From a virus (Duplodnaviria; Heunggongvirae; Uroviricota; Caudoviricetes): DNA of 19,945 nucleotides. The DNA lies in the IMG/VR virus record IMGVR_UViG_2627853844_000002, one strand, 5' to 3'. The translations under genes and the position numbers were made by a program. Positions 1 through 19,945 of the stretch are shown here, in pieces. Under the pieces are notes generated by a model. The model made no database searches and was not told where the DNA came from. It saw nothing but the letters and a program-made list of their open reading frames with translations. Within the stretch, counting starts at the first letter, position 1. Every line of letters begins with the position of its first letter.

Positions 1-174
1 TATCGCGTCCTCAACAATGAATTTTGTGATGCAGTGCCTGGTGCCTCCAGGTGACGTTAACCAGTTAACAATTAACGCCGGATACAGAGAATCCACCCAT
101 AACACTGTTTTTGGTTTTAACTGTTCCGCGTGCGCTCAGCCGCATTCACCACATCACAAAATTCACTTTAAAAA

Positions 175-227
175 GGGCGGCAGAGCAGTCACGGAGTAAA
201 ACTGATACCGCCAAACGTCACCAGAAA
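175..227 (-). ncRNA. dicF: DicF small RNA (53 nt; antisense regulator of ftsZ and other targets)
   Basis: Reverse complement of 175-227 reads UUUCUGGUGACGUUUGGCGGUAUCAGUUUUACUCCGUGACUGCUCUGCCGCCC, matching the DicF sequence as I recall it, followed by a U-run terminator tail (plus-strand A-run 171-174). Confidence 0.85.
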
Positions 228-567
228 ATTGATAACAGAGGGCGTTGCAGCGGGGTTGTCACTTAAGCGTATGGTCAACCTGACAACCCGGTGTCCTCAA
301 CGGGGAAGGAATAACCCCGCCATACTTACCGCCGCGCCATTTCGCGGGTTGCCACAACCGGAAGCGCACGGTCGACGAAAATTTAACGACAGGCTATCTA
401 TGAACCAGCTACCTCGCCATGCGCTTTCGCGTTATGGTCTGACTTTTCAGGGAAATATCCTTTCAGTAAACTGTCAGTTCCGGATGCGCACCCGTGTCCG
501 GCGCACGCACTCCACCTCACCCGTGGAGAACTCCTTAATTACTAACCTTAGCTTTGTTGATTAGCTA

Positions 568-786
568 CTAACGCGGGTATGTAATCATTCTGGCAATGCT
601 TAATGCCGCTGCTTTTTCCAGATTGGTGATATCCTGCTCCAGAGCGAACAGATTTTCAGCCTGCTTAGCCCTGGCTTCATTAGCCCATTTCAGATCCTGC
701 GCTGCATTAATTTTCTGGCGCATCCACTCATAAAGTTCATCATCGGTATAGTCTGGCGCGATGATGACGGGTTCTCGTTTCTGCAT
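568..786 (-). CDS. ydfC: Qin prophage protein YdfC (72 aa)
   Basis: ORF track translation MQKREPVIIAPDYTDDELYEWMRQKINAAQ... recognised as YdfC; position upstream of dicF in the dicB operon. Confidence 0.8.
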   Translation of the reverse strand: MQKREPVIIAPDYTDDELYEWMRQKINAAQDLKWANEARAKQAENLFALEQDITNLEKAAALSIARMITYPR

Positions 787-815
787 ACTGATTCCTCGCG
801 GTGCTGTTTCGCTTA

Positions 816-944
816 TCAGCCGTTAGATTTTGCCGAACTGGAAAGCGCCTGTTTAAACTCACTGAAGCTGAGAGCTTCTTCGCCTTCGGCAAGGCCTTCG
901 AAGTATTCTTCGTAAGCCTTTTCCATGATTGTGTCGAAATCCAT
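816..944 (-). CDS. ydfB: Small protein YdfB (42 aa)
   Basis: Manual translation of the minus strand from ATG at 944: MDFDTIMEKAYEEYFEGLAEGEEALSFSEFKQALSSSAKSNG, stop TGA at 816-818. Not in the ORF track because it is under 60 aa. Confidence 0.75.
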   Translation of the reverse strand: MDFDTIMEKAYEEYFEGLAEGEEALSFSEFKQALSSSAKSNG

Positions 945-945
945 A

Positions 946-1101
946 TCACTCACCTGAGTTTCTTTCCAGCCAGCGACGGGCACCATTTTCGGTTTTAAAC
1001 GTTTTGCTTTTGGTATACGTCATTGCGGTGAACGTGCCGTCCTGGTTTGGAAACACGCCGTACACCAGAGATTCGTTGTTGCCAAGATCGATAGTATCCA
1101 T
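946..1101 (-). CDS. ydfA: Small protein YdfA (51 aa)
   Basis: Internal Met of ORF 946..1179 gives MDTIDLGNNESLVYGVFPNQDGTFTAMTYTKSKTFKTENGARRWLERNSGE (51 aa), first gene of the dicB operon. Confidence 0.75.
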   Translation of the reverse strand: MDTIDLGNNESLVYGVFPNQDGTFTAMTYTKSKTFKTENGARRWLERNSGE

Positions 1102-1267
1102 GCTGACCTCATTTCCCCTTAACGCTGGGGTAGCGGAACTGTTTGCTGAGAACACCGTGCGGTGTGTTGATGCAAACAAGATTAGCCATGACTAACATAT
1201 CGGTCAAGTGATTTTGTATGCTATAGCTAACATAATTGATGTGGTAAAAGATAACTCATTGATGATG
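1102..1267 (-). promoter_or_regulatory. dicB-operon promoter region with candidate DicA operator dyads (TTAGCCATGACTAA at 1182-1195; TAGCTA at 1223-1228)
   Basis: Near-palindromes sharing the TTAG/CTAA half-site with those in the dicA-dicC intergenic region; lies between the dicA stop and the ydfA start. Confidence 0.4.
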
Positions 1268-1675
1268 TTATCTTTTATTTGTCCGCTGACGGGCTTTTAG
1301 TAATTCTTCAAAGAGTTTATTGAAGTTTTTTACTCGAGCTCGCATTTCGGCGAGCTGGGTATCCTGTTCTGATTCTGGCAGTGCATTAAACAGCTCAAGG
1401 AGCTCTAGTTCTTTGGGGGATAAGGCAACTGGCTTCTCAACAGGTGGTGTTGGTTGCTTGTCTTCATCGCCAAATAGAATCCATGTTGGTGAGCATTGCA
1501 ATACTTTACTGAGGGCAAAAAGGTTCTTCCCTGTAGGTTCACTATCACCCCGTTCCCATTGTGATACAGACACATGGGAGATTTTCAGGGCTTTAGCAAG
1601 AGACCTTTGGGTGTGTTTGAGGTTTTTCCGACGATACCTGATGCGTTCGCCGATAGTTAAATTTTTTGTTTCCAT
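1268..1675 (-). CDS. dicA: DicA, HTH (XRE-family) repressor of the division-inhibition operon (135 aa)
   Basis: ORF translation METKNLTIGERIRYRRKNLKHTQRSLAKALKISHVSVSQWERG... has a classic HTH; divergent from dicC. Confidence 0.9.
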   Translation of the reverse strand: METKNLTIGERIRYRRKNLKHTQRSLAKALKISHVSVSQWERGDSEPTGKNLFALSKVLQCSPTWILFGDEDKQPTPPVEKPVALSPKELELLELFNALPESEQDTQLAEMRARVKNFNKLFEELLKARQRTNKR

Positions 1676-1758
1676 AGTTAGCTAATGCTAAATCGTATTG
1701 ACTATGTTTTTGTTAACATCTATCTTGTTAGTTATGACTAACAATAAAGGTGTTTTAA
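1676..1758. promoter_or_regulatory. dicA-dicC divergent promoter/operator region with three dyad-symmetric elements
   Basis: TTAGC-TAAT-GCTAA (1678-1691), TGTTAACA (1714-1721) and TTGTTAGT-TATG-ACTAACAA (1726-1745), all within 83 bp between the divergent repressor and Cro-like gene; cI/cro-like architecture. Confidence 0.55.
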
Positions 1759-1989
1759 ATGCTTAAAACTGACGCTCTTTTGTATTTCGGTTCAAAAACA
1801 AAACTTGCACAAGCAGCAGGTATTCGTTTGGCTTCGCTTTATAGCTGGAAAGGGGATTTAGTTCCCGAAGGTCGCGCGATGCGTCTACAGGAGGCATCTG
1901 GCGGGGAGCTTCAGTATGATCCCAAAGTTTATGATGAATATCGTAAGACGAAGCGGGCGGGGCGGTTGAACAATGAAAATCACTCCTGA
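1759..1989 (+). CDS. dicC: DicC, Cro-like regulator (76 aa)
   Basis: ORF translation MLKTDALLYFGSKTKLAQAAGIRLASLYSWKGDLVPEGRAMRLQEASGGELQYD...; divergent from dicA. Confidence 0.85.
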   Translation: MLKTDALLYFGSKTKLAQAAGIRLASLYSWKGDLVPEGRAMRLQEASGGELQYDPKVYDEYRKTKRAGRLNNENHS

Positions 1990-2263
1990 ACAGGCTCGTG
2001 AGGCTCTGGATGCCTGGATATGTCGACCAGGAATGACACAGGAGCAGGCGACGATATTAATCACTGAAGCATTCTGGGCTTTGAAAGAGCGCCCGAACAT
2101 CGATGTTCAGCGTGTCACATATGAAGGTGGCGCGATTGATCAGCGAGCGCTTGGCGTTAATCGAGTGAAGATATTTGAACGCTGGAAGGCTATCGACACC
2201 AGGGATAAGCGTGAAAAGTTCACGGCGCTAGTGCCTGCAATTATGGAGGCTACCACTGGATGA
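1973..2263 (+). CDS. ydfX: Qin prophage protein YdfX (96 aa); overlaps the dicC 3' end by 17 nt
   Basis: ORF translation MKITPEQAREALDAWICRPGMTQEQ...; position immediately after dicC. Confidence 0.65.
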   Translation: MKITPEQAREALDAWICRPGMTQEQATILITEAFWALKERPNIDVQRVTYEGGAIDQRALGVNRVKIFERWKAIDTRDKREKFTALVPAIMEATTG

Positions 2264-2285
2264 TGAAAAGAGTGTCCATGAACGA

Positions 2286-2435
2286 GTGGATAATGCCCGT
2301 ATTGATTTACGCTCAAAATACTATGTTAAACCTAAAGCTGACCATCCCTGGCTTACGCGCCGAACGCAAAGTCATCAGCAAGTTAAGCCCCCGAAGTTAC
2401 CTAAAAAGAAGCCTGATCCCGATAAAAAAGATTGA
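2286..2435 (+). CDS. Small lysine/proline-rich ORF (49 aa, GTG start), possibly the ydfW/intK remnant; an alternative-frame ORF 2260..2487 also exists
   Basis: Manual translation VDNARIDLRSKYYVKPKADHPWLTRRTQSHQQVKPPKLPKKKPDPDKKD; the length matches my recollection of YdfW, but the frame assignment is uncertain. Confidence 0.3.
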   Translation: MDNARIDLRSKYYVKPKADHPWLTRRTQSHQQVKPPKLPKKKPDPDKKD

Positions 2436-2832
2436 AACCAAGATCGATTCGGTTGAGTGCATATCCATTCATAGGGTAGATTCTTAAGTCGCGTTTCTGG
2501 TGTTCATTTTCGGGTGGTTTGTTACTTGTTTTACCGGGGATATGCCAGAAACGCGCTGAGTCAGTCTGGGCGGTGCGCGTAATGAGGCGTTATGGTAAAT
2601 AGCCTATGCTAATGTCCGCTAAGAGCAAGAAGCGGAAGTTGGCAGTTTTGTGGACTGTCCCCACAAAAGTGACTACAGAAATAGTTGCAATTCATAATTG
2701 ATCATGGGTTGTCAGTTAAACTCGTGGCGATTTAAATAGACTAATTGGGAGTGCGTCCATTACTTATATCTTGTAATGTTAACTATCAGAAATGATACAA
2801 AGATAATATGTCTTTAAAGAAAAGGCTGATGG

Positions 2833-2859
2833 CGAAAAGTGGCCCGATGAGGGCCACAA
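2833..2859 (-). terminator. Rho-independent terminator downstream of flxA
   Basis: Inverted repeat GTGGCCC-gatga-GGGCCAC (2840-2859) followed on the minus strand by a U-rich run (CUUUUC), immediately 3' of the flxA stop. Confidence 0.55.
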
Positions 2860-2871
2860 TACGGCTGTCAC

Positions 2872-3204
2872 TTAGACGTAAATATCAATGGTGCCAGCGG
2901 TATTTGTATCGTCTTTTTTCTCTTCTTTTTTATCAGGCTGAACTGTCGCGTCTTCATTCTTTTTCTCTGCCTGCTGCCTTAACAACTGCTCCAGTTGAGC
3001 CCAGAGGCTTTCAATTTGCTTCTGTACCAATGCAGCCATTTCTTTTTTCTGCTGTGTCGTCATCCCCTCTTCCGATGAGATTTTCCCAAGCTTTTCAGTC
3101 AGCACCTGAATTTGTCTTGTGATTTTGGCTATTTCTGATGTTCCTTCCGGGGCGGAGTTGTTTGAAATAACGGTTGAGGTATTTCCCTGAATTGTGACAG
3201 ACAT
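2872..3204 (-). CDS. flxA: FlxA, FliA (sigma-28)-regulated protein (110 aa)
   Basis: ORF translation MSVTIQGNTSTVISNNSAPEGTSEIAKITRQIQVLTEKLGK...; sigma-28 promoter directly upstream. Confidence 0.85.
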   Translation of the reverse strand: MSVTIQGNTSTVISNNSAPEGTSEIAKITRQIQVLTEKLGKISSEEGMTTQQKKEMAALVQKQIESLWAQLEQLLRQQAEKKNEDATVQPDKKEEKKDDTNTAGTIDIYV

Positions 3205-3225
3205 AGATTTCTCCTTTTAAAAAAG

Positions 3226-3252
3226 CACTATCGGCATGCACAAAAAAATCTT
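3226..3252 (-). promoter_or_regulatory. Sigma-28 (FliA) class 3 promoter for flxA
   Basis: Minus strand reads TAAAGATT-N11-GCCGATAG, against the sigma-28 consensus TAAAGTTT-N11-GCCGATAA, about 25 nt upstream of the flxA ATG. Confidence 0.7.
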
Positions 3253-3406
3253 TAATCGTATTTCTTGTGTCATTAATTGTTTGATGTTCAGATTGTTTTC
3301 CTCGCGGGCTGGCGCGCCTCAGAAAGTAAAGCTTGTTGACAGGGGTAAACGTTCGGCAATAATTTTCTGCCGCATGCGGGTGTTGCATAAAACGTGTTAC
3401 GTTCCT

Positions 3407-3712
3407 TTATCGACAGGTCAGGTCACCGCTCACCCGCCGACGAGAAAGCAACACTGACATGCTAAAGCAAAAAATAGATGAATAAGTTGAGTTGTGCATA
3501 TGTAGCCTGACCGTCACAAAGTATATGGTGTCTGTACCAGTAAGATGATGGCCGGACTCTTTAAAAACGAGCTGACCTGCACAATACAGGATGGACTTAG
3601 CAATGGCTGCTCCTGGCACAAAGCGGACAGTGATCACCGTTCTTACGACTACTTTCTGACTTCCTTCGTGACTTGCCCTAAGCATGTTGTAGTGCGATAC
3701 TTGTAATGACAT
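3407..3712 (-). CDS. ydfV: Hypothetical ORF (ydfV-like, 101 aa); doubtful coding status, overlaps the relB promoter/operator
   Basis: ORF track only; length matches the annotated K-12 ydfV as I recall; no recognisable domain. Confidence 0.3.
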   Translation of the reverse strand: MSLQVSHYNMLRASHEGSQKVVVRTVITVRFVPGAAIAKSILYCAGQLVFKESGHHLTGTDTIYFVTVRLHMHNSTYSSIFCFSMSVLLSRRRVSGDLTCR

Positions 3713-3725
3713 TTGTAATTACAAG
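3700..3725 (+). promoter_or_regulatory. relBE operator relO (RelB/RelE autoregulation site) within the relB promoter
   Basis: CTTGTAATGACATTTGTAATTACAAG: TTGTAAT repeated at 3701-3707 and 3713-3719 with inverted ATTACAA at 3718-3724, 12 nt upstream of the relB start. Confidence 0.65.
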
Positions 3726-3736
3726 AGGTGTAAGAC

Positions 3737-3976
3737 ATGGGTAGCATTAACCTGCGTATTGACGATGAACTTAAAGCGCGTTCTTACGCCGCGCTTGAAA
3801 AAATGGGTGTAACTCCTTCTGAAGCGCTTCGTCTCATGCTCGAGTATATCGCTGACAATGAACGCTTGCCGTTCAAACAGACACTCCTGAGTGATGAAGA
3901 TGCTGAACTTGTGGAGATAGTGAAAGAACGGCTTCGTAATCCTAAGCCAGTACGTGTGACGCTGGATGAACTCTGA
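3737..3976 (+). CDS. relB: RelB antitoxin (79 aa)
   Basis: ORF translation MGSINLRIDDELKARSYAALEKMGVTPSEALRLMLEYIADNERLPFKQTLL...; ATGA overlap with relE. Confidence 0.95.
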   Translation: MGSINLRIDDELKARSYAALEKMGVTPSEALRLMLEYIADNERLPFKQTLLSDEDAELVEIVKERLRNPKPVRVTLDEL

Positions 3977-4263
3977 TGGCGTATTTTCTGGATTTTGACG
4001 AGCGGGCACTAAAGGAATGGCGAAAGCTGGGCTCGACGGTACGTGAACAGTTGAAAAAGAAGCTGGTTGAAGTACTTGAGTCACCCCGGATTGAAGCAAA
4101 CAAGCTCCGTGGTATGCCTGATTGTTACAAGATTAAGCTCCGGTCTTCAGGCTATCGCCTTGTATACCAGGTTATAGACGAGAAAGTTGTCGTTTTCGTG
4201 ATTTCTGTTGGGAAAAGAGAACGCTCGGAAGTATATAGCGAGGCGGTCAAACGCATTCTCTGA
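3976..4263 (+). CDS. relE: RelE mRNA-interferase toxin (95 aa)
   Basis: ORF translation MAYFLDFDERALKEWRKLGSTVREQLKKKLVEVLESPRIEANKLRGMPDCYKIKLRSSGYRLVYQV... Confidence 0.95.
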   Translation: MAYFLDFDERALKEWRKLGSTVREQLKKKLVEVLESPRIEANKLRGMPDCYKIKLRSSGYRLVYQVIDEKVVVFVISVGKRERSEVYSEAVKRIL

Positions 4264-4334
4264 ACCAAAGCATGACATCTCTGTTTCGCACCGAAGGTGA
4301 CACTTCTGCTTTGCGTTGACAGGAGAAGCAGGCT

Positions 4335-4490
4335 ATGAAGCAGCAAAAGGCGATGTTAATCGCCCTGATCGTCATCTGTTTAACCGTCATAGTGACGGCA
4401 CTGGTAACGAGGAAAGACCTCTGCGAGGTACGAATCCGAACCGGCCAGACGGAGGTCGCTGTCTTCACAGCTTACGAACCTGAGGAGTAA
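4335..4490 (+). CDS. hokD: HokD (RelF) Hok-family membrane toxin (51 aa)
   Basis: Manual translation MKQQKAMLIALIVICLTVIVTALVTRKDLCEVRIRTGQTEVAVFTAYEPEE; third gene of the relBE-hokD operon; under 60 aa so absent from the ORF track. Confidence 0.9.
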   Translation: MKQQKAMLIALIVICLTVIVTALVTRKDLCEVRIRTGQTEVAVFTAYEPEE

Positions 4491-4558
4491 GAGACCCGGC
4501 GGGGGAGAAATCCCTCGCCACCTCTGATGTGGCAGGCATCCTCAACGCACCCGCACTT

Positions 4559-4590
4559 AACCCGCTTCGGCGGGTTTTTGTTTTTATTTT
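4559..4590 (+). terminator. Rho-independent terminator of the relB-relE-hokD operon
   Basis: CCCGC-TTCG-GCGGG hairpin (4561-4574) followed by TTTTTGTTTTTATTTT. Confidence 0.8.
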
Positions 4591-4598
4591 CAACGCGT

Positions 4599-4628
4599 TT
4601 GAAGTTCTGGACGGTGCCGGAATAGAAT
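4599..4628 (+). promoter_or_regulatory. Candidate sigma-70 promoter upstream of rem (TTGAAG-N18-TAGAAT)
   Basis: Hexamers read directly from the sequence; spacing 18 nt; function inferred only. Confidence 0.3.
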
Positions 4629-4706
4629 CAAAAATACTTAAGTAGCGCGCAGGGATAAGAGGGATGGTCCCTTAAAGGGGAGAGCTAATTATCCGGAAGG
4701 ATTCTG

Positions 4707-4958
4707 ATGATGAACATCGAAGAACTGCGTAAAATTTTTTGTGAAGATGGCCTCTATGCTGTGTGCGTTGAAAATGGAAATCTTGTTAGTCATTACCGCA
4801 TTATGTGTTTGCGAAAGAATGGGGCTGCGTTAATTAATTTTGTGGATGCTCGGGTCACGGACGGATTTATCTTGCGCGAAGGTGAGTTTGTCACTTCATT
4901 ACAGGCATTGAAAGAGATCGGAATAAAAGCTGGCTTTTCTGCTTTTTCAGGAGAATAA
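4707..4958 (+). CDS. rem: Uncharacterised prophage protein (83 aa), probably Rem
   Basis: ORF translation MMNIEELRKIFCEDGLYAVCVENGNLVSHYRIMCLRKNG...; length and position after hokD match my recollection of rem; the sequence itself was not recalled independently. Confidence 0.45.
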   Translation: MMNIEELRKIFCEDGLYAVCVENGNLVSHYRIMCLRKNGAALINFVDARVTDGFILREGEFVTSLQALKEIGIKAGFSAFSGE

Positions 4959-5024
4959 ACTCATCTACAATCTTGCGCGGGGCTGAACTCCCGCTGAGTA
5001 ACACCGTGCCACCGGAGAAAACCG

Positions 5025-5303
5025 ATGGCACGCAACGCAAAATATTACAATTCTGATAATTCGCCCGTTCTTGCCTGCACGCACGGGCGGTATTCTCACG
5101 CATTCAAGTCTGAATGGTTCCAGCACCCTCCATGCACTGCAGAACAGGCCGAATGGCTGATTCATTCTTACCGCAGGCGCGGGTTCGAGGTTAAGAAAGC
5201 TCTCAGTCTCGACTATCGGCACTGGATAATCTCTGTCAGGCTGCCTTATTCCGAACGCCCACCACGTGCGTCCCGCACTTTCCAGCAACGGATCTGGAGG
5301 TAA
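5025..5303 (+). CDS. Hypothetical protein (92 aa); its stop overlaps the ydfU ribosome-binding site
   Basis: Good SD (GGAGA, 6-nt spacer) before ATG 5025; stop TAA at 5301-5303 sits 1 nt before the ydfU GTG start; no recognisable domain. Confidence 0.4.
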   Translation: MARNAKYYNSDNSPVLACTHGRYSHAFKSEWFQHPPCTAEQAEWLIHSYRRRGFEVKKALSLDYRHWIISVRLPYSERPPRASRTFQQRIWR

Positions 5304-5304
5304 C

Positions 5305-6354
5305 GTGCGGGTATTACTTAGACCTGTTCTGGTGCCTGAGCTTGGGCTGGTGGTCCTTAAGCCGGGCCGTGAATCCATACAGATATTTCATAATCCTCGA
5401 GTGCTGGTGGAACCGGAACCAAAAAGCATGCGTAATCTGCCATCCGGAGTCGTTCCTGCCGTTCGCCAGCCGCTGGCGGAAGACAAAACATTGCTGCCGT
5501 TTTTTAGTAACGAACGGGTGATTCGTGCTGCTGGCGGCGTTGGCGCATTGTCCGACTGGCTATTACGTCATGTTACATCCTGCCAGTGGCCTAATGGCGA
5601 TTACCATCACACTGAAACAGTCATTCACCGTTATGGTACCGGCGCAATGGTGTTGTGCTGGCACTGCGACAACCAACTGCGTGACCAGACATCGGAATCA
5701 CTGGAGCTGCTTGCTCAACAAAATCTGACAGCATGGGTGATTGACGTCATCCGTCACGCAATAAGCGGTACGCAGGAGCGGGAATTATCTTTGGCTGAAT
5801 TATCCTGGTGGGCGGTCTGCAATCAGGTGGTGGATGCACTACCTGAGGCTGTATCGCGTCGTTCGCTGGGATTACCAGCGGAAAAAATCTGCTCGGTGTA
5901 CCGCGAAAGCGACATCGTACCGGGAGAGCAGACCGCCACCAGCATATTGAAACAACGCACAAAAAATCTTGCACCGTTGCCTTACGCCCACCAGCAACAA
6001 AAATCACCACAGGAAAAGACGGTGGTAAGCATCACCGTTGATCCAGAGTCTCCGGAATCTTTCATGAAGCTGCCTAAACGTCGCCGCTGGGTTAAGGAGA
6101 AATACACACGTTGGGTTAAGACACAGCCGTGTGCTTGCTGCGGTATGCCAGCCGACGATCCGCATCATCTGATTGGTCACGGGCAGGGCGGAATGGGAAC
6201 AAAAGCACATGATCTCTTTGTGTTGCCTTTGTGCAGAAAGCATCACAACGAGCTGCATACGGATACAGTGGCATTTGAAGATAAGTATGGCTCCCAACTG
6301 GAGCTGATATTTCGTTTTATCGATCGCGCGCTGGCAATTGGCGTACTGGCGTAA
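5305..6354 (+). CDS. ydfU: YdfU, DUF968-family prophage protein with a C-terminal HNH-like zinc-finger nuclease motif (349 aa from GTG)
   Basis: GGAGG SD then GTG at 5305; C-terminus contains CACCGMPADDPHH...GTKAHDLFVLPLCRKHHNELH (CxxC ... HH ... CxxHH). The ORF track's longer 5266 start is less likely. Confidence 0.7.
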   Translation: MRVLLRPVLVPELGLVVLKPGRESIQIFHNPRVLVEPEPKSMRNLPSGVVPAVRQPLAEDKTLLPFFSNERVIRAAGGVGALSDWLLRHVTSCQWPNGDYHHTETVIHRYGTGAMVLCWHCDNQLRDQTSESLELLAQQNLTAWVIDVIRHAISGTQERELSLAELSWWAVCNQVVDALPEAVSRRSLGLPAEKICSVYRESDIVPGEQTATSILKQRTKNLAPLPYAHQQQKSPQEKTVVSITVDPESPESFMKLPKRRRWVKEKYTRWVKTQPCACCGMPADDPHHLIGHGQGGMGTKAHDLFVLPLCRKHHNELHTDTVAFEDKYGSQLELIFRFIDRALAIGVLA

Positions 6355-6367
6355 GTGGAGAACGAGC

Positions 6368-7120
6368 ATGAACCTTGAAGCCTTACCAAAATATTACTCC
6401 CCAAAATCTCCAAAATTGAGCGATGACGCTCCAGCGACAGGCACCGGTTGTTTAACAATTACGGATGTAATGGCAGCGCAGGGGATGGTGCAGTCGAAAG
6501 CACCACTTGGGTTGGCCTTATTTCTGGCAAAAGTTGGTGTTCAGGACCCTCAGTTTGCGATTGAAGGCCTGCTAAATTACGCGATGGCACTGGATAACCC
6601 GACATTGAACAAATTGAGTGAAGAAATCCGGTTACAGATTATTCCTTACCTCGTGAGTTTTGCCTTTGCTGATTACTCCAGGTCTGCGGCAAGTAAGGCT
6701 CGCTGTGAGCATTGTTCAGGTACGGGATTTTATAATGTATTGCGCGAAGTGGTGAAACACTACAGACGCGGGGAATCTGTAATCAAGGAAGAATGGGTGA
6801 AGGAACTATGTCAGCATTGCCATGGTAAGGGCGAAGCCAGCACAGCGTGCAGAGGGTGTAAGGGTAAAGGGATTGTTCTGGATGAAAAAAGAACCCGGTT
6901 TCATGGCGTACCGGTATATAAGATTTGTGGGCGTTGTAATGGAAACCGGTTTAGTCGTTTACCGACCACGCTGGCACGACGTCATGTCCAGAAGCTGGTA
7001 CCAGACCTGACCGATTATCAGTGGTATAAGGGGTATGCGGACGTCATTGGTAAACTGGTAACAAAGTGCTGGCAGGAAGAAGCATACGCGGAAGCGCAAT
7101 TGAGGAAGGTGACGAGATAA
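6368..7120 (+). CDS. quuQ: Q-family late-gene antiterminator (250 aa)
   Basis: ORF translation from the internal Met MNLEALPKYY...; multiple CxxC zinc-finger pairs (CEHCSGTG, CQHCHGKG, CRGCKGKG, CGRCNG); sits immediately upstream of a PR'-like promoter and terminator. Confidence 0.8.
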   Translation: MNLEALPKYYSPKSPKLSDDAPATGTGCLTITDVMAAQGMVQSKAPLGLALFLAKVGVQDPQFAIEGLLNYAMALDNPTLNKLSEEIRLQIIPYLVSFAFADYSRSAASKARCEHCSGTGFYNVLREVVKHYRRGESVIKEEWVKELCQHCHGKGEASTACRGCKGKGIVLDEKRTRFHGVPVYKICGRCNGNRFSRLPTTLARRHVQKLVPDLTDYQWYKGYADVIGKLVTKCWQEEAYAEAQLRKVTR

Positions 7121-7151
7121 ATGATTTTTGCTGAAGATGGCGACATGATGT

Positions 7152-7180
7152 TTGCATTTTTCAAAAAATATGGATAAAAT
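7152..7180 (+). promoter_or_regulatory. PR'-like late promoter (TTGCAT-N17-TAAAAT) downstream of quuQ
   Basis: Hexamers at 7152-7157 and 7175-7180 read from the sequence; position analogous to lambda PR'. Confidence 0.5.
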
Positions 7181-7225
7181 TTTTTCAACGATGGGCTTTG
7201 TATACCCGACGTTAAGAAAAAGTAG

Positions 7226-7256
7226 AAAACCCGCTGATGAGCGGGTTTTGTGCTTT
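7226..7256 (+). terminator. tR'-like intrinsic terminator (target of Q antitermination)
   Basis: ACCCGCT-GATG-AGCGGGT hairpin (7229-7246) followed by TTTTGTGCTTT, about 50 nt downstream of the PR'-like -10. Confidence 0.7.
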
Positions 7257-7541
7257 AAATGGGGCAATGGTAATGTTGAATCTCATCCCGGGACTCATGT
7301 CTGTTAACTTATTATTTAGCTGGTGACTTGGTTATTTGCCTGATGTTTAAAATGTTTTCTTCCAGTACAATGTCCCTAAACACAATGAGTCTGCTTATTA
7401 TATTATTAGCAGAGCTATTACGGCCAAAGTACAGCATAAGCTTTTAAAGCCAATCAACCAGTCATCAAGACAGACGGGGTTATTCATAAAAACTCTCCAT
7501 GTGTGATCCGATGGGGCCTGAAATTAAAGCTTTAATATAGC

Positions 7542-7754
7542 TCATGAAAGGTAAACATTGGCAGCTGAAGGGCCACGCAGACCATTTATCCGGCAAAATT
7601 CCACGCGTAATCCGGTGGTAATTTCTTCTGCATCGCGGAGATTGAGCGCTGAAACATGAAGCTGGACATCGATACGACCATCGGATGGGGTGATAAGACC
7701 CTTGCCGCTTTTGCCGTCAAAGGTTTTGACAATTCCTGTCATTTTACGGGACAA
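7542..7754 (-). CDS. cspF: Cold-shock protein family member CspF (70 aa)
   Basis: ORF translation [70 protein letters not shown]. Confidence 0.9.
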
Positions 7755-8054
7755 AAAAATTCCTTAATACTGATAACTTGGCGCACTATACACACGTTCC
7801 TGAAGAAAGCTATAGTTTTTTGATGGGGTTGAAGATGGCTGGATGTCTAAAATAAACATTGCTTCATATGTTCAACTATGCGTTAATGATTGCGTCGGTT
7901 TGAAGAACAGACGATATACGAAGTAGTTTACTAAAGCAGTTCTCATTTCAGGTGTTATTCACTTATTCCTTCTTTGAGTCTCTCCAATTAAGTACGAAGT
8001 CGTTTCTGTTATGCAAACCATTTATGCCGAAAGGCTCAAGTTAAGGAATGTAGA

Positions 8055-8270
8055 ATGTCAAATAAAATGACTGGTTTAGTAAAATGGTTTAACGCTGATA
8101 AAGGTTTCGGCTTTATTTCTCCTGTTGATGGTAGTAAAGATGTGTTTGTGCATTTTTCTGCGATTCAGAATGATAATTATCGAACCTTATTTGAAGGTCA
8201 AAAGGTTACCTTCTCTATAGAGAGTGGTGCTAAAGGTCCTGCAGCAGCAAATGTCATCATTACTGATTAA
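8055..8270 (+). CDS. cspB: Cold-shock protein CspB (71 aa)
   Basis: ORF translation [71 protein letters not shown]. Confidence 0.95.
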
Positions 8271-8381
8271 AATTCATCGCTCGTCTGTATACGATAACGA
8301 AGAAGGCTGATGCCTGAGTAGAGATACGGACAGAGTAGTGAATATTGGATCTCTTTAATAAAAAGTAAGGAGGTCCAATAC

Positions 8382-8417
8382 ATGAAACAATGGCTAGCAT
8401 ATTTGGCAAAATCTTAA
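8382..8417 (+). CDS. Candidate 11-codon mini-ORF (MKQWLAYLAKS) with a near-consensus Shine-Dalgarno
   Basis: TAAGGAGGT at 8366-8374, 8-nt spacer, ATG at 8382, stop TAA at 8415-8417; no other evidence of translation. Confidence 0.3.
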   Translation: MKQWLAYLAKS

Positions 8418-8551
8418 TCAGGAAAAGTATGCTAACCATTGTGGTGAAGTGCAGGTTTGCTGCATGAATAGTTTTACAGCAGAAGCTAACTGCTGGCATG
8501 GCAAAACAAAGTGCGTAAGTGGATGACTCCCACAAAAAGCACCACAATCTC

Positions 8552-8576
8552 AAACCCGCTCAGGCGGGTTTTTTAT
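8552..8576 (+). terminator. Rho-independent (possibly bidirectional) terminator between the cspB region and a convergent small ORF
   Basis: CCCGC-TCAG-GCGGG hairpin (8555-8568) followed by TTTTTT ATTAT. Confidence 0.7.
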
Positions 8577-8633
8577 TATCTGCTTTAAATATATTATTAA
8601 AATATAGAAAATACTTGTTACTAATAAAATCAA

Positions 8634-8804
8634 TCAGGCTACAGCTTTAAGATTTGTCTGGAATACTTTGTTGCAATGAGGGCAGATCAAAAGGGCACCT
8701 TTTTGTACTCTTGAAAAACTGTGTTCTGACTCTTGGGTGCAGTTTGGGCAGGAACATTTAACGAGATAATTACGGCGTGATTTTGAGTTTTTACGTTCTG
8801 ACAT
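8634..8804 (-). CDS. Small zinc-ribbon protein (56 aa; C-x-C-x2-C ... C-x2-C); possibly the small protein annotated as ynfU in recent K-12 annotations
   Basis: Internal Met of ORF 8634..8855: MSERKNSKSRRNYLVKCSCPNCTQESEHSFSRVQKGALLICPHCNKVFQTNLKAVA; AGGA SD about 8 nt upstream of the ATG. Confidence 0.5.
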   Translation of the reverse strand: MSERKNSKSRRNYLVKCSCPNCTQESEHSFSRVQKGALLICPHCNKVFQTNLKAVA

Positions 8805-9023
8805 AGGCTTTTCCTGTATAAATGGCCGTATACAGTACACTAAATATGAAAACATTTCTCGTATTATTATTTTATATATGACTTTCTTTCAAAATAATTA
8901 CCCACATTTTTAATGTGTATGTTTTTTTAGCGCCGTTGAGAACAACGTGTGCTGTCAAAACTACCCCGTAGACTCCGATCTTTTCAAACATATTGCACCA
9001 TCCGTGTACATCGGGGTGAGGAT

Positions 9024-9239
9024 ATGAAATCAATGGATAAGTTAACAACAGGTGTTGCCTATGGCACATCGGCGGGTAATGCTGGTTTCTGGGCATTGCA
9101 GTTACTCGATAAAGTAACTCCGTCACAGTGGGCTGCAATCGGTGTGCTGGGTAGCCTGGTTTTTGGCCTGCTGACGTATCTGACAAATCTTTATTTCAAG
9201 ATTAAAGAAGACAGGCGTAAGGCTGCGAGAGGAGAGTAA
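9024..9239 (+). CDS. essQ: Pinholin (S21-like class II holin) with dual-start MKSM motif (71 aa)
   Basis: Internal start of ORF 8949..9239: [71 protein letters not shown], closely resembling the phage 21 pinholin as recalled. Confidence 0.85.
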
Positions 9240-9243
9240 TCCA

Positions 9244-9551
9244 ATGACTCAAGACTATGAACTGGTTGTGAAAGGAGTCCGTAATTTTGAGAATAAAGTT
9301 ACGGTAACTGTAGCCTTACAGGACAAAGAACGCTTTGACGGTGAAATTTTTGACCTGGATGTCGCCATGGACCGTGTTGAAGGAGCTGCGCTGGAGTTTT
9401 ATGAGGCAGCAGCCAGAAGGAGCGTCCGGCAAGTCTTCCTGGAAGTAGCAGAAAAATTGTCAGAAAAAGTTGAGTCTTATCTGCAGCATCAGTACTCCTT
9501 TAAGATTGAAAATCCTGCCAATAAGCACGAGCGTCCTCATCATAAATATCT

Positions 9552-9555
<4 letters not shown>
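9244..9555 (+). CDS. ydfR: YdfR, uncharacterised protein inserted between holin and endolysin (103 aa)
   Basis: ORF translation MTQDYELVVKGVRNFENKVTVTVALQDKERFDGEIFDLDVAMDRVEGAALEFYEAAARRSVRQVF... Confidence 0.75.
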
Positions 9556-10579
<1,024 letters not shown>

Positions 10580-10941
10580 GGTAATATTAAATCGGAACAT
10601 TTACATCGCGGAATGTAAAATTTAAATAAAAAGGACTCTTCCATGAGCCAAAATTCCTGAAATCTTAAGGGTAAGATAAAAGGTCTTAATCAGAATGACA
10701 CGTTTTATTAATAAATAAAGCTATTCTTTCATTGCTGTGTTTTTCTTTACAAAAGTAATCCTTGCTATGGGTGGTTAATCATGCGTTAATGGTGTTCTGG
10801 TTTGTTACAAATTTATCTGAAGCAGTCATTGTTATAATTTTATTATTTGTACCTCTTGAGATTTCCTTGTTGGTTTTTCTCTCTGATATTTTTTTTCGGA
10901 CCATTCTGCCCAAGGGCTAATTTCTTCAAAAGGTAATAATT

Positions 10942-11154
10942 ATGTCTAACAAAATGACTGGTTTAGTGAAATGGTTTAACCCTGAAAAAGGTTTTGGTTT
11001 CATCACGCCGAAAGATGGCAGCAAAGATGTGTTTGTCCATTTCTCAGCAATTCAGAGCAACGATTTCAAAACATTAACTGAGAATCAGGAAGTTGAATTT
11101 GGTATTGAGAACGGACCTAAAGGTCCTGCCGCTGTTCATGTAGTGGCGCTTTGA
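10942..11154 (+). CDS. cspI: Cold-shock protein CspI (70 aa)
   Basis: ORF translation [70 protein letters not shown]. Confidence 0.95.
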
Positions 11155-11353
11155 GGTAGACAATATTACAAACCATATTCACTTTAGATGCCCGTGTTGT
11201 CATGGTTCCCAGTATAGAACATCATCTTTTGATGTTTCTGACATGAATCCTTTCGGGGCAAAATGTATCTTTTGTAAATCAATGATGATTACATTTGATA
11301 ATATTTCACAATACTTAAATGCCAGCCGTCTGTCGTTGGATTTAAAAAAGTGA
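11144..11353 (+). pseudogene. Zinc-ribbon-like reading frame (paralog of the 8634..8804 ORF) lacking any canonical in-frame start before its first Cys cluster; only the C-terminal 36 codons (ATG 11243) are conventionally translatable
   Basis: Frame +1 relative to cspI reads ...FRCPCCHGSQYRTSSFDVSDMNPFGAKCIFCKSMMITFDNISQYLNASRLSLDLKK*; an ATG at 11188 is out of frame by one nucleotide (ATG CCC GTG ... stops after 9 codons). Confidence 0.35.
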
Positions 11354-11358
11354 AAATG

Positions 11359-11386
11359 AAGGCTCCTTCGGGAGCTTTTTTGCTTG
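11359..11386 (+). terminator. Rho-independent terminator downstream of cspI and the zinc-ribbon frame
   Basis: GCTCC-TTCG-GGAGC hairpin (11362-11375) followed by TTTTTTG. Confidence 0.7.
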
Positions 11387-11499
11387 GTGTCTATTCGATG
11401 GATACTCACATACTACGGTAACATCATGAAAAAAATCATAGTTTTTTTAACTCTGAACCAGCAGTGGTAGTGCCAGCGATGACTGGAGTTAACACCATC

Positions 11500-11655
11500 A
11501 TGCGTGAATATCCAAATGGCGAAAAAACACACCTTACTGTAATGGCCGCAGGGTTTCCATCTCTGACCGGAGATCATAAAGTCATTTATGTAGCCGCGGA
11601 TCGACATGTTACTTCAGAAGAAATTCTGGAAGCAGCAATAAGGCTCTTGAGTTGA
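11500..11655 (+). CDS. ynfN: Small Qin prophage protein YnfN (51 aa)
   Basis: Internal ATG of ORF 11464..11655: MREYPNGEKTHLTVMAAGFPSLTGDHKVIYVAADRHVTSEEILEAAIRLLS; length matches recollection. Confidence 0.6.
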   Translation: MREYPNGEKTHLTVMAAGFPSLTGDHKVIYVAADRHVTSEEILEAAIRLLS

Positions 11656-11826
11656 TTTGATGCTATTGCATTGATAATTCAGGAAAATTCTCTTTGTCTG
11701 TTTGTGTAAAATTTAGACTATCGTATGTTGATTATTGCGATGTTTCATCTTATCTTTTACACGTTTGCACCATATAATCGACTTACTGTGTAACTGGAAA
11801 GTCATAACAGACTAAAAGAGGAAATG

Positions 11827-12000
11827 ATGAATATTGAAAACTTAAAAACAAAAGCAGAAGCAGATATTTCTGAATATATAACAAAAAAAATTATTGAACT
11901 TAAGAAAAAGACCGGGAAAGAAGTTACCAGTATTCAGTTTACCGCACGGGAAAAAATGACGGGTCTTGAAAGCTATGATGTCAAGATTAATTTAATCTGA
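11827..12000 (+). CDS. gnsB: GnsB (57 aa), Gns-family small protein
   Basis: Manual translation MNIENLKTKAEADISEYITKKIIELKKKTGKEVTSIQFTAREKMTGLESYDVKINLI; a weak hairpin with a U-run follows at about 12030-12055. Confidence 0.85.
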   Translation: MNIENLKTKAEADISEYITKKIIELKKKTGKEVTSIQFTAREKMTGLESYDVKINLI

Positions 12001-12151
12001 TGTATTCAATAATAAAATTTATCCATAAACCTCGTTTTTACGGGGTTTTGTTATATTTGAATGGTTCCGAATATCTAAATCACAATTGTTGATGGTTTTT
12101 ATTAAACCAATGCAGTCCGGCTCAGGAGTGAGAGAAGCCGGACGTTATGGT

Positions 12152-12562
12152 TTAGCGTGGTAAGATCTGTGTAGTTTTCTGGATGCTTTCAGTAAATAGT
12201 AATGAATTATCAAAGGTATAGTAATATCTTTTTTGTTCGTGGATATTTGTAACCCACCGAAAAACTCCTGCTTTAGCAAGGTTTCTTCTGTATTCCTGAA
12301 ATGTGATCTCTCTGGATTTCAGCTTATTAGAGGTCGTTTCTATAAGATGCCTATCCTTTGAAAATTTGACAGACACAATGTTTTTTAGGCCCTTTAATAA
12401 CACTGTATTATCATTTTTTAATACAATATGAACATTCTCTGTGGCTAAATAGTAAATGTAATGTGAGACATTGTGACGTTTTAGCTCAGAATAAAACCAT
12501 TGATAGTTTAAATCGTTTCGAACTTTATCAAATATTTGTTTAAAAATGACTACCTGATCCAT
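12152..12562 (-). CDS. ydfO: YdfO, DUF1398-family prophage protein (136 aa)
   Basis: ORF translation [54 protein letters not shown]...; GGAAGG SD 7 nt upstream of ATG 12562; an IS10 end lies 37 bp upstream. Confidence 0.8.
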
Positions 12563-12589
12563 AGATAAACCTTCCATGTGATATGAGGG

Positions 12590-12598
12590 GGCGTAGTC
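12590..12598. repeat. IS10 target-site duplication, left copy (GGCGTAGTC)
   Basis: Identical 9-mer directly abuts both IS10 termini (12590-12598 and 13928-13936). Confidence 0.9.
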
Positions 12599-12644
12599 CT
12601 GATGAATCCCCTAATGATTTTGGTAAAAATCATTAAGTTAAGGT

Positions 12645-12713
12645 GGATACACATCTTGTCATATGATCAAATGGTTTCGCGAAAAATCAATAATCAGACA
12701 ACAAGATGTGCGA
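12645..12713 (-). ncRNA. IS10 antisense RNA-OUT (from pOUT; represses transposase translation); coordinates approximate
   Basis: Placed from established IS10 organisation (RNA-OUT covering roughly IS10 nt 47-115, overlapping the transposase start at nt 108); not derived independently from the sequence. Confidence 0.5.
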
Positions 12714-13914
12714 ACTCGATATTTTACACGACTCTCTTTACCAATTCTGCCCCGAATTACACTTAAAACGACTCAACAGCTTAACGTTGGCTTGCCACGC
12801 ATTACTTGACTGTAAAACTCTCACTCTTACCGAACTTGGCCGTAACCTGCCAACCAAAGCGAGAACAAAACATAACATCAAACGAATCGACCGATTGTTA
12901 GGTAATCGTCACCTCCACAAAGAGCGACTCGCTGTATACCGTTGGCATGCTAGCTTTATCTGTTCGGGCAATACGATGCCCATTGTACTTGTTGACTGGT
13001 CTGATATTCGTGAGCAAAAACGACTTATGGTATTGCGAGCTTCAGTCGCACTACACGGTCGTTCTGTTACTCTTTATGAGAAAGCGTTCCCGCTTTCAGA
13101 GCAATGTTCAAAGAAAGCTCATGACCAATTTCTAGCCGACCTTGCGAGCATTCTACCGAGTAACACCACACCGCTCATTGTCAGTGATGCTGGCTTTAAA
13201 GTGCCATGGTATAAATCCGTTGAGAAGCTGGGTTGGTACTGGTTAAGTCGAGTAAGAGGAAAAGTACAATATGCAGACCTAGGAGCGGAAAACTGGAAAC
13301 CTATCAGCAACTTACATGATATGTCATCTAGTCACTCAAAGACTTTAGGCTATAAGAGGCTGACTAAAAGCAATCCAATCTCATGCCAAATTCTATTGTA
13401 TAAATCTCGCTCTAAAGGCCGAAAAAATCAGCGCTCGACACGGACTCATTGTCACCACCCGTCACCTAAAATCTACTCAGCGTCGGCAAAGGAGCCATGG
13501 GTTCTAGCAACTAACTTACCTGTTGAAATTCGAACACCCAAACAACTTGTTAATATCTATTCGAAGCGAATGCAGATTGAAGAAACCTTCCGAGACTTGA
13601 AAAGTCCTGCCTACGGACTAGGCCTACGCCATAGCCGAACGAGCAGCTCAGAGCGTTTTGATATCATGCTGCTAATCGCCCTGATGCTTCAACTAACATG
13701 TTGGCTTGCGGGCGTTCATGCTCAGAAACAAGGTTGGGACAAGCACTTCCAGGCTAACACAGTCAGAAATCGAAACGTACTCTCAACAGTTCGCTTAGGC
13801 ATGGAAGTTTTGCGGCATTCTGGCTACACAATAACAAGGGAAGACTTACTCGTGGCTGCAACCCTACTAGCTCAAAATTTATTCACACATGGTTACGCTT
13901 TGGGGAAATTATGA
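12706..13914 (+). CDS. IS10 transposase (402 aa)
   Basis: ORF translation MCELDILHDSLYQFCPELHLKRLNSLTLACHALLDCKTLTLTELGRNLPTKARTKHNIKRIDRLL... recognised as IS10 transposase; start at IS10 nt 108. Confidence 0.95.
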   Translation: MCELDILHDSLYQFCPELHLKRLNSLTLACHALLDCKTLTLTELGRNLPTKARTKHNIKRIDRLLGNRHLHKERLAVYRWHASFICSGNTMPIVLVDWSDIREQKRLMVLRASVALHGRSVTLYEKAFPLSEQCSKKAHDQFLADLASILPSNTTPLIVSDAGFKVPWYKSVEKLGWYWLSRVRGKVQYADLGAENWKPISNLHDMSSSHSKTLGYKRLTKSNPISCQILLYKSRSKGRKNQRSTRTHCHHPSPKIYSASAKEPWVLATNLPVEIRTPKQLVNIYSKRMQIEETFRDLKSPAYGLGLRHSRTSSSERFDIMLLIALMLQLTCWLAGVHAQKQGWDKHFQANTVRNRNVLSTVRLGMEVLRHSGYTITREDLLVAATLLAQNLFTHGYALGKL

Positions 13915-13927
13915 GGGGATCTCTCAG

Positions 13928-13936
13928 GGCGTAGTC
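13928..13936. repeat. IS10 target-site duplication, right copy (GGCGTAGTC)
   Basis: Same 9-mer as 12590-12598, directly after the IS10 inside end. Confidence 0.9.
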
Positions 13937-13957
13937 TGCACGATTATCTAAATTGCT

Positions 13958-14191
13958 TCAATCTGGTCTGACCTGTTTTCTGAGCAATTCAGTAATGTCA
14001 CTCTTTTCTTTGTTTGCTTCAGAAGAAACTCTTTTTTCTGAGCACAGTCTCCGGCGGCAGGCTTCAATGACCCAGGCTGAGAAATTCCCGGACCCTTTTT
14101 GCTCAAGAGCGATGTTAATTTGTTCAATCATTTGGTTAGGAAAGCGGATGTTGCGGGTTGTTGTTCTGCGGGTTCTGTTCTTCGTTGACAT
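13958..14191 (-). CDS. ynfO: YnfO, uncharacterised prophage protein (77 aa)
   Basis: ORF translation MSTKNRTRRTTTRNIRFPNQMIEQINIALEQKGSGNFSAWVIEACRRRLCSEKRVSSEANKEKSDITELLRKQVRPD; stop lies 22 bp from the IS10 target duplication. Confidence 0.7.
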   Translation of the reverse strand: MSTKNRTRRTTTRNIRFPNQMIEQINIALEQKGSGNFSAWVIEACRRRLCSEKRVSSEANKEKSDITELLRKQVRPD

Positions 14192-14329
14192 GAGGTTGCC
14201 CCGTATTCAGTGTCGCTGATTTGTATTGTCTGAAGTTGTTTTTACGTTAAGTTGATGCAGATCAATTAATACGATACCTGCGTCATAATTGATTATTTGA
14301 CGTGGTTTGATGGCCTCCACGCACGTTGT

Positions 14330-14579
14330 GATATGTAGATGATAATCATTATCACTTTACGGGTCCTTTCCGGTGATCCGACAGGTTACGGGGCGGCGAC
14401 CTCGCGGGTTTTCGCTATTTATGAAAATTTTCCGGTTTAAGGCATTTCCGTTCTTCTTCGTCGTAACTTAATGTTTTTATTTAAAATACCCCCTGAAAAG
14501 AAAGGAAACGACAGGTGCTGAAAACGAGCTTTTGGGCCTCTGTCGTTTCCTTTCTCTGTTTTTGGCCGTGGAATGAACA
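14330..14579 (+). other. Lambda-type cohesive-end site: cosQ / cosN (GGGCGGCGACCT at 14391-14402) / cosB
   Basis: CGCACGTTGTGATATGTAGATGATAATCATTATCACTTTACGGGTCCTTTCCGGTGATCCGACAGGTTACG followed by GGGCGGCGACCTCGCGGGTTTTCGCTATTTATGAAAATTTTCCGG... matches the lambda right-end/left-end junction as I recall it, with a few substitutions in cosB. Confidence 0.85.
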
Positions 14580-15149
14580 ATGGAAGTCAACAAAAAGCAG
14601 CTGGCTGACATTTTCGGTGCGAGTATCCGTACCATTCAGAACTGGCAGGAACAGGGAATGCCCGTTCTGCGAGGCGGTGGCAAGGGTAATGAGGTGCTTT
14701 ATGACTCTGCCGCCGTTATAAGATGGTATGCCGAAAGGGATGCTGAAATTGAGAACGAAAAGCTGCGCCGGGAAGTTGAAGAACTGCGGCAGGCCAGCGA
14801 GACAGATCTCCAGCCAGGGACTATTGAGTACGAACGCCATCGACTTACGCGTGCGCAGGCCGACGCACAGGAGCTGAAAAATGCCAGAGACTCCGCTGAA
14901 GTGGTGGAAACCGCATTCTGTACTTTCGTGCTGTCGCGGATCGCAGGTGAAATTGCCAGTATTCTCGACGGGATCCCCCTGTCGGTGCAGCGGCGTTTTC
15001 CGGAACTGGAAAACCGACATGTTGATTTCCTGAAACGGGATATCATCAAAGCCATGAACAAAGCAGCCGCGCTGGATGAACTGATACCGGGGTTGCTGAG
15101 TGAATATAACCGCGCTGACAGACAATACGCAGGGGGCAGCAGGTCTTGA
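14580..15149 (+). CDS. nohA: Terminase small subunit Nu1 homolog, C-terminally altered by a deletion fusion (189 aa)
   Basis: ORF translation [46 protein letters not shown]... matches lambda Nu1 as recalled up to ...LLSEY, then diverges into [13 protein letters not shown] where the sequence joins stf. Confidence 0.9.
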
Positions 15150-16062
15150 GTTATACGAGGTGTATAACAACGGATATCCAACAGCGTATGGAAATATCAT
15201 TCACCTGAAAGGGATGACAGCCGTTGGCGAAGGTGAGTTACTCATCGGCTGGAGTGGTACAAGCGGTGCTCATGCTCCGGCATTTATTCGTTCACGACGG
15301 GATACGACCGACGCAAACTGGTCGCCGTGGGCGCAGCTTTACACCTCGGCTCATCCTCCTGCAGAGTTTTATCCAGTCGGTGCACCAATCCCGTGGCCAT
15401 CAGATACCGTTCCGTCTGGTTATGCCCTGATGCAGGGGCAGACTTTTGACAAATCTGCATACCCGAAACTTGCAGTTGCTTATCCGTCAGGCGTGATCCC
15501 TGATATGCGTGGCTGGACGATTAAGGGCAAGCCCGCCAGTGGTCGGGCCGTATTATCTCAGGAACAGGACGGCATTAAATCGCACACCCACAGCGCCAGC
15601 GCATCCAGTACGGATTTGGGGACGGAAACCACATCGTCGTTTGATTACGGAACCAAATCCACGAATAACACCGGGGCGCATACCCATAGTATTAGCGGGA
15701 CCGCAAATAGTGCCGGTGCGCACCAACACAAGAGTTCCGGTGCATTTGGTGGCACGAACACGAGCATTTTCCCTAATGGTTATACCGCGATTTCAAATCT
15801 AAGCGCGGGGATTATGAGCACAACAAGCGGTAGTGGCCAGACTCGTAATGCAGGGAAGACATCATCAGATGGTGCTCATACCCACTCGCTGTCCGGCACT
15901 GCTGCAAGCGCAGGCGCGCATGCACATACTGTCGGTATTGGTGCTCATACGCACTCCGTTGCGATTGGTTCACATGGACACACCATCACCGTTAACGCTG
16001 CTGGTAACGCGGAAAACACCGTCAAAAACATCGCATTTAACTATATTGTGAGGCTTGCATAA
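15100..16062 (+). CDS. stfQ: Side-tail-fibre C-terminal fragment (320-aa ORF from GTG; 5'-truncated remnant, likely not independently expressed)
   Basis: ORF begins inside nohA with no SD; Gly/Ser/Thr/Ala-rich with repeated GAHTHS / AGAHxH motifs typical of phage tail-fibre distal domains; followed by the tail-fibre assembly gene. Confidence 0.7.
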
Positions 16063-16637
16063 TGGCATTCAGAATGAGTGAACAACCACGGACCATAAAA
16101 ATTTATAATCTGCTGGCCGGAACTAATGAATTTATTGGTGAAGGTGATGCATATATTCCGCCTCATACAGGTCTGCCAGCAAACAGTACCGATATTGCAC
16201 CGCCAGATATTCCGGCTGGCTTCGTGGCTGTTTTCAACAGTGATGAGTCATCGTGGCATCTCGTTGAAGATCATCGGGGTAAAACGGTTTATGACGTGGC
16301 TTCCGGCGACGCGTTATTTATTTCTGAACTCGGTCCGTTACCGGAAAATGTTACCTGGTTATCGCCGGAAGGGGAGTTTCAGAAGTGGAACGGCACAGCC
16401 TGGGTGAAGGATACGGAAGCAGAAAAACTGTTCCGGATCCGGGAGGCGGAAGAAACAAAAAACAACCTGATGCAGGTAGCCAGTGAGCATATTGCGCCGC
16501 TTCAGGATGCTGCAGATCTGGAAATTGCAACGGAGGAAGAAATCTCGTTGCTGGAAGCATGGAAAAAGTATCGGGTATTGCTGAACCGTGTTGATACGTC
16601 AACTGCACAGGATATTGAATGGCCAGCACTGCCGTAG
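16062..16637 (+). CDS. tfaQ: Tail-fibre assembly protein (191 aa)
   Basis: ORF translation [78 protein letters not shown]...; start overlaps the stf stop. Confidence 0.85.
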
Positions 16638-16734
16638 GGTAAAACATATAAATTCTATAATTAGATGTATCTTTCCATTTACGGCAAGGAAGGGGGCTTG
16701 GAAGACGTAAAGCATCTCACACCGAGATTATTTT

Positions 16735-17325
16735 TTATATGTCAGGTGTCTGAAGTTTTGCTTTGGCTCTTAAAATGGTTTGCCGCGAGGTTTTGAATTC
16801 CCGGGCAATGGCACTTATACTTACACCTGACTTAATTCGTTCGAATACCGCCTGTTTCTGTTCTTCATTTAACACAGGTGGTCGACCAAAACGTTTCCCT
16901 GCGCCGCGGGCTCTTACTATCCCGGAATGAGTGCGTTCAAGTAAAAGGTCTCGTTCAAATTCAGCGACTGCTGAAATTACTTGCATCATCATTTTTCCTG
17001 TTGGACTGGTCAGGTCAATGCCCCCCAATGCTAAGCAATGCACTCTGATACCTGTTTCGGTCAGTTGTTCCACTGTTTTCCTGATATCCATTGCATTACA
17101 ACCAAGGCGATCCAGTTTTGTCACAATCAATTGATCACCACATTTCAGGCGAGCAAGCAACCGGTTAAAACCAGGACGCTCACTGGTTGCTGCTGAGCCG
17201 CTAATGTGTTCTTCGATTATTTGCTGAGGTTTGATTTTAAAACCTGCACTTTCGATTTCCCGGCGTTGATTTTCGGTGGTCTGATCCAGCGTTGATATCC
17301 GACAGTAAGCAAAAATTTGAGACAT
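16735..17325 (-). CDS. pinQ: Pin/Gin/Hin-family serine DNA invertase (196 aa)
   Basis: ORF translation [29 protein letters not shown]... with the catalytic Ser in the YxRxSTxxQ motif and a C-terminal HTH. Confidence 0.9.
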
Positions 17326-17641
17326 AGTGAGACTCTATACGAAATTGGTGTTCATATCATAATGCATCTCAGAAAATAATTATGATTATTTTTGTGCATA
17401 TTTGTATGTACACGTTCGAAAATAAACGAATGCGTATGCAACCCCGTAATTTTGGTGAGACCCAAAATCGATTTTGTGAAAAATGGCTTTAACTCGGTTT
17501 GTTTTTCGAGTTCCGGGCGGACTCAAGGAAGAAGAATAGTGTTGCGTGTTATTTTAACCAGATTTCAAGTTGTTTGGTCGTGGAAAAGTGGAGCAAAATG
17601 TTGTTAAAGTGGAAAAATGATAAAAAAGTAAGTTTATTATA

Positions 17642-17875
17642 TTACATTTTACCATTTAAATTTTGGTTGTCTTTAAGAACTGATATCGCTGTTTGTAATA
17701 ATTCTTTGTTATCCAGCCATGATGTTTTCTTTATGTTTCCTTCAATGTAATCAAGCAATGTTCTGGTATTGATAGGTCTTCCCTGTTTTGCTACTTCCAC
17801 TACAGCATCCCCTAGGATAATTCTTACTTCAGGAAGCTGCGCAGGGAACCACTTTAGGGTGTCTTTTGATTTCAT
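17642..17875 (-). CDS. ydfK: YdfK (77 aa), small prophage protein
   Basis: Internal Met of ORF 17642..17908: MKSKDTLKWFPAQLPEVRIILGDAVVEVAKQGRPINTRTLLDYIEGNIKKTSWLDNKELLQTAISVLKDNQNLNGKM; AAGGAAT SD upstream. Confidence 0.7.
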   Translation of the reverse strand: MKSKDTLKWFPAQLPEVRIILGDAVVEVAKQGRPINTRTLLDYIEGNIKKTSWLDNKELLQTAISVLKDNQNLNGKM

Positions 17876-18661
17876 GAAGATATTCCTTAAAATATTATTG
17901 ATTTTCATTGCGATATTGTATGTCTGATTCAGGATATGTTGACTTATACATCGGTTTTGTCTGGGTTATTGGATATGCCAATCCCTAATTTTATTAGAGC
18001 ATGACTAAAAATGCTGAATATGATAAGGAGCGAAGTGATTATCAGTATGCTGTTCATATAGCCTCGAATTAGTAATGTGTTATATATGATATAGTTGACA
18101 ATTTTTATCCTGGGTGTTCTTAAAGTTCGTAGATAAACATTGTCGTTTCAGGTATACAGGAATGCTAACAGGTGGCGGCAAAAATCAGGCGGTTTATGGC
18201 GCAAGCTGAAGTGGCAACTGCAAACTATCTTATGCAGAGACTCTACACGGATTGGGTTTAAAAGTATACATAGATAACAGTTTTTATCTGAAAAAGAAAA
18301 ATATCAAGGTGATATAGCCTATATGCCTTTGATGCGGAGGAATGAATGTGATGGGAGTGATGTATCTGAATAGTTGAAAAACCGCAGACACACCTTATGC
18401 AAGAACGTGCTGCGATTGGCTGGTAAATTTTTCGATAGTGTGAGTATTGAATGATTTCCAGCCGTTCTTGATTTTACGCATAAATCCATGAAAAAACTAC
18501 TTATCTGTTGGGGAGTTTTTTTGGGGCATATATGGGACAGAAATAGGCCCCAGATAGACACTGAGATCGAACTTAGGATGCTTTTTAAAAAAATGCAACT
18601 ATCTGAAAAAACCTAGAAAACGCCAAGGAAACCACAGGATGGGAAAAAACACCTGTGAATT

Positions 18662-19945
18662 ATGGATTTCCAGTTATATTCGCTCGGCGCAGCGTTAGTG
18701 TTTCATGAAATATTTTTTCCTGAATCATCAACGGCAATGGCGTTAATTCTGGCAATGGGAACCTACGGTGCAGGTTATGTGGCGCGTATTGTCGGAGCAT
18801 TTATTTTCGGCAAAATGGGCGACAGAATAGGGCGTAAAAAAGTGCTCTTTATTACCATCACCATGATGGGGATCTGTACCACCTTAATTGGTGTGTTACC
18901 GACCTATGCACAGATTGGTGTTTTTGCACCCATCTTGCTGGTGACGTTGCGTATTATTCAGGGGTTGGGTGCAGGTGCGGAAATTTCCGGTGCCGGTACG
19001 ATGCTGGCGGAATATGCGCCAAAAGGTAAGCGCGGAATTATCTCCTCATTTGTGGCTATGGGAACTAACTGCGGAACCTTGAGCGCAACGGCAATCTGGG
19101 CCTTTATGTTCTTCATTCTCAGTAAAGAGGAACTGCTGGCGTGGGGATGGCGTATACCGTTCCTGGCGAGTGTTGTCGTGATGGTCTTTGCTATCTGGTT
19201 GCGTATGAATCTGAAAGAAAGCCCGGTCTTTGAGAAGGTTAACGACAGTAACCAACCGACAGCAAAACCTGCACCTGCTGGTAGCATGTTCCAGAGCAAA
19301 TCCTTCTGGCTGGCAACAGGGCTGCGTTTTGGTCAGGCGGGTAACTCCGGGTTAATTCAGACTTTCCTTGCAGGCTATTTAGTGCAGACGTTATTGTTTA
19401 ACAAAGCAATTCCAACAGATGCATTGATGATCAGTTCGATTCTCGGCTTTATGACCATTCCGTTCCTTGGTTGGTTATCCGATAAAATTGGTCGCCGGAT
19501 CCCGTATATTATTATGAATACCTCCGCGATTGTGCTGGCATGGCCAATGCTTTCTATCATTGTAGATAAAAGCTATGCCCCGAGCACCATTATGGTTGCA
19601 CTGATTGTGATTCATAACTGTGCGGTGCTGGGATTATTTGCTCTGGAAAACATTACCATGGCAGAAATGTTCGGCTGTAAAAACCGCTTTACCCGGATGG
19701 CTATTTCTAAAGAAATTGGTGGTCTTATCGCTTCCGGTTTTGGTCCTATCCTGGCGGGTATTTTCTGCACCATGACGGAATCCTGGTATCCGATCGCCAT
19801 TATGATCATGGCATATTCAGTGATTGGTTTAATCTCTGCGCTGAAAATGCCAGAGGTGAAAGACCGTGATTTAAGTGCGCTGGAAGACGCTGCGGAAGAT
19901 CAACCGCGTGTTGTAAGAGCTGCGCAACCTTCCAGAAGTCTGTAA
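18662..19945 (+). CDS. ydfJ: MFS transporter (metabolite:H+ symporter family, ProP/ShiA/KgtP-like), apparently N-terminally truncated (427 aa)
   Basis: Many hydrophobic transmembrane segments; the G-x3-D-R-x-G-R-K motif occurs at about residue 50 rather than about residue 90, implying loss of the first one to two transmembrane helices; an in-frame stop lies 2 codons upstream of the ATG. Confidence 0.8.
   Translation: MDFQLYSLGAALVFHEIFFPESSTAMALILAMGTYGAGYVARIVGAFIFGKMGDRIGRKKVLFITITMMGICTTLIGVLPTYAQIGVFAPILLVTLRIIQGLGAGAEISGAGTMLAEYAPKGKRGIISSFVAMGTNCGTLSATAIWAFMFFILSKEELLAWGWRIPFLASVVVMVFAIWLRMNLKESPVFEKVNDSNQPTAKPAPAGSMFQSKSFWLATGLRFGQAGNSGLIQTFLAGYLVQTLLFNKAIPTDALMISSILGFMTIPFLGWLSDKIGRRIPYIIMNTSAIVLAWPMLSIIVDKSYAPSTIMVALIVIHNCAVLGLFALENITMAEMFGCKNRFTRMAISKEIGGLIASGFGPILAGIFCTMTESWYPIAIMIMAYSVIGLISALKMPEVKDRDLSALEDAAEDQPRVVRAAQPSRSL

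Follow-up and report, generated by a model that had tools for sequence, protein, structure and literature searches.

pinQ as a probable resolvase gene of a decayed Tn3-family mini-element in Qin

Why does pinQ, a gene annotated as a Pin invertase, lie beside a single tail-fibre cassette with no segment to invert? We addressed this question in a stretch of 19,945 nucleotides from IMG/VR virus record IMGVR_UViG_2627853844_000002 (the window; all coordinates refer to it). The initial annotation had described pinQ as an apparently intact serine invertase and had suggested that it was orphaned, acted in trans on other prophages or used sites not recognisable by eye. The genes concerned are the following.

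15100 to 16062, plus strand: stfQ', a side tail-fibre gene reduced to its C-terminal 320 codons (context, outside the element described below)
16062 to 16637, plus strand: tfaQ, a tail-fibre assembly gene (Pfam Caudo_TAP, E=3.6e-43; context, outside the element)
16735 to 17325, minus strand: pinQ, a small serine recombinase gene of the predicted TnpR (Tn3-family resolvase) lineage, on the basis of the ORF, Pfam domains and tnpA-linked relatives

The pinQ locus and the search for an invertible segment

The description of pinQ as intact is correct: the ORF has 196 codons for amino acids and its product spans the Pfam domains Resolvase (1-144 of 145) and HTH_7 (1-44 of 45), both end to end. The gene is convergent with tfa, and the spacing of 97 bp given for the two genes agrees with the coordinates, with tfaQ ending at 16637, the pinQ stop codon at 16735-16737 and the intergenic gap at 16638-16734. 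As had been claimed, there is only one stf-tfa cassette and none in the opposite orientation; tblastn with TfaQ and StfQ found no second cassette on either strand of the whole window. One point needs correction: what is present of stfQ is only the C-terminal part, joined behind nohA through a deletion with the junction at ~15107/15108. This junction was placed from two classes of hits (1-709 versus 708-3701). The RefSeq label for stfQ is "incomplete, missing N-terminus", and its protein matches Pfam Collar and Phage_fiber. The sole match in an Rfam scan, IS009 within tfaQ, has no bearing on pin.

The layout with one cassette is native to phages that are viable and did not arise through prophage decay. 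In the viable phages 2H10, Kati and Tritos, J-lom-stf-tfa is followed by a convergent pin, the product of which is 98-100% identical, while Kati, PhiR34_1 and PhiR68_2 encode the PinQ protein at 100% identity. Thus, of the proposal that pinQ is an "orphaned" invertase, the lack of an adjacent segment stands, but the notion of a Gin/Pin-type enzyme that lost its segment does not. In K-12, pinR and pinQ are inverted relative to each other and ~200 kb apart.

For crossover sites, we built a matrix from pix, gix and hix half-sites, with which the true e14 sites score 29-30 bits. This search for 26-bp sites, which the initial annotation had proposed, found nothing above shuffled sequence in the window (best 26-mer, 11.5 bits; mean maximum of shuffled sequence, 11.3), in line with the earlier impression that no gix/hix-type site is recognisable. 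Similarly, AAACCNNGGTTT with at most two mismatches has 10 matches in the window where 12.35 are expected, the window contains no long inverted repeat around stf/tfa, and searches around stf/tfa/pin for inverted repeats and for the core motif stayed at chance level. Throughout the genomes of phages 2H10 and Tritos, pix/gix/hix-type sites are likewise absent. Invertase genes of this kind have a Fis-bound recombinational enhancer within their 5' part; when we scanned loosely for pairs of Fis sites, the pinE control was not separated from pinQ. The E. coli pin copies are too similar to each other to make phylogenetic footprinting informative, for which distant relatives are needed.

No local inversion was found at the locus. 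The survey covered 2,806 complete E. coli genomes with ~3,400 pin copies between them, and no copy had a local inversion isomer at the pinQ junctions. Of 2808 records, 2762 are colinear across the pin-ydfK junction, with no inverted class, and the tfa-pin junction (2640 records) falls into two classes only, "with pin" and "tfa only", again with no inverted class. In the positive control, the same test breaks exactly at the pix crossover site at e14 pixR, and this e14 inversion control includes a K-12 strain at 100% identity. Moreover, all 20 pin loci that were compared directly are colinear (20/20), and when two complete phage genomes were searched against themselves for a second copy of any pin-flanking sequence, a self-palindrome was all that came up. 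Neither paired inverted sites in the window nor both orientations in these genomes were found; such sites, together with both orientations in reads, were what the initial annotation had named as able to overturn its description.

Recombinase lineage and the 834-bp unit

The premise that pinQ encodes a Pin/Gin-type invertase that is due a gix-flanked segment is not supported by sequence identity. For PinQ, the identity is 38% with PinE, 37% with Gin and 37-39% with other phage invertases, compared with 78% between PinE and Gin; with gamma-delta resolvase it is 33%. Its best match among phage families is PHROG 125, "DNA invertase", its best PDB match is Gin, and NCBIfam gave sub-threshold matches only (Mpi and XisF) with no family assigned. 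By sequence alone, the score of PinQ is 106 bits with Gin and 84 bits with gamma-delta resolvase, which puts it marginally closer to Gin; its assignment to the resolvases therefore rests on the genomic context and on the res region described below. The HTH domain of PinQ has little in common with that of PinE, and the recognition helix AIAREFKT(S/T)RQTI is invariant in the PinQ family.

PinQ homologues are present in 1798 plasmid records. On plasmids, homologues with 67-84% identity to PinQ lie divergent from a Tn3-family transposase gene (DDE_Tnp_Tn3), i.e. in the loci L033 and L036 (~84%), L027 (78.5%), L029 (77%), L031 (69%) and L014 (67%). The dN/dS ratio between pinQ and plasmid tnpR is 0.15, and by this estimate purifying selection has acted on PinQ along the path that leads to tnpR of the plasmids. 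It is likely that PinQ lies outside the Gin/Hin/Pin clade and belongs to a tnpR-type resolvase lineage, as predicted from these comparisons.

The features that bound pinQ are, from left to right:

16687 to 16691, no strand: AGGAA, left copy of a 5-bp target-site duplication, read directly
16692 to 17525, minus strand: whole unit of IR, tnpR (pinQ), res and IR; 834 bp, non-autonomous, without tnpA
16692 to 16729, plus strand: IR-L, GGGGGCTTGGAAGACGTAAAGCATCTCACACCGAGAT, with its outer end at 16692 and adjoining the pinQ stop codon
17487 to 17525, minus strand: IR-R, TGAGTCCGCCCGGAACTCGAAAAACAAACCGAGTTAAAG, with its outer end at 17525
17526 to 17530, no strand: AGGAA, right copy of the duplication, identical to the left copy

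IR-L has a 3-bp deletion relative to intact relatives and is the top match to the transposon IR of L027 on either strand of the window (score 16; shuffle maxima 10.5-14). It aligns colinearly with the canonical IR located after tnpR in L026, L033 and L036. In IR-R, the terminal GGGG is changed to TGAG; no other place in the window matches the IR of L026 better than this repeat (score 15; shuffle maxima 11-13.5), and 22 of its inner 26 bp match. Either match taken singly is just above the shuffle maxima, and the two repeats are in inverted orientation around pinQ and res. The Qin unit is colinear from IR to IR with a unit on plasmid pS30-1 (L026, 4786-5635), and the two are unrelated beyond their outer ends. 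The window contains no TnpA remnant, and the plasmid copy of the mini-element in L026 is not surrounded by a target duplication. A reconstructed empty target site gave no single-piece match in 5,426 E. coli genomes or 50,697 phage records. Because no empty site was found, we infer the insertion event from the IRs and the duplication alone.

The 115 bp upstream of pinQ are colinear with the three-dyad res of the plasmid relatives, and the half-sites in Qin are degenerate. We compared 12 upstream regions by anchoring them at the ATG, from which the elements lie at fixed distances, and all 12 have in common a site I of 26 bp, a spacer of 14 bp, a site II of 32 bp, the TATAAT box and a site III. 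The family half-site consensus is TGTCCGAAA and the site I consensus TGTCCGAAA-N8-TTTCGGACA. The corresponding features in the window are:

17336 to 17354, minus strand: homologue of res subsite III, TGAACACCAATTTCGTATA, between the -10-like box and the ATG
17356 to 17361, minus strand: -10-like hexamer TATGAT, at the position where the relatives have TATAAT; presumed promoter of pinQ, with which res overlaps
17367 to 17398, minus strand: homologue of res subsite II, 32 bp (9-14-9), TGCACAAAA-N14-TTTCTGAGA, with degenerate half-sites
17413 to 17438, minus strand: homologue of res subsite I, 26 bp (9-8-9), CATACGCAT-N8-TTTCGAACG; the crossover site in relatives
17461 to 17478, no strand: palindrome CACAAAATCGATTTTGGG, between IR-R and res

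Site III, the promoter-proximal site, is well conserved, with 16 of 19 positions matching the consensus TGTACACCCATTTCGTACA. In site I, the left half matches the consensus at 4/9 and the right half at 7/9 positions. With the family half-site matrix, Qin reaches 9.2 bits at site II and 7.6 bits in the site III region, compared with 25-32 bits for sites I and II of the relatives. Among the relatives, a natural mosaic involving plasmid L032 has its break within this region: homology between L026 and L032 stops directly after TGTCCGAAATCG, at the centre of site I. Phage 2H10 has a symmetric C..G to A..T change in the palindrome at 17461-17478, by which the dyad is kept. The suspicion that sites had been missed by eye was therefore half right: hidden sites exist, but they are a res, two IRs and a 5-bp duplication instead of inversion sites.

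Proposed history and present-day function of PinQ

Based on these data, we suggest, with a probability of roughly 80%, that pinQ is the tnpR-type resolvase gene of a decayed Tn3-family mini-element that lacks tnpA and consists of IR, res, tnpR and IR. This mini-element is probably related to Tn5403, a relationship that we regard as a lead. In this model, the mini-element would have transposed into an ancestral lambdoid phage immediately downstream of tfa, leaving the AGGAA duplication, and would since have been carried with the module formed by the tfa 3' end, pin, ydfK and ynfT into the prophages Rac and Qin and into viable phages. The elements that act in cis have decayed in the phage lineage (the 3-bp deletion in IR-L, the change of GGGG to TGAG in IR-R and res half-sites of 7-9 bits compared with 25-32 bits in relatives), while the reading frame has remained intact. 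A resolvase of this type acts on its own res upstream of the gene by recombining two directly repeated copies, a situation that is usual only in cointegrates and dimers. Because the enzyme would use directly repeated copies of its own res, a neighbouring partner site or invertible segment would not be expected. The element would now be immobile and its res probably a poor substrate, and any present function of PinQ would presumably be exerted in trans. Resolution activity of PinQ, as of the other members of the lineage, is a prediction. The gene and its effect in trans were already known, while the transposon anatomy appears to be undescribed.

The suggestion that PinQ acts in trans on another prophage has published experimental support for the e14 P segment. 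In that study, overproduced PinQ is reported to raise inversion of the P segment from ~30% to 88% (Kirigo et al., NAR 2025, PMC12529663). The study also reports that this effect requires stfP, stfE and e14, that T2 induces pinQ, that deletion of pinQ reduces survival after T2 challenge, and that deletion of pinE locks P in one orientation despite the presence of pinQ and pinR; the PinQ-dependent outcome reported is inversion and not resolution (PMC12529663). The effect, the only one reported for PinQ in trans, fits an enzyme without a partner segment of its own; direct catalysis by PinQ at pix is unproven.

These results lend themselves to the reading that the function for which PinQ is selected is direct inversion in trans of the e14 P segment at pixL and pixR, by which StfE2 is switched on and adsorption of phage T2 is blocked (PMC12529663). 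This reading is one of function and does not conflict with a transposon origin. We regard it as a serious possibility, at somewhat under even odds. It would account for an intact pinQ frame next to decayed cis sites, and there is some resemblance between the substrates: family site I and pix are both 26 bp long, the pix half-site TCTCCCAAA agrees with the family half-site TGTCCGAAA at 7/9 positions, and the two pix sites rank first and fourth among the dyads in the 9-kb e14 locus when these are scored with the family half-site matrix. However, the scores are low, with 5.6-6.3 bits for pix against 25-32 bits for cognate sites, and random dyads of the e14 locus score about equally. The pix motif is also 1 bp closer to the centre of the site than in res site I, and the small resemblance between the HTH domains of PinQ and PinE speaks against this reading as well. 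In addition, P is locked in the pinE deletion although pinQ and pinR are present, and the parts of the study considered here describe neither an in-vitro assay nor a catalytic-serine mutant (PMC12529663). Finally, viable phages have the gene regardless of whether the host has e14.

More tentatively, we speculate that PinQ and PinR are exapted transposon resolvases, which would have been kept intact while res and the IRs decayed and would have been recruited in trans in the conflict between phage and host, with a heterologous invertase-type switch (e14 pix) or some other target as their object. If so, an enzyme of the resolvase lineage would have captured an inversion switch across families. 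About half of the complete E. coli genomes, as well as viable lambdoid phages, have kept a pin gene of the predicted tnpR type intact.

It is rather unlikely that PinQ still serves as a resolvase on its own upstream res, e.g. in phage genome dimers, tandem prophages or cointegrates of related transposons. The full res architecture is retained colinearly with a well-conserved site III, and purifying selection extends along the path to the plasmid tnpR genes. Moreover, L028 and L030 have a complete res beside the recombinase gene with no tnpA found in either, and on this arrangement we read them as putative plasmid multimer-resolution systems. Against this, Qin site I retains only the 4/9 and 7/9 matches and site II only 9.2 bits versus 25-32 bits. 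Because lambdoid packaging uses concatemers, there is no obvious need for monomerisation.

Two further readings keep the invertase label, and both are very improbable. An orphaned Gin/Pin-type invertase whose ancestral gix-flanked alternative cassette was deleted during prophage decay would be in keeping with the position of pinQ at the distal end of the tail-fibre region, like gin, cin and pinE, and with the PHROG 125 and Gin matches, but it is contradicted by the identical layout in viable phages, the 37-38% identity to the invertase clade, the orientation (pinQ is convergent with tfa, pinE divergent from its segment), the absence of a gix-like site or remnant, and the res, IRs and duplication that indicate a transposon origin. 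A cryptic local invertible segment with unrecognised sites, perhaps with pinQ inside it as with hin, could draw on the several dyads upstream of pinQ, including the palindrome at 17461-17478 with its symmetry-preserving change in 2H10, but the ~3,400 copies lack isomers at either pinQ junction in a test that does detect the e14 isomers, the 20 loci are colinear, and the two complete phage genomes hold no second copy of the pin-flanking sequence.

Relation to known systems and implications

The pinQ unit most resembles the res/TnpR modules of the Tn3 family, such as those of small cryptic Tn5403-type transposons on enterobacterial plasmids. Like these, it has a small serine recombinase with a C-terminal HTH domain that is 77-84% identical to recombinases divergent from DDE_Tnp_Tn3 genes, a three-dyad res that overlaps the promoter of the gene, with degenerate half-sites in Qin, terminal IRs of the GGGG...TAAG type (~38 bp) and a target duplication of 5 bp. 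It differs from them in that tnpA is missing, both IRs are mutated and the unit is in a phage and not on a plasmid. In Tn3 and gamma-delta, site I is 28 bp long, whereas it is 26 bp in the PinQ family; the distance from gamma-delta is also evident in the identity of just 33% between the resolvases. With TIMEs and other non-autonomous Tn3-family derivatives, the unit shares the IR boundaries, the lack of tnpA and the 5-bp duplication. TIMEs and other IR-bounded mini-elements are mobilised in trans. TIMEs are not known to contain a gene, whereas the Qin unit keeps tnpR and res. A homologous IR-bounded unit of 850 bp is present on pS30-1.

With the Fis- and enhancer-dependent invertases Hin, Gin, Cin and Pin (e14 PinE), PinQ has in common the superfamily, the domain architecture, the GRPP arm motif and the location of the gene at the end of the tail-fibre region. 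By contrast, its identity to that clade is less than half of that within it, its recognition helix reads SRQTILR where the clade has VSTLYKR, 26-bp crossover sites and an invertible segment are lacking, the gene converges on tfa instead of pointing away from a segment, and an alternative opposite tail-fibre cassette is absent both in the window and in the viable relatives. Fin of the Fels-2 prophage, a member of the Hin/Gin clade, acts on a site of its cognate type, whereas the lineage of PinQ is a different one and the consensus site of its family is a poor match to pix. PinQ is reported to promote inversion of the PinE substrate, and like Fin, which acts on the Salmonella H segment, it is a prophage recombinase with a reported action on a remote segment (PMC12529663).

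Ever since the K-12 genome was annotated, its genes pinQ and pinR have carried the label "Pin invertases", and a recent description makes them the first anti-phage system to be activated by a recombinase. If they encode resolvases of the Tn3 family in a fossil mini-transposon, then the missing invertible segment is explained without a loss. In that case, the cognate site would be predictable as TGTCCGAAA-N8-TTTCGGACA with accessory sites, and direct and indirect action at pix could be separated. An annotation pipeline calls the resolvase beside Tn5403 "pinR" (PMC13253593); this and other plasmid "pinR" labels, together with the phage label "DNA invertase", would within this lineage be better read as tnpR or resolvase. 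The pin locus would then also represent a clear case of a transposon module that became fixed in the moron region of phages.

Layout of the pinQ locus in Qin and in phages

The region under study forms the right-hand end of Qin, a cryptic prophage of E. coli K-12 (100% match to MG1655 across 14400-18100), in which nohA, a truncated stfQ, tfaQ, pinQ, ydfK, ynfT and a ydfJ remnant follow each other. The initial annotation described an apparently intact serine invertase gene beside a single stf-tfa cassette and without recognisable crossover sites, and our data support each of these observations. pinQ (16735-17325, minus strand) encodes a protein of 196 aa that is full length relative to Pfam Resolvase and HTH_7, tfaQ and pinQ are 97 bp apart, and the window contains no second tail-fibre cassette. 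With a matrix of pix, gix and hix half-sites, the control sites of e14, the E. coli prophage with the PinE invertase, score 29-30 bits, while the best 26-mer in the window reaches 11.5 bits, i.e. the level of shuffled sequence. Also, AAACCNNGGTTT with at most two mismatches is not enriched in the window, and no inverted repeat was found around the stf-tfa cassette.

We searched 5,426 complete E. coli genomes with both pinQ junctions. For the junction between the pinQ 5' end and ydfK, 2762 of 2808 records (3379 places) are colinear, and the tfa-pin junction falls into two classes only, tfa with pin and tfa without pin. In the control, the stfE-pinE junction of e14, a large class breaks at query position 225-227, the location of pix; among its members is a K-12 derivative that matches at 100% identity. 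Thus, the test detects real inversion isomers, and it revealed none around pinQ in these genomes.

A protein 98-100% identical to PinQ is encoded in 11 phage records, including 2H10, mEp460_ev081, Tritos, Kati, HannyBb and Turner. In 2H10 and Kati, J, lom, stf and tfa are followed by a convergent pin, as in Qin; in Tritos, the same pin module lies behind a different fibre module, and all 20 fetched loci are colinear with the window. Because phages encode this protein in the same layout, prophage decay is not the cause of the missing invertible segment.

Several other features of the region and its copies were observed. In Kati, a 143-bp direct copy of the tfa 3' end (3932-4074, 84% identical) lies ~2.8 kb upstream of pin, so that the pin-ydfK module is bracketed by tfa 3'-end repeats, probably as a trace of modular exchange. 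In Qin, the 3' part of tfaQ contains a match to Rfam IS009 (RF02111; 16405-16603, plus strand; 220.9 bits, gathering score 117), and this stretch includes a mosaic boundary (~16526) at which many prophages change modules. On the K-12 chromosome, pinR (Rac; MG1655 1433084-1433674) and pinQ (Qin; 1633622-1634212) are inverted copies ~200 kb apart, each embedded in a conserved module of ~2.5 kb. The pin copies of a Shigella flexneri locus and of E. coli ECGI0523 have many frameshifts and substitutions and could be pseudogenes or poor-quality assemblies; their pin region still aligns colinearly in blastn (93%). The nohA ORF (14580-15149; lambda Nu1 homologue) spans a deletion junction at ~15107-15108 that joins nohA to the final 320 codons of stfQ, and the entire head and tail gene block is absent. 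A complete IS10 of 1329 bp (12599-13927; 402-aa transposase ORF, 12706-13914), flanked by the 9-bp target duplication GGCGTAGTC, lies between ydfO and ynfO; this interval is only 57 bp in the MG1655 reference, so the sequence originates from a K-12 derivative carrying IS10.

Relatives of PinQ and the upstream res site

PinQ is 38% identical to e14 PinE, 37% to Gin and 33% to gamma-delta resolvase, while PinE and Gin are 78% identical, placing PinQ outside the invertase clade. Its family comprises at least 7,994 proteins (E <= 1e-40), and plasmid homologues are present in 1798 PLSDB records, mainly from Klebsiella, Escherichia and Enterobacter. The closest plasmid relative of pinQ, on pS30-1, codes for a protein that shares 84% identity with PinQ. 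On Klebsiella pS130-1, a 78.5%-identical homologue is divergent from, and 159 bp apart from, a gene whose 994-aa product contains DDE_Tnp_Tn3 and DUF4158 domains.

Further tnpA-res-tnpR arrangements with a PinQ homologue
Rahnella pRAHAQ02 (L029), 77% identical to PinQ
Vibrio plasmid (L031), 69% identical, tnpA frameshifted
Oxalobacteraceae contig (L014), 67% identical
E. coli pUTAK-18-1 (L033/L036), tnpR with 96% DNA identity to the pS30-1 gene

On pUTAK-18-1, 359-4148 is a complete element of ~3.8 kb (IR-tnpR-res-tnpA-IR), with tnpA split across three frames and with TATAA and TATCA as flanking pentamers; it is probably Tn5403-like. A plasmid context is called "Tn5403-pinR" in an annotation-based paper (PMC13253593), a name suggesting that annotation pipelines already label the Tn5403 resolvase PinR.

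In an ATG-anchored comparison of 12 family members, the upstream 115-130 bp are colinear and contain three subsites, with 14 bp between sites I and II and TATAAT between sites II and III. Three dyads overlapping the promoter are the hallmark of a Tn3-family res.

Subsites of res in the family and in Qin (at homologous positions)
Site I, 26 bp, TGTCCGAAA-N8-TTTCGGACA; Qin 17413-17438
Site II, 32 bp, TGTCCGAAA-N14-TTTCGGACA; Qin 17367-17398
Site III, TGTACACCCATTTCGTACA; Qin 17336-17354

The invariant recognition helix of the family, AIAREFKT(S/T)RQTI, fits this conserved half-site. The Qin subsites are degenerate: site I matches 4/9 and 7/9 consensus positions (manual count), and site II and the site III region score 9.2 and 7.6 bits, whereas the relatives reach 25-32 bits at their sites I and II. 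The res of phage 2H10 is somewhat better preserved. On the ColV-type colicin plasmid pNB4833-MCR (~4590-4600), homology to the pS30-1 unit extends as far as TGTCCGAAATCG|TA, stopping exactly at the centre of site I; a degenerate res without a recombinase gene follows. The junction is a natural res-mediated mosaic of the kind expected from a resolvase.

Ends of the pinQ element

Sequences resembling Tn3-type terminal inverted repeats (IRs) enclose pinQ and res.

Ends of the pinQ unit in the window
16692-16729, IR-L, GGGGGCTTGGAAGACGTAAAGCATCTCACACCGAGAT, adjoining the pinQ stop codon
17525-17487, IR-R, TGAGTCCGCCCGGAACTCGAAAAACAAACCGAGTTAAAG, inverted orientation, ~50 bp past res site I
16687-16691 and 17526-17530, AGGAA target-site duplication flanking both IRs

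IR-L is homologous, minus 3 bp, to the canonical IR GGGGTCCGCTTGGAAAACGGAAA(A/T)TATCCCACGCTAAGAC of pS130-1, pS30-1 and pUTAK-18-1, and IR-R to the other IR of the pS30-1 unit, with 22/26 positions matched in the inner part. Each is the top match to its query IR on both strands of the 19.9-kb window; their scores of 16 and 15 (maxima for shuffled sequence, 10.5-14 and 11-13.5) are individually of modest significance. The estimated probability that AGGAA flanks the IRs by chance is ~1%, with a tolerance of one base at each end. In an end-to-end alignment, Qin 16692-17525 matches pS30-1 4786-5635 colinearly from one IR to the other, and outside the IRs the two sequences are unrelated. The window contains no tnpA remnant, no empty site was found in the 5,426 E. 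coli genomes and 50,697 phage records, and the pS30-1 copy is without a target duplication. Together, the IRs, AGGAA, the colinearity and the lack of tnpA identify pinQ plus res, on sequence grounds, as an 834-bp Tn3-family mini-element without tnpA, flanked by a target-site duplication.

Between IR-R and site I, a palindrome, CACAAAATCGATTTTGGG (17461-17478), is missing in the plasmid relatives; in 2H10, it reads AAAAATCGATTTTT, with the dyad preserved by a symmetric change.

Implications for PinQ function

A TnpR-type enzyme requires only the res upstream of its own gene and recombines two directly repeated res copies. Outside a cointegrate or a dimer, such copies do not normally occur, which would explain the lack of a partner site beside pinQ. 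The IRs and res have decayed in the phage lineage, while pin is present with an intact reading frame in 2,806 of the 5,426 complete E. coli genomes (roughly half), and dN/dS is 0.15 along the path to the plasmid genes, with too few substitutions within the phage lineage to judge there. A full-text search returned nothing relevant on the pinR/pinQ lineage as a Tn3-type resolvase.

The one published function of PinQ is exerted in trans: Kirigo et al. (PMC12529663) report that overproduced PinQ shifts the 1797-bp P segment of e14 from ~30% to 88% inverted, as a result of which StfE2 is made and T2 adsorption is blocked. They also report that the effect depends on e14, and that a pinE deletion locks the segment despite the presence of pinQ and pinR. 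This lock, and the assignment of PinQ in that text now to Qin and now to rac, bear on the firmness of the trans mechanism. Because pix scores only ~6 bits with the family half-site matrix, PinQ and PinE have little in common in their HTH domains and P is locked in the pinE deletion, we regard direct catalysis by PinQ at pix as unproven.

The suggestion that the enzyme is orphaned or acts in trans stands as far as the lack of an adjacent segment and the published effect on e14 are concerned, but not in the sense of an invertase that lost its segment, against which the shared layout in phages, the 37-38% identity to PinE and Gin, and res, the IRs and AGGAA all argue. The pinQ gene and its trans effect were already known; its transposon anatomy (IRs, res and target duplication) is apparently described here for the first time, and the feature is best regarded as a fossil Tn3-family resolvase cassette.

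Follow-up and report, generated by a model that had tools for sequence, protein, structure and literature searches.

Qin (Kim) is a cryptic prophage of Escherichia coli K-12 that resides in the gene ydfJ. Its integration at the 5′ end of ydfJ has been described as depriving the gene of its promoter and of 28 N-terminal codons (PMC6379469), Qin has been reported to occupy ydfJ in the four laboratory strains W, K-12, B and Crooks (PMC3032704), and the att sequence of the ydfJ prophages has been defined in work that noted the K-12 site as occupied (PMC8112680). The PPydfJ prophages of STEC and EPEC, of which Sakai Sp11 is an example, use the same site in ydfJ and the same core (Nakamura et al., 2021; PMC8112680); they differ in carrying a dinI-like gene and nleG effector genes beside the attachment arm, where Qin has ydfK and ynfT. 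The Rac prophage in ttcA shares with Qin a pin invertase, a ydfK/ynaE gene, an identical YnaM/YnfT protein and, with about 98% identity, some 360 bp of DNA upstream, whereas its att arm and target gene are different. In the Campbell integration of lambda, in which P-O-P′ recombines with B-O-B′, the likeness to Qin lies in the short common core, the P arm on the side away from int, the location of int and xis beside the P′ arm and the repeated candidate arm motifs in both arms. Qin differs from lambda in its core sequence, in its target, which is within a coding gene (that of lambda lies between gal and bio), in a 1-nt indel between the phage and host cores outside an 11-nt identity, and in a P′ arm that overlaps the 3′ end of int.

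In this study, we analysed a stretch of 19,945 nucleotides (the window), which we identify as the Qin prophage carried by a derivative of E. coli K-12. The whole window matches Qin from dicB/DicF to the ydfJ stop codon, and positions 17600–19000 are 100% identical to E. coli K-12 MG1655 (NZ_CP010444), whose annotation over the matching stretch gives ydfK, ynfT and a ydfJ flagged as 'incomplete; missing N-terminus' (a RefSeq pseudogene). Compared with the MG1655 reference, the window shows one mismatch, a 1,329 bp IS10 absent from the reference, and no other difference. Nothing substantive separates it from the described Qin locus apart from the IS10 that it adds between ynfO and ydfO. The interval 17909–18720 is almost certainly attR, the integrase-distal end (P-O-B′ in lambda terms) of this defective lambdoid prophage, joined to host ydfJ. 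The insertion of Qin in ydfJ is real, the integration reading is right and the event has already been published (PMC6379469, PMC8112680, PMC3032704).

Several features elsewhere in the window can be noted in passing. The IS10 (12599–13927; 1,329 bp) contains an Rfam match to RNA-OUT (12644–12713) and a 402-aa transposase ORF (12706–13914), and has a 9-bp target duplication, GGCGTAGTC, on either side (12590–12598 and 13928–13936); since the element is absent from MG1655 NZ_CP010444, the window comes from a strain of K-12 descent with a history of Tn10/IS10. Further Rfam matches at gathering level are found at 175–226, 7894–8286, 10796–11181 and 16405–16603. These are DicF (minus strand), two cspA-type thermoregulator leaders (upstream of cspB and cspI) and IS009 inside tfaQ, all of which are expected in Qin.

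The host gene at the junction is truncated. The ORF ydfJ′ (18662–19945, plus strand) has 427 codons in the ORF list and corresponds to codons 29–455 of an MHS-family MFS transporter, without the first 28 codons and the native upstream region; its ATG at 18662–18664 is the native codon Met29. E. coli 536, which has no prophage here, carries rspA-rspB-ydfJ-ydfI, with a ydfJ of 455 codons directly after rspAB and thus 28 extra N-terminal codons compared with the K-12 ORF. From residue 29 to its end, the 536 product (MDFQLYS...) departs from the K-12 ORF by one residue. An earlier note, made from the DNA alone, had proposed that a prophage integrated into a host transporter gene and displaced its 5′ end, and the intact gene in 536 together with the missing part at the other end of Qin bears this out. 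The particulars on which it relied are likewise correct: TGA (18656–18658) and ATT (18659–18661) precede the ATG, which places an in-frame stop two codons upstream, and the MFS motif GDRIGRKK, regarded as too near the N-terminus, occupies residues 53–60 of the K-12 ORF versus 81–88 of the intact protein. The GC content rises from 33–39% across the spacer between ydfK and ydfJ to 47–52% inside ydfJ.

Family models agree with this picture. In the alignment to TIGR00883 (metabolite:H+ symporter) the K-12 ORF begins at model position 7, whereas the 455-aa protein of 536 begins at position 1 with its residue 23; with the shikimate-transporter model NF007414 the respective starts are positions 37 and 12. 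Because both alignments begin late relative to full-length YdfJ, the ydfJ′ ORF is N-terminally truncated, and with 28 codons missing it lacks a complete N-terminus with the whole first membrane helix. Both forms score as members of the MHS family (TIGR00883, cut-off 443.45 bits): the K-12 ORF reaches 453.5 bits and the 455-aa form 462.9 bits. The converse reading, in which the 427-codon start is native and the 455-codon form is a variant, finds its only support in the fact that the ORF begins with ATG. Against it, the 84 bases that ydfJ′ lacks are found in the same genome at the opposite end of the prophage, where they stay in frame as far as the core, 2,006 genomes have a continuous site, the family models begin at least 23 residues upstream of the K-12 start, and full-length homologues do not share the N-terminus of the K-12 ORF; we give this reading virtually no credence.

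The position of the recombination site follows from a four-way alignment of attP, attR, attL and attB, which places the att core of attR in the window at 18656–18670 (plus strand; TGAATTATGGATTTC). The free phage mEp460 has attP as CACCTG-TGAATT-ATGGATTTC-AAGAGTC, and the window has attR as CACCTG-TGAATT-ATGGATTTC-CAGTTAT; the other Qin end provides attL, GCGCT-TGAATTTATGGATTTC-AAGAGTC, and strain 536 provides attB, GCGCT-TGAATTTATGGACTTC-CAGTTAT. A short core is thus common to all four sites, and the flanks are exchanged as in Campbell integration. Exact identity across the four sequences extends over 11 nt, TTATGGATTTC, and the core can be summarized as TGAAT(T)TATGGATTTC; on the host side it reads TGAATTTATGGA(T/C)TTC, with one extra T compared with the phage. 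The first three bases of the attR core are the in-frame TGA and 18662–18664 within it is Met29. This TGA belongs to the phage attP core and falls in frame because the phage core is one T shorter than that of the host. ARL09/232 and Sp11 carry the same phage-type core, which is therefore a property of attP and not a mutation of K-12. The earlier note had expected the attachment junction within the gap between ydfK and ydfJ, which it gave as about 750 bp; the gap measures 753 nt from the start of the long ydfK ORF (17908) to the ydfJ ATG, and the junction is within the interval, but it takes up only the last 15 bases (18656–18670), overlapping the ATG, and does not lie inside the spacer. A 9-nt repeat, GATTTCCAG, at 18453 and 18665 was considered as a trace of an older att site and was rejected, as a stretch of 821 nt is estimated to contain about one such pair by chance and the flanking sequences differ.

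Free phages supply the undivided form of this site. In mEp460_ev081, HannyBb, Tritos and PhiR42_1, window positions 18058–18673 are present at 98–98.5% identity and are followed directly by integrase, excisionase and exonuclease genes, so that both arms are joined as attP beside int and xis. The mEp460 matches amount to 98.9% on the window side and 98.8% on the integrase side, and the two overlap by 18 nt, in agreement with the '18- or 19-bp att sequence' of ydfJ prophages (PMC8112680). A PCR-derived attP has been published for an O26 PPydfJ (PMC8112680); in the literature on K-12 Qin we found nothing comparable.

The other end of Qin, beside rspB, was located and compared, as the earlier note had suggested, and the two ends share the core. 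It contains the missing 5′ part of ydfJ up to ...GAATTTATGGATTTC, after which the sequence diverges into phage DNA; the first 28 codons of ydfJ have been moved approximately 21 kb by Qin. Next to this junction lies a tyrosine-type recombinase pseudogene (missing its N-terminus), beside an IS2 fragment and 187 bp from rspB, which matches mEp460 int at 98.8%. With its integrase cut short by the IS2 remnant, Qin has lost the ability to excise unaided. Translation of the displaced 5′ end gives a 36-aa chimera, MTIEKHERSTKDLVKAAVSGWLGTALEFMDFKSHAC, composed of 31 YdfJ residues and five phage-encoded residues (KSHAC) from the P′ arm; the ORF spans 22296–22406 on the minus strand of the record of that Qin end (L005), outside the window, with 36 codons. 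The translation is identical to YnfP, a published small protein detected by epitope tagging, and this chimeric 36-aa product may have a function of its own.

The spacer itself is built like an ordinary phage end: ydfK is followed by ynfT, the region upstream of both genes, the P arm of attP and the core. ydfK (17642–17875, minus strand) encodes a 77-aa cold-shock protein, with its RefSeq annotation taken over from NZ_CP010444, where the sequence is 100% identical, and is the last sizeable prophage gene; the 88-aa ORF listed in the earlier note starts at an upstream ATG at 17908. That note saw no convincing ORF in the spacer, a statement that fails on ynfT (17944–18057, minus strand), which is annotated there in RefSeq and encodes a hydrophobic small protein of 37 aa that belongs to the YnaM/YnfT family. 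The ynfT translation matches the family over its full length and exceeds the cut-offs of both PF23676 (91.9 bits; cut-off 27; E = 1.5e-26) and NF041477 (64 bits; cut-off 35; E = 1.1e-17). Its sequence is identical to the published YnaM, and an identical 37-aa sequence was among the small proteins found by chromosomal epitope tagging, under the name ynfQ (PMC6001520). Longer spacer ORFs are 18319–18561 (minus strand; 80 aa; GTG start), 18488–18616 (plus strand; 42 aa) and 18140–18277 (plus strand; 45 aa). The first two were rejected as genes, since they lie within the att arm and carry single-base indels in the ARL09/232 alignment; in HannyBb the ORF from the same ATG runs for 77 aa across the core, so that neither frame nor length is conserved. 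Rfam searches (the whole window at gathering threshold and 17500–18800 at E up to 1) gave nothing credible in the spacer, the best scores being 14–19.5 bits against cut-offs of 44–76.

The non-coding region upstream of ynfT-ydfK (18058 to about 18433, minus strand) presumably holds the promoter and leader of these two genes. Elsewhere, matches to the window from 17600 onward end at 18419 or 18433, with uspF/ompN as neighbours at the Rac position, where homology ends at 18419, or with a methyltransferase gene. Because the matches stop at these points, ydfK, ynfT and approximately 360 bp of upstream DNA constitute one mobile module, which has further copies at the Rac site in ttcA and among lambdoid phages and prophages other than Qin. 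The same break might be taken as the true phage–host boundary, in which case 18434–18655 would be host DNA or left over from an earlier insertion. The Rac-type and other module copies that stop at 18419 or 18433 would fit such a boundary; however, free phages carry 18058–18673 uninterrupted and joined to int and xis, the empty site in 536 has none of the DNA of 18434–18655, and the break at 18419–18433 is a mosaic boundary between phage modules and not a host junction, which makes this placement extremely improbable. The host junction is the core at 18656–18670.

Only one minus-strand promoter-like site (18292–18263), a consensus match, is found upstream of ynfT. Inside the spacer of this site lies the palindrome AGATAA-N6-TTATCT (18272–18289), a putative operator that may serve the ynfT-ydfK unit. 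Related copies of ACA(A/G)TTTTTATC occur at 18097–18109 and, inverted, at 18131–18143. Between ynfT and ydfK, AATATTATTGATTTTCATT at 17891–17909 fits in position a predicted Fur-site cluster (matched by position and by eye); a cluster of 17.1 bits was predicted at the starts of ydfK and ynaE (PMC2189734).

The remaining part of the spacer, 18434–18655 (plus strand), is the P arm of attP, as judged from its conservation with ydfJ prophages and from free phages, where it runs on into the P′ arm, int and xis. The arm is conserved up to 18655 from 18396 in ARL09/232 and from 18522 in Sakai Sp11, which gives a length of approximately 135–260 bp (roughly 220–260 bp in the window), and it is found only in prophages that sit in ydfJ, which are unrelated to one another. 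Its restriction to these prophages makes the P arm the integration-specificity module. One copy of the motif TGGGGCA is at 18522, coinciding with the point from which Sp11 is conserved, and two further copies stand in tandem in the P′ arm, +73 and +84 from the core. From this recurrence and its place at the outer limit of the Sp11-conserved arm, we infer that these copies are candidate arm-type integrase sites, the one in the window spanning 18522–18537 (plus strand; TGGGGCATATATGGGACA). Lambdoid phages and prophages other than Qin have a dinI-like gene (2501–2943 in phage 2H10; 3766–4080 in record L004) with the att arm on one side and either the ydfK-ynfT upstream region or nleG effector genes on the other, so that the place beside attP is a slot for variable cargo.

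These comparisons show the following course of events. A temperate phage resembling mEp460 entered the chromosome when tyrosine-integrase recombination joined its attP core (TGAATT-ATGGATTTC) to the matching sequence at codons 27–31 of ydfJ. Codons 1–28 and the upstream rspAB region were thereby left at the other prophage end, and codons 29–455 were placed behind approximately 600 bp of AT-rich, non-coding phage DNA, with the phage-borne TGA now two codons before Met29. As predicted from the four-way att alignment, precise excision would restore GCGCTTGAATTTATGGATTTCCAGTT and the 455-codon ydfJ. Nothing that we found contradicts the integration model; its weak points touch only the view of ydfJ′ as a dead gene.

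In 536, rspB and ydfJ are 57 nt apart, and this gap shows neither a promoter-like nor a terminator-like site, which makes it probable that native ydfJ is transcribed together with rspAB. The rspAB-ydfI neighbourhood has been associated with the catabolism of sugar acids (L-gulonate/D-mannonate), which are thus candidate substrates of the transporter. Directly after ydfJ and before ydfI, at a point just beyond the end of the window, strain 536 has a strong terminator-like hairpin of 12 pairs and a T run (5298–5325 of the 536 record, L002), and a SELEX-predicted promoter, ATGCCA-17-TTTAAG, lies in the 3′ end of ydfJ at window positions 19847–19875. Together, the hairpin and this promoter indicate that ydfI is probably transcribed independently of ydfJ. 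The SELEX promoters listed as 'ydfI <> ydfK' (PMC3946193) were considered as spacer promoters and discarded, for they map inside ydfJ, at 19847–19875 (plus strand) and 19037–19064 (minus strand).

Cut off from its native upstream region, ydfJ′ would logically require a promoter in prophage DNA for any expression, as the earlier note had argued. A promoter scan, which returned five promoter-like sites versus 4.8 expected by chance, gave no plus-strand sigma-70-like site in 17909–18661, and no AGGA-type ribosome-binding motif occurs within 20 nt of the ydfJ′ ATG. We infer that ydfJ′ is probably poorly expressed or non-functional. A different view is that ydfJ′ is no dead remnant but a selected, working transporter, transcribed from or through prophage DNA and translated from Met29. 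The ORF is uninterrupted in the three occupied strains independently examined (K-12, ARL09/232 and Sakai), 25 of its 26 differences from 536 are synonymous, and the truncated protein is still above the TIGR00883 cut-off. Moreover, ydfJ RNA is detectable in K-12 and is differentially expressed on DicC induction in published data, one paper lists ydfJ among H-NS-regulated genes, and the Keio ΔydfJ strain has been reported as more azithromycin-tolerant. On the other side, besides the missing promoter-like site and ribosome-binding motif, YdfJ′ is without the 22-residue N-terminal tail, the first six TIGR00883 positions and the stretch that aligns to NF007414 positions 12–36, which together indicate that the start of the first membrane helix is gone; the synonymous bias may predate integration, and RefSeq treats ydfJ′ as a pseudogene. 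We consider a working transporter unlikely. In a fuller version, ydfJ′ would be a maintained gene under H-NS control, its transcription would start from the prophage arm, and Met29 would begin a membrane protein with a working or regulatory role; the TGA of the attP core would then act as a conserved block on phage-side translation entering the host gene. This version appears more doubtful still.

Occupancy of the site varies widely in E. coli. Among 5,426 complete genomes, searched with a 400-nt probe spanning the site (at least 80% covered), the continuous, empty site is present in 2,006 (approximately 37%). The K-12 arrangement, ydfK-ynfT-spacer-ydfJ′, is continuous in 1,973 (approximately 36%), which leaves by subtraction roughly 1,400 genomes with neither; ARL09/232 and Sakai Sp11 exemplify other prophages at this site. 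In K-12, a gene-targeting prophage has split ydfJ in two, yielding a small translated chimera, YnfP, and a promoter-less, N-terminally truncated transporter ORF, which many databases and knockout collections still handle as a normal gene. Although the importance of this locus is small beyond correct annotation, the site is not continuous in approximately 63% of complete E. coli genomes, and the functional state of ydfJ therefore varies between strains, which matters for the interpretation of transporter screens in K-12.
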